Assembly (NCBI GenBank): GCA_964543215.1
Contig: CAZIXN010000002.1
Location: 1-41,507 of the forward strand
Origin: an uncultured Phycisphaera sp.
Lineage (GTDB): Bacteria; Planctomycetota; Phycisphaerae; Phycisphaerales; Phycisphaeraceae
DNA: 41,507 nt
Reading direction: 5' to 3'
In this document: one piece after another, positions 1-41,507 of the stretch
Position numbering within the stretch: position 1 is the stretch's first letter
Layout of the letters: every line of letters starts with the position of its first letter
The notes under the pieces: model-generated
Seen by the model: the letters and a program-made list of their open reading frames with translations, nothing else
Databases searched by the model: none
Told to the model about the DNA's origin: nothing
Position numbers and translations under genes: made by a program

Positions 1-2
1 TG

Positions 3-296
3 TTTGGGGATGCGAATCTCAACGGGGCGATCGAGCAGGGGGACTTGGATGCGGTGCTCAATCATTGGGGGATCAACAACGCGTCGATCGCGGATGCGAA
101 CGACTATGTGTCGTGGGTGACGGGCGACTTCACCGGGGATGGCGTGGTGGATCAGGCGGACCTGGACGCGGTGCTCAACGGGTGGGGGTCGTCGTCGGTT
201 CCGGACTTCCGTGGGGTGGTGGTTCCCGAGCCGGGGGTGGCGCTGGTGGGTTTGCTCGGGACGCTGGGCGTCGTGGCGCGTCGGCGTCGGGGGTAG
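3..296 (+). CDS. PEP-CTERM-anchored protein, C-terminal fragment (5' end lies outside the window) with dockerin-like repeats
   Basis: The frame is open from the window edge (FGDANLNGAIEQGDLDAVLNHWG...). A second repeat reads GDFTGDGVVDQADLDAVLNGWG. It is followed by VPEPGVALVGLLGTLGVVARRRRG, i.e. a PEP motif, a hydrophobic helix and a basic tail. The stop is TAG at 294-296. Confidence 0.75.
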   Translation, partial: FGDANLNGAIEQGDLDAVLNHWGINNASIADANDYVSWVTGDFTGDGVVDQADLDAVLNGWGSSSVPDFRGVVVPEPGVALVGLLGTLGVVARRRRG

Positions 297-306
297 ATTC
301 CCATGC

Positions 307-621
307 ATGGGCGCATCGACGTGGCTTTGGTTGGCGGGGGTGTACCTGCTCTGGGTCGCGCTGGCGTGCCTGGTGTCGGCGGGGCTGATCGGCTGGGACA
401 AGCGGCAGGCGCGGCGGGGCCGGTGGCGGGTTCCCGAGGCGACGCTGCATCTGTGGGAGGTGCTCGGCGGCTGGCCGGGGTCGTGGATCGCGCGGCGGCA
501 CTTTCGGCACAAGACGGCCAAGCGGTCGTATGTCTGGACGGCCCGGGCGGCGGCGGCGGTGCATGTCGTGACGGTCGCCGCGATCGTGGCGCTGCTGTAC
601 GGCGGGGCGTTGCGGGGATGA
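307..621 (+). CDS. DUF1294 family membrane protein
   Basis: ATG at 307. Motifs WDKRQARRGRWRVPEATLHLWEVLGGWPGSWIARRHFRHKTAKRSY match the DUF1294 signature (DKxxA..RxPE..L.....GG..G......FRHKT.K). Confidence 0.8.
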   Translation: MGASTWLWLAGVYLLWVALACLVSAGLIGWDKRQARRGRWRVPEATLHLWEVLGGWPGSWIARRHFRHKTAKRSYVWTARAAAAVHVVTVAAIVALLYGGALRG

Positions 622-850
622 TCGGACGTTCGGGCGCGTCTTGCGAAACGATCGGCGACGTTTCGGGCGGTTGGGCGGCGCTTGTTCTGCAAGAGCCCGG
701 CGTGGGTGGCCCCTCTGCGGATTGCGTGAATCCCCGACGCAAACTCTTCAAGGAACTGGCCGATAGCTGCAAGACCGCCGCATCGGTGCGGGTTGTTATT
801 CGGCCACGGGGGGTGGCCGACACCGACGGGCTTGTTGGGGGGAGTTTCAC

Positions 851-2176
851 ATGGACCATTCAAAGGGTATCGGTACGTCCATCGAGATCGGCGCGTTGCG
901 CGTCGGGGAGCGTCTGTCGAACGATATGTACGACGGGTCGGGCCGCCTGCTGCTGGCGTCGGGCACGATCATCACGGATCATTTCCTTGAGGTGCTGCGT
1001 AGTCGCGGGATTCGGACGGTCCGCACGCAGGGTGGCGCTATGGAGCAAGCGGCGGACAAGCCGGGGGACGCAGCGGCCAGTGCGTCCAAGGGCGACGCGG
1101 CGCAGCGCGCGTTCGCCGCGGACGCGCCGCCGGACGCGACGGCGTACGCGCTGACGGACCGACCGCGGCCCGGTAAGAGCCGGCTGGACCCCGACGCCTT
1201 CGAGCGCGCCAGCCGGGATGCGACCCAGCACGCCGAGCAATTGATGGGTGCCTGGGAGATGCAGGGCGGCCCATGGATCGAAGCGGTGCAGCCGTCGCAC
1301 GTGAGCGGTGGGCGGTCCACGCGCGGGCTGGACGCCGGGCCGACGACCGATCTGTTGCATGCGGTGTTGCCGGTGATGGCGTTGGACGTGGACCTTGCGG
1401 CGGTGATGGCGAACCTGTCGCCGGCTGCGCGTCACCCGATCCTCGCGCACGGGGTCCGGACGGCGTTGGTGGCGATGCACCTGGCGCAGCAGATCGGCTA
1501 CCCCGAGCCGCGCATTATCGATGCGGGGCTGACCGGCATGCTTGCCGACATCGGCATGGCCCGGCTGCCCGAAGCGGTGCTGACCGCCAGGCGGCCGCTC
1601 ACGCCCAACGAATGGCTCGACGTCCGGCGGCACCCGGCCTATTCCGCCGACCTGCTCGAAGACGCCAGCGTTCCCAAGGACGTCCGCGTGGCGATTTACC
1701 AGCACCACGAACGCCTCGACGGCTCGGGCTACCCGCACGGGCGAAAGGGCTTTTTCCTGCATCCGCTGGCGCGACTGGTCGCCGTCGCCGACGTCTACGC
1801 CGCGCTGTCGGAACCGCGCAGCCATCGGCCGGCACAGTCCGCGCATCACGCGGTCAAGGCCGTGCTCATGGGCGTCAAGGCCGGCTCGCTGGATCCGGTG
1901 GCGGGCAAGCTGCTGGTGGACACCGTGGGCCTGTTCCCCGTGGGCAGCCGGGTGGACGTGCAATCCAGGACCCCCGACGCCGGCCCCACCATCCCCGCGT
2001 GTGTGCTCCGCAGCCCGGACGACCAGCCGGACCGGCCGTTCCTGGTCGTCCTCGACGAGCGCGGCCAGCCCACGAAAAAGAAAATCGACCTGACCGTCCG
2101 CGACGAGCTGCGCATCACCAAGATCTATGCCCCCGGCGAAGCCGCACCGATCGGCGGCAAAAGCAAAGCCGCGTGA
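851..2176 (+). CDS. HD-GYP domain protein (c-di-GMP phosphodiesterase family) with a degenerate HD dyad
   Basis: Contains HHERLDGSGYPHG (GYP motif). The upstream metal-binding block reads GMLADIGMARLP, where LHDIGK is expected. The ORF is 441 aa with high GC3. Confidence 0.85.
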   Translation: MDHSKGIGTSIEIGALRVGERLSNDMYDGSGRLLLASGTIITDHFLEVLRSRGIRTVRTQGGAMEQAADKPGDAAASASKGDAAQRAFAADAPPDATAYALTDRPRPGKSRLDPDAFERASRDATQHAEQLMGAWEMQGGPWIEAVQPSHVSGGRSTRGLDAGPTTDLLHAVLPVMALDVDLAAVMANLSPAARHPILAHGVRTALVAMHLAQQIGYPEPRIIDAGLTGMLADIGMARLPEAVLTARRPLTPNEWLDVRRHPAYSADLLEDASVPKDVRVAIYQHHERLDGSGYPHGRKGFFLHPLARLVAVADVYAALSEPRSHRPAQSAHHAVKAVLMGVKAGSLDPVAGKLLVDTVGLFPVGSRVDVQSRTPDAGPTIPACVLRSPDDQPDRPFLVVLDERGQPTKKKIDLTVRDELRITKIYAPGEAAPIGGKSKAA

Positions 2177-2204
2177 ACACACGCCCACGCGCCGATGCGG
2201 GCGA

Positions 2205-2687
2205 TCAGCTGCGCTTGACCATCGGCCGGCCACGATCGGGCTCGTGGACCGACTTGCCCATCAGCGCGAGCTTGGTCTCCAGCGCGTCGGCCATCTGTTG
2301 CAACGACGTCTCGCGGAGATACTCGGAGATCTGTGCCCGCACGGGCTTGAAATCCTCGTGCTGCGGGCAGGGCTGCTTGTCGTTGCACGCCGCCAGGCCC
2401 ACGACGCATCGGCCGACGTGCTCCTTGCCATCGATCGCCTCGACCACGTCCATCAGCCGGATGCGCTGGGCGCTCTTGGCCAGCGCGTACCCGCCGCCCC
2501 GGCCCTTGGCGCTGATCAACAGCTTTGCCTCCACCAGTTCGCGGAGCACCTTGGCGATGAACGGCGCGGGCAGGTCCGTGCCTTCGCAGATGTCGCCGAC
2601 CTGCACGTACCGGTCACCGGCGATCACCGCCAGCCGACACAGCGCCCGGATCGCGTACGCACAGGTTGTCGAGTAAAGCAGCGGCAT
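2205..2687 (-). CDS. Rrf2 family transcriptional regulator
   Basis: ATG at 2687 (cat at 2685-2687). The N-terminus MPLLYSTTCAYAIRALCRLA...ICEGTDLPAPFIAKVLRELVEAKLLISAKGRGGGYALAK is a typical Rrf2 wHTH. A C-terminal Cys cluster (CVVGLAACNDKQPCP) is present. Confidence 0.9.
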   Translation of the reverse strand: MPLLYSTTCAYAIRALCRLAVIAGDRYVQVGDICEGTDLPAPFIAKVLRELVEAKLLISAKGRGGGYALAKSAQRIRLMDVVEAIDGKEHVGRCVVGLAACNDKQPCPQHEDFKPVRAQISEYLRETSLQQMADALETKLALMGKSVHEPDRGRPMVKRS

Positions 2688-2805
2688 AAGCGAATATCGT
2701 ACCGGAAGGTCGGCAATCCTGTCCAGATCGTCTCGAAAACGGCCACCCGGCCGCGGCGGCGCATGACGGTCCGCACCTCCGCGAATGCCCCGTATTCTGC
2801 GGCGT

Positions 2806-3519
2806 ATGAACGGCCTGATCGTCGTGGACAAACCGGTCGGCCTGACGTCGATGGACGTTGTGCGGCGCGTCCGGCGGTCGGCGCGGGACGGCATGCGTCT
2901 CGCCGGACACGACATCAAGCGCGTCAAGTGCGGCCACGCCGGCACCCTCGATCCGCTGGCGTCGGGCGTGGTGGTCTGCGGCGTCGGCAAGGCCACCAAG
3001 CTCATGGCGACAGTGATGGGGCAGACCAAGCGGTACGTCGCGGACGTGTCGCTGCGCGGCTTCACCGCCACCGACGACGCCGAGGGCGAGCCGGACATGA
3101 TCCCCGTCGACATCGAAGCCCCGCCGACGCGCGCGCAACTCGACGCAGCGCTCCGCACACTCACCGGCACGATCCAGCAGGTGCCGCCGGCGTATTCGGC
3201 GATCCACGTCCACGGCCAGCGCGCGTACAAACTCGTGCGGGCCGGCGAGGTCGTGCAACTCGAAGCACGCCCCGTGCGGGTCGATCGCATCGACGTCCTG
3301 CGCTACGCCTTCCCCGAGCTCACGCTACACATCACCTGCGGCAAAGGCACCTACATCCGCAGCCTCGCACGCGACCTGGGCAAAGCGATGCACACCGGCG
3401 GCTACCTCACCGGCCTGCGCCGCACCGCGGTCGGCGACTTCACGCTGGAACGCGCACTGCCCATCGAACGCTTCGCCACGCCCCTGCGCGACGATGAGTT
3501 GATCCCCATCGACGCTTGA
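2806..3519 (+). CDS. truB: tRNA pseudouridine(55) synthase TruB
   Basis: MNGLIVVDKPVGLTSMDVV...KCGHAGTLDPLASGVVVCGVGKATK is the canonical TruB N-terminus with the catalytic Asp motif. An alternative upstream ATG lies at 2785. Confidence 0.9.
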   Translation: MNGLIVVDKPVGLTSMDVVRRVRRSARDGMRLAGHDIKRVKCGHAGTLDPLASGVVVCGVGKATKLMATVMGQTKRYVADVSLRGFTATDDAEGEPDMIPVDIEAPPTRAQLDAALRTLTGTIQQVPPAYSAIHVHGQRAYKLVRAGEVVQLEARPVRVDRIDVLRYAFPELTLHITCGKGTYIRSLARDLGKAMHTGGYLTGLRRTAVGDFTLERALPIERFATPLRDDELIPIDA

Positions 3520-3539
3520 TCGATTGCGGATGGTGCGAG

Positions 3540-3580
3540 CCGAGGACTTCGTCCTCGGTGCCGGCGACACAGTCGCCGGC
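3540..3580. terminator. Twin GC-rich mini-hairpins between convergent truB and the DUF501 gene
   Basis: The first hairpin is ccgaggac-ttc-gtcctcgg (3540-3558). The second is gccggcgac-aca-gtcgccggc (3560-3580). They have perfect 8- and 9-bp stems with 3-nt loops and no U-tract. Confidence 0.5.
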
Positions 3581-3588
3581 TCACGCGT

Positions 3589-4125
3589 TCACGCTTTGTC
3601 GGTGCGCTCCAACGCCCAAGCGCCCACGACGTTCACGCGCTCCGCCCCCGCCGCGCGATCCGCCAGCGCGTGCGCGACGTGCGCGTGCAGGCATTTGATC
3701 CTGCTGGCGTCGGCAACCCCGCCCACGCCCACGTCGCGCAGCGCCGCCGTCCAGCCCAGCGCTTCGATGGCCTCGAGCTGCGCTTCGCTCAGCAACGCCC
3801 ACCGCGCCGCGGCGTAACGCCCGTGATCCGCCGCCACCGCCGCCGCGAACGTTTCGTCCTGTTCCACAAGGGTTTCGAGCCGTTTGACCCACCCCTGCCG
3901 CTCCAGGTCCGCCACCGCGCGGTGCAACGGCCCGTCACGCAGCCAGTAAAGCGTCGGGAACGGCGCGATCGGCGTCGTGCCATCGGAGGCGAACTTCAGC
4001 GGGAAGACGGTTTCGATTTTGGATTTTGGATTTTGGATTTTGGATTGGCCCGCAGGCAGATCGTGATGCGGCGGAGCCGGCAATCCAAAATCCTCATTCA
4101 AAAATTCAAAATCGCCGACCTTCAC
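3589..4125 (-). CDS. DUF501 domain protein (start uncertain)
   Basis: PFPTLYWLRDGPL and GVGGVADASRIKCLHAHVAHALA match DUF501. No in-frame ATG exists. An in-frame GTG at 4125 overlaps the upstream gene's TGA (GTGA), but this would place the heptad hairpin inside the N-terminal coding region. The 581-aa track ORF (3589..5334) is a read-through artefact. Confidence 0.6.
   Translation of the reverse strand: MKVGDFEFLNEDFGLPAPPHHDLPAGQSKIQNPKSKIETVFPLKFASDGTTPIAPFPTLYWLRDGPLHRAVADLERQGWVKRLETLVEQDETFAAAVAADHGRYAAARWALLSEAQLEAIEALGWTAALRDVGVGGVADASRIKCLHAHVAHALADRAAGAERVNVVGAWALERTDKA
4015..4113. repeat. ORF-less hairpin built from heptanucleotide tandem repeats (GATTTTG)n
   Basis: The left arm at 4015-4048 is gattttg x4 followed by gattgg. 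The right arm is at 4081-4113. A 13-bp perfect core (ggattttggattg / caatccaaaatcc) has an imperfect extension. The loop is about 32 nt. Confidence 0.85.
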
Positions 4126-4679
4126 GGCTCGCGCCGCTCGACGTAGAACATCGAGTCCGACGCGCGCGGCCCGAGCATGTGCCAGCTCAGCGGGAACTTC
4201 AGCCCCAGCCCGCAATACGACGCGAAGACGTGCTGTGCCCACTGGTACTGCTGCTCGATGTTCTTCTCCACGCGGCGCACGTCGGCCGGCGGGATGAAAC
4301 TGCAAGTCTGGTACGACCAGTTCGGGTCCATGCGAACGATCAGGTGTCCCTCGTTCCACTCGATCGGATAGCCCTGCAGCGGGCCGGTGCCCGTGCCGGG
4401 CGTGTGGAACCAGAAGCACAGGAAGCGGTCTTTGTCGGCGACGCTGTGGTTCTGGCCGCCGCCCTTGAGGAGCTTGGCGTGGCTGACGCGGCTGGCGGGC
4501 ATGCCCCAGCGGTTCCGTGCCAGCCAGATGCGCCGGTCCTTCACGTCCATCAGGCCGACGTGCGCGTAGTCGCCGCGGAGCTTGTCGGTGCAGAACGCGC
4601 GGTTGATGCCCCGCGTCGACGGACACGCCGAGGCGAGGTCGACGGCGGCGGTGGGTTGGGATTCGGTCACGTCGGGCAT
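4122..4679 (-). CDS. hypothetical protein (Trp/Cys-rich, no family recognised)
   Basis: The ORF has coding-like composition and ends FYVERREP* (TGA at 4122-4124). ATG at 4679, with an alternative GTG at 4685. GC is slightly lower than in the neighbours. Confidence 0.6.
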   Translation of the reverse strand: MPDVTESQPTAAVDLASACPSTRGINRAFCTDKLRGDYAHVGLMDVKDRRIWLARNRWGMPASRVSHAKLLKGGGQNHSVADKDRFLCFWFHTPGTGTGPLQGYPIEWNEGHLIVRMDPNWSYQTCSFIPPADVRRVEKNIEQQYQWAQHVFASYCGLGLKFPLSWHMLGPRASDSMFYVERREP

Positions 4680-4812
4680 GGCCACGGCTTCGTGGGGGTC
4701 GTGCGGCGACGCCGTCCGTGGCGACAGACCGTATCGTAAGCCTCTCTCGGCCGGACGCCAGCCCCAACCCCGGCCCGGTCGCTATCCGGACCCACTTTCC
4801 CGAAAGTTTTCC

Positions 4813-5286
4813 ATGCCCCAACCCGCACCCGCCGCCGCGACCCAACCCGCCACCCCAACCATCCCAACCGTCTGCCCCCCCACCGCCGGAACCCTCGCCG
4901 CGCTCAACACGGTCGACGACGCCACGATCCTGCACCTGCTCCTGCCCCACTGCGACTACCGCCTGCACCTGGTCCTCGACGGCGACCTGCCCGCGTCCGT
5001 GCAACTCGGCGACAAGCTCACCGGCACGATCCACGCCCGGGCCCTGCGCGTCGACAAGATCACCGCCGGCGGCCGGTACGTCGAGCCCGGTAACGGCCGA
5101 CCCCGCCGCGTCCAGGGCGCCGTCGTCGGCGGCAACACGTCCGAGAGCGCGCTGTTTGTCAAGGCCGGCCCCGCCACGCTGGCCTGCACCCTCACCGACC
5201 CCCGCCAATCGCTCGCGGATTTCACGCTGCACCAGATGGTCAGCTTCGACATCCAACGCGGGGCGAGCTTCAAGCCAAAGGCTTGA
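4813..5286 (+). CDS. hypothetical protein
   Basis: ATG at 4813 (MPQPAPAAATQP...). The ORF has high GC3 and encodes 157 aa. The stop TGA at 5284-5286 lies a few nt upstream of the left arm of the 4HB cassette. Confidence 0.55.
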   Translation: MPQPAPAAATQPATPTIPTVCPPTAGTLAALNTVDDATILHLLLPHCDYRLHLVLDGDLPASVQLGDKLTGTIHARALRVDKITAGGRYVEPGNGRPRRVQGAVVGGNTSESALFVKAGPATLACTLTDPRQSLADFTLHQMVSFDIQRGASFKPKA

Positions 5287-5290
5287 AGCA

Positions 5291-5734
5291 GGGTTCGGGG
5301 AACCGGGAACTGGGATCAGGTAGGAAAGCGTCATGGATCAGGCGAGTTATCGGAAGTTGAACGCGTGGCAGAAGGCGATGGATGCGTTCGATGCCGTGTA
5401 TGCGTTGTCGCGGGGTTTTCCTGCCGATGAACGCTTCGGGTTGACGCCGCAAGTGCGACGCGCCGCTTTGTCCGTACCTTCGAATATCGCCGAAGGCTAC
5501 GGACGGAAACATCGAAAGGCTTACCTGCAACACCTGTAAATCGCTCGCGGCTCGCTGATGGAGGTCGAAACCCAACTGATCGCCGCCGTGCGACAGAACA
5601 TGTGTTCCCGGGATCAGGCCAAGCCGGTCTGGGAAGCCTTGCAGGAAGTCGGACGATTGCTCAACGGCCTGATCCGATCCCTGGAAAACCGCCCGGACGC
5701 GACACCCGACCCCTGATCCCCGTTCCCCGAACCC
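5291..5734. repeat. Inverted-repeat-bounded cassette A (arms 5291-5320 and 5712-5734) enclosing a 4HB ORF
   Basis: gggttcggggaac (5291-5303) is complementary to gttccccgaaccc (5722-5734). gggatcagg (5312-5320) is complementary to cctgatccc (5712-5720). An 8-nt bulge interrupts the left arm. The arms are G-rich repeats of about 7 nt (gggttcg/gggaacc/gggaact/gggatca). Confidence 0.8.
5333..5716 (+). pseudogene. four-helix-bundle protein (23S rRNA intervening-sequence protein / Avd-like family) interrupted by an in-frame TAA
   Basis: The 5333-5536 part encodes KLNAWQKAMD...ERFGLTPQVRRAALSVPSNIAEGYGRKHRKAYLQHL. A TAA follows at 5537-5539. The same frame continues IARGSLMEVETQLIAAV... to TGA at 5714-5716. 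The family motif (F/L)LxIAxGSxxExxxxL spans the stop. Confidence 0.8.
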
Positions 5735-5741
5735 CGCTCCC

Positions 5742-6794
<1,053 letters not shown>

Positions 6795-6819
6795 CGCCCA
6801 CCCTCCACCGCGCGATCGC

Positions 6820-7806
6820 TCAACCCCGCGTCGCCAGCCACGCCACGTACCCGCCGTACGACAGCAGCAACACCCCCGCCTCCGGCCGGGTGAGCGACTT
6901 GCCCGACAACGCCAGCGGCAGCAGCGCCACCGAGAAGCCGGCCATCACCAGCAGGTCCACGATGCCCCCGGCCGGCAGGTCGATCGGCGAAATCGCCGCG
7001 GTGGTCCCGAAAATGAACAGCAGGTTGTAGATGTTGCTGCCCACGATGTTCCCGATCGCCAGGTCGGTCTGACCCTTGCGCGCCGCGATCAGACACGTCG
7101 CCAGCTCCGGCAGCGACGTGCCGATGGCCACCACCGTCAGCGCGATCACCACCTCCGGCACGCCCAGCGCCGTCGCCACGCCGGTGGCGCCCACGACCGT
7201 GCCCTGACCGCCGACAATCAGCAGCGCCAGCCCCGCCAGCACCAGCCCGATCGACGCGGACATCGACATCGACGCTTTTCCAACGGCCTCAACGCCGCTG
7301 GTTTCGGTACCGACCGCCTCGAAGCTCTGGTTCCGTGACCGCAGCGCATCGGCCAACGTGTAGTACAGAAACACGCCGAACAGCAGCAGCAGCACGATCC
7401 CGTCGTCGCGGTCGAACCGATCGAACTCCCGCCCGGTCAGCAGACGATCTTCCGCCAACACCAGCACCGCCAGCGTCGAAAGCACCATCATCGGCAGCTC
7501 GCGCACGATCACCGTGTTGTGCACCGCCAGCACGCGGTACATCGCCGTGATCCCCAGCAGCAACCCGATGTTCGCGATGTTTGACCCCACGACGTTCCCG
7601 AAGCCCACAGACGCATCGCCGCGGTACGCCGCCGCCAGGTTCACCACCAGCTCGGGCGTGCTCGTCCCGAACGCCACCACCGTCAGCCCGATCACCAGCG
7701 ACGGCACGCCCAGCCGCTCCGCCAACGCCACCGCGCCCTTGACCAGCCACACGCCGCCCAGCAGCAGCAACGCCAACCCGCCCAGCAAAAACGCCGCATC
7801 GAGCAT
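6820..7806 (-). CDS. calcium/cation antiporter (CaCA / YrbG-like Na+/Ca2+ exchanger)
   Basis: Two alpha-repeats are present: GFGNVVGSNIANIGLLLG and AIGNIVGSNIYNLLFIFG, plus GTSTPEL and GTSLPEL. ATG at 7806. The track ORF start at 7815 is TTG. Confidence 0.85.
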   Translation of the reverse strand: MLDAAFLLGGLALLLLGGVWLVKGAVALAERLGVPSLVIGLTVVAFGTSTPELVVNLAAAYRGDASVGFGNVVGSNIANIGLLLGITAMYRVLAVHNTVIVRELPMMVLSTLAVLVLAEDRLLTGREFDRFDRDDGIVLLLLFGVFLYYTLADALRSRNQSFEAVGTETSGVEAVGKASMSMSASIGLVLAGLALLIVGGQGTVVGATGVATALGVPEVVIALTVVAIGTSLPELATCLIAARKGQTDLAIGNIVGSNIYNLLFIFGTTAAISPIDLPAGGIVDLLVMAGFSVALLPLALSGKSLTRPEAGVLLLSYGGYVAWLATRG

Positions 7807-7811
7807 CCGAT

Positions 7812-8195
7812 TCAATCATTTCTGCCGACGACCGGCGTTACACCTTGCCAAAACCCCCGCGAAACATGAAGAACACCGCCCCGCACAAACATCGCCCCGC
7901 CCACAGAAAATCCCAACGCAGCGGCTCCCGCATGTAGCGGCACGCAGAACGGCACGAACACGCTCAGCGTGATCACCTCCTGCAGAATCTTCAGCTGCGG
8001 CAACGACATCGCCGTATGACCGATCCGATTCGCCGGCACCTGCAGCAGATACTCGAACAACGCAATGCCCCAACTCACCAGCGCCGCGACGTACCACGGC
8101 TTGGCGGACAAGTCGCGCAGGTGCGCGTACCACGCGAACGTCATGAAGACGTTCGACGCCACAAGCAGCGCGGCGGTGGTGATGAAGACCGGCAT
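7812..8195 (-). CDS. DMT-superfamily DUF486 membrane protein, apparently frameshifted near 7937-7943
   Basis: ATG at 8195 (MPVFITTAALLVASNVFMTFAWYAHLRDL...LQVPANRIG...QLKILQEVITLSVFVPF). After VFVPFCV the family-like C-terminus YMREPLRWDFLWAGRCLCGAVFFMFRG continues in another frame, ending at TAA 7838-7840. Confidence 0.75.
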   Translation of the reverse strand: MPVFITTAALLVASNVFMTFAWYAHLRDLSAKPWYVAALVSWGIALFEYLLQVPANRIGHTAMSLPQLKILQEVITLSVFVPFCVPLHAGAAALGFSVGGAMFVRGGVLHVSRGFWQGVTPVVGRND

Positions 8196-8253
8196 CAAGC
8201 GGCGGCTCAAGGGGGTGGGCGAGCGGAGTCGACCGAGACGCCGACCGCTTCGC

Positions 8254-9720
8254 TTAATCAGCCCGCGTCAGACGCACGATCCGGTCCGGTCCGTTGAAGA
8301 TCACGTACACGCTGCCATCATCGGCGACGTGCACGTCGCGGATCCGGCCCTGGTCCGCGATCAGCGTTTCTTCCTCCAGCACCGCCGGCGAACCCTGCGC
8401 ATCCGTGCCCAGCCGCAGCCGACGCAACTCCTGCCGCGCCAGCGACGCAACCAGCAGATCGTTCTCCCAGTTGGGGAACGCCCCGCCGGTGACAAAGTCG
8501 GTACCGCACACCGCGATGCTCGGCGTCCAGTGGTGCACCGGCGGGGTGACGCCATCGGCGTGCGTGAGGTGCGTCACCGGGGTGCCGTTGTAATTCATGC
8601 CGAACGTGGTCTTCGGCCAACCGTAGTTGTTGCCCGCCTCGATCAGGTTCAGTTCGTCCCCGCCGCGCGGGCCGTGCTCGGTGGACCAGATCTGCCCCGT
8701 GGCCGGGTGCAGCGACAGTCCCTGCGGGTTGCGGTTGCCGTAGGTGAAAATCGTCGCCAGGCCGTCCTCGGAATGCGCGAACGGGTTGTCGCTGGGGATC
8801 GTGCCATCCTCGTGGACGCGGTGAACCTTGCCGTTGGGCGCCGTCAGGTCCTGAGCCAGGTCCTGCCGGCCGCGATCGCCGATGGGGAAATACACATCAC
8901 CCGCATGAAACACCAGCCGCGTCCCGAAGTGGTGCCGCGTCGGCATGTAGTGCTTCGGGTCCGCCTGATAAATCGTCTCCAGTTGCATCAGCGCGCGGCC
9001 CTGCCGATCCAGCTTGGCCCGGACGACTTTCGTCATGCTCACCGCCTCGCCGTCGCGCTGCAGGATGTCGGAAAACGCGAGGTACACCCAGCCCTCGCCC
9101 GCGCTGCCCGCCGTCGCGTAATCCGGATGCAGCGCGACTTCGAGCAGGCCGCCCTGGCCCTGATGAAACACCGGCGGGACGTTGCCCACCGGCTCGTCAC
9201 GCAGCGTGCCATCAGGCTCCACCCGACGCAGCCGACCGGGCTGCTCGCAGATCAGCATCGCACCGTCGGGCAGGATCGCCAGCGACCAGGGCGCTTCCAA
9301 CCCCGCGTCTTCACCGATCACGGTGTCGAAGCGGAACGCGTGGCGCTGCGTTGCAACCACTCCCGAATCGTCCGGCGACGGCCGATCGAGTTGCCCGCGC
9401 GCGTGACGATCACGCAGCTCGCGGATGTAGATCACCAGCGCTCGGATTTCCGAAGACTCGAGCGTTGCGCCGAAGCCGGGCATGCCGGCCTGATCGTCGC
9501 CGCGCGCGATGATGCCGGCCATCGCTTCGTCTCCGGGGTATTTGATTTGCGAAGGGTCGAGCATCGACGGCGCCGACCCGCCGCTGCCGTTGCGGCCGTG
9601 GCACGTTGCGCAGAGCTGGTCGTAGGTCTTGCCGACGTCGAAGCGTTCGTCGTTCTGCGACCGGGCCAGCGGCGCGAGCAGCGAGCACGAGACCAGAAGC
9701 ATCAGGCAGCGGTTGAGCAT
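8254..9720 (-). CDS. PQQ-dependent sugar (glucose/sorbosone) dehydrogenase with an N-terminal cytochrome c domain
   Basis: A signal peptide is followed by a CATCHG haem-binding site. The beta-propeller motifs read FTYGNRNPQGLSLHPATGQIWSTEHGPRGGDELNLIEAGNNYGWP. Confidence 0.85.
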   Translation of the reverse strand: MLNRCLMLLVSCSLLAPLARSQNDERFDVGKTYDQLCATCHGRNGSGGSAPSMLDPSQIKYPGDEAMAGIIARGDDQAGMPGFGATLESSEIRALVIYIRELRDRHARGQLDRPSPDDSGVVATQRHAFRFDTVIGEDAGLEAPWSLAILPDGAMLICEQPGRLRRVEPDGTLRDEPVGNVPPVFHQGQGGLLEVALHPDYATAGSAGEGWVYLAFSDILQRDGEAVSMTKVVRAKLDRQGRALMQLETIYQADPKHYMPTRHHFGTRLVFHAGDVYFPIGDRGRQDLAQDLTAPNGKVHRVHEDGTIPSDNPFAHSEDGLATIFTYGNRNPQGLSLHPATGQIWSTEHGPRGGDELNLIEAGNNYGWPKTTFGMNYNGTPVTHLTHADGVTPPVHHWTPSIAVCGTDFVTGGAFPNWENDLLVASLARQELRRLRLGTDAQGSPAVLEEETLIADQGRIRDVHVADDGSVYVIFNGPDRIVRLTRAD

Positions 9721-9759
9721 GGCCAGAGCATAGGAAACCGATGCGGTCCCACGGCGGGT

Positions 9760-11394
9760 TCACGCGCGTCGACGCATCGCCATGGCCGTGAACAGCAGCG
9801 CCGCCGCGGTCGCCGGCTCGGGCACCGCGACGCCGCGGAAGTCCGGAGCCAGGCCCGAGCCCCAGTGGTTCAGCACCGCGTCCAGCTCGTCCTGATCCAC
9901 GTTCCCGGTCGGCAAACCCAGCACCCAGCCCGCCGGAACGCCTGCCGTATCGATGTTCCGGCCCCAGTTGTTGAGCACGAAATCCAGGTCGCCCTGTTCC
10001 ACCGCGCCCGAGGCGTCGTAGTCGCCCACCAGCGCCGCCGCGGCGTACAGCGACCGCAGCACCTGCCCGAAGTGCTGCACGCCCGCCGAATTCGGATGCA
10101 CCGCGTCAAGCAGATAGTTGTCGTTGATCGTCGTCGCATCGCCGGCCTCTTCGAAGAGGTTCAAGTACACCACCTGCTCGTTGCCGAGCGCCAGTTCGAA
10201 CAACGCCTGGTTGTAGTCGGCGAGGCGTTCCTTGAGCGCGATGCCGTTGTTGCGGGTGTCGTACTGGCTGACCAGCGCGATGGCCATGTCAGGGTCGGCG
10301 GCGCGGACCTTGTCGATCAGGTCCTGCATGAGCGCCTTCCACGTGGCGCCGTCGTAGGTGCCCCAGGAGTTCTCGCCGAGCCAGATCTGCGTGAGGTTGG
10401 TGTTCTGCGCCGCGAAATGCTTGGCCAGCGAATCGGTGGAGAGCACGTTGGGATCCAGGAACCAGTCGACGCGCTTGCCCGACAGCGCGAGCGACGCGTA
10501 GCCGAAGGTGTCGTCGAGGCCGTTGTCGGCGTACATCCCCGCGAGCGTGAAGTTCAGTCCCTGGTTGATCGTGACGCCGTCGTTGAGGCGGATGCGCACC
10601 GAAACGGGCTGCGTGGCTTCGAACGTGCCCGTATTGGTGACGATGCCGCCGGGCACGGTGAGCGTGAAGTTCTGGAGCTGGCCCTGAGCCGCGACCTGGC
10701 TGGGCAGCGCGGCCGAGCCGAGCAGCGTGGCGTTCTGGAACACGTCGACGTGCGCGATGCCGTCGGGGATGCCGTTGGGTCCGGCGACGGTGAGCAGCGT
10801 GATGTCGAACGAGCCGTCGGGCGCATCGTCGAGCCAGAAGCTGCCGCCGGTCTGCGTGTCGGCGTAGACGTTGCCGGCGTTGATCGGCGAGGTGAGGCGG
10901 GCCTCGACGATCACGTTGTCGAAGGCGCTGGTGGAGACCGGCACGACACCGCTGCCGAAGGTCACGCCCCAGCCGCCGGCGGGCAGGACGCCCGTGATGC
11001 CGTCGGTCGTGGCCGCACCGGCCTGGAACAGCGTCGCGGACTGCACCAGCGGGTTGGCCCCCGGGCCGTAGAAAAACGCGTCCATGCCCAGCGTGAAAAG
11101 CTCGCTCTGGTTGGCGTTGAGCAGTTGCCCGCCCACGTCGAACCCGGCCAGCTTCTTGTAGGCCGGCGGCATGTAGATGTGATTGATCGAGTCGCCCAGG
11201 ATCAGCAGTTCCGCGTCACCGGCCACAAATTGCTGGGCCACCGCCGGATCGCCCGCGACGCGCGGCGCGGCGTGCGCCCCGGCCGACAGGCCCAGCAGCA
11301 AAACGCTCGAAATCCCAACCACCGCCCGCGATTCGGCCAAAGCGATCGCGGACCCACCTCGCGGGCTGAGCGCCCGTTGCATCGTGTTGAACAT
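9760..11394 (-). CDS. PEP-CTERM-anchored SGNH/GDSL-type hydrolase with dockerin-like repeats
   Basis: ATG at 11394 (MFNTMQRAL..., signal peptide). Block I is LILGDSINH and block V is LLDAVHPNSAG. The C-terminus reads GDYDASGAVEQGDLDFVLNNWG...NVDQDELDAVLNHWG...VPEPATAAALLFTAMAMRRRA. Confidence 0.8.
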   Translation of the reverse strand: MFNTMQRALSPRGGSAIALAESRAVVGISSVLLLGLSAGAHAAPRVAGDPAVAQQFVAGDAELLILGDSINHIYMPPAYKKLAGFDVGGQLLNANQSELFTLGMDAFFYGPGANPLVQSATLFQAGAATTDGITGVLPAGGWGVTFGSGVVPVSTSAFDNVIVEARLTSPINAGNVYADTQTGGSFWLDDAPDGSFDITLLTVAGPNGIPDGIAHVDVFQNATLLGSAALPSQVAAQGQLQNFTLTVPGGIVTNTGTFEATQPVSVRIRLNDGVTINQGLNFTLAGMYADNGLDDTFGYASLALSGKRVDWFLDPNVLSTDSLAKHFAAQNTNLTQIWLGENSWGTYDGATWKALMQDLIDKVRAADPDMAIALVSQYDTRNNGIALKERLADYNQALFELALGNEQVVYLNLFEEAGDATTINDNYLLDAVHPNSAGVQHFGQVLRSLYAAAALVGDYDASGAVEQGDLDFVLNNWGRNIDTAGVPAGWVLGLPTGNVDQDELDAVLNHWGSGLAPDFRGVAVPEPATAAALLFTAMAMRRRA

Positions 11395-11635
11395 CGTTCT
11401 CCCTTTCTGACTCGCGAGTATGCGGGAAAACGCTGGGAAGTCAACTACTTTCTCAGGGTTTTTCTTGGCACCCCCATCGCAGGCCCCGCCGTCCGGCAGC
11501 AGCCGCCCAAAGCCCCGGCTCCGACCACGCATTCCGTATGCTCACCCGAGCGGTCGAATCGCGTCCCGCCTAAGACCCCCCGAGCGACCCGTTCCGCGCC
11601 CTCCCCCTTAACCCCGCCACCTCACCGAACCCCCC

Positions 11636-12466
11636 ATGCCCATCCCCACCGCCCTCTTCGACCTCACCGGACAGACCGCCCTCATCACCGGCGGGGCCTC
11701 GGGCATCGGCCTGGCCATCGCCGAGGCCTTCGTCATGCACGGCGGCAAGGTCATCGTCGGCTCACGCACCGTCGAAAAAGTCCAGGCCGCCGTCGACCGA
11801 CTCAACAAGCTCGACTCCCCCCACCCCCACGACGACGCCGAACCCGTCGCCGCCGGCGTCGCGCTGGATGTCGAAGACCAGAAATCCGTCGATCACGCCG
11901 TGAAAAAATGCATCGACATCCACGGCGGGCTGCACGTCGCCGTCAACTCCGCCGGCATCATGTGCAAGAAGGACACCTTCGAACTAAAGGCCGACGAAAT
12001 CAACCAGCTCTTCAACATCCACGTCACCGGCGCGCTGCGCGTCAGCCAGTCCGCCGGCCACGTCTTCCGCGAACAGCACCAGGGCCTGATCCTCAACATC
12101 GCCTCCATCTCCAGCTTCGTCGACCTCACCGGCGTCACCGCCTACGCCGCCGCCAAAAACGCGATGCTCGGCCTCACCCGCAGCCTCGCCAACGAATGGG
12201 CCAAGTTCGGCATCCGCTGCAACGGCATCGCGCCCGGATTCGTCCCCACCGACATCAACCGCAAAATGATCGAAGGTACCGACCGCGGACGACGCATCCT
12301 CGAACACACCCCGATGGCCCGCTTCGGCACCGCCGACGAAATCGCCGGCGCCGCCGTGTATCTCGCCAGCCCCGCCGGCAAATTCGTCAACGGCCACACG
12401 ATCGTGGTCGACGGCGGATATTTGGCCTGCGGCATCGGCGACAGCGTCGCGCCGTGGGCGGAGTGA
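11636..12466 (+). CDS. SDR family oxidoreductase (FabG / gluconate-5-dehydrogenase-like)
   Basis: TALITGGASGIGLAIAEAF is the TGxxxGxG motif. YAAAK is the catalytic YxxxK. The PGFVPTD block is also present. Confidence 0.85.
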   Translation: MPIPTALFDLTGQTALITGGASGIGLAIAEAFVMHGGKVIVGSRTVEKVQAAVDRLNKLDSPHPHDDAEPVAAGVALDVEDQKSVDHAVKKCIDIHGGLHVAVNSAGIMCKKDTFELKADEINQLFNIHVTGALRVSQSAGHVFREQHQGLILNIASISSFVDLTGVTAYAAAKNAMLGLTRSLANEWAKFGIRCNGIAPGFVPTDINRKMIEGTDRGRRILEHTPMARFGTADEIAGAAVYLASPAGKFVNGHTIVVDGGYLACGIGDSVAPWAE

Positions 12467-12506
12467 CATAAACCAAGTATTTAGAGCGATTTGCATGATT
12501 TCTGGC

Positions 12507-12592
12507 CAGTGGCACAGGCTTCCAGCCGGTGATTCTCGAAGCGAAAACGTTCGGCCTGACGGCCGATCACAGGCTGGAAGCCTGTGCCACTG
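12507..12592. repeat. Long palindromic element (27-bp stem, one mismatch)
   Basis: cagtggcacaggcttccagccggtgat (12507-12533) is complementary to atcacaggctggaagcctgtgccactg (12566-12592). The loop is 32 nt. An outer 7-bp pair is ttagagc (12481-12487) / gctctaa (12605-12611). It lies just after the SDR stop, at the edge of the low-GC islet. Confidence 0.85.
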
Positions 12593-12638
12593 ATGACGCA
12601 AAGTGCTCTAACTGCTAGAAATCAAGTAGTTTGATGAT

Positions 12639-12857
12639 ATGGACTCGCCACGTTCCTACCACGTCAGCGACGGCGACTGGCTGCTTACGTTCACTGAAGA
12701 CGACGATGGCTGGTATTGCATCACCTGCCCGTCGATGCCCGGACTCGTGACCCAGGCGCGAACGCTTGCCGAGGGATTCGAGATGGCGCGAGACGCCCGC
12801 GACCTGCTGATGCGCGGTCGTCAAAAACGAAAGGAACTGGACCCATCAAACCCGTGA
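12639..12857 (+). CDS. HicB-like antitoxin-fold protein (UPF0150 / HicB N-terminal domain only, no DNA-binding domain)
   Basis: LLTFTEDDDGWYCITCPSMPGLVTQARTLAEGFEMARDARDLLM matches the HicB core (..DEDGGY.A.VP.LPGC.TQG.TLEEA..N..EAI.L.L). The protein is 72 aa. GC is clearly below the flanks. Confidence 0.7.
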   Translation: MDSPRSYHVSDGDWLLTFTEDDDGWYCITCPSMPGLVTQARTLAEGFEMARDARDLLMRGRQKRKELDPSNP

Positions 12858-13351
12858 ACTTCAAAGTGCGTGGTCCACTTGATATTCCGCACTGGAAATT
12901 ACGCGGTGGCCGTTCCATCGATTCAGCGTGTGCCATCGAGTTTTTCGGTTGGTATCCGCACCTGCGAACCGCTAAAGGGGTTTATGTCTTCGGGATGCGG
13001 TTCGGTGCGAAGGTTCGGCCGTATTATGTCGGGAAAGCCACCAAAACTTTTGGGCAAGAAGTGTTCGCGCCGACCAAGCTGGTGCATTACAACCACGCGA
13101 TGGCCAATCAAAAACTCGGTACGCCGTGCTTGTTTCTAGTCGTTGCTCCCCGACACGGTGCCACTCCGCAGTTGATCGGCCACGCCGAACGCGAACTGAT
13201 TCGGATGGCCGCCCAGGCCAATCCGAATCTCTGCAATAAAGTCGGCATCAAGCCACCTCGCTGGGCCATCCAGGGCGTTATTCGCGGCAACGCCGGCGGC
13301 AAGTCGGCGTCTGCCAAAGCTTTTGCCAAAACCTTCGGGCTGGATGGCTGA
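12854..13351 (+). CDS. GIY-YIG-like domain protein (putative nuclease), translationally coupled to the HicB-like gene
   Basis: The GTG at 12854 overlaps the hicB-like TGA (GTGA). KGVYVFGMRFGAKVRPYYVGKAT resembles UvrC GVY...IYVGKA. A downstream block HAERELIRMAAQANPNLCNK supplies the conserved Glu...Asn. GC is about 55%. The longer track ORF from 12716 overlaps the hicB-like gene out of frame and is rejected. Confidence 0.6.
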   Translation: MNFKVRGPLDIPHWKLRGGRSIDSACAIEFFGWYPHLRTAKGVYVFGMRFGAKVRPYYVGKATKTFGQEVFAPTKLVHYNHAMANQKLGTPCLFLVVAPRHGATPQLIGHAERELIRMAAQANPNLCNKVGIKPPRWAIQGVIRGNAGGKSASAKAFAKTFGLDG

Positions 13352-13397
13352 TCGCGCTGCCTACGGTGAGACGTTCACTCTCACCGAGGAGTTTCCC

Positions 13398-13682
13398 ATG
13401 CCCAACCCCCTCCCCGAATCCGCCGTCCATGCCGCCCTCGCCAATCTGCCCGGCTGGTCGTTTCAGGACGACGCTTTGCACAAGACCTTCGAGTTTGCCG
13501 ACTTCAAGGCTGCGTTCGCGTGGATGACCGCCGTCGCGTTCGAGGCCGAAGCCTTGCAGCACCACCCCGCCTGGCACAACGTCTACAAGACCGTGCGCGT
13601 CCAGCTCTCCACGCACGACGCCGGCGACAAGGTGACGCAGCTCGACCTGGGCCTCGCCGCGAAAATGAACGCGCTGGCGTGA
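13398..13682 (+). CDS. phhB: 4a-hydroxytetrahydrobiopterin (pterin-4-alpha-carbinolamine) dehydratase
   Basis: ATG at 13398. LPGWSFQDDALHKTFEFADFKAAFAWMTAVAFEAEALQHHPAWHNVYKTVRVQLSTHDAG is the classical PCD signature. Confidence 0.85.
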   Translation: MPNPLPESAVHAALANLPGWSFQDDALHKTFEFADFKAAFAWMTAVAFEAEALQHHPAWHNVYKTVRVQLSTHDAGDKVTQLDLGLAAKMNALA

Positions 13683-13746
13683 AAAACACTGCATTATCGG
13701 CGGGCCTCTCAAGTCACTCCCGCACTTCGCCGACGAAAAGCGTGGA

Positions 13747-14940
13747 ATGCTGCGTGTCGACGCCACCAAGCTCCGGCCGGGGATGACGCTGGCCCTGCCG
13801 GTCATGCATCCGCAGACGCCCAGCCAGGTCCTGCTCAAGACCGGCTTCACGCTCAGCGAGACCGCCGTGGCCCGCCTGCGCGACCTCAAGGTCCGCACCG
13901 TCTGGGTCCGCGCGCCCGGCATGGCGTTCCTCGAAAAACGCATCAGCCCCGAAGTCATGGCCGCCCACTCCGCGGTCTTCACCCAGATCGCCGGCGCCTT
14001 CGAAGCCGCGCAGCGCAGCACCTCACCCAAGCTGCCGATCCAGGCGTACACCGACGGCGTCACCGCGCTCATCCAGCAGTGCCTCGAACACCCCGCCGCC
14101 GCGATCTTCGTCGGCGACCTCCACGACGCCGGCGACGACCAGCTCCGCCACGCCTCGGGCGTCGCCTACCTCGCGCTGCTCATGGGCCTCAAGCTCGAGG
14201 GCTATCTCGTCCAGTCCCGCCGGCACGTCCGACCCGACCGCGCCAAAGACGTCAAGAACCTGGGCATCGGCGCGATGCTCCACGACCTGGGCGTCACCCG
14301 CCTGGACGTCGAATCCCGCGACGCCTACCTCCAACGCGGCGACGACGATCACGAAGGCTGGCGGCAACACCCCGCGCTGGGCTACGCCATGGTCCGCGGA
14401 CAGGTCGAACCCACCGCCGCCACCGTCGTCCTCCACCACCACCAACGCGCCGACGGCACCGGCTACGCCGGCGGCGACCATCCCACACTCCGCGACGAAT
14501 CCATCCACATCTACGCCCGCATCGTCGCCGTCGCCGACCAGTTCGACCGTCTCCGCCGCCCGCCCGGCCTGCCCGAACAACCCGTCGCCTTCGCGCTCCA
14601 GGCCATGCTCATGCCCGCCATGCGAAAGAAGTTTGACCCCACCGTCCTCGACGCGCTCCTGCGCGTCGTCCCGCCCTTCGCGCCCGGCAGCCGGCTCCTG
14701 CTCAACGACGGCACCGCCGCCGTCGCCGTCGAACCCCACGACGAAGCCCCCTGCCGACCCACCATCCAGCAGGTCGATTCCCTCGACCAGCTCGACGATC
14801 CCGACATCGAGCTCACCGGCCCGACCATCGACCTCCGCGAACAGCCCGCCACCCGATACGTCCGCCGATGCGACGGCCACGAAGTCGGCGCCTACCTCTT
14901 CGACCTGCCCCAGGAAGAGTCCGTCATCCGCGCGGCATGA
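13747..14940 (+). CDS. HD-GYP domain protein (GYP degenerate: GYA)
   Basis: LGIGAMLHDLGV carries an intact HD. HHHQRADGTGYAGG is a degenerate GYP. The N-terminal region resembles that of the 851-2176 paralog. Confidence 0.8.
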   Translation: MLRVDATKLRPGMTLALPVMHPQTPSQVLLKTGFTLSETAVARLRDLKVRTVWVRAPGMAFLEKRISPEVMAAHSAVFTQIAGAFEAAQRSTSPKLPIQAYTDGVTALIQQCLEHPAAAIFVGDLHDAGDDQLRHASGVAYLALLMGLKLEGYLVQSRRHVRPDRAKDVKNLGIGAMLHDLGVTRLDVESRDAYLQRGDDDHEGWRQHPALGYAMVRGQVEPTAATVVLHHHQRADGTGYAGGDHPTLRDESIHIYARIVAVADQFDRLRRPPGLPEQPVAFALQAMLMPAMRKKFDPTVLDALLRVVPPFAPGSRLLLNDGTAAVAVEPHDEAPCRPTIQQVDSLDQLDDPDIELTGPTIDLREQPATRYVRRCDGHEVGAYLFDLPQEESVIRAA

Positions 14941-14942
14941 CA

Positions 14943-15029
14943 GCAGCAGCTAGAAGCTAGAAGCTAGGAGCAAGCTGGAAGCTCGTTGACTTTGCTCGGC
15001 CTTCTAACTTCTAGCTTCTTGCTTCTTCC
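14943..15029. repeat. ORF-less hairpin built from heptanucleotide tandem repeats (GCTAGAA)n
   Basis: The left arm is gctagaagctagaagctaggagcaagctggaagc (14949-14982). The right arm is ggccttctaacttctagcttcttgcttcttcc (14998-15029). The 12-bp perfect core pairs agaagctagaag (14952-14963) with cttctagcttct (15008-15019), with imperfect extensions. The right arm encodes the TatC C-terminal tail. Confidence 0.8.
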
Positions 15030-16059
15030 AAGCCCATCGCATCAACAACAACCCCAACTCGAACAACCCGTACAGCGGCACCGACAGCACCGCCATGCTC
15101 AGCAGATCCGTCGGCGTCAGAATCCCGCCCAGCACCACGCACACGAACAGCGCGTACTTCCGGCCCTTCGCCACCCACGCCGGCTCGACCAGCCCCGTCC
15201 AACCCGTCACCAGCATCAACACCGGCAACTGAAACGCCGCCACCACGCCCAGCCCCAGATACGCCGCGAAACGGATGTACTCGTCCACCTTCGGCAGCGG
15301 CGTCATCAACTGCGGCCGCGTCATCGCCGCCTCCACCGCCTTGCCGCCGATCACCATCCGCAGCGCACGCGACGGACCGTCGATCCACACCATGCCCTCC
15401 GTCAGCGGGCTGGGGTTCTCCGACAACACCGGCAGCTTCGGGATCACCGCCGTCGCCGGCGACTCGAACACCGACGGGTCCGGCCGATCCACGCCGTACA
15501 TCGTGTCCAGCAGCACCGACAGCACCACGCCCGGCTCGCCCGGCTCGACCTGCGGATACAGCTTCGCAAAACTCAGGAAAAACACCAGCGACACCGGCAG
15601 CATCACGAAATACGTGAAGCTCACCCCCAGCGCCGTCATCAATGTGCTGAACGGCACCAGGATGTGCACCGCCCGCCGCTCGTTGGCGTACAGCCCCACC
15701 GCCACGAACCGCCACAACTGAAACAGAACCCACGGCGACGCGAGGATCAACGCCGCGATGAAGCTCACCGGCAGGTACACGCTCGTGAAACCCGCCGTGG
15801 GGTCCGTGACGTACGTCTGCGGCGGATAGCCCGTCTCGTGCATCGCCGACAGCAACGGCGTCGCCAGCCACGCGATCATCCGCGTCGTGATCGGCGGCAG
15901 CACCACCACGAAAAACACCGCGAACACCCCGATCATCGAACGGATCACGCACCCACGCAGCTCCTCCAGATGATCGCCCAGCGGCATCGGCTGATCGCGG
16001 CTCCCCGGCGTGTCGCCGAACAGCGGCGCATCTTCGGATGAAACCTGATCCAACGGCAT
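15004..16059 (-). CDS. tatC: twin-arginine translocase subunit TatC (with a large loop insertion)
   Basis: MPLGDHLEELRGCVIRS is the TatC N-terminal motif. Six TM segments are present. VDEYIRFAAYLGLGVVAAFQLPV corresponds to the E. coli [24 protein letters not shown] block. The protein is 351 aa versus about 250 typical. Confidence 0.85.
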   Translation of the reverse strand: MPLDQVSSEDAPLFGDTPGSRDQPMPLGDHLEELRGCVIRSMIGVFAVFFVVVLPPITTRMIAWLATPLLSAMHETGYPPQTYVTDPTAGFTSVYLPVSFIAALILASPWVLFQLWRFVAVGLYANERRAVHILVPFSTLMTALGVSFTYFVMLPVSLVFFLSFAKLYPQVEPGEPGVVLSVLLDTMYGVDRPDPSVFESPATAVIPKLPVLSENPSPLTEGMVWIDGPSRALRMVIGGKAVEAAMTRPQLMTPLPKVDEYIRFAAYLGLGVVAAFQLPVLMLVTGWTGLVEPAWVAKGRKYALFVCVVLGGILTPTDLLSMAVLSVPLYGLFELGLLLMRWAWKKQEARS

Positions 16060-16088
16060 GGCCGCGAGTGTAGATCACCTGCCGCGAG

Positions 16089-16128
16089 CCGGGCACTGCG
16101 TGCCCGGTCCCGGCGGCACAGCCGCCGG
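16089..16128. terminator. Twin GC-rich mini-hairpins downstream of queA
   Basis: The first hairpin is ccgggcac-tgc-gtgcccgg (16089-16107). The second is ccggcggc-aca-gccgccgg (16110-16128). Both have 8-bp stems and 3-nt loops, the same architecture as at 3540-3580. Confidence 0.5.
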
Positions 16129-16141
16129 CTCGCTGAACTCG

Positions 16142-17329
16142 TCACACCAGCAACATCGCGTCGCCGTACGAAAAGAACCGGTACTCCCGCGCGATCGCCT
16201 CGGCGTACCACGCCTTGAGATTCTCCAAACCCACCCCCGGCAACGCCGACACCAACGCCAGCAGCGTCGAACGCGGCAAGTGAAAATTCGTCAGCAGCGC
16301 ATCGGTGTGGCGAAACGCAAAGCCCGTCCCCGGCACGATGAACAGGTTCGTCTCGCCGCGGATGCCCTCGGGATACAAAGCAAAATCTTCCGGGGCCGGC
16401 AACGACTCCAGCGTGCGCACCGCCGTCGTCCCGATCACCAGCCGGCGACGCCCCTGCGCATGACTCGCACCCAGCGCCGCCAACACCTCCGGCGACACGG
16501 CGAACCACTCGGCGTGCATCGCGTGGCCCTCCAGCGTCTCGCTACGCACCGGAAGGAACGTCCCCACCCCCACGTCCAGCCTCACGCCCAACCGCCGCAA
16601 CCCCAACGCATCCAACGTCGCAAGAAGCTCGGGCGTGAAATGCAGACCCGCCGTCGGCGCCGCGATCGAACCCCCGGAACCCCCGGAAGCCCCGCCGCCC
16701 GACCGATCATCACTCGCATACACCGTCTCGTACCGCGCGCGATCTTCCTCCGTGAACTCGGCCAGCCCCATCGCCTTGCGCGCCTTGCGGATGTACGGCG
16801 GCAACGGCGGCTTGCCCACCCGCGACAATCCCGACATCGCCGACGCTTCGCAAAGCGCCGCACCGTTCGCATCGCACGGCACCACCGCCCACGTGCCCGG
16901 CCCGACCCGCTCCACCAACCGCAGCCGCAGCCGGTCATCCAACCGAACCCACTGCCCCGGACGCAGCGTCCCCTTGCTTTCCAACATCACCCGCCACCGA
17001 AACGCCGAATCCGCTTCGCCTCCATCCTGCGTCACCGTTGCGCCCGACAAGTACAACCCCGTCACCCGCCCGCCGGTCGCCTCGCGCACCCCTTCCCAAT
17101 ACGCCGGCAACACGCGCGAGCGATTCGCGATCATCACATCGCCCGCCCGGAAGTGGGCCTTGGTCCCGCCGCCGCCTTCGACCAGTTCCGGCAGGTCGCG
17201 CACCTGTCGATGCTCGATCGTCCCGGCCGCGCGATCGATCACCATCAGCTTCGCCGCGTCGCGCGGCTCGGCCGGCGTGGTCGCGATCAGCCGCTCGGGC
17301 AACTCAAAATCCAATTCATCCGTCCGCAT
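16142..17329 (-). CDS. queA: S-adenosylmethionine:tRNA ribosyltransferase-isomerase QueA
   Basis: The N-terminus is MRTDELDFELPERLIATTPAEPRDAAKLMV. PLPPYI and LHFT are present. The C-terminus is AIAREYRFFSYGDAMLL. The protein contains a Gly/Ser-rich insertion. Confidence 0.9.
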   Translation of the reverse strand: MRTDELDFELPERLIATTPAEPRDAAKLMVIDRAAGTIEHRQVRDLPELVEGGGGTKAHFRAGDVMIANRSRVLPAYWEGVREATGGRVTGLYLSGATVTQDGGEADSAFRWRVMLESKGTLRPGQWVRLDDRLRLRLVERVGPGTWAVVPCDANGAALCEASAMSGLSRVGKPPLPPYIRKARKAMGLAEFTEEDRARYETVYASDDRSGGGASGGSGGSIAAPTAGLHFTPELLATLDALGLRRLGVRLDVGVGTFLPVRSETLEGHAMHAEWFAVSPEVLAALGASHAQGRRRLVIGTTAVRTLESLPAPEDFALYPEGIRGETNLFIVPGTGFAFRHTDALLTNFHLPRSTLLALVSALPGVGLENLKAWYAEAIAREYRFFSYGDAMLLV

Positions 17330-17366
17330 CCGCGGATGCTAAGCCGATTCGCGCCTCCGATTCCTG

Positions 17367-17440
17367 TAGCCGCAAGCCCACGGGTTGCGCGTGCTGACGA
17401 CGCGCGGGACGCTCCGCGCAGGCCGTCGCCCTGCGGCTAC
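17367..17440. repeat. REP-like imperfect palindrome, same family as 41258-41350
   Basis: The right arm cgctccgcgcaggccgtcgccctgcggctac (17410-17440) nearly matches cgctccgcgcaggccgttgacctgcggctg at 41321-41350. The left arm gtagccgcaagcccacgggttgcgcgtgct (17367-17396) is its degenerate complement. Confidence 0.7.
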
Positions 17441-17577
17441 CGGGCACATGTGGTATCGCCGCCACATCCCGCACGATGCGTCGTGGGGATGCACGGTCGC
17501 ATCGCGCCCCACCCCGCAGCGATCCGCATTTCCCGCGATGCACTGGCCGCGCCCGCCGGCGCTTCCACCTTTGGCAC

Positions 17578-17913
17578 GTGGACGTTTCCGTCGGCCATCA
17601 CGTTTGCCCCGACTTCGCGCCGCGGCACAACCTCGCGGTCGAGGCGATCCGGGCCGAACGCTTCGATCCCGTGCCGATCGCTGCGTCCAGCGTCCGGCAT
17701 CGCCCCGGCGATCGCGCGATGCTGGACTGTCTCTGCGTCACGCCGCAGACCCAGACGGCCGAAACCACGCCCGATCATGCCCCCGGCTTCCCGCGGCTCA
17801 CGGCCGCCAACCACCTCTCGCACGACCACGCCGGCGAACCGATCGTGCTCGTCCGCGAACAACCGATCTACCCGCCCGCCACGCTGGGCGTGATGCTCGA
17901 CGTGTTCGCCTGA
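17578..17913 (+). CDS. hypothetical protein
   Basis: GC3 is very high from GTG at 17578 onward (VDVSVGHHVCPDFAPRHNLAVEAIRAERFDP...). GC3 is lower upstream, between the track start ATG at 17476 and 17578. No family was recognised. Confidence 0.45.
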   Translation: MDVSVGHHVCPDFAPRHNLAVEAIRAERFDPVPIAASSVRHRPGDRAMLDCLCVTPQTQTAETTPDHAPGFPRLTAANHLSHDHAGEPIVLVREQPIYPPATLGVMLDVFA

Positions 17914-17926
17914 CGCATCACCCCCA

Positions 17927-17951
17927 AGCCGCGACGCTACGCGTCGCGGCT
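17927..17951. terminator. Perfect 11-bp stem, 3-nt loop hairpin after the 17578-17913 ORF
   Basis: The sequence is agccgcgacgc-tac-gcgtcgcggct, starting 14 nt after the TGA. There is no U-tract. Confidence 0.45.
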
Positions 17952-17978
17952 GATAGCGTCAGCGTCTAGCCTGCGTGC

Positions 17979-18710
17979 GTGTCCAAGCCGCGATCCCAAA
18001 AGCGATCCAACCCGCGCCGCCGCACCGCGACCTCCATCGAAGCGCTGCTGCGGCGCAAACGCCGACGGTCCGCCTGGCGGATCGTGGCGGTGCTGCTCTC
18101 GCTGATCGTGCTGGTGTTGCTGGATCGCGGCGGGATGCTGCTGGCCGGGCGCGGCGACATGGGGCGGTACGACGGCCGAACCTTCCTGGTCACCCGCGTG
18201 ATCGACGGCGACACCTTCGACATCGCCGCGCCCGACCTCTGGCTCGCCGAGCGTGACGGCCTGGCCGTGCCTCCGCCGGTGACGCGCGTGCGCCTCTGGG
18301 GCATCGACACGCCCGAAACCGCCAAAGACTCCGACCCCCGTTTCCCGGACCGGCCCGCCCGCCCCGCCGAACCCTTCGCCGACGACGCCGCCGCCCTCAC
18401 CACCCAACTGCTCGCCGGCCAGACCGTCACCCTGCTCCTCGAACGCACCCGACCCCGCGGCACCTACGGCCGACTCGTCGCCCACGCCCAACTCCAAGGC
18501 GCCGGCCAACTCGCCGAACGCCTCCTGCTCGCCGGCCTCACGCGGGCCGACGACCGCTGGCCGCACCGCTACGCGGAGCGCTACGCGCTGCTTGAGCAGC
18601 AGGCCCGTCGCGATCTGGTGGGCCTGTGGTCCATCCCGCGCGACCCGTACGCGCCGAGCATCCCGCCGCTGTCTTGGGAGCAAACGCCCGACGAGTTGTC
18701 CCAGCCCTGA
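17979..18710 (+). CDS. membrane-anchored thermonuclease (staphylococcal nuclease / SNase-like) family protein
   Basis: GTG start, then a basic N-terminus and a TM helix (WRIVAVLLSLIVLVLL). VIDGDTFDI, VRLWGIDTPET, YGRLVAHA and the C-terminal EQQARRDLVGLWS are SNase-fold motifs. Confidence 0.8.
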   Translation: MSKPRSQKRSNPRRRTATSIEALLRRKRRRSAWRIVAVLLSLIVLVLLDRGGMLLAGRGDMGRYDGRTFLVTRVIDGDTFDIAAPDLWLAERDGLAVPPPVTRVRLWGIDTPETAKDSDPRFPDRPARPAEPFADDAAALTTQLLAGQTVTLLLERTRPRGTYGRLVAHAQLQGAGQLAERLLLAGLTRADDRWPHRYAERYALLEQQARRDLVGLWSIPRDPYAPSIPPLSWEQTPDELSQP

Positions 18711-18807
18711 CACCACGGATTTTCGGCCAACGGGGATATCATGCGTGTCCCGCACGGCTCACCGTTGCGCTTGGATTCCGATCCCTCCCGACTCGAAAGG
18801 ACCGCCC

Positions 18808-19065
18808 GTGGGCTTTTCCATCACGCTCGGCCGATCGCGCCGCCCGCAAAACCCCCGCGACATGATCGCCGCCCACTCGGCGTTCCTCACATGGGCCATG
18901 CACGACGACCCCGACGCCGGCGCAAAACTCCCCCGCATCCCCACACGACGCCTGGACCCCTACCCGCCCGGCGGCGGCGGCTTCTCCGAACTCATGCGCC
19001 TCCCCGCCGCCAAAGAACTCGCCGCCCATTGGTGGCAATCCGCCATCCAGCGCGTCCGCGACTGA
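18808..19065 (+). CDS. small hypothetical protein
   Basis: The frame has high GC3 and ends ...HWWQSAIQRVRD* (TGA at 19063-19065). The start is GTG at 18808 or ATG at 18862. No family was recognised. Confidence 0.4.
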   Translation: MGFSITLGRSRRPQNPRDMIAAHSAFLTWAMHDDPDAGAKLPRIPTRRLDPYPPGGGGFSELMRLPAAKELAAHWWQSAIQRVRD

Positions 19066-19071
19066 GCATTT

Positions 19072-19188
19072 GGAACCACGGATGAACTCGGATGAACACG
19101 GATGGACACCGATCGTCCGTGGCAAGTGGCCCAACCGTGTCTTTCAGCTCTTGTCCATCTGTGCTCATCTGTGTTCATCCGTGGTTCC
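19072..19188. repeat. ORF-less hairpin built from about 10-nt tandem repeats (CGGATGAACN)n
   Basis: The left arm is ggaaccacggatgaactcggatgaacacggatggacac (19072-19109). The right arm is gtccatctgtgctcatctgtgttcatccgtggttcc (19153-19188). The outer 16 bp are perfect (ggaaccacggatgaac / gttcatccgtggttcc) and the inner part is imperfect. The loop is about 43 nt. Confidence 0.85.
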
Positions 19189-19239
19189 TTTCTCCCTGCC
19201 GAAATCTTCCGGGTGCTCTATCGTGCGGGGGTCTCCCTG

Positions 19240-19968
19240 ATGCCGATAGTGCTTGCCTCGCCCCTGCCCTCCGGGACCCACCCACCCATGAACGACGCCG
19301 CCTCGCCCTCCGCCGACCTGCCCGCCCCCGACGCCGTCGCCCCGCCCGCCGGCCCGATCCGCGCGACCATCAGCGGAGGCTACCGCGTCCGCCTGCTCAT
19401 CCTCGCGCTGGGCCTGCTCGCGTTCGCCGGCTGGTCCCTCTACGACGGCATTTACGCCTGGCCGAAAAAACAAGCCATGTACGAAGACCTCCAGGTTTTC
19501 ATGGAGCAGCACGACGACTGGCAGACCCGCTGGTCCGACCACGCCCGCGCCCAGGGCTACCCCGAGTCGGTCGTCAAGAACCCCACCAAACTCAAGCCCC
19601 TGGACAAATACGACATCGCCACGCAGTACGGCATGGCCGCCGTCTGCGGACCCATCGGCCTGTGGTTCGCGTACTGCTGGTTCGCCGCCGGCCGACGCTA
19701 CGTCGAGGCCGACGAACGCGGCGTCCGCACCCACGCCAACGTCGATCTCACCTGGACCCAGATCGAAAAGATCGAAGACGACCGCTGGAAGTCCAAGGGC
19801 ATCGCCTATCTGAAATACGCCGGCGACCAACGCATCCTCCTGGACGACTGGAAATTCGACCGCGACGCGACGACCGCGATCTACAAACTCGCGGAGTCGA
19901 AAATGGCAGGAAATCAAGAAAATCGGGAAAAGCCTGAAAATCAAGAAAATCCGGACAAGCTGCCGTGA
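19240..19968 (+). CDS. hypothetical membrane protein (two predicted TM helices)
   Basis: ATG at 19240, with an alternative at 19288. TM segments are VRLLILALGLLAFAGWSLY and AAVCGPIGLWFAYCWFAA. The C-terminal tail AGNQENREKPENQENPDKLP is encoded by the repeat arm. Confidence 0.6.
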   Translation: MPIVLASPLPSGTHPPMNDAASPSADLPAPDAVAPPAGPIRATISGGYRVRLLILALGLLAFAGWSLYDGIYAWPKKQAMYEDLQVFMEQHDDWQTRWSDHARAQGYPESVVKNPTKLKPLDKYDIATQYGMAAVCGPIGLWFAYCWFAAGRRYVEADERGVRTHANVDLTWTQIEKIEDDRWKSKGIAYLKYAGDQRILLDDWKFDRDATTAIYKLAESKMAGNQENREKPENQENPDKLP

Positions 19969-20430
19969 GTCGGCGGGTCCGCGAGGAGTTGCTGGATCGT
20001 TTCCTTCTCTTTTCCGTTCGCATCCTTCGCCTCTGCCGAGTGCTTGACTCGGCTTCCGCCCCGCGAAGGCTGGTGGATCAGTTGGTCGGCTCCGGCACGT
20101 CTCCCGGCGCACAGATGGCCGAAGCCGACGAAGCGATGAGCGATCGCGATTATCTGAAATCGGTACGCATCGCTCTCAAAGAACTCGGCGAATGCCGCTA
20201 TTGGCTCCGACTGATCACCGACGCCGAGTTGGTTCCCACGCATCAACTCGAAGACCTGATCCGTGAATGCGATGAACTTCGCGCGATACTTCGCACCATT
20301 TCCCATCGAACCAAAGACAACCTCGATCAATCCAATCGCTGAAGCCTCGGGTGTCCCAAGCTTCGTCCCCCTTTCATCAATTCCCCCTTTTCCAAATTTT
20401 CCTGATTTTCTTGATTTTCTTGATTTTCCT
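19909..20430. repeat. Inverted-repeat-bounded cassette B (arms about 19909-19955 and 20385-20430) enclosing a 4HB ORF
   Basis: gaaaatcaagaaaatc (19936-19951) is perfectly complementary to gattttcttgattttc (20404-20419, and again at 20413-20428). The arms are tandem GATTTTC-type units of about 7-9 nt. Confidence 0.8.
19965..20342 (+). CDS. four-helix-bundle protein (23S rRNA intervening-sequence protein / Avd-like family)
   Basis: REELLDRFLLFSVRILRLCRVL...VDQLVGSGTSPGAQMAEADEAMSDRDYLKSVRIALKELGECRYWLRLI matches the TIGR02436-type pattern (..QL.RS.tS.GAN..EA......DF..K..IA.KE..Et.YWL.L). The GTG start overlaps the upstream TGA (GTGA). Confidence 0.8.
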   Translation: MSRRVREELLDRFLLFSVRILRLCRVLDSASAPRRLVDQLVGSGTSPGAQMAEADEAMSDRDYLKSVRIALKELGECRYWLRLITDAELVPTHQLEDLIRECDELRAILRTISHRTKDNLDQSNR

Positions 20431-20435
20431 CAGTT

Positions 20436-21908
20436 TTACGTTTGCGAAGCAACCGCCCGCAGCTCCGGCGACACCACCTCCCGCCACAGAATCTTCAAAC
20501 ACGCCGCCGCCGGGATCGCGATCAGCAGGCCCAGCAATCCCGCCAGCGATCCGCCGATCAGCACGACCAGCAGCACCGTCAGCGCATCAAGGTTCGTCGC
20601 CTTGCCCTGCACGATCGGCTCGACGACGTACGCATCGAGGCTCTGCGCCACGATGAACACGATCGACGGCACGATCACCGCCCCCACCAGCGAGATCGAC
20701 TCGCCGTTCTGCAGGTTCAGCAGGCACGCCACGATCACCGTCGCCGGCCACACCACCAGCCCGACATACGGCACGAGCCCCAACACCCCGCCCGCCACGC
20801 CCAGCAACAGCGCAAAGGGCGCCGCATCCGTCAGCAGCAACCCCAGCGTCAGCAACACCGCCATGATGCTGCCCTGAATCAGCCGGCCGCGGATGAACGC
20901 CGACACCGACCGGTCCATCATCCCCAGGATTTCGTAGGTCCGCCGCTTCTTGCTCTGCGGCACGTACGGATCGAACCAGCTCACGAAATCGCGGAAACGC
21001 CAGGTCGCAAAGAAAAACACGAACGCCACCACCACCACAAACACCGACAGATAGCCGATCGCACCGAACACCGAACCCACCGCCCCGGCCCCCAGGTCCA
21101 ACGCCGTGCTGCTCGCCTGGGCCACCGCCTTCCAGTTCACGTCGCTCAGCGAGCCGGTCAGCGAATCCAGGAACGACCCGCCCGACTCGGCGTCGCTCGG
21201 AGCCGAACCCGGCGACACCGCATCCACCACCGCATCCACCACCGCGTCCGACATCGCCGACAGGTCGCCCGTCTCCACCGATTCGCTGCTCGCGCCGGCT
21301 TCGCCGACGCCCCCGCTTGCGACGTGGTCGTTGGCCGCGGTCGCCGACGCCTCCGCCGATGCCGGCTCGCCTTCGCCCGATGCCGGCTTGCCGGACTTGT
21401 CGAAAAACGAGTGCGCCACCACGTCCAACTGCTTCAGCGTCGCCGACAACCACTGCACCGCCGGATCGACCACCGCCGGCAGATCGTCCCGGTTCGCAAG
21501 ATCGTGAATCGTCGCGGGGATCCGCTGCAGCAGCTGCAGCGCCTGCCAAAGCATGATCGGGATCAGCACGAGCAACCCCGCCACGACCACGCCCAGCGAC
21601 CCGAGCATCCCCGCCGCCGTCACCGGCCGAGGCACGCGGAACCGCTGGTGCAGATACGTCACCGCCGGGTTGAGGATGTACGCCAGCGTCAGCCCCACGA
21701 GAATCGGCGTGAGCACCGGGCGGGTCGCGTACACCAGCCGGAACACCGCCGGCACCACGTACGACAACACCGTCATCACCACGATCACGCCCAGGCTCAC
21801 CTGAAACCAGCGCACCCGCCAGAGCGGAACCTGCGGCCGGCCCAGCGGGTCGTAGTCCCGCGGTGAATCAGATCCCGAAGAAGCAACGTCGTGCGGCGTG
21901 TCGGACAT
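20436..21908 (-). CDS. AI-2E family transporter (PerM / UPF0118) with a low-complexity insertion
   Basis: Multi-TM protein. The C-terminal region reads YVGLVVWPATVIV...IVFIVAQSLDAYVVEPIVQGKATNLDALTVLLVVLIGGSLAGLLGLLIAIP, typical of UPF0118. An Ala/Ser/Gly/Asp-rich insert of about 100 aa is present. Confidence 0.8.
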   Translation of the reverse strand: MSDTPHDVASSGSDSPRDYDPLGRPQVPLWRVRWFQVSLGVIVVMTVLSYVVPAVFRLVYATRPVLTPILVGLTLAYILNPAVTYLHQRFRVPRPVTAAGMLGSLGVVVAGLLVLIPIMLWQALQLLQRIPATIHDLANRDDLPAVVDPAVQWLSATLKQLDVVAHSFFDKSGKPASGEGEPASAEASATAANDHVASGGVGEAGASSESVETGDLSAMSDAVVDAVVDAVSPGSAPSDAESGGSFLDSLTGSLSDVNWKAVAQASSTALDLGAGAVGSVFGAIGYLSVFVVVVAFVFFFATWRFRDFVSWFDPYVPQSKKRRTYEILGMMDRSVSAFIRGRLIQGSIMAVLLTLGLLLTDAAPFALLLGVAGGVLGLVPYVGLVVWPATVIVACLLNLQNGESISLVGAVIVPSIVFIVAQSLDAYVVEPIVQGKATNLDALTVLLVVLIGGSLAGLLGLLIAIPAAACLKILWREVVSPELRAVASQT

Positions 21909-22000
21909 CCCGCCAAGCTAACGCTTTGCCTACACGCAGGAAACGCAAGCAAGACAGAAAACGCAGACCACGGAACACAACTGACTCAATCCGCAGCGCT

Positions 22001-22046
22001 GATTTTCTGCATTTGTTGATTTTTTTGCTTTTCCCGATTTTCCTGA
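22001..22046. repeat. Third copy of the GATTTTC-type repeat arm (same orientation as 20385-20430)
   Basis: gcttttcccgattttc (22027-22042) is perfectly complementary to gaaaatcgggaaaagc (19918-19933), which is the outer part of the left arm of cassette B. Confidence 0.75.
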
Positions 22047-22049
22047 TTC

Positions 22050-23372
22050 TCACTCCCGCCCGTACAACCCCGGGGGCAAGTCCGGCGGCTCGACCCGGCG
22101 GTGCGGCTCGGTCAGCGTCTCCAGAAACGCCACGATCGCCTGAACCTGATCCTCGCTCAATCCCAACGCGTGGATCAGCGGCGACTGCACCGGATAATCG
22201 GGGTCGTCCACCTGCGCCCCGCGCGGCTTGCCCACCGCGTTGCCGCCGTTGTACGCCCGCACGGTCACCGGCAGCGACTCGAACAGCCCGTGGTGCATGT
22301 ACGGCCCGGTCCGCGCGATGTGCCGTAAATGCGGCGTCTTGAACGCGCCCCGATCCGCCGGGTCGCCCGTCACCGCAAAGGCGCCGGGGTCGTAGTCGTC
22401 CCGCCGGGTGTAGAGGTGCAGCCCCGTCACGTGCAGCTCGCCGTCCGACAGCATCGGCCCGTGGTGGCAGTTCATACACCGCGCCTGCGTGCGGAACAGA
22501 TGCAACCCCAGCAATTCCTCATCGCTGAACGCAGACGTGTCGCCCGACGCGCTGGCCTGCCGCACGAAGCGATCAAACCGCGAACGCCCCGGCTCGATAG
22601 TCCGCACAAACGTCGCCACCGCCTGCGCGATCCGCTCGAGCGTCACCGGCGATCCCGCATCCGCGTGACCGTCCGCGAGCCGAGGACTGTGTCCTCGCCC
22701 CCCCGGCGACGAAGTTGCTGGCTCATCATCGAACACCGCCGCGAATTGCTCGACGTACGCGGGCACCTCCGCGATCTTCTTCGCCACCTCGTCCCCCACC
22801 CCGTGCATCTCATCGGCGTTGCCGATCACCTTGAGCGTCAGGTCTTCCAGCGACTCCGCCCGCCCGTCCCAGAACAGCCGCTCGAAATGCCCCGACCCCA
22901 GCGCCGTCGGCGCATTGCGGGGCAACACCAATCGGTCCGTCCCGAAACTCACCGTCCGCCCGTCCGCCCAGCCCAAATCCGGGTCGTGACACGAGGCGCA
23001 ACTCATCTGGTTGCTCCGGCTCAGTCGCGGATCAAAAAACAGCTGCTCGCCGAGTTCCGACTTCGCTTGGCTGTACGGATTGTCCGCCGGAAACACGACC
23101 TCGGGCACGGTCCCCAACTCCCGCGCCTCCACCCCCGGGTCCACCTCAAAAGGCGGCCAGTGGTCGGGATCGCCGGCGTAAGCGGCGCGGAGGTCCAACG
23201 ACGGCGTCTCGATCGAAGCGTCACGCTGCGGCTCGGGCGTGGTCAGGCAACCCGCGACCGCCAGGCAGCCGACCAAAACCCCCGCCGGCAACGATCGCAA
23301 CAACCAACTGCGCGGCCCATCGTTTGTCAGACGCATCTTTGAATGATACGGAACCACCCGCAGCGATTTCAC
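22050..23372 (-). CDS. di-haem cytochrome c peroxidase (CCP/MauG family), probable lipoprotein
   Basis: Two haem sites are present: [16 protein letters not shown] and [16 protein letters not shown] lipobox-like LAVAGC is present. The GTG at 23372 overlaps the upstream TGA. An alternative ATG lies at 23336. Confidence 0.85.
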
Positions 23373-24220
23373 GGAGCCGTCGTGTTTTCCGACGCGGGGC
23401 TGCCGAAGTTCTCCGCCAGGCCTGCCGCGCCGTCGAGTCGGCCGATGTTCCCGGCCCCGAAGTCGCCGGTGAACTTCCGGTTGGTGATGAGATGCGGTTC
23501 GTTCTTCTGGGGGAAGCCGGCAACCTGTGCGGAGTTGTACGTGCCAAACGTCGCCTCGGGGACCGCAGGGTTGCGGACCGCGGTGTCGGGGATCGCGGCG
23601 TACCCGCCGGTGTTGCGGTTGTCGCGCATGTAGACGTAGTTGGGGCTACGGGCGAGCAGGTCTTCAGCCCGGGCCGATCCGGGGTTGGACGCCAGCTTGC
23701 TGGTGTTGCCGGTGTTCTTCCAGGTCTGGATGGTGCTCGGGCTGGCGGCGTTGATGAAGATGTAAGTGTTGCCGTAGTCCTGCATCTCGGAGATCGCGTC
23801 CGGGCAGACCCACGCATCGCCCGCGCCAGCGGCATAGCCGTTGACCTCGAGGTACGAACCCAGCCCCACGGCGTTCTCGTTGTTGTTGATGTACGGCGTC
23901 TGATGCGAGTTTCGCGGCATCACGCCGCGGTGCGGCAGCCGGAAGTTGTGATAGCCCGCCCGGCGGTCGCGGGGCAGGTAGCCGTCGTTGTCCACCGAGG
24001 CCGCGACGGAGGCGATGACGTTCTGCCGCAGGTTCTGGGCGCAGACGTTCTGCTTGGCGATGCCCCGGGCGTGACTCAAGGCCGGCAAAAGAATCCCGAT
24101 CAGCAGCGCAATGATCGAAATCACCACCAGCAACTCGATCAACGTGAACCCGCGATCAAGCGGGTGATCGTGGTCAAGGTGGCGAGCGGAAACGGTCGTG
24201 GTCGAGATCGGTGAAATCAT
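23369..24220 (-). CDS. DUF1559-type protein with a prepilin-type N-terminal cleavage/methylation domain
   Basis: [29 protein letters not shown] is the type IV pilin-like N-terminus characteristic of the planctomycete DUF1559 family. A divergent C-terminal [11 protein letters not shown] sits where the H-X9-DG-type block is expected. Confidence 0.8.
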
Positions 24221-24497
24221 GAAGGTGTCACGGTCGCCGGGTCGGCATTTGGAACAGCAGGCGGCTCGAGGTCGGGAAGACCGGGCAAGGGTAGGACGAA
24301 CTCCGGGGTCAGAATCGGAGGGTTTCCGTCTGGGCGCTTGGTTCTGCGACCCTGGTTCACTATCCTATAACCAATGGGTGATTTTCCGAAGCAGTTTTGC
24401 TCGACATCGGGGTGGCCGAGCGCAATCTGGATGCGTGTCCGACCGACCGCGGCGGCTTGTGGAGTGCCCGTGTTTCCGTATTTCTGGAGTAGAACCG

Positions 24498-26273
24498 ATG
24501 CGTTCAGCGATTCTCTGTCGGTCCAAGCCCTGGCCTGCCGCGCTCGCGATCGGGTGTGCCTGCGTGGTGCCTTTTGGCCAGTCGCAGACGGTCACGCTGG
24601 ACCGGATTCTGGAAGAAACCAGCACGCCCCCGGGCTACGAAACCCCGATCACGTCCCTGAGCGGCGCGGACACCGCGAGCAACGGCCGAACCGTCGTGGT
24701 CAGCGAGAATTTCGTGCCGGCCGATTTTGTGACCACGTTTCTGGACACCGAGCGCGACCGGGTCTTCGGCGGTCTTCCCGGGGCCACCGGCATCCTCTTC
24801 GCCGACGAAACTTCCCGGGCCGGTCGCTTTCAGCGGGGTCTGGGCGGGGCCCAGATCAACGCGGCGGGCGCGGTGGCCTACGGCGCCTCGCCCAACGATG
24901 AGGACCTCAACTCGGGCGGCCCGGACGACGGCGTGTTCTTCCGCAGCAGCACCGGCACCGACCTGTTCTTTGGAGCCGAGATCGAATCCGTGCCCGCCGG
25001 CTACGGCCTGCCGGGGGCCACGCAGTTCCGCTCGCTGGACCTGATCGACCTCGCTGACGACGGAAGTGTTTACATCAGAGCCACTTACGCAACCACGTTC
25101 ACCGCCACGCTCAATGCCCCGGGCACCAGCCGCGACGGGCAATCCGGCATCCGCTACGACCAGGCGCTGCTCCGCTGGAACCCCACCGCCGGCACCGCCA
25201 CGCCCGTCCTTAAAACCGGCGACACGATCGACTTCGGGCCCGACCCCGACCAAACCGTCCTCTGGAACGCCATCCAGCCTGCCGGAAGTTCCTCTCGCAT
25301 CGACGTCGCGTCGCTGGGCAGTTTCGACGTCGCCCGCACCGCCACCGGCGACCAATCCATCGCCGTGCTGGATATCAACGACATCGCGGCCTTCGGCCTG
25401 AGCACCATCGGCTCGGGAGCCCACTTCACCAACCAACTCGTGGTCAACAATGTCGCCGCCCGACTCGGCGACGGCACGCTGATCCAGACCGATGTCCTCG
25501 TCCCCACCGCCTTCGGGGGCGACGGCGCGGTCGCCGTCATCGAGGGCATCGGCAACAACGTCATCAACGCCGCCGGCTCGTGGGCCACCCTGCTCACCAT
25601 CGGCGACCCCAACGCCAACAGCAGCACCGACCCCTTCGCCACTCAAGTCGTCATCCGTGACGGCGGACTGGCCTACACCCTCGGCGACGTCGTTGACGGC
25701 ATCTCGCTGGACCAGAACTTCGAACGCTTCGCTCTCAACGACGACGGCGACTTCGCGTTCCTCCACGGCGACACCCTGTTCTTCAACGACCAGGCGATCG
25801 CCGCCCCCGGCCTGGCGATCCAACAGGGCGGATCGCTCGCCAGCTTCTCGTTCAGCTTCTCCATGAGCGATCGCATCGCCGACGCCGGCGGGGAAAAAGT
25901 CATCTTCAACTTCCTGGGACGCGACAACACCGACCCCACCGGCACCCCCATCGGCGACGACCTCTACACCCTCACCCTTCAACTCGCCGCCGCCCTCGCC
26001 GGGGACTACAACGACTCCGGCTCCGTCGAACAGGGCGACCTGGACCTCGTGCTCAACAACTGGGGCGGACCCCGCACCGCCGGCTTCGTCGCCAACGCCG
26101 ATGGCTTCGCCACCGCCAACGTGGATCAGGAAGAACTCGACCGCGTCCTGAACAACTGGGGCAGCAGCAACGCCCCGGCGTTCGGTCAATTTTCGGTGCC
26201 CGAGCCCGCGGTCGGTATTTTTCTTGCCGCATTTGCCGCTTTTGGCTTGACGCGCCCCCGCAGCGTGGGGTAA
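24498..26273 (+). CDS. PEP-CTERM protein with NxxGxxAF-type (choice-of-anchor) tandem repeats and dockerin-like repeats
   Basis: ATG at 24498 with a signal peptide. Recurring repeats include INAAGAVAYGA, LADDGSVYIRA, INAAGSWATLL and LNDDGDFAFLHG. The C-terminus reads GDYNDSGSVEQGDLDLVLNNWG...NVDQEELDRVLNNWG...VPEPAVGIFLAAFAAFGLTRPRS. Confidence 0.75.
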   Translation: MRSAILCRSKPWPAALAIGCACVVPFGQSQTVTLDRILEETSTPPGYETPITSLSGADTASNGRTVVVSENFVPADFVTTFLDTERDRVFGGLPGATGILFADETSRAGRFQRGLGGAQINAAGAVAYGASPNDEDLNSGGPDDGVFFRSSTGTDLFFGAEIESVPAGYGLPGATQFRSLDLIDLADDGSVYIRATYATTFTATLNAPGTSRDGQSGIRYDQALLRWNPTAGTATPVLKTGDTIDFGPDPDQTVLWNAIQPAGSSSRIDVASLGSFDVARTATGDQSIAVLDINDIAAFGLSTIGSGAHFTNQLVVNNVAARLGDGTLIQTDVLVPTAFGGDGAVAVIEGIGNNVINAAGSWATLLTIGDPNANSSTDPFATQVVIRDGGLAYTLGDVVDGISLDQNFERFALNDDGDFAFLHGDTLFFNDQAIAAPGLAIQQGGSLASFSFSFSMSDRIADAGGEKVIFNFLGRDNTDPTGTPIGDDLYTLTLQLAAALAGDYNDSGSVEQGDLDLVLNNWGGPRTAGFVANADGFATANVDQEELDRVLNNWGSSNAPAFGQFSVPEPAVGIFLAAFAAFGLTRPRSVG

Positions 26274-26352
26274 TTTTGGCACGACTCTGCAGATGGCGTT
26301 GGCCATCGTCGCTTGTATTTCGGGCTTCATCATCACGGAAGGAAGAGAAAAG

Positions 26353-27408
26353 ATGGTTTCCACTCGTACCGCTCTCATTGCTTCGGCCGCCTCGGCCGCC
26401 CTGTCCCTCGCGGCGGGCTCCGCCTCGGCCAACTACATCCAACTCATCGGCCTGCCCGCCCTGAAGTCCACCGGCGGCGGCGGCCTCGTCTCGGGCACCA
26501 TCGACGGCAACCAGGGCTACGCCATCATGAACAGCTCGGGCGGCGGCTCCGCCCAGGTCGTCCGCATCGACGACATCGGCGGCGCGAACAACGTCATCCA
26601 GCTCACCGACCTCGCCGCGTTCTCCGCCGCCAAGGGCTCGCCCGTCACCAACATCGCCGGCAGCATCTTCGACAACGGCAACTCCCTCTACATCAGCGAT
26701 ATCACCAACGACGCCATCTGGACCATCAGCAAAGCCAACGGCGCGATCCTGCAACTCGTCGACCTCGCCGTCGCCAACCCCACCGTCAACCCCTTCTCGC
26801 AGTTCGGCTCCGTCGACATCGACGGCGACCTGGTCTACTACGAAGGCGGCAAGGACACGCTCGATAAGACCACCGGCTTCCTCAACGGCTTCACCACCGT
26901 TCTCACCGACACGCAACTGACCACCTTCACCGGCGACGATACCCCCGCCGGCCTGGGCATCAGCAGTTCCGGCGTGTACTACTTCGGCCAGAGCGGCACG
27001 GTCGACAGAGGAATCTTCTTCTACAATCCCAGCACCAACACCGGCGGCACGCTGCTCACCCAAGACCAGCTCGTCGGCGTGGGTAACACCCCTACCGTCA
27101 GCGCCACCGCCTTCACCGTCCTCAACGACACCATCTATCTCCGCGACGGCGGCACCAACGACGCCTTCCTGGCCGTCGACCTCTCCAGCAACGCCGTCAC
27201 CACCGTCCTCGACGAACTCCAGCTCACCGCCGGCCCGGCGGCCAGCGACGGCGCTCAGGACTTCGCCCTGTGGAACGGCCAGCTCGCCTGGACCCAGACC
27301 AGCGCCGCCGGTGGCCAGATCGTCGGCTTCTACGCCATCCCCGAACCCGGCACCGCCGCCCTCATGGGCCTGGGTGGCCTGGTCATGCTGCGTCGCCGCT
27401 CGGCGTAA
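26353..27408 (+). CDS. PEP-CTERM sorting-domain protein (secreted, repeat/beta-propeller-like)
   Basis: ATG at 26353, signal peptide MVSTRTALIASAASAALSLAAGSASA. The C-terminus is IPEPGTAALMGLGGLVMLRRRSA. Confidence 0.75.
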   Translation: MVSTRTALIASAASAALSLAAGSASANYIQLIGLPALKSTGGGGLVSGTIDGNQGYAIMNSSGGGSAQVVRIDDIGGANNVIQLTDLAAFSAAKGSPVTNIAGSIFDNGNSLYISDITNDAIWTISKANGAILQLVDLAVANPTVNPFSQFGSVDIDGDLVYYEGGKDTLDKTTGFLNGFTTVLTDTQLTTFTGDDTPAGLGISSSGVYYFGQSGTVDRGIFFYNPSTNTGGTLLTQDQLVGVGNTPTVSATAFTVLNDTIYLRDGGTNDAFLAVDLSSNAVTTVLDELQLTAGPAASDGAQDFALWNGQLAWTQTSAAGGQIVGFYAIPEPGTAALMGLGGLVMLRRRSA

Positions 27409-27417
27409 ACTCGCCGG

Positions 27418-28596
27418 ATGGCCCGCGACCCCAACCCCACCACCCTTCACAACCCCGCGCTCATCCGCGGGGTTGTTTTTTGCCTGCTCCTGCTCACGCT
27501 CGGGCCGGCCGGTGCTGAGGTCTTCGTCTCACCCAACCAGCTCGCCCAGCGCATCGCCGCCGAAGCGCAACGCATCAACCAACCCGCCCACTCCGACGAA
27601 GCCCGCGCCGAAGGCACCTGGCACGCCGGCGTGCGCCCGCTGGTGATCGTCCACGTCGGGCACGGCCGGGGCGGCTACGACCGCGGCCACCTACCCGGTG
27701 CCGTCTATGTCGAAGGCCGCGACATGTACGCCACCCGCGACGGCCACGACACGCTCCTGCCCACCGCCAAAGACTTCGCCGCCTGGCTGAGGTCGCACGG
27801 CCTGGGACCGGACATGGACCTGCTGCTCTACGGCGACGCGGCCGGCATCTTTCCGGCCCGCGTCTACCTCGGCCTGACCCTGCTGGGCCTCGACGAACAC
27901 ACCCGCCTGCTCGACGGCCACCTCCGCGAGTGGGTCGCGCAGGGCCGGGCGACGACCACCGACGCAACACAGCGCGAGCCGGTGGTCGTCCAACCCCCGC
28001 GATACACAAGCCACCGCGTGCTGCGGGAAGGGCTCGCGCTACACCTCTTCAACCTTTACGACCAAAGACAACGCGACGCGGAACGCGAACGGACCGCGCA
28101 AATCATCGAGCCCGTTGCCCGTGTCCCGCTTACGCCCGTGGTGCTCGACGCACGCAGCCCCGATGCGTTCGCCGGCGACAAGCGGCTCCCGGACACCGAG
28201 CAGCGCGGCCATGTGCCGCTGTCCGTGAACCTGCCCTGGCGCGACCTGGTTCCCGACATCAACCGGCCGACGATCGTGCCCGATGCGGAAGCGCGGATTC
28301 TCACGGCCGTGCGTCACGGATTGGAAGCGCGGCAGCCACACCCACAGACAAGACCTCTGATGCTCCTGCGTGAAGCAGAGGGTCACCCATTCGCCGACGA
28401 TCTGCGTATGCAGGCGAAGTTTCTGCAATCGATCATCGTCACCGACGACCGAGGCAACGGATCGGCCGTGCTCTATGCGATCCTCCGGCATCACGGCTGG
28501 CAGGCGATTTGGGACGAACGCGGGCTGCCGGGCTACGTTGCGCAGGGTGGCCGGCTCATTGTCCCCCCAGCCCCTTCAACCGACGCCAAGCCTTGA
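27418..28596 (+). CDS. tandem rhodanese-like domain protein lacking the catalytic cysteine
   Basis: GHLPGAVYV and GHVPLSVNLPW are rhodanese motifs. The active-site loop positions read LLYGDAAGIFPAR and IIVTDDRGNGSAV, with Asp where Cys is expected. An N-terminal signal/TM segment is present. Confidence 0.65.
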   Translation: MARDPNPTTLHNPALIRGVVFCLLLLTLGPAGAEVFVSPNQLAQRIAAEAQRINQPAHSDEARAEGTWHAGVRPLVIVHVGHGRGGYDRGHLPGAVYVEGRDMYATRDGHDTLLPTAKDFAAWLRSHGLGPDMDLLLYGDAAGIFPARVYLGLTLLGLDEHTRLLDGHLREWVAQGRATTTDATQREPVVVQPPRYTSHRVLREGLALHLFNLYDQRQRDAERERTAQIIEPVARVPLTPVVLDARSPDAFAGDKRLPDTEQRGHVPLSVNLPWRDLVPDINRPTIVPDAEARILTAVRHGLEARQPHPQTRPLMLLREAEGHPFADDLRMQAKFLQSIIVTDDRGNGSAVLYAILRHHGWQAIWDERGLPGYVAQGGRLIVPPAPSTDAKP

Positions 28597-29023
28597 GGTA
28601 TTTCTCGACGCGCTGGCCGTCCTTGTCCTTCCACGTCGGCAGTCGGCGAACATCCAGATTGTCTTCCAGATCCGCGAGCTTCACCTGCCTACCCAGCGGA
28701 TCGGCCGCGCTGCGCTCCACGAAATCGGCGTAGTCCTCGCCGTCGCGCTTGGTGACGCTGGCAATGGCCGTCAGCACATCCTCCGCAAAACCTTCCTCGC
28801 GCAACTGCTCGAACGTCCACGACGTGTCTTCCACCACATCGTGCAGAATGGCGACGATCCGCAGCTTCTCCAGCTCGTCGCCCGCCGGGGCACCGGGGCC
28901 TTGCGACAGCGAGAGCATCACCCGCATGGGGTGCAGGATGTACGGGTCGCCGTTGCGCTGCGTCTGGCCTTCGTGGGCCGTCACCGCAATCGTGATCGCG
29001 CGCTCAAGGTTCATCGATCCCAC
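28556..29023 (-). CDS. HD-domain (p)ppGpp hydrolase-like protein (RelA/SpoT hydrolase domain only; small alarmone hydrolase-like)
   Basis: AITIAVTAHEGQTQRNGDPYILHPMRV...VAILHDVVEDT matches the SpoT/Mesh1 HD signature (AH.GQ.R..G.PY..HP....LHD..EDT). Start is GTG at 29023 or ATG at 29014. The 3' end overlaps the convergent rhodanese gene by 41 nt. Confidence 0.75.
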   Translation of the reverse strand: MGSMNLERAITIAVTAHEGQTQRNGDPYILHPMRVMLSLSQGPGAPAGDELEKLRIVAILHDVVEDTSWTFEQLREEGFAEDVLTAIASVTKRDGEDYADFVERSAADPLGRQVKLADLEDNLDVRRLPTWKDKDGQRVEKYLKAWRRLKGLGGQ

Positions 29024-29036
29024 TGTAGCCGCGACG

Positions 29037-29786
29037 CTAAGCGTGGGGGGCCGTCAACGCCGCAAGCACCGCCCCCCGCCGCGCCCCCATCGCCGTACAC
29101 CGCAGCGCCGGCGTCCGCAGCGCCGGTTCCTTGGGGCAGTCCGCCGTCGGGTCGGCGCCGAGTTCCAGCAACACCAGCGCCGCCGCGTTCGCGTCCGCAT
29201 CGCTCACGCCGTCCGCCGACCGGATCGCCTCGTGCAGCGCCGTCCGTGCGTTGGCGTTCCTGGCTTCCACATCCGCCCCCGCTTCAACCAGTCGCCGCAC
29301 CGCCGCCGCGTGGCCGTGCCGCGCGGCCAGGTGCACCGGCCGATCGTTGCGCGCGTCCAGCACGTCCGCATCCGCGCCCGCCGCCAACAGCAGTTCGATC
29401 ACGGCGAGGTGCCCACTCTCGGCGGCAAAGTGCAGCGGCGTCCGCCGCGCGTGCATCGGCGTGGCGAACCGCGTGCGACACTCCGGCCGAATCCCGCGCC
29501 CCAGCAACTCCGACACCACCGCCGCATGCCCCGGCGACCCGCCCGACGCCACGAAATGCAGCGGCATCCACATCTCCAGCCCCCACGGCCGGTCCTGCGA
29601 CAGAAACTGATTCGCCCGCCCCGGCCGATCGTCCAGAAACCCGCGCACCGCCTCAAGATCCCCCTCCATCAGCGCCGCCGCCCACGCCTCCGCCGACCGC
29701 GCCCGCAGATGTTCGCGCGCCTCGGCCTGCACCGCCGGGCTTTCGTCGTGCTCGTGGTCGTGGTGATGGTCGTGGTCGTCGTGCAT
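29037..29786 (-). CDS. ankyrin-repeat protein with a His/Asp-rich N-terminus
   Basis: ATG at 29786 (MHDDHDHHHDHEHDE...). ANK repeats include TPLHFAAESGHLAVIELLLAAGADADVLD, RPVHLAARHGHAAAVRRLVEAGADVEARN and TALHEAI. Confidence 0.8.
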   Translation of the reverse strand: MHDDHDHHHDHEHDESPAVQAEAREHLRARSAEAWAAALMEGDLEAVRGFLDDRPGRANQFLSQDRPWGLEMWMPLHFVASGGSPGHAAVVSELLGRGIRPECRTRFATPMHARRTPLHFAAESGHLAVIELLLAAGADADVLDARNDRPVHLAARHGHAAAVRRLVEAGADVEARNANARTALHEAIRSADGVSDADANAAALVLLELGADPTADCPKEPALRTPALRCTAMGARRGAVLAALTAPHA

Positions 29787-29880
29787 CGATCCTCCCGCCC
29801 GTCCTACAGTCCGAGAACCGCGCCGAACCGGTGCGCTGCCCACCCACGCAATCGCTGGCGGCGCAGGCACGGCGTGGCCG

Positions 29881-31860
29881 ATGCTAGTGCGCCACGCATC
29901 TTTTTTCCCCTTCCGTCCACCCCGTCTGTTTTTTGGAGGACCCCCGGTGACGACCGACCCCACGACCGCACCGGACCCCACGCCCGAAGTCAACGACGAC
30001 GACGGCATCTACGACATCTCCGGCGAGCCGCAGACCTCCACCAACCCCCGCATCGCCGCGCTGGCCAACCGCCGCCGCGCCGACCCGCTCCTGCTGGAAA
30101 TCGCCTGGGAAGCCTGCAACCAGGTCGGCGGCATCTACACCGTCCTGCGCTCCAAAATCCCCACCATGCTCCGCCGATGGGGCAACTCCCGCTACTGCCT
30201 GGTCGGCCCGTACCAGCACCGCAGCGCGCAGGTCGAGTTCGAACCCGCGCCGCTCGTAGGCCCCATGGGCAAGGCCGTCCAACGCATGCGCGAAATCGGC
30301 ATCGGCGCGGAATACGGACGATGGCTCGTCACCGGACGACCCCACATCGTCCTGCTCCACCTGCCCGACACCAAGCGCTACCTCGACGACATCAAGTACC
30401 GACTCTGGGCCGACCACCACATCCCCAGCCCCAACCACGACCCGCTCGTCGACGACGTCATCGCCTTCTCCGAGTCCATCCGCGTCCTGCTCACCGTGCT
30501 CGGCGAACAGGAAGGCCACCGACGCAAGATCATCGCCCACGTCCACGAATGGATGGCCGGCGGATGCATCCCCATGCTCCGCAAGGAAAACTGGCCCGGC
30601 TCGCTGGTGTTCACCACCCACGCCACGCTGCTGGGCCGGTACCTCGCCACGCATAACCCGGTCTACTACGACCACCTCCCGTTCTTCAACACCGCCCAGG
30701 AAGCCAAGCACTACAACGTCGAAGCCCAGCACGGCCTCGAACGCGCCGCCGCCCACGGAAGCCACGTCTTCTCCACCGTCTCGGACGTCACCGCCTACGA
30801 GTGCGAACACATCCTCGGCCGAAAGTGCGACGTCGTCCTGCCCAACGGCATCAACATCGAACGCTTCGCCGCCGTCCACGAGTTCCAGCACCTCCACGAC
30901 CAGTACAAGCAGCGCTTGCACGAATTCACCATCGGGCACTTCTTCCCCCACTACACCTTCGACCTGGACCAGACCCTCTACGCCTTCACCGCCGGCCGGT
31001 ACGAATACCGCAACAAGGGCATGGACCTCACCATCGAAGCCCTCGCCCGTCTCAACCACCGGCTCAAGGCCGCGCAAGCGCCCGTCACGCTGATCTTCCT
31101 GATCATCACCAAAGCCCCCCACCGCGCGATCAACATCGAGCAGATGCACAACGCCGCCGCCCTCCAGGACTTCCGAAAAATCATCGGCAAGTACCAGGAA
31201 CAGATCGGCGAAAAACTCTTCTTCGAAGCCACCGCCGGCCGCATCCCCGACCTCAACCTCCTCGTCGACGACTACTGGCGGCTCCGCCTCCGCCGCAACC
31301 AGCAGGCGTGGAAACGCCCCGGCCTGCCGCCCATCGTCACCCACGACCTCGAAGACGACGCCAAGGACCCCGTCCTCAACCAGCTCCGCGGCTGCGGACT
31401 CTTCAACGCTCAGGACGACAAGGTCAAAGTCGTCTTCCACCCCGACTTCGTCACCGCCACCAACCCGCTGTTCGGCCTGGACTACGACCAGTTCGTCCGC
31501 GGCTGCCACCTGGGCGTCTTCCCCAGCTACTACGAACCGTGGGGATACACCCCGCTCGAATGCATCGCCTCGGGCGTCCCCGCCGTCACCTCCGACCTCT
31601 CGGGCTTCGGCAGCTACGTCCAGCACCTCCAGCTCGGCGCCGCCGGCCCGGGCCTGCACATCAACCCAAGACGCGGCCACCACCCCAACGATTCCGCCGA
31701 AGCACTCACGCATTACCTCCTGGAGTTCTGCCAGACCTCCCGACGCGACCGCATCAACCTCCGCAACGCCGTCGAAGACTTCGCCCAGCACTTCGACTGG
31801 AACAACCTCGGCCGACGCTACGACGAAGCCCACGGCCTGGCGATGGACCGGCTGGGGTAG
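29881..31860 (+). CDS. glycogen synthase, eukaryotic-type GT3 family
   Basis: LLLEIAWEACNQVGGIYTVLRSKIPTMLRRWGNSRYCLVGPY closely resembles the GT3 N-terminus (yeast/animal EVA.EV.NKVGGIYTVL.SKA). The C-terminus VFPSYYEPWGYTPLECIASGVPAVTSDLSGFG also matches. Confidence 0.85.
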   Translation: MLVRHASFFPFRPPRLFFGGPPVTTDPTTAPDPTPEVNDDDGIYDISGEPQTSTNPRIAALANRRRADPLLLEIAWEACNQVGGIYTVLRSKIPTMLRRWGNSRYCLVGPYQHRSAQVEFEPAPLVGPMGKAVQRMREIGIGAEYGRWLVTGRPHIVLLHLPDTKRYLDDIKYRLWADHHIPSPNHDPLVDDVIAFSESIRVLLTVLGEQEGHRRKIIAHVHEWMAGGCIPMLRKENWPGSLVFTTHATLLGRYLATHNPVYYDHLPFFNTAQEAKHYNVEAQHGLERAAAHGSHVFSTVSDVTAYECEHILGRKCDVVLPNGINIERFAAVHEFQHLHDQYKQRLHEFTIGHFFPHYTFDLDQTLYAFTAGRYEYRNKGMDLTIEALARLNHRLKAAQAPVTLIFLIITKAPHRAINIEQMHNAAALQDFRKIIGKYQEQIGEKLFFEATAGRIPDLNLLVDDYWRLRLRRNQQAWKRPGLPPIVTHDLEDDAKDPVLNQLRGCGLFNAQDDKVKVVFHPDFVTATNPLFGLDYDQFVRGCHLGVFPSYYEPWGYTPLECIASGVPAVTSDLSGFGSYVQHLQLGAAGPGLHINPRRGHHPNDSAEALTHYLLEFCQTSRRDRINLRNAVEDFAQHFDWNNLGRRYDEAHGLAMDRLG

Positions 31861-31869
31861 AATCCAGGC

Positions 31870-32088
31870 ATGGCCCGACACACCGTCGATATTCCAGACG
31901 AGGTCACCCAACGGCTTCGCGTCGAAGCCGATCGCAGCGGGCGATCCGTCGACGAACTCATGCTCGAAGCAATCGCGTGTTGGATCAGAGCCGCGGATGA
32001 TCCGCTGTTCACCGACGACTTCACATTCGATTCCGGGCGATCGGACCTCTCCACCAACCACGACGACCTGGGCGGCGACTCGCTTTGA
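31870..32088 (+). CDS. vapB: ribbon-helix-helix (CopG/VapB-like) antitoxin
   Basis: MARHTVDIPDEVTQRLRVEADRSGRSVDELMLEAI is an RHH pattern. The protein is 72 aa. The stop overlaps the downstream PIN gene start (TTGA). Confidence 0.7.
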   Translation: MARHTVDIPDEVTQRLRVEADRSGRSVDELMLEAIACWIRAADDPLFTDDFTFDSGRSDLSTNHDDLGGDSL

Positions 32089-32501
32089 ACGGTGCCTTCG
32101 TCGATACCGGAGCGTGGTTGGCCAGGTTCAATCCCCGAGACGAGCACCACGACTCGGCGATGCGTCTCTGGCTCTACCTCCGAAGCCGATCACTTGTCAC
32201 CACCTCACTGGTCGTCGCCGAACTGGCGACCCATCTGCATCGTCTCGGCGTCGATGGCGGCTCCATCGCACAAAGACTCCGAATCATCTGCGAATCTCCG
32301 GCCATCGACATCATCCGCCACAACCGCCACGACGAACTCGAAGCCCTCCGACTCATCGAAAACTTCGCGGACCCACAGCTAGGCTTTGTCGATGCGGTGA
32401 GCTTCGCCGTCATGCGAAGGCTGGACCTCAACGAGGCCTTCACGTACGACCGCCACTTCGACCTCCTTGGTTTCTCCCGCCTGCCCTTAACCCGCCCGTG
32501 A
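32085..32501 (+). CDS. vapC: PIN-domain toxin VapC
   Basis: FVDTGAWLARFNPRDEHH carries the first acidic residue. LVTTSLVVAELATHL, FVDAVSFAVMRRL and the C-terminal AFTYDRHF are also present. TTG start at 32085. Confidence 0.75.
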   Translation: MNGAFVDTGAWLARFNPRDEHHDSAMRLWLYLRSRSLVTTSLVVAELATHLHRLGVDGGSIAQRLRIICESPAIDIIRHNRHDELEALRLIENFADPQLGFVDAVSFAVMRRLDLNEAFTYDRHFDLLGFSRLPLTRP

Positions 32502-32584
32502 TTCCCGCAGCCCCCCTCCTCGCCGCCGCCGCCCCCGCCGCCTCCGACCTGCCCGCCATCGGGTGGAACGCCACCAACGGCACG

Positions 32585-33622
32585 ATGCTCATCGTGTTCT
32601 TCACGGTCGCCATCGGCGTGTCGTTCCTGTGCTCCATGCTCGAGGCCGGCCTGCTGTCGCTTCCACGCAGCTACATTGCCTCGCTCAAAAGCACCGGCTC
32701 CAAGGCCGGCGTCCGACTCGACCGCATCAAGAACAACCTCGACCGCGCCCTCGCCGCCATCCTCACCCTCAACACCATCGCCCACACCGTCGGCGCCGCC
32801 GGCGTGGGAGCGCAGGTCCAGATCATGTTCGGCAGCACCGCCAACGCCATCGGCATGGCCGTGCTCACCCTGCTCATCCTCGTCCTCTCCGAAATCATCC
32901 CCAAATCCATCGGCGCCGCCTACGCAAGGCCCCTCGCGTCCTTCACCGGCATCGCGCTGGAAATCATGATGTTCGCCCTCTGGCCGATCCTTGTGCCCCT
33001 CAACGTCATGTCCAAGTGGTTCGGCGGCGGACACCACGCGCCCGTCTCACGCGAAGAAATCGCCTCCATGGCCGACATCGGCCTCACCGACGGCGCACTC
33101 GACAACGAAGAGCTCCGCGTCATCCGCAACCTGCTGAGCATGACTCAGGTCCCCGTCAAAGACGTCATGACGCCTCGCCCGGTCATCTTCGCCCTCCCGC
33201 AGGACACCACCGTCCAGCAGGTCGTCGAAGACTACGGCCGACTCCGTTTCTCCCGCATCCCCATCTACGACGGCGATCTCGACCACGTCACCGGCAAGGT
33301 CACCCGACACGCCATCCTCCACGCCTACGCCGACGGCGACACCGACAAAACGTTGAAACAACTGATGCGCGACATCAACGTCGTCCCCGACGCCGCGCGG
33401 CTCGATCAGGTCATGGACCGGTTCATCCGCGAACAGCGACACGCCATGCTCGTCGTCGACGAGTTCGGCGGCACCGCCGGGCTCATCACCCTCGAAGACT
33501 GCATCGAGACCCTGCTGGGCGTCGAGATCGTCGACGAAACCGACACCACCGCCGACATGCGCGAACTCGCCCGACGACTCATGAGGCGAAAGCGACGCGT
33601 CCTCGAAGCCGAGAAGGGCTGA
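32585..33622 (+). CDS. CNNM/hemolysin-C-type transporter-associated protein (DUF21 + CBS pair)
   Basis: The DUF21 TM region reads MLIVFFTVAIGVSFLCSMLEAGLLSL...LNTIAHTVGA...LSEIIPKSIG. CBS motifs include VKDVMTPRPVIFAL, FSRIPIYDGDLDHVTG and MLVVDEFGGTAGLITLEDCIE. An alternative GTG at 32498 overlaps the vapC stop. Confidence 0.8.
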   Translation: MLIVFFTVAIGVSFLCSMLEAGLLSLPRSYIASLKSTGSKAGVRLDRIKNNLDRALAAILTLNTIAHTVGAAGVGAQVQIMFGSTANAIGMAVLTLLILVLSEIIPKSIGAAYARPLASFTGIALEIMMFALWPILVPLNVMSKWFGGGHHAPVSREEIASMADIGLTDGALDNEELRVIRNLLSMTQVPVKDVMTPRPVIFALPQDTTVQQVVEDYGRLRFSRIPIYDGDLDHVTGKVTRHAILHAYADGDTDKTLKQLMRDINVVPDAARLDQVMDRFIREQRHAMLVVDEFGGTAGLITLEDCIETLLGVEIVDETDTTADMRELARRLMRRKRRVLEAEKG

Positions 33623-33625
33623 GCC

Positions 33626-34249
33626 ATGCGCGACGCCTACCTAGAGCCCTACCGCGACGCACAAACCCGCCACGGCTCGGACTTCGACGTCACCATGTGG
33701 GCCCGGCCCGAAACCCAGACGCTCCGCTTCAAAATCTTCGCCGAGGCCATCGACCTGCGGAACAAACGACTCCTCGACGCCGGGTGCAGCCGCGGCGACC
33801 TCGCCCAATGGCTCCTGCAACACGGCCACGACTACGCCCACTACCACGGCGTCGACGGCCTCCCCGACGTCGTCACGTTCGCCAAGTCCCGCGGACTCGA
33901 ACGCGCCTCCTTCGCCGCCGGCGACTTCGTGAATCACCCCGAACTGCTCGCCGAATCCAAGCCCGACATCACCCTGATCTCCGGCACGCTCAACACCATG
34001 GACGACGACACCGCCCTGCGCGTGCTCGACGCGTCGTGGGCCGGCTGCCGGGAAGCCCTCGTCTTCAATTTCCTCGCCGATACCTGCGGCCCCAACGCCA
34101 CGCCCCAGCAATACCCCGCCCGACGCCTGCCGACGATGCGCCTGCTCGCCTGGGCCTTCCACCAGACGCCCTACGTCACGTTCCGTCAGGACTACTTCCG
34201 CGACGGCCACGACGCCACGGTCATCATGCGCCGCGGACGGGTCGTTTAA
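33626..34249 (+). CDS. class I SAM-dependent methyltransferase
   Basis: RLLDAGCSRGDLAQWL is motif I (DxGCGxG-like). Motif II follows as HGVDGLPDVV, and the post-I/III region as DITLISGTLN. Confidence 0.65.
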   Translation: MRDAYLEPYRDAQTRHGSDFDVTMWARPETQTLRFKIFAEAIDLRNKRLLDAGCSRGDLAQWLLQHGHDYAHYHGVDGLPDVVTFAKSRGLERASFAAGDFVNHPELLAESKPDITLISGTLNTMDDDTALRVLDASWAGCREALVFNFLADTCGPNATPQQYPARRLPTMRLLAWAFHQTPYVTFRQDYFRDGHDATVIMRRGRVV

Positions 34250-34261
34250 GCGACCCGTCCG
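34234..34261. terminator. Perfect 11-bp hairpin between convergent genes; the loop contains the methyltransferase stop codon
   Basis: The sequence is cggacgggtcg-tttaag-cgacccgtccg (34234-34261). Confidence 0.5.
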
Positions 34262-34269
34262 ACCTCGCA

Positions 34270-35628
34270 TCACGCGCTCACCACCGTCGCCTCCCCGCTC
34301 ACCCCACGCATCACCCCGCGCATCACCCCGCGCGTGTCCACGATCAGCCGCGCGTGCTTGCCCAGCCACGCCCAGTCGTACGCCTTGTGGTGCGTCGCGA
34401 TCAGCACGCAGTCCGCCTCGCGCACCGCCGCCTCGTCCAGCGTCACGCTCCGCATCGCGGGCAACGCCGGGTAATGCCGCATCGGGTGGGTCGCCGGGAC
34501 GTGCGGGTCGTGGTAGCTCACGTCCGCGCCAAGCTTCCGCAGCCGATCGATCAATTCGAAGCTCGGGCTCTCACGCACATCATCCACGTCCGGCTTGTAC
34601 GCCAGCCCCAGCACCAACACCTTGCTCCCCCGCACCGCCTTGCCCGCATCGTTGAGCGCCAGCATCGTGCGCTCGATCACGAACCCCGGCATCGCGTGAT
34701 TCACCCGGCCGGCCAACGCGATGAACTCCGTGCTGTGCCCCACCTCCTTCGCCGCCCACGTCAGATAAAACGGATCGATGGGGATGCAGTGCCCGCCCAG
34801 CCCCGGCCCGGGATAAAACGCCTGAAAACCAAAGGGTTTCGTGCTCGCCGCCTCCACCACCTCCCACACGTCCACGTCCATCGCCGTGAGAATCACCTTC
34901 AGCTCGTTCACCAGCGCGATGTTCACCGCCCGGTACACGTTCTCCAGAATCTTTGCGGCTTCCGCCACCTCGGCACTGCGCACCGGCACCACCTCATCCA
35001 GCGCCGCCCGGTACAGCGCGACCGCCAGCTCCCCGTCTTCCGGGGTGATCCCGCCCACCAGCTTCGGGATCGTGCGCGTGTTGTGATCCTTTCTCCCGGG
35101 GTCTTCGCGCTCCGGCGAATAGGCCAGGTGATACGACACGCCCCGCGCCGCCGCCGCCGCATCCAGAATCGGCTTCATCACCTTCCGCGTCGTGCCCGGA
35201 TACGTCGTACTCTCCAGGACCACAAGCTGGCCATCCCGCAGCGTCGCTGCGATGTCCTCCGCCGCCCGCTCGATGTACGACAGGTCCGGCTCCTGATGCG
35301 AGCCCAACGGCGTGGGCACGCACACCAGCACCGCATCCGCCTCGCCCAGCCGCGACAGGTCCGTCGTCACGTCAAACCTGCCCGCCTCCACACTTCCGGG
35401 GGCACTCATGTCCGACACAAAGTCCGGCCCGAAGTGCGTGAGATAACTCTCCCCCCTTTTCAGCAGCTCGATCTTCCGCGGGTCCACATCAAACCCCAGC
35501 ACCGAAAACCCCGCGTCCCAGAACGTCCGGATGAGCGGCAGCCCCACGTAACCCAAGGCCAGCACGCCGACGCGCGCGGTGCGGTTTTCGATCTTCGTCA
35601 GCAGCGCTTTGCCAAGGTCATGGGCCAT
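34270..35628 (-). CDS. nucleotide-sugar dehydrogenase (UDP-glucose/GDP-mannose dehydrogenase family; UDP-N-acetyl-D-mannosamine/-glucosamine dehydrogenase-like)
   Basis: ATG at 35628. VGVLALGYVGLPLIRTF is the NAD-binding fold. FYPGPGLGGHCIPIDP carries the catalytic Cys. A VLVLGLAYKPDVDDVRESP block is present. The C-terminal tail GVMRGVMRGV comes from a 12-nt tandem repeat. Confidence 0.85.
   Translation of the reverse strand: MAHDLGKALLTKIENRTARVGVLALGYVGLPLIRTFWDAGFSVLGFDVDPRKIELLKRGESYLTHFGPDFVSDMSAPGSVEAGRFDVTTDLSRLGEADAVLVCVPTPLGSHQEPDLSYIERAAEDIAATLRDGQLVVLESTTYPGTTRKVMKPILDAAAAARGVSYHLAYSPEREDPGRKDHNTRTIPKLVGGITPEDGELAVALYRAALDEVVPVRSAEVAEAAKILENVYRAVNIALVNELKVILTAMDVDVWEVVEAASTKPFGFQAFYPGPGLGGHCIPIDPFYLTWAAKEVGHSTEFIALAGRVNHAMPGFVIERTMLALNDAGKAVRGSKVLVLGLAYKPDVDDVRESPSFELIDRLRKLGADVSYHDPHVPATHPMRHYPALPAMRSVTLDEAAVREADCVLIATHHKAYDWAWLGKHARLIVDTRGVMRGVMRGVSGEATVVSA
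34297..34331. repeat. 12-nt tandem repeat (gcatcaccccgc x2 plus a degenerate copy) within the 3' end of the dehydrogenase gene
   Basis: Perfect units lie at 34308-34319 and 34320-34331, preceded by the degenerate copy gctcaccccac. Confidence 0.8.
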
Positions 35629-36445
35629 CGGAAGATCGTACGGAATCCGTGCCTTCCGCATCGGCCACCGGCCCGGGCCACCACGCCCGAACGTCCAGCG
35701 GCTCGGCGAACAACAGATGCGGCAACGCCGCGGGAAGATCCACACCGATCCGCCGCGTCATGTCGCAGCGGTCCATCTCACACATCGCGCTCCGCAGCCG
35801 CCACGGCGCGTGCCAGATGTCGCCGCGCATCAGCCGGCCGCGCTTCTCGCTGAACAGGCAATACCGGGCGGTCAGAAAATCCTCCAGCGTGCCCGGCCGG
35901 GTTTCGAACGCTTCACCGACCCCGCGGTACGTCGCTTGGAACACCGCCGCCGCCGCGCCGCGGTGCGTCCGCCGACTGCGATACGCCACGCCGCCGTCGC
36001 CGTGAACAGCGCACGACATGTCGGCGTCGAAGTACGGCAGGCCGAACGTCCACCGCGCCGCACGCACCGCGATCCGGTGCTGCGCATCCAACGAAAAGAA
36101 CCACACGCCCGGCACGCCGTTGACGTTCACATACGTCCGTAGATTCAACTCCGGAAACCGCGACAGCCCCGGCACCGCCGGCAACGTCACCGGCCCGACC
36201 ACGCCACGCACCCGCGACATCATGAACGGCACCACGCCCAACCACGCCTGCCCTCCAAACAAATCCAGGTGCGGGCGAAGCGACGCCGGCAACGTGGGCC
36301 GCAACGCCTCCGCGTCCACCGGCCAATGCGCAAAGAGCAACTCGCTCCAACGCATCGCCATCACCGGCCGACGCGACGTCGCCGAGGCGTGCCCAGCAAA
36401 GGGCCGACCGGCCGAGGGAGCGTGCAAGTTTGCGGCGTGCGTCAC
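35618..36445 (-). CDS. DUF2071 (YqjF-like) domain protein
   Basis: WSELLFAHWPVDAEALRPTLP...LRTYVNVNGVPGVWFFSLDA...WRLRSA is the DUF2071 pattern. The start is GTG at 36445 or ATG at 36361. The 3' end overlaps the dehydrogenase start by 11 nt. Confidence 0.7.
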   Translation of the reverse strand: MTHAANLHAPSAGRPFAGHASATSRRPVMAMRWSELLFAHWPVDAEALRPTLPASLRPHLDLFGGQAWLGVVPFMMSRVRGVVGPVTLPAVPGLSRFPELNLRTYVNVNGVPGVWFFSLDAQHRIAVRAARWTFGLPYFDADMSCAVHGDGGVAYRSRRTHRGAAAAVFQATYRGVGEAFETRPGTLEDFLTARYCLFSEKRGRLMRGDIWHAPWRLRSAMCEMDRCDMTRRIGVDLPAALPHLLFAEPLDVRAWWPGPVADAEGTDSVRSSDGP

Positions 36446-36481
36446 GCCCGCAGCGTAGGCCTGCGACGCAATACCAAGTCG

Positions 36482-37999
36482 TTACAGAGACGCCACCACG
36501 CTCTTGGTTTCCAGGTAGTTGTTCAGCGCGGCCTCGCCCATCTCCCGGCCCCATCCGGACTGCTTGTAGCCGCCGAACGGCAGCGCCGCGTCGAAGATGT
36601 TGTAACAGTTGATCCAGACCGTGCCGGCCTTGAGCGCGGCGGCATAGCGGTGGGCCTTGCTCACGTTCGAGGTCCAGATGCCCGCGGCCAGGCCGTAGTC
36701 CGTGTCGTTCGCCCGGCGGAGCAGGTCGTCCTCGTTCTTGAACGGCGTGGCCACGACGACCGGGCCGAAGATCTCTTCGCGGACGACCTTCATGTCGTCG
36801 GTGGTGTCGGTGAGCACGGTGGGCTGCACGAAGTAACCCTCGCGGTCGAGCACGTCGCCGCCGCAGGCCATCGTCGCGCCTTCGCTGCGTCCGGCCGAGA
36901 GATACCCCGCCACGCGGTCCTGCTGCTCCTTGCTCACCAGCGGACCCATGTCCGTGTCCGCGTCGAAGCCGCTGCCAAGCTTCAGGCTCTTCGCGTGCTT
37001 CGCCACGCCTTCGACGACCTTGTCGTAGATGCTCGCGTGTGCAAACAGTCGGCTACCGGCGCAGCAGCATTGGCCGTGGTTGAAGAAGATCGCGTTGGCG
37101 GCCCCGGGGATCGCGGTGTCCAGGTCGGCGTCGGGAAGGATGATGTTCGGACTCTTGCCGCCCAGTTCGAGCGTGACCTTCTTGAGATTACCCGTGGCGG
37201 CCTTGACGATCAGCTTGCCGACTTCGGTGCTGCCGGTGAACGCGACCTTGTCCACCTTGGGGTGGGCCGCAAGCGGAGCGCCCGCGTCTTCGCCATACCC
37301 GGTGATGATGTTGACCACACCTTCGGGGAAGCCGGCCTCGACGATGAGCTCGCCCAGGCGCAGCGCCGACAGCGGCGTCTGTTCCGCCGGCTTGAGCACG
37401 ATCGTGCAGCCCGCCGCCAGCGCGGGCGCAAGCTTCCACGCCGTCATCAGCAGCGGGAAGTTCCACGGCACGATCTGCGCCGCCACGCCCACCGGCTCCC
37501 GCCGCGTGTACGCGTGATACATCGCGCCGGGCGTGTAAGGCACGGTGATCGGGATCGTCGTGCCTTCGATCTTCGTCACCCAACCGGCCATGTAGCGGAA
37601 CATGTCGACCGCCAGCGGCACGTCCGCCGCCTTGGCGACCCCAAACGGCTTGCCGTTGTCGATCGTCTCGAGCTGCGCAAACTCTTCGAGGTGCTGCTCC
37701 AGCAGGTCCCCGAGCTTCCAGATCAGCCGGCCTCGCTCGCTGGCGGTCATCTTCGTCCATGGCCCGTCGTCGAATGCCTTCCGCGCCGCGGCCACGGCGC
37801 GATCGACATCCCTGGCGTTGCCCGCTGCGCACCGCGCGATCTCCACGCCCCGGGCCGGGTCATAGACCGCGAATGTCTCGCCCGAATCGCCATCCACCCA
37901 CTGATTGTTGATGAGCAACTGCTTGGGCTTCTTTAGAAAGCCGGCGATCTTGGCGCTCTTGAGGTTGGCGGGCAGCGCAGCGGACGGGGCAGCGGTCAT
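36482..37999 (-). CDS. NAD(P)-dependent aldehyde dehydrogenase
   Basis: PWNFPLLM, the catalytic Glu block KVTLELGGKSP, the catalytic Cys block FFNHGQCCCAGSR and PFGGYKQSGWGRE are all present. Confidence 0.9.
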   Translation of the reverse strand: MTAAPSAALPANLKSAKIAGFLKKPKQLLINNQWVDGDSGETFAVYDPARGVEIARCAAGNARDVDRAVAAARKAFDDGPWTKMTASERGRLIWKLGDLLEQHLEEFAQLETIDNGKPFGVAKAADVPLAVDMFRYMAGWVTKIEGTTIPITVPYTPGAMYHAYTRREPVGVAAQIVPWNFPLLMTAWKLAPALAAGCTIVLKPAEQTPLSALRLGELIVEAGFPEGVVNIITGYGEDAGAPLAAHPKVDKVAFTGSTEVGKLIVKAATGNLKKVTLELGGKSPNIILPDADLDTAIPGAANAIFFNHGQCCCAGSRLFAHASIYDKVVEGVAKHAKSLKLGSGFDADTDMGPLVSKEQQDRVAGYLSAGRSEGATMACGGDVLDREGYFVQPTVLTDTTDDMKVVREEIFGPVVVATPFKNEDDLLRRANDTDYGLAAGIWTSNVSKAHRYAAALKAGTVWINCYNIFDAALPFGGYKQSGWGREMGEAALNNYLETKSVVASL

Positions 38000-38149
38000 G
38001 GCGGACTCCTAAGAAGAAATGAAAGCAGCGATCTGAAGATTGGAGCGGAAAGACTTGGCGAGTATACGAGCACGCTCGGAAATCCACGCTTGCCGCTCGC
38101 TTCACCGCGAGAAATCCAGCGACCCAGCGGCGGCTACACTGGGCCGCTC

Positions 38150-39472
38150 ATGAGCAGGGACGTTCTCATCACGGGGCTCGGGCCGGTGTCGGCGCTCGGT
38201 CTGGGCAAGGACGACAACTGGGAAGCGCTCTGCGCCGGGCGGTGCGGCCTGGCGGTGATCACGTCGTTCGACGCCACCGGCATGGGCGCGCCGATCGCCG
38301 GCGAAGTCCCCGAATTCAGCGTCCGCGACTTCGTGCCCAAGAGCTACCGCAAGGCGACCAAGGTGATGGCCCGCGACATCGAGTTGGCCGTGGCCGCCGC
38401 GGATCTGGCCGTGCGCGACGCCGGATTGGTCACGCCCGGCACCGAACCCGAAGCCCAACGCACCTACGCCGCCGAGCGCCTGGGTTGCCACATCGGGGCC
38501 GGGTTGATCGCCGCGGATACCGATGAACTCACCGCCGCGCTCGCCACCTCCACCGATGCGAAAGGCAATTTCGATTTGCAGCACTGGGGGCGGGAAGGCA
38601 TGCAGCAGCTCACGCCGCTGTGGCTGCTGAAGTATCTGCCGAACATGCTGGCCTGCCACGTGACGATCGTGCACGATGCGCAGGGCCCGAGCAACACGAT
38701 CACCTGCGGCGAGGCGTCGGGGGGCCTGAGCATCGGCGAGAGCCTGCGGGTGATTCAGCGCGGAGACGCCGACGTCTGCCTCGCCGGCGGCGCGGTCAGC
38801 CCCATGAACCCGATGGCGTATTACCGGCAAGTCCTCACCGGGCGACTCGTCGGCGACCACGCCGTGAAAAACGCCGGCGGCTGCGTCCGACCCTTCGATC
38901 AGAACCAGAACGGCGGCGCCGTCGGCGAAGGCGGCGGCATCGTCGTGCTCGAAGCCGCCGACACGTTCGCCAATCGCGACGGCACGAAGCAGGCCTACGC
39001 CCGGCTCCTCGGCTTCGCATCCACGCAGACCGTCCACCGCGAAACGCACAACGCCACGCCCGACCCGCAAGGCGCCGGCATCGCCTCGGCCATCCGCATC
39101 GCGCTGCGCGACGCGGCGTGTGCGCCCGACGACGTCGACGCCATCGTGCCCTTCGGTCTGGGCCATGCCGACTGGGACGCCCCCGAAGCCGAAGCGCTCC
39201 GCGCCATCTTCGGCGAACGACTCAACGCTGTGCCCGTCGTGTCGCTCAAGTCCAGCGTCGGCAACCTGCACGCCGGCGCGGGCGGCTACGAACTCGCCGT
39301 CGCCGCGCTCATGCTGCACCACGGCCGGATCGTCCCCATCCTCAACCGCGGCGTCCCGATGCCCGGCTTCTCCTGCAAGAAACTGGACGGAACGCTCAAG
39401 CGCATCCTCGTCGTCGCCACCAGCGTCGGCGGACAGAACACCGCCTGCGTGCTGGGCAGAGTTGAGTCTTGA
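38150..39472 (+). CDS. beta-ketoacyl synthase-like protein lacking the Cys-His-His triad (chain-length-factor-like partner)
   Basis: A gapless by-eye alignment to my recollection of the E. coli FabF blocks gave three substitutions. GPSNTITCGEASGGLSIG versus GPSISIATACTSGVHNIG puts Glu at the Cys163 position. VPFGLGHADWDAPE versus NAHGTSTPAGDKAE puts Phe at His303. KSSVGNLHAGAGG versus KSMTGHLLGAAG puts Asn at His340. The stop TGA at 39470-39472 lies inside the repeat arm. Confidence 0.8.
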   Translation: MSRDVLITGLGPVSALGLGKDDNWEALCAGRCGLAVITSFDATGMGAPIAGEVPEFSVRDFVPKSYRKATKVMARDIELAVAAADLAVRDAGLVTPGTEPEAQRTYAAERLGCHIGAGLIAADTDELTAALATSTDAKGNFDLQHWGREGMQQLTPLWLLKYLPNMLACHVTIVHDAQGPSNTITCGEASGGLSIGESLRVIQRGDADVCLAGGAVSPMNPMAYYRQVLTGRLVGDHAVKNAGGCVRPFDQNQNGGAVGEGGGIVVLEAADTFANRDGTKQAYARLLGFASTQTVHRETHNATPDPQGAGIASAIRIALRDAACAPDDVDAIVPFGLGHADWDAPEAEALRAIFGERLNAVPVVSLKSSVGNLHAGAGGYELAVAALMLHHGRIVPILNRGVPMPGFSCKKLDGTLKRILVVATSVGGQNTACVLGRVES

Positions 39473-39907
39473 GGGTTGAGTCTTGAGGGTTGAGACTTGA
39501 GGGTTGAGACTTGAGCCGAGATCATCGCAAACTGCGGGCGTTCGAACTTGCCGACCAGTTCGCCATCGAGGCGTATCGCGTCACGTCGCGACTCCCGACC
39601 GAAGAGCGATTCGGACTGACCAGCCAGATCCGCCGAGCCGCCGTCTCGGTTCCAACCAACATCGTCGAAGGCTGCGGACGTGAAACCACCAGAGACTTCT
39701 GCCACTTCCTGACCATCGCACTGGGTTCCGCCCGGGAAGCCGCTTACCTGATTTCCCTCGCCGAACGTCTAGGCTATATCGGTGCCGACGACGCTCGGCA
39801 GTTGACCGACCTTGGAATCGAAACGATGCGCGTCATCACCGGCCTGCACCGCTCTCTCAAACAAGCGTAATTCCATGCTTCCTCAAGACTCAACCCTCAA
39901 GACTCAA
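39461..39907. repeat. Inverted-repeat-bounded cassette C (arms 39461-39515 and 39881-39910) enclosing a 4HB ORF
   Basis: ttgagtcttgagggttgagtcttgagg (39462-39488) is the perfect reverse complement of cctcaagactcaaccctcaagactcaa (39881-39907), 27 bp. The left arm is 7-8 heptads (gagtctt/gagggtt/gagactt). Confidence 0.9.
39511..39870 (+). CDS. four-helix-bundle protein (23S rRNA intervening-sequence protein / Avd-like family)
   Basis: [80 protein letters not shown] is the canonical family pattern. There is no ATG. A TTG start at 39511 lies inside the left arm. Confidence 0.8.
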
Positions 39908-41212
39908 TCCTCCCCCCGCATCGTCATCACCGGCCTGGGCTGGGTCACGCCGCTCGGCCACGACCTCGACACCGTCTGGAACGCCTTGCTCCAAGGCACA
40001 TCCGGCGTCTCCGCCACGTCGCGCTTCGACGCCTCGACCTTCCCCACCACCTTCTCCGCGCAGGTCAAAAACTACGACCACCGCACCTTCGTCCGCCATC
40101 CCGAGCTGCACGAACACGTCGGCCTCAACACCGCATTCGCGCTCGGGGCCGCCGTGCAGGCGTGGCGACAAGCCGGGCTCGAAGCGTTTGCCACCTCCGG
40201 GGGGCTCGACCGCGATCGGCTGGGCATCTACCTCGGGGCCGGCGAAGGCACGATCGACTTCGAGCCCTACGTCGCCACCAACCTCGCGGGCTGGGACGCC
40301 CAAGCACAGACCGTCAACGGCAAAAAGTGGGCCGCCGCCGCCAAACAAGCCTTCGACGCGCGGCGCGAAGCGGAGCAGGAACCCAACATGCCGCTGTCGC
40401 ATCTGGCGCTCGAGTTCGACGCGCGCGGCCCGGCCAGCAACTGTCTGACGGCTTGCGCCGCCTCGACGCAAGCCATCGGTGAAGCCGCCGAGACCTTGCG
40501 CCGCGGCGACGCGGATGTCATGCTCACCGGCGGCTGCCACACCATGATCCACCCGCTGGGCATGACCGGCTTCAACCGACTCACGGCGCTCTCCAACCGC
40601 AACGACGAACCGACCACCGCGTCACGACCCTTCTCCGCCGACCGCGACGGATTCGTCATGGGCGAAGGCGCCGGCATCCTGGTCCTCGAAACCCAACAAC
40701 ACGCCCAGGCACGCGGGGCCAACATCCTCGCCGAGGTCGCCGGCTACGGTTCGACGGCGGACGCCTACCGAATTACGGATATTCATCCCGAAGGCCGCGG
40801 TGCCGCGCTGGCCATGCGCCAAGCCCTCGACGAAGCCAACATCCAACCGTCGGAGGTCGACTGGATCGCCGCGCACGGCACGGGCACGCAAGAGAACGAC
40901 AAGATCGAAACCCGCGCGATCAAATCCGTGTTTCAACAAGCAGACGACCCCGCCACCGTCCCGCCCGTGTCCTCCATCAAGTCCATGCTCGGCCACCTCA
41001 TCGCCGCCGCCGGCGCCGTCCAGGCCATCACCGCCGTCCTGGCCATCCAACGCGGCGCGATCCCCCCCACCGCCAACCTGCACAAGCCCGCCCCCGAGCT
41101 CGACCTCGACTACGTCCCCAACACCGCCCGCCACACCACGGTCAACACCGTTCTGTCCAACAGCTTCGGCTTCGGCGGCCAGAACGACACGCTGGTGATC
41201 CGCCGGGCTTGA
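39875..41212 (+). CDS. beta-ketoacyl-[ACP] synthase II-like (catalytically complete KS)
   Basis: RIVITGLGWVTPLG is the N-terminal block. LTACAASTQAIG carries the Cys, AAHGTGTQENDKIE a His, and SSIKSMLGHLIAAAG the other His. The C-terminus is NSFGFGGQNDTLVI. The first 11 codons after the ATG (LPQDSTLKTQS) are encoded by the right repeat arm. Confidence 0.9.
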   Translation: MLPQDSTLKTQSSPRIVITGLGWVTPLGHDLDTVWNALLQGTSGVSATSRFDASTFPTTFSAQVKNYDHRTFVRHPELHEHVGLNTAFALGAAVQAWRQAGLEAFATSGGLDRDRLGIYLGAGEGTIDFEPYVATNLAGWDAQAQTVNGKKWAAAAKQAFDARREAEQEPNMPLSHLALEFDARGPASNCLTACAASTQAIGEAAETLRRGDADVMLTGGCHTMIHPLGMTGFNRLTALSNRNDEPTTASRPFSADRDGFVMGEGAGILVLETQQHAQARGANILAEVAGYGSTADAYRITDIHPEGRGAALAMRQALDEANIQPSEVDWIAAHGTGTQENDKIETRAIKSVFQQADDPATVPPVSSIKSMLGHLIAAAGAVQAITAVLAIQRGAIPPTANLHKPAPELDLDYVPNTARHTTVNTVLSNSFGFGGQNDTLVIRRA

Positions 41213-41257
41213 GAAACCGCCGTTTTGTGCGCCTTTGCGGCGCGGCGCATTGCCTTG

Positions 41258-41350
41258 CAGCCGCAGGTCAACGACCTGCGCGTGCTCGGCGTGTCGCAGT
41301 GTGGTTGGGATTGCGACACTCGCTCCGCGCAGGCCGTTGACCTGCGGCTG
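41258..41350. repeat. REP-like long palindrome (25-bp outer stem with one mismatch plus an 8-bp inner stem)
   Basis: cagccgcaggtcaacgacctgcgcg (41258-41282) is complementary to cgcgcaggccgttgacctgcggctg (41326-41350). The inner pair is gtgtcgca (41291-41298) / tgcgacac (41312-41319). The right arm is shared with 17410-17440. Confidence 0.85.
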
Positions 41351-41507
41351 CGGATCTGGACGGGGGTGTCGGTCGTTCCGTGCGCAAGTTTGGGGTGCGG
41401 GGCTTGACCGGTGGGTAGCTTTGGTTGCAGACGCAGTTGGCCGATCCGCGGAGTGGCGGGGTGGATTGAGTTTCGCTTTCGGGTTCGAGGGGGTCGTGAA
41501 CACACCA

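Follow-up and report, generated by a model that had tools for sequence, protein, structure and literature searches.

A low-GC islet with overlapping genes for a minimal HicB-like protein and for a protein of a large, unnamed GIY-YIG-like family

Results

Composition and layout of the islet

We consider here a short region of unusual composition within a 41.5-kb window (the whole stretch of DNA that was analysed), which holds two small, adjacent and co-oriented genes whose 4-nt overlap gives them the arrangement of a type II toxin–antitoxin (TA) pair; the features discussed are collected in Table 1.

Table 1. Features of the islet, with positions in the window
Feature	Position	Strand	Description
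Low-GC islet	12467..13397	.	Between SDR gene (stop 12466) and pterin-4a-carbinolamine dehydratase gene (start 13398)
Long intergenic hairpin	12507..12592	.	27-nt arms, 32-nt spacer, just 3' of the SDR gene
ORF1, minimal HicB-like protein, 72 aa	12639..12857	+	N-terminal antitoxin fold only
GTGA overlap	12854..12857	+	ORF2 GTG (12854-12856) on ORF1 stop TGA (12855-12857), read from sequence
ORF2, GIY-YIG-nuclease-like core, 165 aa	12854..13351	+	Member of a large unnamed family

Measured in 300-bp windows, GC content is 0.55–0.56 across 12450–13050 and 0.59 up to 13350, compared with 0.64–0.71 in the flanks, which bears out the drop that an initial annotation of this DNA had described as visible. 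Indeed, the segment 12467–13351 (GC 0.564) is the minimum among all 885-bp windows of the 41.5 kb (mean 0.665, sd 0.027), and third-position GC (GC3) is 0.71 in ORF1 and 0.63 in ORF2 versus 0.89–0.90 in the flanking genes. The islet is compositionally foreign, and the earlier view of it as foreign DNA is supported by both GC and GC3. At the islet edges no target-site duplication, terminal repeat or direct repeat longer than 7 nt is present; the window contains no tRNA that could mark an integration site, scans of the islet for sigma-70 promoters and intrinsic terminators gave no sites, and a search of metagenome contigs for a syntenic empty site, made through the HD-domain neighbour, retrieved no relatives.

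The long palindrome upstream of ORF1 is present as first described, with arms that are 96% complementary and an RNA fold z of -9. At least four further intergenic regions of the window contain hairpins built in the same way, and because of these we reject a role for the palindrome as an operator specific to the module or as the end of a mobile element. It matches no Rfam family (sub-threshold miRNA-hairpin noise only), long hairpins are not a general feature upstream of ORF2-family genes elsewhere, and the structure is probably of a host intergenic type rather than part of the module.

The GTGA overlap between the two genes had been noted at the outset and is confirmed; it suggests, from the sequence, translational coupling of ORF1 and ORF2. 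The length first given for ORF2 needs correction, from 166 aa to 165 aa plus a stop codon. The public gene call is shorter still, at 118 aa starting from Met48. Because homologs align from residue 2, however, the true start is the GTG at 12854, and annotation should call ORF2 from that codon rather than from Met48.

ORF1 is a HicB N-terminal-domain protein

The ORF1 sequence is exactly as quoted in the initial annotation, which had assigned it a HicB fold without a DNA-binding domain, and our searches agree on both counts. Its strongest profile match is phrog_497 ('toxin-antitoxin system HicB-like', E 5.7e-8); it also matches Pfam PF15919 (E 0.0095, 16.5 bits, under the gathering score of 27), and the PDB sequences recovered by phmmer are HicB entries only (6u0i, 6hpb and 6g1c; E 0.04). 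A single-sequence AF2 model (pLDDT 82.8) contains four strands and one helix, arranged as a partial RNase-H-like fold in which the helix packs on an antiparallel sheet; residues 58–72 (RGRQKRKELDPSNP) are of low confidence (pLDDT 50–64). The top five Foldseek matches in the PDB are all HicB proteins (probability 0.98–0.99, rmsd 1.0–1.9 Å over 40–43 residues), with E-values of only 0.2–0.5 because the domain is short, and the short HicB-like protein TTHA1013 (1wv8, 71 aa) is also matched. Taken with the sequence matches, this identifies ORF1 as a HicB N-terminal-domain protein.

With the N-terminal domain of HicB (HicAB; PF15919, PHROG 497; 6hpb, 6u0i, 6g1c), ORF1 has in common the core β-strands and helix, together with the motif order hydrophobic strand – DDGWY – P.xPG.xTQ – T.xE, and HicB is its best and sole match by sequence or structure. 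Unlike HicB, it has no strand after the helix: the chain ends there at 72 residues, leaving no ribbon–helix–helix (RHH) or helix–turn–helix (HTH) domain at the C terminus. HicB-like proteins of about 70 aa that have no DNA-binding domain form a known class, and among short HicB-like proteins the C-terminal DNA-binding domain is not universal. The setting also departs from that of HicAB, as there is no hicA nearby (upstream lie only the hairpin and the SDR gene, and ORFs in alternative frames have no HicA match) and the downstream partner is instead a GIY-YIG-like protein. No close relatives of ORF1 are detectable.

ORF2 has a GIY-YIG-like core with a non-canonical active site

ORF2 contains all three motifs quoted when it was first read as GIY-YIG-like, namely GVYVF (residues 42–46), RPYYVGKA (55–62) and ERELIRMAAQANPNLCNK (112–129). 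Its key residues are G42-V-Y44, Y58-V-G60-K61, E69, K75, Y79, E112, N123 and N128, and across 266 sequences conservation is 99% for G42 and Y44, 99% for Y58, 100% for G60 and E112, 97% for N123 and 98% for N128; G-x-Y and Y-x-G-K as a whole fall within 97–100%. The AF2 model (pLDDT 93.4) has the β-β-α-α-β-α topology of the GIY-YIG type, with the GIY and YIG half-motifs on a β-hairpin of strands 42–50 and 53–62. By hhalign, G42-V-Y44 and Y58-V-G60 pair with G17-V-Y19 and Y29-I-G31 of UvrC; the alignment to the UvrC 1ycz sequence has a probability of 61–67% and E 5–8e-5 and is confident over 22 columns only, and relaxed or global alignments of low confidence place E112 on UvrC E76 and N128 on UvrC N88. 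Foldseek recovered nothing at E<=1e-3; its PDB matches include UvrC, Eco29kI and PD-T4-3, with UvrC GIY-YIG domains at TM 0.50–0.56 and E 0.16–0.5, and GIY-YIG homing endonucleases dominate its BFVD matches, at the top of which they stand with E 6e-3 and probability up to 1.0. A PDB search with the ORF2-family profile gave chance matches only, such as the VPS4 MIT domain, and hhalign against I-TevI a spurious match only. ORF2 itself has no match in Pfam, NCBIfam, PADLOC or PHROGs, and PF01541, found in 2 of 100 family members at E-values of at least 0.037, was the only Pfam family to recur among them. The GIY-YIG-like assignment is supported by motif, topology and best structural neighbours, but neither profiles nor structures give a match to the superfamily at a conventional level of significance.

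In canonical GIY-YIG nucleases, the catalytic Arg lies in the helix after YIG (R39 in UvrC, R27 in I-TevI). ORF2 lacks it: the position of UvrC R39, ten residues past the YIG Tyr, holds Q68, in agreement with the initial annotation, in which no Arg could be placed after the YIG strand, and the next residue is E69. Across the family, Gln occupies this position in 62% of members and the following Glu69 is 99% conserved. A relaxed alignment, again of low confidence, sets K75 (Lys in 89% of the family) opposite UvrC R39. There is precedent for such a change, as the Arg is relocated in the R.Hpy188I family of GIY-YIG enzymes (PMC2630997).

The likeness to the GIY-YIG superfamily (UvrC 1ycz/1yd6, I-TevI-type, R.Eco29kI, R.Hpy188I) comprises the G-x-Y and Y-x-G-K half-motifs on a hairpin, the overall topology, the invariant Glu in the helix after β3 followed by an invariant Asn, and the standing of these proteins as the best structural neighbours; ORF2 also resembles R.Hpy188I (170 aa) in being small and of a single domain, with an active-site variant that is out of the ordinary (PMC2630997). 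It differs from the superfamily in having a hairpin longer by 4 residues, a short inserted helix (F-x-Q-E-x-F) that carries the invariant Glu69 in a protein with no canonical Arg, a conserved N-terminal strand module (F3, G7, P8), and a conserved C-terminal tail (W-x-I-x-G-V-x-R...G-K). In addition, no DNA-binding domain was found in it and no methyltransferase or intron beside it, and it does not match PF01541. Searches with Pfam gave no extra domain, such as a NUMOD, HTH or zinc-finger module for DNA binding, in ORF2 or in 10 longer family members, and no domain fusion was present in those 10; because no such module was detected, a homing-endonuclease-like mechanism for ORF2 is unsupported.

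The ORF2 family is widespread, and its sampled members lack a common partner

Proteins of the ORF2 family are about 167 aa long and form at least 883 representative clusters at 50% identity (E<=1e-3), spanning at least a dozen phyla. All named members are labelled 'hypothetical', and the family is missing from the models of Pfam, NCBIfam, PADLOC and PHROG. To examine their surroundings, we sampled loci by searching DNA for a degenerate form of the motif YVGK[A/T]xxxFxQE, present in roughly one-quarter of family members, and called neighbouring genes with a crude longest-ORF heuristic. This yielded about 120 loci with upstream sequence, 52 of them from genomes or viral contigs and 70 from metagenomes.

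Co-occurrence of ORF1 and ORF2 homologs across genomes had been set beforehand as a test of the proposed two-gene module, and none was found: a HicB-like gene lies upstream of ORF2 in our window only and at none of the roughly 120 other loci (109 small upstream ORFs checked), and no neighbour family recurs within +/-3 kb, so that the module does not prove recurrent. The closest homologs of ORF2 (39–49% identity) have TPR-like or peptidase genes upstream, and for a few other members this place is taken by small XRE-HTH or antitoxin-like genes. Some members adjoin HEPN_AbiU2 and ParE, others Abi_C, Methylase_S or resolvase genes, and still others D12 methyltransferase, integrase or invertase genes. 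In Ralstonia, the gene is found in 3 megaplasmids only, where it lies in an island specific to the strain that also contains an IS element and a group II intron; the whole island varies between strains, and the comparison gives no empty site for the gene alone. No homologs were found in 50,697 phage genomes, and tRNA adjacency as a sign of an integration site was not seen.

The depressed GC of the islet recurs at the sampled loci of the family. The GC content of the ORF2-family gene is below that of its flanks in 45 of 46 genome loci (mean -9.9 points, p 4e-9) and in all 40 of the metagenome loci, so that a gene-sized dip accompanies 85 of 86 loci from many phyla. The dip is limited to -100..+600 nt from the gene start, the genes elsewhere bring their own upstream region of about 100 nt, and GC3 is reduced in 38 of 42 loci. 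Such a gene-sized dip agrees with an accessory gene that travels alone and moves horizontally. At the same time, gene GC rises with host GC (slope about 0.5), and because of this the dip could in part reflect long residence and intrinsic bias rather than recent transfer.

Discussion

The account that we favour, and consider somewhat probable, is that the islet is a horizontally acquired two-gene operon, in which ORF2 comes from a solo, mobile family of GIY-YIG type and ORF1 has joined it only in this lineage or its donor. Each copy of an ORF2-family gene is, in this account, a gene-sized dip in GC set in unrelated surroundings, with no conserved partner, in many bacterial phyla. Judging from its motifs and predicted structure, ORF2 would be a metal-dependent nucleic-acid endonuclease, with a putative active site made up of Tyr44 and Tyr58 on the β-hairpin, Glu112 for the metal, and Asn123/128; the phosphate may be contacted by a basic residue in place of the canonical Arg, the candidates being Lys75, Arg49 and Arg144. 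Its role would lie in genetic conflict, as either defence or selfish spread. ORF1, fused through the GTGA overlap into the transcription and translation unit of ORF2, may be a co-expressed inhibitor or modulator; because the ORF2 family does not generally have it as a partner, the two are not a conserved TA or defence pair. What we have observed are the folds and motifs, the size of the family, the solo contexts, the pattern of composition and the overlap; nuclease activity, mobility and any interaction of ORF1 with ORF2 are inferred from these.

A conserved HicB/GIY-YIG TA system is indeed not supported by our observations, and the pairing seems to be an isolated, local case, not a new TA system. 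The family is unlikely to be an obligate toxin in need of an antitoxin, because in nearly all genomes that carry it the gene is without a partner. A local inhibitory role for ORF1 is nevertheless possible, and the overlap of 4 nt speaks for some link in function between the two ORFs that the picture of a solo family leaves unexplained. Together with the foreign composition common to both genes, that overlap also favours the view that they are a genuine non-canonical type II TA or defence pair, in which a HicB-fold protein neutralises a toxic GIY-YIG DNase instead of HicA. The N-terminal domain of HicB alone suffices to inhibit HicA (PMC13621843), and ORF1 is just that domain; no hicA is present, the putative active site of ORF2 is fully conserved, and the XRE-HTH or antitoxin-like genes upstream of a few family members are compatible with variable control partners. 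We nonetheless judge such a pair to be quite unlikely, given that the other family loci examined, about 120, lack an upstream HicB-like gene, that most members are solo and hence evidently tolerated without an antitoxin, and that ORF1 has no detectable close relatives through which co-evolution could be demonstrated and no autoregulatory DNA-binding domain; neither a PADLOC match nor a report pairing HicB with GIY-YIG was found, the latter in the literature searched.

The absence of hicA also agrees with ORF1 being the decaying remnant of a hicAB operon that has lost hicA and the C-terminal part of HicB, and that happens to lie beside an unrelated solo GIY-YIG-like gene, with the GTGA overlap arising where the truncated frame reads through to the first stop codon. 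The extent of ORF1, which spans only the strands and helix α1 of HicB and ends in a poorly modelled tail, would suit such a history, as would the separate upstream region that ORF2-family genes bring with them elsewhere and the somewhat different GC3 of the two genes. ORF1 is intact, however, with a clean profile match across the whole core, short HicB-like proteins without a DNA-binding domain are known (TTHA1013 being one), and so precise an overlap of start and stop is typical of operons; we regard a remnant as unlikely. Doubts of another kind concern ORF2, whose family might have a GIY-YIG-like fold with a binding function or other chemistry in place of nuclease activity, the GC dip then reflecting an intrinsic constraint on sequence. 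The Gln in place of the canonical Arg and the Glu69 that follows it point in this direction, every GIY-YIG match is weak, gene GC is correlated with host GC, and inactivated GIY-YIG-like proteins such as MMSYN1_0777 are known (PMC13621843). Against this, conservation reaches 97–100% at the two Tyr, the Glu and the Asn, as it would in an active enzyme, some GIY-YIG enzymes are active although residues of their active site have been moved or substituted (e.g., the R.Hpy188I family; PMC2630997), and the depression extends to GC3 and is not confined to amino-acid composition, which makes a non-nuclease family very improbable in our view.

Returning to the reading of a solo mobile family joined locally by ORF1, a bolder version, which we advance only tentatively and think rather unlikely, would make ORF2 one of an unrecognised class of solo GIY-YIG-type endonucleases that spread as single-gene units, here with a captured HicB-fold protein as dedicated inhibitor. 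The unit would be the gene and its leader of about 100 nt, inserted into intergenic chromosomal sites in many phyla, and the family would be either the chromosomal counterpart of free-standing homing endonucleases or a defence nuclease encoded by a single gene. A parallel for the latter is PD-T4-3 (9u75), a single-gene anti-phage nuclease with a GIY-YIG domain and, like the ORF2 family, a stand-alone accessory gene of nuclease fold and patchy distribution; some ORF2-family copies lie in defence or mobile neighbourhoods. Unlike PD-T4-3, however, ORF2 is 165 aa rather than 248 aa long, its structural match is weak (E 0.68) and it has no PADLOC match, and we know of no defence phenotype for the family. 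If the inhibitor was captured in this way, ORF2 would be the first protein besides HicA to partner HicB; any inhibition of ORF2 by ORF1 would mean that the HicB fold could be re-used against a toxin of a fold unrelated to HicA, and would be further evidence for the interchangeability of antitoxin and toxin modules.

The more interesting result, in our view, is not the pairing but the unnamed family itself, which is large, has a GIY-YIG-like core with a non-canonical active site, and is covered by none of the Pfam, NCBIfam, PADLOC or PHROG models. The low-GC dip at 85 of 86 loci makes the family a candidate for a new element of genetic conflict or selfish spread, and it would cost little to clone and test one of its genes.

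A low-GC islet with two overlapping genes

The window, which matches a 42.6-kb stromatolite metagenome contig (ENA ERZ909567, project PRJNA315555), contains an islet between an SDR gene and a pterin-4a-carbinolamine dehydratase gene. As the initial annotation had noticed, GC content drops here, to 0.55-0.56 over approximately 12450 to 13050 and 0.59 up to 13350, against 0.64-0.71 in the flanks; at 0.564, positions 12467-13351 form the lowest 885-bp stretch in the window (mean 0.665, sd 0.027). GC3 is 0.71 in ORF1 (the HicB-like gene) and 0.63 in ORF2 (the GIY-YIG-like gene), versus 0.89-0.90 in five flanking genes. Both measures agree with the horizontal acquisition proposed earlier, and our analysis shows the islet to be a horizontally acquired two-gene operon, combining a minimal HicB-fold protein with a member of a large, solo GIY-YIG-like family.

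The length first given for ORF1 and the overlap of its TGA stop with the GTG of ORF2 both hold, while ORF2 is one residue shorter than the 166 aa originally counted. The public call for ORF2 (P0001) starts at Met48 and yields 118 aa, cutting off the GIY strand. Homologs align from residue 2, which rules out Met48 and establishes both GTG 12854 as the real start and the 4-nt overlap as genuine. Neither a sigma-70 promoter nor an intrinsic terminator turned up in a simple scan of the islet. By eye, a short hairpin (GGTGAGA-CGTTCAC-TCTCACC) is visible at 13365-13385, between the ORF2 stop and the dehydratase start; it lacks a T-run, and the terminator scan made no call there.

Positions of the islet genes, long window hairpins and acidobacterial leader
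Feature	Position	Strand	Description
Palindrome	arms 12507-12533 / 12566-12592		27-nt arms, 96% complementary
ORF1	12639-12857	+	72 aa, same sequence as initially annotated
ORF2	12854-13351	+	165 aa, start GTG 12854
Long hairpin	4011-4114		same build as 12507-12592
Long hairpin	14945-15026		between convergent HD and TatC genes
Long hairpin	19072-19188		37-nt arms
Long hairpin	41257-41351		same build as 12507-12592
Acidobacterial leader	L068:680-830; L089:2485-2620; L212:1040-1180	L089 (-), L212 (-)	conserved upstream of family gene

The palindrome upstream of ORF1 was present as first described. Because hairpins of the same build (arms 25-37 nt, spacers 30-43 nt) recur at no fewer than four other sites in the window, it represents an intergenic structure of a kind spread through the genome. 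Most likely it goes with the end of the SDR gene and not with the module, and we set it aside as a module component. It matched no Rfam family, and the long hairpins as a class may be genome-wide terminators or REP-like elements. Five independent short-read Logan assemblies from the same project (L003-L007) begin within the right arm of the palindrome at 12507-12592, with position 1 at window position ~12581; we take this to mean that the inverted repeat interrupted assembly. In three of the long hairpins the arms consist of tandem heptamers (runs of GGATTTT, GCTAGAA and CGGATGAA-like units). Perfect palindromes resembling the long hairpins, with 26-nt and 17-nt arms, also lie within 300 nt downstream of the ORF2-family gene in a Phycisphaeraceae locus (L044) and a Verrucomicrobiota locus (L052).

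ORF1 is a minimal HicB-fold protein

Against Pfam, ORF1 gave a sub-threshold match to PF15919 HicB_lk_antitox (E 0.0095; 16.5 bits, cut-off 27), and against PHROGs a significant one to phrog_497, "toxin-antitoxin system HicB-like" (E 5.7e-8). All three phmmer matches among PDB sequences are HicB antitoxins (6u0i, 6hpb, 6g1c). The single-sequence AF2 model (pLDDT 82.8) consists of four strands plus a long helix, and its top five Foldseek matches in the PDB are HicB structures (probability 0.98-0.99, rmsd 1.0-1.9 A over 40-43 residues), with E-values of only 0.2-0.5 because the domain is tiny. The chain stops after the helix and therefore lacks an RHH or HTH DNA-binding domain, so that the HicB core without such a domain, as originally recognized, is confirmed. 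No hicA was found: upstream of ORF1 lie just the SDR gene and the hairpin, and no ORF in an alternative frame matches HicA. A word-indexed search of 5.8 billion proteins detected no close ORF1 relatives.

ORF2 belongs to a large family with a probable GIY-YIG-type fold

ORF2 has no match in Pfam, NCBIfam, PADLOC or PHROGs. Nevertheless, exhaustive phmmer places it in a family with at least 883 representative clusters at E<=1e-3, of which 388 reach E<=1e-10, and with lengths that almost always fall at 165-175 aa; a profile search returned more than 700 proteins, the named ones all "hypothetical protein" and none with a precomputed Pfam domain. Over 266 aligned members (ORF2 numbering), conservation reaches 100% at G60 and E112, 99% at G42, Y44, Y58 and E69, 98% at P56 and N128, 97% at F46 and N123, 94% at W137, 91% at Y79, 89% at K75 and 82% at K61.

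The AF2 model, built on 100 sequences (pLDDT 93.4), has a core of strands 42-50 and 53-62, helices 66-69 and 73-85, strand 90-97 and helix 105-122. This beta-beta-alpha-alpha-beta-alpha order is that of GIY-YIG domains. Foldseek gave no PDB match at E<=1e-3; the compact matches are UvrC GIY-YIG domains (1yd2, 1ycz, 1yd6; TM 0.50-0.56 normalised to target, probability up to 0.63), and R.Eco29kI and PD-T4-3 nuclease likewise appear. Among predicted viral structures, GIY-YIG homing endonucleases make up most of the matches, with E 6.4e-3 at best and probabilities reaching 1.0. Compared by hhalign with the N-terminal sequence of T. maritima UvrC, whose residues 1-93 match 1ycz exactly, the family profile aligns over the hairpin (GVYVFG...PYYVGKATK vs GVYIFKNKG.VPIYIGKAKR) with probability 61-67% and E 5-8e-5. 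A relaxed, low-confidence alignment sets E112 opposite UvrC E76, K75 opposite R39 and Y79 opposite Y43, and a separate global one sets N128 opposite N88. PF01541, the only Pfam family to recur, weakly matched 2 of 100 members. Taken together, these weak lines of evidence converge and make a GIY-YIG-type fold well supported, with the family a candidate for formal membership. We regard it as a divergent variant, so far undescribed, of a known superfamily, marked by a genomic signature of its own.

The fold likeness noted initially stands, and the canonical Arg, which the initial annotation could not place either, is missing at its usual spacing: unlike UvrC with R39, ORF2 holds Q68 there, and it adds an F-x-Q-E-x-F turn bearing the invariant Glu69. 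Within the R.Hpy188I family, GIY-YIG enzymes are documented that are active although residues of the active site are substituted or relocated (PMC2630997). We predict that ORF2 would be a metal-dependent endonuclease using Y44, Y58, E112, N123/128 and a non-canonical basic residue; a non-nuclease function for this Arg-lacking protein seems quite improbable.

Among sampled loci the two-gene association is confined to the window

To collect loci of the family we used a degenerate DNA pattern encoding YVGK[A/T]xxxFxQE, a motif present in about a quarter of the family, calling neighbour genes by a longest-ORF heuristic. The pattern yielded 93 genome-contig and 4 viral-contig loci (52 confirmed as members by the family HMM), spanning Acidobacteriota, Planctomycetota, Verrucomicrobiota, Myxococcota, Nitrospirota, Bacteroidota, Chloroflexota, Spirochaetota, Saccharimonadales and several proteobacterial classes, and 120 metagenome loci (82 confirmed, 70 with at least 250 bp upstream). 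All-against-all BLAST of ORFs within +/-3 kb revealed no neighbour family common to more than 3 loci; the few shared by up to 3 merely reflect related genomes. Pfam and PHROG scans of all same-strand upstream ORFs of the genome and viral loci, then of 109 small ones from both sets, found HicB upstream at the window only, and phmmer with ORF1 against all ORFs of the sampled loci found nothing. A HicB/GIY-YIG module that recurs across genomes is thus not supported: within the sample the association is unique to this lineage, and the pair looks like an isolated case. In the literature searched, HicB is nowhere paired with GIY-YIG.

At other loci most of the genes upstream have housekeeping or assorted functions (e.g., DAHP synthase, Mg chelatase-like, tRNA synthetase, CoA transferase). 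A minority are of mobile or defence type (resolvase, Abi_C, type I R-M S subunit, D12 methyltransferase, integrase, XRE-HTH regulators), and HEPN_AbiU2 and ParE lie near some family genes. The two closest homologs, P0004 (47-49% identity) and P0002 (39%), are preceded on the same strand by genes for a TPR and a TPR-like protein, respectively (L105:3131-3859, L001:3-329), which could be coincidence or a sub-clade association. P0228 follows an M61 peptidase gene.

A solo, compositionally foreign gene

Of 46 genome or viral loci, 45 show a lower GC in the family gene than in the flanks (mean -9.9 points, with -28 as the extreme; Wilcoxon p 4e-9), and so do all 40 metagenome loci whose flanks could be used (mean -7.1 points). 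The averaged dip is restricted to -100..+600 nt from the gene start, and in 38 of 42 loci the GC3 of the gene also falls below that of long ORFs nearby. The family is therefore compositionally foreign as well as solo. Its GC still tracks host GC (slope about 0.5), so part of the dip may reflect long residence or intrinsic bias. In three acidobacterial loci the gene is immediately preceded by a shared, conserved leader of ~120 nt, in which a -10 box-like CATAGAAT and a ribosome-binding-site-like GGAGGAAA can be picked out by eye. Because the leader is shared and L089 is no longer similar to the other two loci beyond it, the sequences suggest that the transferred unit is the gene with its own promoter. 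The gene was not found in 50,697 phage genomes, and of 72,556 plasmids just three carry it, all of them Ralstonia solanacearum megaplasmids; there it is part of a strain-specific island that also harbours an IS256-family element and a group II intron. Proximity to tRNA genes does not characterise family loci.

Most simply, the family gene can be read as a solo accessory gene transferred again and again, mobile and perhaps with a conflict-related or selfish role, whose product ORF1 may modulate in this lineage. The initial annotation saw in the overlapping genes a candidate non-canonical toxin-antitoxin or defence pair; the solo life of the family counts against an obligate toxin, and we therefore consider a true toxin-antitoxin pair unlikely. 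About equally doubtful is a hicAB remnant adjoining an unrelated gene.

Other stretches of the window

The second-lowest-GC stretch (~19550-20650, about 0.57) overlaps unannotated 288-aa and 121-aa ORFs without Pfam matches, adjoins the 37-nt-arm hairpin, and may be another foreign islet. A 127-aa gene at ~5333-5716 (+), a position obtained by adding an offset of 2638 to L002 2695-3078, carries precomputed matches to PF05635 (23S_rRNA_IVP) and PF22296 (bAvd), the type of accessory protein that goes with diversity-generating retroelements.

Follow-up and report, generated by a model that had tools for sequence, protein, structure and literature searches.

The window, the whole 41,507-nt stretch of DNA analysed here, carries at 19897-20447 a four-helix-bundle (4HB) gene set between two imperfect, inverted arms of ~50 nt that are built from a 9-bp unit, GAAAATCNN. 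The features of this cassette and its surroundings, with the names used below, are as follows.

19288-19968, + strand: host membrane-protein gene, whose final ~20 codons are the left arm
19897-19959, + strand: left arm (L), ~6 9-bp units, GGAAATCAA GAAAATCGG GAAAAGCCT GAAAATCAA GAAAATCCG GACAAGCTG
19965-20342, + strand: 4HB gene, PF05635/S23p family ("23S rRNA IVS protein", IVS being intervening sequence), 2RLD-like subfamily
20380-20447, + strand: right arm (R1), TTTTCCAAA TTTTCCTGA TTTTCTTGA TTTTCTTGA TTTTCC, complementary to L
20436-21908, - strand: AI-2E family transporter gene (perM-like, PF01594), an ancestral neighbour outside the element
21935-21975, + strand: array B, an older GAAACGCAG-type 9-bp array beside the perM start, common to the relative L001 (27/32 identical)
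22001-22048, + strand: third arm (R2), an array of the GATTTTC type that is oriented like R1 and ends 1 nt from the ccp stop codon
22050-23372, - strand: di-haem cytochrome c peroxidase gene (ccp), part of the context

The ORF at 19965-20342 matched PF05635 in a profile search (E=4.3e-16; 59.5 bits against a cutoff of 33.8) and PDB entry 2RLD with an E of 1.1e-15, and its exact protein sequence is present in 3 further assemblies. An earlier note on this DNA had assigned it to a different subfamily from the other two 4HB genes of the window, and this was borne out, with 19965-20342 being closest to 2RLD and the other two closest to 2GSC. The upstream host membrane protein is conserved but belongs to no Pfam family; the alignment of its orthologues indicates that the gene likely starts at 19288 rather than at the listed ORF start of 19102. 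Its ORF ends ...AGNQENREKPENQENPDKLP, coded by the left arm, which read as protein gives the tail GNQENREKPENQENPDKL, in agreement with the proposal that the arm supplies the C-terminus of this protein. The overlap reported between the two genes is also present, in that the 4HB GTG (19965-19967) lies over the upstream TGA (19966-19968) as GTGA, and translation of 4HB is probably coupled to that of the upstream gene. At the other end of the cassette, the outer edge of R1 holds the perM stop codon (TAA, 20436-20438). The 9-nt (3-codon) period may have arisen because the left arm doubles as a coding tail, since slippage by 9 nt would preserve the host frame.

The perfect matches between arms on which the earlier note was based were all recovered: gaaaatcaagaaaatc at 19936-19951 has its complement, gattttcttgattttc, at 20404-20419 and again at 20413-20428, and gaaaatcgggaaaagc at 19918-19933 has its complement, gcttttcccgattttc, at 22027-22042. 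When extended, the L:R1 arms span 49-50 nt with 74-76% complementarity (80% over 40 nt), and the L:R2 arms span 37 nt with 86% complementarity. The minimum-free-energy fold of the cassette is closed by the L:R1 stem (z = -3.45, reached by 0 of 100 shuffles); the inner pair forms a true hairpin-type cassette enclosing the gene, as had been proposed. The arm matches exceed chance within the 41.5-kb window, in which 14 copies of GATTTTC were counted where 3.3 +/- 1.8 are expected; none of 100 shuffles reached this number. Eight of the 14 occurrences fall in the three clusters, and no GATTTTC-type array was found elsewhere in the window.

A synteny comparison, which the earlier note had proposed, showed the order and orientation membrane protein (+), perM (-), ccp (-) in all relatives and revealed an insertion polymorphism among them. 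The 4HB gene and the right arm are present at this site in the window, L096 and L002 and absent in L001, L004, L088, L090 and L091, whose spacers here are 18-73 nt long; hairpins at the empty sites of L001 and L004 were not significant. The right arm occurs only in relatives having 4HB, and since gene and right arm share their gains and losses at the site, the arms belong with the gene. Moreover, both arms switch unit together, being of the GAAACGCAG type in L002 (37/40 complementary) and of the GAAAATC type in the window and L096. Occupied and empty sites are therefore both seen for the cassette, with the left arm persisting at 'empty' sites: the left-arm array, visible as a periodic ETQE/ENQE tail, is also found in L001, L004 and L088, which lack 4HB, so that the left arm may be left over from an ancestral cassette or may be older than the cassette. 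Tails of the host-gene orthologues are generally acidic and of low complexity. Because 4HB is present only in the window, L096 and the distant L002, vertical descent would require at least two losses.

The third arm has a different distribution. R2 is homologous to the cassette arms, having their unit order in common and not merely their composition, but it is missing from every relative examined for it (L001, L003, L088, L090 and L091); it is therefore not a conserved regulatory feature. The nested layout proposed earlier, with R2 as an outer arm, was not upheld, in that perM next to ccp is the ancestral arrangement, with spacers that are compact in relatives, and a role for R2 as the boundary of a larger element fails as well, R2 being an addition of the window lineage beside the ccp stop codon. 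No local hairpin was found for R2 when it was tested with the adjacent array B: there is no inverted repeat at seed 6, the R2/array B region folds no better than shuffles (z = -0.3 to -1.1), and the B:R2 duplex energy lies inside the shuffle range. The best match to R2 is the L096 right arm (36/41), to which window R1 is identical at 35/44 positions, and on this difference (88% versus 80% identity over ~41-44 nt) R2 may retain an older right-arm sequence. Extra arm copies were also found near 8 of 26 other cassettes, as well as in L017. R2 is best explained as a product of copying from one arm to another or of recombination between arms.

The layout of a gene between inverted arrays is seen in all three 4HB genes of the window, each with its own repeat unit, and the window also contains three hairpins of similar construction that enclose no gene.

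5287-5741, + strand: cassette 1, arms 5287-5321 and 5704-5741, 7-bp GGGAACC-like units, 83% complementary
39454-39915, + strand: cassette 3, arms 39454-39515 and 39881-39915, GAGGGTT/GAGTCTT units, 91-94% complementary
4014-4114, no strand assigned: gene-less hairpin, (GGATTTT)n against its complement, 33-nt loop, z = -6.3 / -4.5
14945-15026, no strand assigned: gene-less hairpin, (AGCTAGA)n against its complement, z = -1.1 / -2.4, weaker than the others
19072-19188, no strand assigned: gene-less hairpin, (CGGATGAACA)n, 37-nt arms 89% complementary, z = -8.0 / -7.8

Cassette 1 encloses a PF05635-like ORF (5333-5716) with an in-frame TAA at 5537-5539, and cassette 3, which is located between two ketoacyl-synthase genes, encloses a PF05635 gene at 39511-39870. 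The folds of both are likewise closed by the arms (z = -3.84 and -4.49, respectively), with an arm period of 7/14 compared to 9 in the cassette at 19897-20447. Within the 41.5 kb covered, the three cassettes are highly diverged and their arms differ. Among the gene-less hairpins, that at 14945-15026 is placed between convergent HD-domain and TatC genes, and that at 19072-19188 is an insertion of the window lineage, 7 nt past the stop codon of a conserved 85-aa ORF. No recognisable target-site duplication surrounds any of the six elements of the window, save a weak TTT at the hairpin at 19072, and none of the window genes scanned has a transposase domain.

The same architecture was observed beyond the window. 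In a survey restricted to the canonical (2GSC-like) subfamily, an inverted-pairing score of at least 14 was obtained for 29 of 58 unrelated metagenomic 4HB genes, compared to only 1 of 45 displaced control positions, at loci ranging from 43 to 71% GC. In 26 of the 29 paired loci the arm period was 7 or 14, and the upstream arm was G-skewed in 26 of 29. A homologue search with the 4HB of 19965-20342 itself returned only that sequence and one fragment. Two canonical relatives, L052 and L055, carry one 473-bp gene-plus-arms block, 98.1% identical, at two unrelated sites. The termini of this block are inverted repeats (GTAACT...AGTTAC), and the 8-bp target-site duplications that flank it differ: the first site has TACAAATC/TACAAATC and the second AAAGAGAA/AAAGAGAA.

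L and R2 are inverted relative to each other, with 32 of 37 positions complementary and a perfect 16-mer among them, and the earlier note had raised the possibility that these repeats, 2.1 kb apart, mediate inversion of the 4HB-perM segment between them, which would amount to a phase-variation switch. We consider this highly improbable, because the segment has a single orientation in four independent run assemblies of PRJNA315555 (SRR3310977, SRR3311145, SRR3311151 and SRR3311153), which differ only by SNPs, because the invariant gene orientation in every relative argues against inversion, and because none of the window genes scanned has a recombinase or invertase domain. RecA-dependent recombination requires roughly 25 nt of identity, and the longest exact identity between L and R2 is 16 nt; flipping the segment would also part perM from its upstream region. 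A different role for R2 would be as part of an RNA switch, in which competing long-range pairings form on a read-through transcript (for example, a ccp-perM mRNA running antisense through 4HB), with the complement of L pairing to that of R1 or of R2 and thereby altering accessibility of the perM 5'-UTR or mRNA stability. The energies favour such a switch, the isolated L:R2 duplex being predicted at -52.3 (+ strand) and -55.9 (- strand) kcal/mol, beyond the -39.5 and -44.8 of L:R1 and the shuffle values of about -24, so that R2 may have some role. In addition, R2 is situated upstream of perM and R1 in the 3' region of this gene, and a promoter/terminator scan of 18900-22300, otherwise uninformative, found no canonical terminator between the convergent 4HB and perM genes. 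However, the switch demands a single ~2.2-kb transcript with antisense read-through of the neighbouring gene, co-transcriptional folding would favour the nearer partner over R2, and extra arm copies are common near other cassettes that lack a switch geometry. The arm mismatches are strand-symmetric and thus give no sign of RNA-level selection: at non-Watson-Crick arm positions in 36 cassettes there was no excess of G.U over A.C (43 versus 51, p = 0.47), and sense-RNA stem selection is therefore not demonstrated. For these reasons we regard an RNA switch as quite unlikely.

It is also conceivable that the locus contains no element, and that each of the three arrays stands alone, as a low-complexity tract prone to slippage or as a set of protein-binding iterons, within one local 9-bp family. 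In that case the tail repeat would be the host gene's own, 4HB would be an ordinary resident gene, and the complementarity of the tail to R1 and R2 would follow simply from a common unit in opposite orientation. The tail array without 4HB in L001, L004 and L088 fits this explanation, as do the acidic, low-complexity orthologue tails and the presence of array B near the perM start in both the window and L001, where it is partnerless. In contrast, the restriction of the right arm to relatives with 4HB and the concerted change of unit in both arms between L002 and the window/L096 argue against it, as does the recurrence of the layout in every window 4HB gene (3/3) and in 29/58 elsewhere, against 1/45 controls. 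The unit in L052/L055, moreover, moves as a block with target-site duplications. Taken with these observations, independent arrays around a resident gene are an unlikely explanation.

We conclude that the cassette is mobile-element-like and that R2 is most likely a stray extra arm copy, not an inversion switch. The region 19897-20447 is likely an IVS-type cassette, that is, a small, dispensable unit of one PF05635 4HB gene within two ~50-nt imperfect inverted tandem-array arms. The arms would be the terminal inverted repeats of the element, their complementarity being maintained by arm-to-arm copying (templated conversion plus slippage) and not by sense-RNA selection alone. Once transcribed, they would close a long stem around the ORF and, by analogy with 23S rRNA IVSs, RNase III probably cuts this stem, which would free the cassette RNA from the host transcript. 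R2 (22001-22048) would be a displaced extra copy of the right arm, formed in the window lineage when arm arrays were locally duplicated or underwent gene conversion with one another, and thus a by-product without demonstrated function.

The IVSs in the 23S rRNA of Coxiella burnetii and Leptospira resemble the cassette in having a PF05635 gene in the loop, terminal inverted repeats that form a long closing stem, variable-copy short tandem direct repeats just before the start codon, and an element size of ~430-550 nt. In Coxiella, a 28-bp stem of terminal inverted repeats, which RNase III cleaves mid-stem, carries the S23p ORF in its loop, and strain-variable tandem heptamers precede the start; the IVS is viewed as a selfish sequence with a proposed origin from a mobile element (PMC4990558). 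In the present cassette, however, the repeat unit is 9 bp and not 7, and the flanks are protein-coding, with one arm inside coding sequence. Whereas rRNA IVSs sit in helix 9, 25 or 45, the window is without any rRNA: at the gathering threshold, zero Rfam families, rRNA included, were matched in the whole window, and the cassette was therefore filed as IVS-like rather than as an rRNA IVS.

MITEs are non-autonomous elements with terminal inverted repeats and a target-site duplication that are mobilised in trans. The cassettes share with them their small size, inverted ends, presence/absence polymorphism and intergenic positions beside stop codons, together with the terminal inverted repeats and 8-bp target-site duplications of L052/L055, and the gene-less hairpins look like deletion derivatives. 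The present cassette differs in having an intact conserved ORF, and the window copies differ in being without a recognisable target-site duplication. We know of no cognate transposase for such cassettes, and with arms that differ in sequence from copy to copy within a genome, there is no evident common end for a transposase to bind. REP/BIME sequences are likewise intergenic, hairpin-forming repeats found right past stop codons, and can stabilise or process mRNA, but REPs constitute one conserved, RAYT-mobilised family per genome, whereas the repeats of the window differ from locus to locus and none of the window ORFs scanned encodes a RAYT.

Short-period, G-rich intergenic arrays, often in inverted pairs able to form hairpins, are also known from Xanthomonas, Geobacter and, as STRRs, cyanobacteria; they resemble the gene-less hairpins of the window, and the units of cassette 1 are GGGAACC-like. 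Such tandem repeats include convergent pairs of the heptamer GGGAATC in Xanthomonas (PMC4692102) and heptanucleotide arrays in Geobacter (PMC2700814). They are genome-wide families of one unit each for which these papers draw no link to PF05635 (PMC4692102, PMC2700814), whereas the window loci each have their own unit, and several enclose a 4HB gene. The 4HB fold itself is related to that of Avd of diversity-generating retroelements (DGRs), with which PF05635 has been discussed (PMC10053308). Avd is a pentamer, and the 2RLD and 2GSC entries have five chains each. The window ORFs scanned contained no reverse transcriptase domain, and a template/variable repeat pair was not noticed either; the neighbouring genes instead encode the membrane protein, the AI-2E transporter and cytochrome c peroxidase, and the role of the 4HB protein is presumably different.

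The nature of rRNA IVSs and the role of the S23p/4HB protein have been an open question since the early 1990s. Our results show that the gene-in-repeat-hairpin unit also lives outside rRNA, that it is gained or lost between close relatives, and that one case (L052/L055) bears a textbook transposition signature; the "IVS" thereby shifts from an rRNA curiosity to a testable class of tiny mobile cassettes. In the literature searched on PF05635, TIGR02436, S23 protein with repeats, and heptamer hairpins, this architecture was not found described outside rRNA. TAACTGA direct repeats (PMC4679880) are a separate phenomenon. A more speculative proposal, which we hold to be possible rather than probable, is that PF05635 genes and their inverted arms of tandem repeats make up a large family of miniature mobile cassettes, undescribed so far, in many bacterial lineages, with 23S rRNA IVSs as the special case that landed in rRNA, gene-less hairpins as deletion derivatives, and the units as arrays of binding sites that the pentameric 4HB protein of the same cassette would recognise, so that protein and arms would co-evolve. 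If this were true, the GGGAATC pairs of Xanthomonas and the three gene-less hairpins of the window would be such deletion derivatives. The unit may also be connected with the heptamer inverted-repeat pairs, hitherto unexplained, of Xanthomonas and other genomes. For annotation, host ORFs may extend into the arms and so gain periodic tails, and stray copies of an arm beside such cassettes should not be taken for switches.

The ORF at 19965-20342 matches PF05635, the "23S rRNA-intervening sequence protein" family (E=4.3e-16), and is one of three genes of this four-helix-bundle (4HB) family in the window (4HB homologues of solved structure are 2RLD and 2GSC). All three are flanked by inverted arms of ∼30-50 nt made of short tandem repeats, with a different repeat unit at each cassette.

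PF05635 cassettes of the window and elements neighbouring cassette 2.
5287-5321 and 5704-5741: arms of cassette 1; GGGAACC-like unit; ORF with an in-frame TAA
19897-19959 (L) and 20380-20447 (R1): arms of cassette 2; unit GAAAATCNN
20436-21908, minus strand: perM, AI-2E transporter gene
21935-21975: array B, beside the perM start
22001-22048: third arm (R2)
22050-23372, minus strand: ccp, di-haem cytochrome c peroxidase gene
39454-39515 and 39881-39915: arms of cassette 3; units GAGGGTT/GAGTCTT; arms 91-94% complementary

Re-checking the sequence bore out what the earlier note had described at cassette 2: the 16-mer at 19936-19951 has exact complements at 20404-20419 and 20413-20428, the 16-mer at 19918-19933 has one at 22027-22042, the upstream ORF ends in a TGA that shares bases with the GTG start of the 4HB gene, and the tail of that ORF is encoded by the left array. 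The arm matches are not due to chance, as GATTTTC occurs 14 times in this window of 66.6% GC compared with 3.3 expected, a count reached by no shuffle. Eight of the 14 copies fall inside L, R1 and R2, each of which is a tandem repeat of the same 9-bp unit, and no array of GATTTTC units was found elsewhere in the 41.5-kb window. Extended pairing covers 49-50 nt for L and R1 (74-76% complementarity; 80% over 40 nt) and 37 nt for L and R2 (86%). In predicted transcript folds, the arms form the closing stem at cassettes 1, 2 and 3 (z = −4.49, −3.45 and −3.84, respectively). The upstream host ORF runs into the left arm before its stop codon at two of the three cassettes (39454-39472 and 19897-19968), and thus the arms supply C-terminal residues of host proteins; the outer ends of the repeat elements in the window lie 0-8 nt from adjacent stop codons. 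Cassette 3 is flanked by two ketoacyl-synthase genes. At cassette 1, the PF05635-like ORF (5333-5716) has a TAA at 5537-5539 within the otherwise conserved motif ...YLQHL*IARGSL..., reflecting either a pseudogene, read-through or a sequencing issue.

The placement of a 4HB gene between inverted arrays is general for the family. An alignment of the two canonical (2GSC-like) 4HB proteins, used to scan metagenomes, returned 80 loci of 43-71% GC. For each gene, the 200-nt flanks on its two sides were searched for their best inverted pairing without gaps, and that pairing gave the score. In this survey, which covers the canonical subfamily on metagenomic contigs, 29 of 58 4HB genes scored ≥14 compared with 1 of 45 control positions displaced along the same contigs, leaving 26 distinct cassettes once duplicate loci were dropped. 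The arm repeat period was 7 in 17 loci, 14 in 9 and 8 in 3, and the arm sequence was locus-specific with a recurrent AGGCT-like core; the upstream arm showed a sense-strand G-skew at 26 of 29 loci.

Two different large contigs (L052 and L055) with unrelated surroundings have in common a single block of 473 bp, 98.1% identical, in which an intact 4HB gene of 117 codons lies together with the repeat arms. The block starts with GTAACT and ends with AGTTAC; copies of TACAAATC border it on both sides at one of its two sites, and copies of AAAGAGAA do so at the other. Its ends are terminal inverted repeats and its flanks 8-bp target-site duplications, which is evidence for gene and arms being mobile as one unit; two further pairs of loci add to it. 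Between two loci that are 79% identical (L079 and L082), the unit type is kept, with copy numbers of about 11 and 6, and the flanks differ. Another pair (L034 and L063, 88% identical) differs in the units of the upstream arm, AGGCTAC vs GAGGCTT; the downstream arm of L034 agrees with its upstream arm, and the L063 contig does not include the downstream arm region.

Among characterised systems, the 23S rRNA intervening sequence (IVS) comes closest. The S23p ORF of Coxiella occupies the loop of a stem formed by 28-bp terminal inverted repeats, with two or three tandem heptamers (GACAGAT), variable between strains, ahead of the start codon, and the stem is cut in its middle by RNase III; the IVS is treated there as a selfish element, with earlier proposals of a mobile-element origin cited (PMC4990558). 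Cassette 2 matches every sequence feature of this system except location in rRNA, and we therefore file it as IVS-like rather than as an IVS proper: an S23p element of IVS type that has 9-bp units and lies among protein-coding genes. Given this likeness, the arms would be where a mobile or dispensable unit ends; in RNA, they may pair into a stem of RNase III type by which the cassette is insulated from the messages of its host. An RNA-only role is counted against by the non-Watson-Crick arm positions, which show no sense-strand preference for G.U pairs (43 vs 51, p = 0.47; 36 cassettes); this would fit complementarity being kept up in the DNA, with one arm serving as template for copying of the other. 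Heptamer repeats are known from Xanthomonas, where GGGAATC tandem repeats form 70-75 convergent pairs per genome (PMC4692102), and heptamer arrays from Geobacter (PMC2700814), in neither case with a link drawn to PF05635. In the part of the literature covered, no account turned up of PF05635 cassettes that lie outside rRNA and have repeat arms and target duplications. The general pattern makes the nature of IVSs and S23p proteins directly testable.

The earlier note had interpreted R2 as the outer arm of a nested cassette and the ∼2.1-kb segment as a possible inversion switch. The cassette is real and R2 is truly related to its arms, with which it has unit order in common, but R2 is not a nested outer arm and the analysis gave no support to an inversion switch. 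Among the relatives compared, R2 occurs in the window only, 1 nt past the ccp stop codon, and the perM-ccp spacer is compact (∼64 nt) and array-free in L003, L088, L090 and L091, which argues against a nested outer arm. Inverted-repeat, fold and duplex tests gave no significant local pairing partner for R2. Assemblies of four runs from the source (a 42,589-nt contig of a stromatolite metagenome, PRJNA315555) show one order and orientation, with SNP differences only and identical repeat numbers, and orientation is the same in all relatives. Because, in addition, L and R2 share at most 16 nt of uninterrupted identity and the scanned genes of the window yielded no domain of a recombinase, transposase or reverse transcriptase, inversion is unsupported at the level of consensus assemblies, which a rare inverted subpopulation could escape. 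Pairing of L with R2 instead of R1 on a 2.2-kb read-through RNA is physically possible, since the isolated L:R2 duplex is computed to be more stable than L:R1 (−52.3/−55.9 vs −39.5/−44.8 kcal/mol), although R2 is not conserved and nothing points to such a transcript.

A third arm is typical of this class of element, as 8 of the 26 distinct cassettes have additional copies of their own arm repeat within ∼1.5 kb and one locus (L017) has five arrays of a single unit inside 1 kb. The best match to R2 is the genuine right arm of the orthologous locus L096 (36/41); R1 scores 35/44 against it and resembles left arms (35/40 with the L096 left arm). On the simplest reading, for which these small identity margins are only suggestive, R2 is a displaced paralogue that keeps the older right-arm sequence and R1 was later re-homogenised against L. 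Array B is an older GAAACGCAG-type array common to the window and L001 (27/32 identical).

Orthologous loci were recovered from Phycisphaerae/Planctomycetota MAGs. Besides the window, two of these carry the 4HB gene and a right arm: L096, whose 4HB is 76% identical and shows the same GTGA overlap, and L002, which is more distant (4HB 51% identical). The cassette is absent from L001, L004, L088, L090 and L091, where the convergent membrane protein-perM spacer is 18-73 nt; no significant hairpin was found in the spacers tested (L001 and L004). Both L002 arms are GAAACGCAG-type (37/40 complementary) and both arms in the window and L096 are GAAAATC-type, and thus the two arms change in concert. 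The left array, which encodes the membrane protein's C-terminal tail, is periodic (ETQESQETQE) even in L001, L004 and L088, which lack the 4HB gene. Two histories would account for this: at least two losses of an ancestral cassette, each leaving the left arm behind in the coding region, or a tail repeat older than the cassette. A 9-nt unit, being three codons, would be a tolerable slippage step within a reading frame, and this would account for the departure of cassette 2 from the usual heptamer.

Several further features were observed. The window has three gene-less, short-loop hairpins in the style of cassette arms (4014-4114, 14945-15026 and 19072-19188), two of them very stable (z = −6.3 for 4014-4114 and −8.0 for 19072-19188), with stems of tandem 7- or 10-bp units particular to each; the hairpin at 19072-19188 is missing from the homologous spacer of L088 and L090. 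The 41.5 kb of the window hold six or more loci with repeat arrays or hairpins, compared with almost none in ∼58 kb of relatives (L001-L004, L088-L092), which suggests proliferation in the window's own lineage. Two AT-rich islands (GC ≤40% in 40-nt windows) at 12459-12658 separate the ORF at 12716-13351 from a 1468-codon ORF that gave no Pfam match; Rfam gave no match at these islands or anywhere in the window. Within perM, in-frame 12-nt and 21-nt tandem repeats (21209-21258 and 21348-21392) form a VDAVVDAVVDAV-type low-complexity insert separating two halves of the AI-2E domain. An independent assembly contig (L087, corresponding to 19498-20428) stops exactly at the final base of the R1 GATTTTC array, which could be an assembly-graph break from repeat-number heterogeneity. 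The L002 4HB gene has an apparent frameshift or TAG near its N-terminus (7722-7790) that may be a sequencing error, the MAG contig having ∼2x coverage. Many one-unit arrays (up to 10 clusters, or arrays of ∼300 nt) are present at L017 (390-1270), L009, L020 and L054, and among these loci a gene-less hairpin lies directly against the right arm of the cassette. Finally, a relative without the 4HB gene (L091, 745-775) has a canonical-looking G-rich array, GGCTGA AGCTGA GGCTGA GGCTGA, lacking an inverted partner; it begins within the membrane-protein stop codon, at the site of the window's cassette, and may be the solo arm of another cassette.
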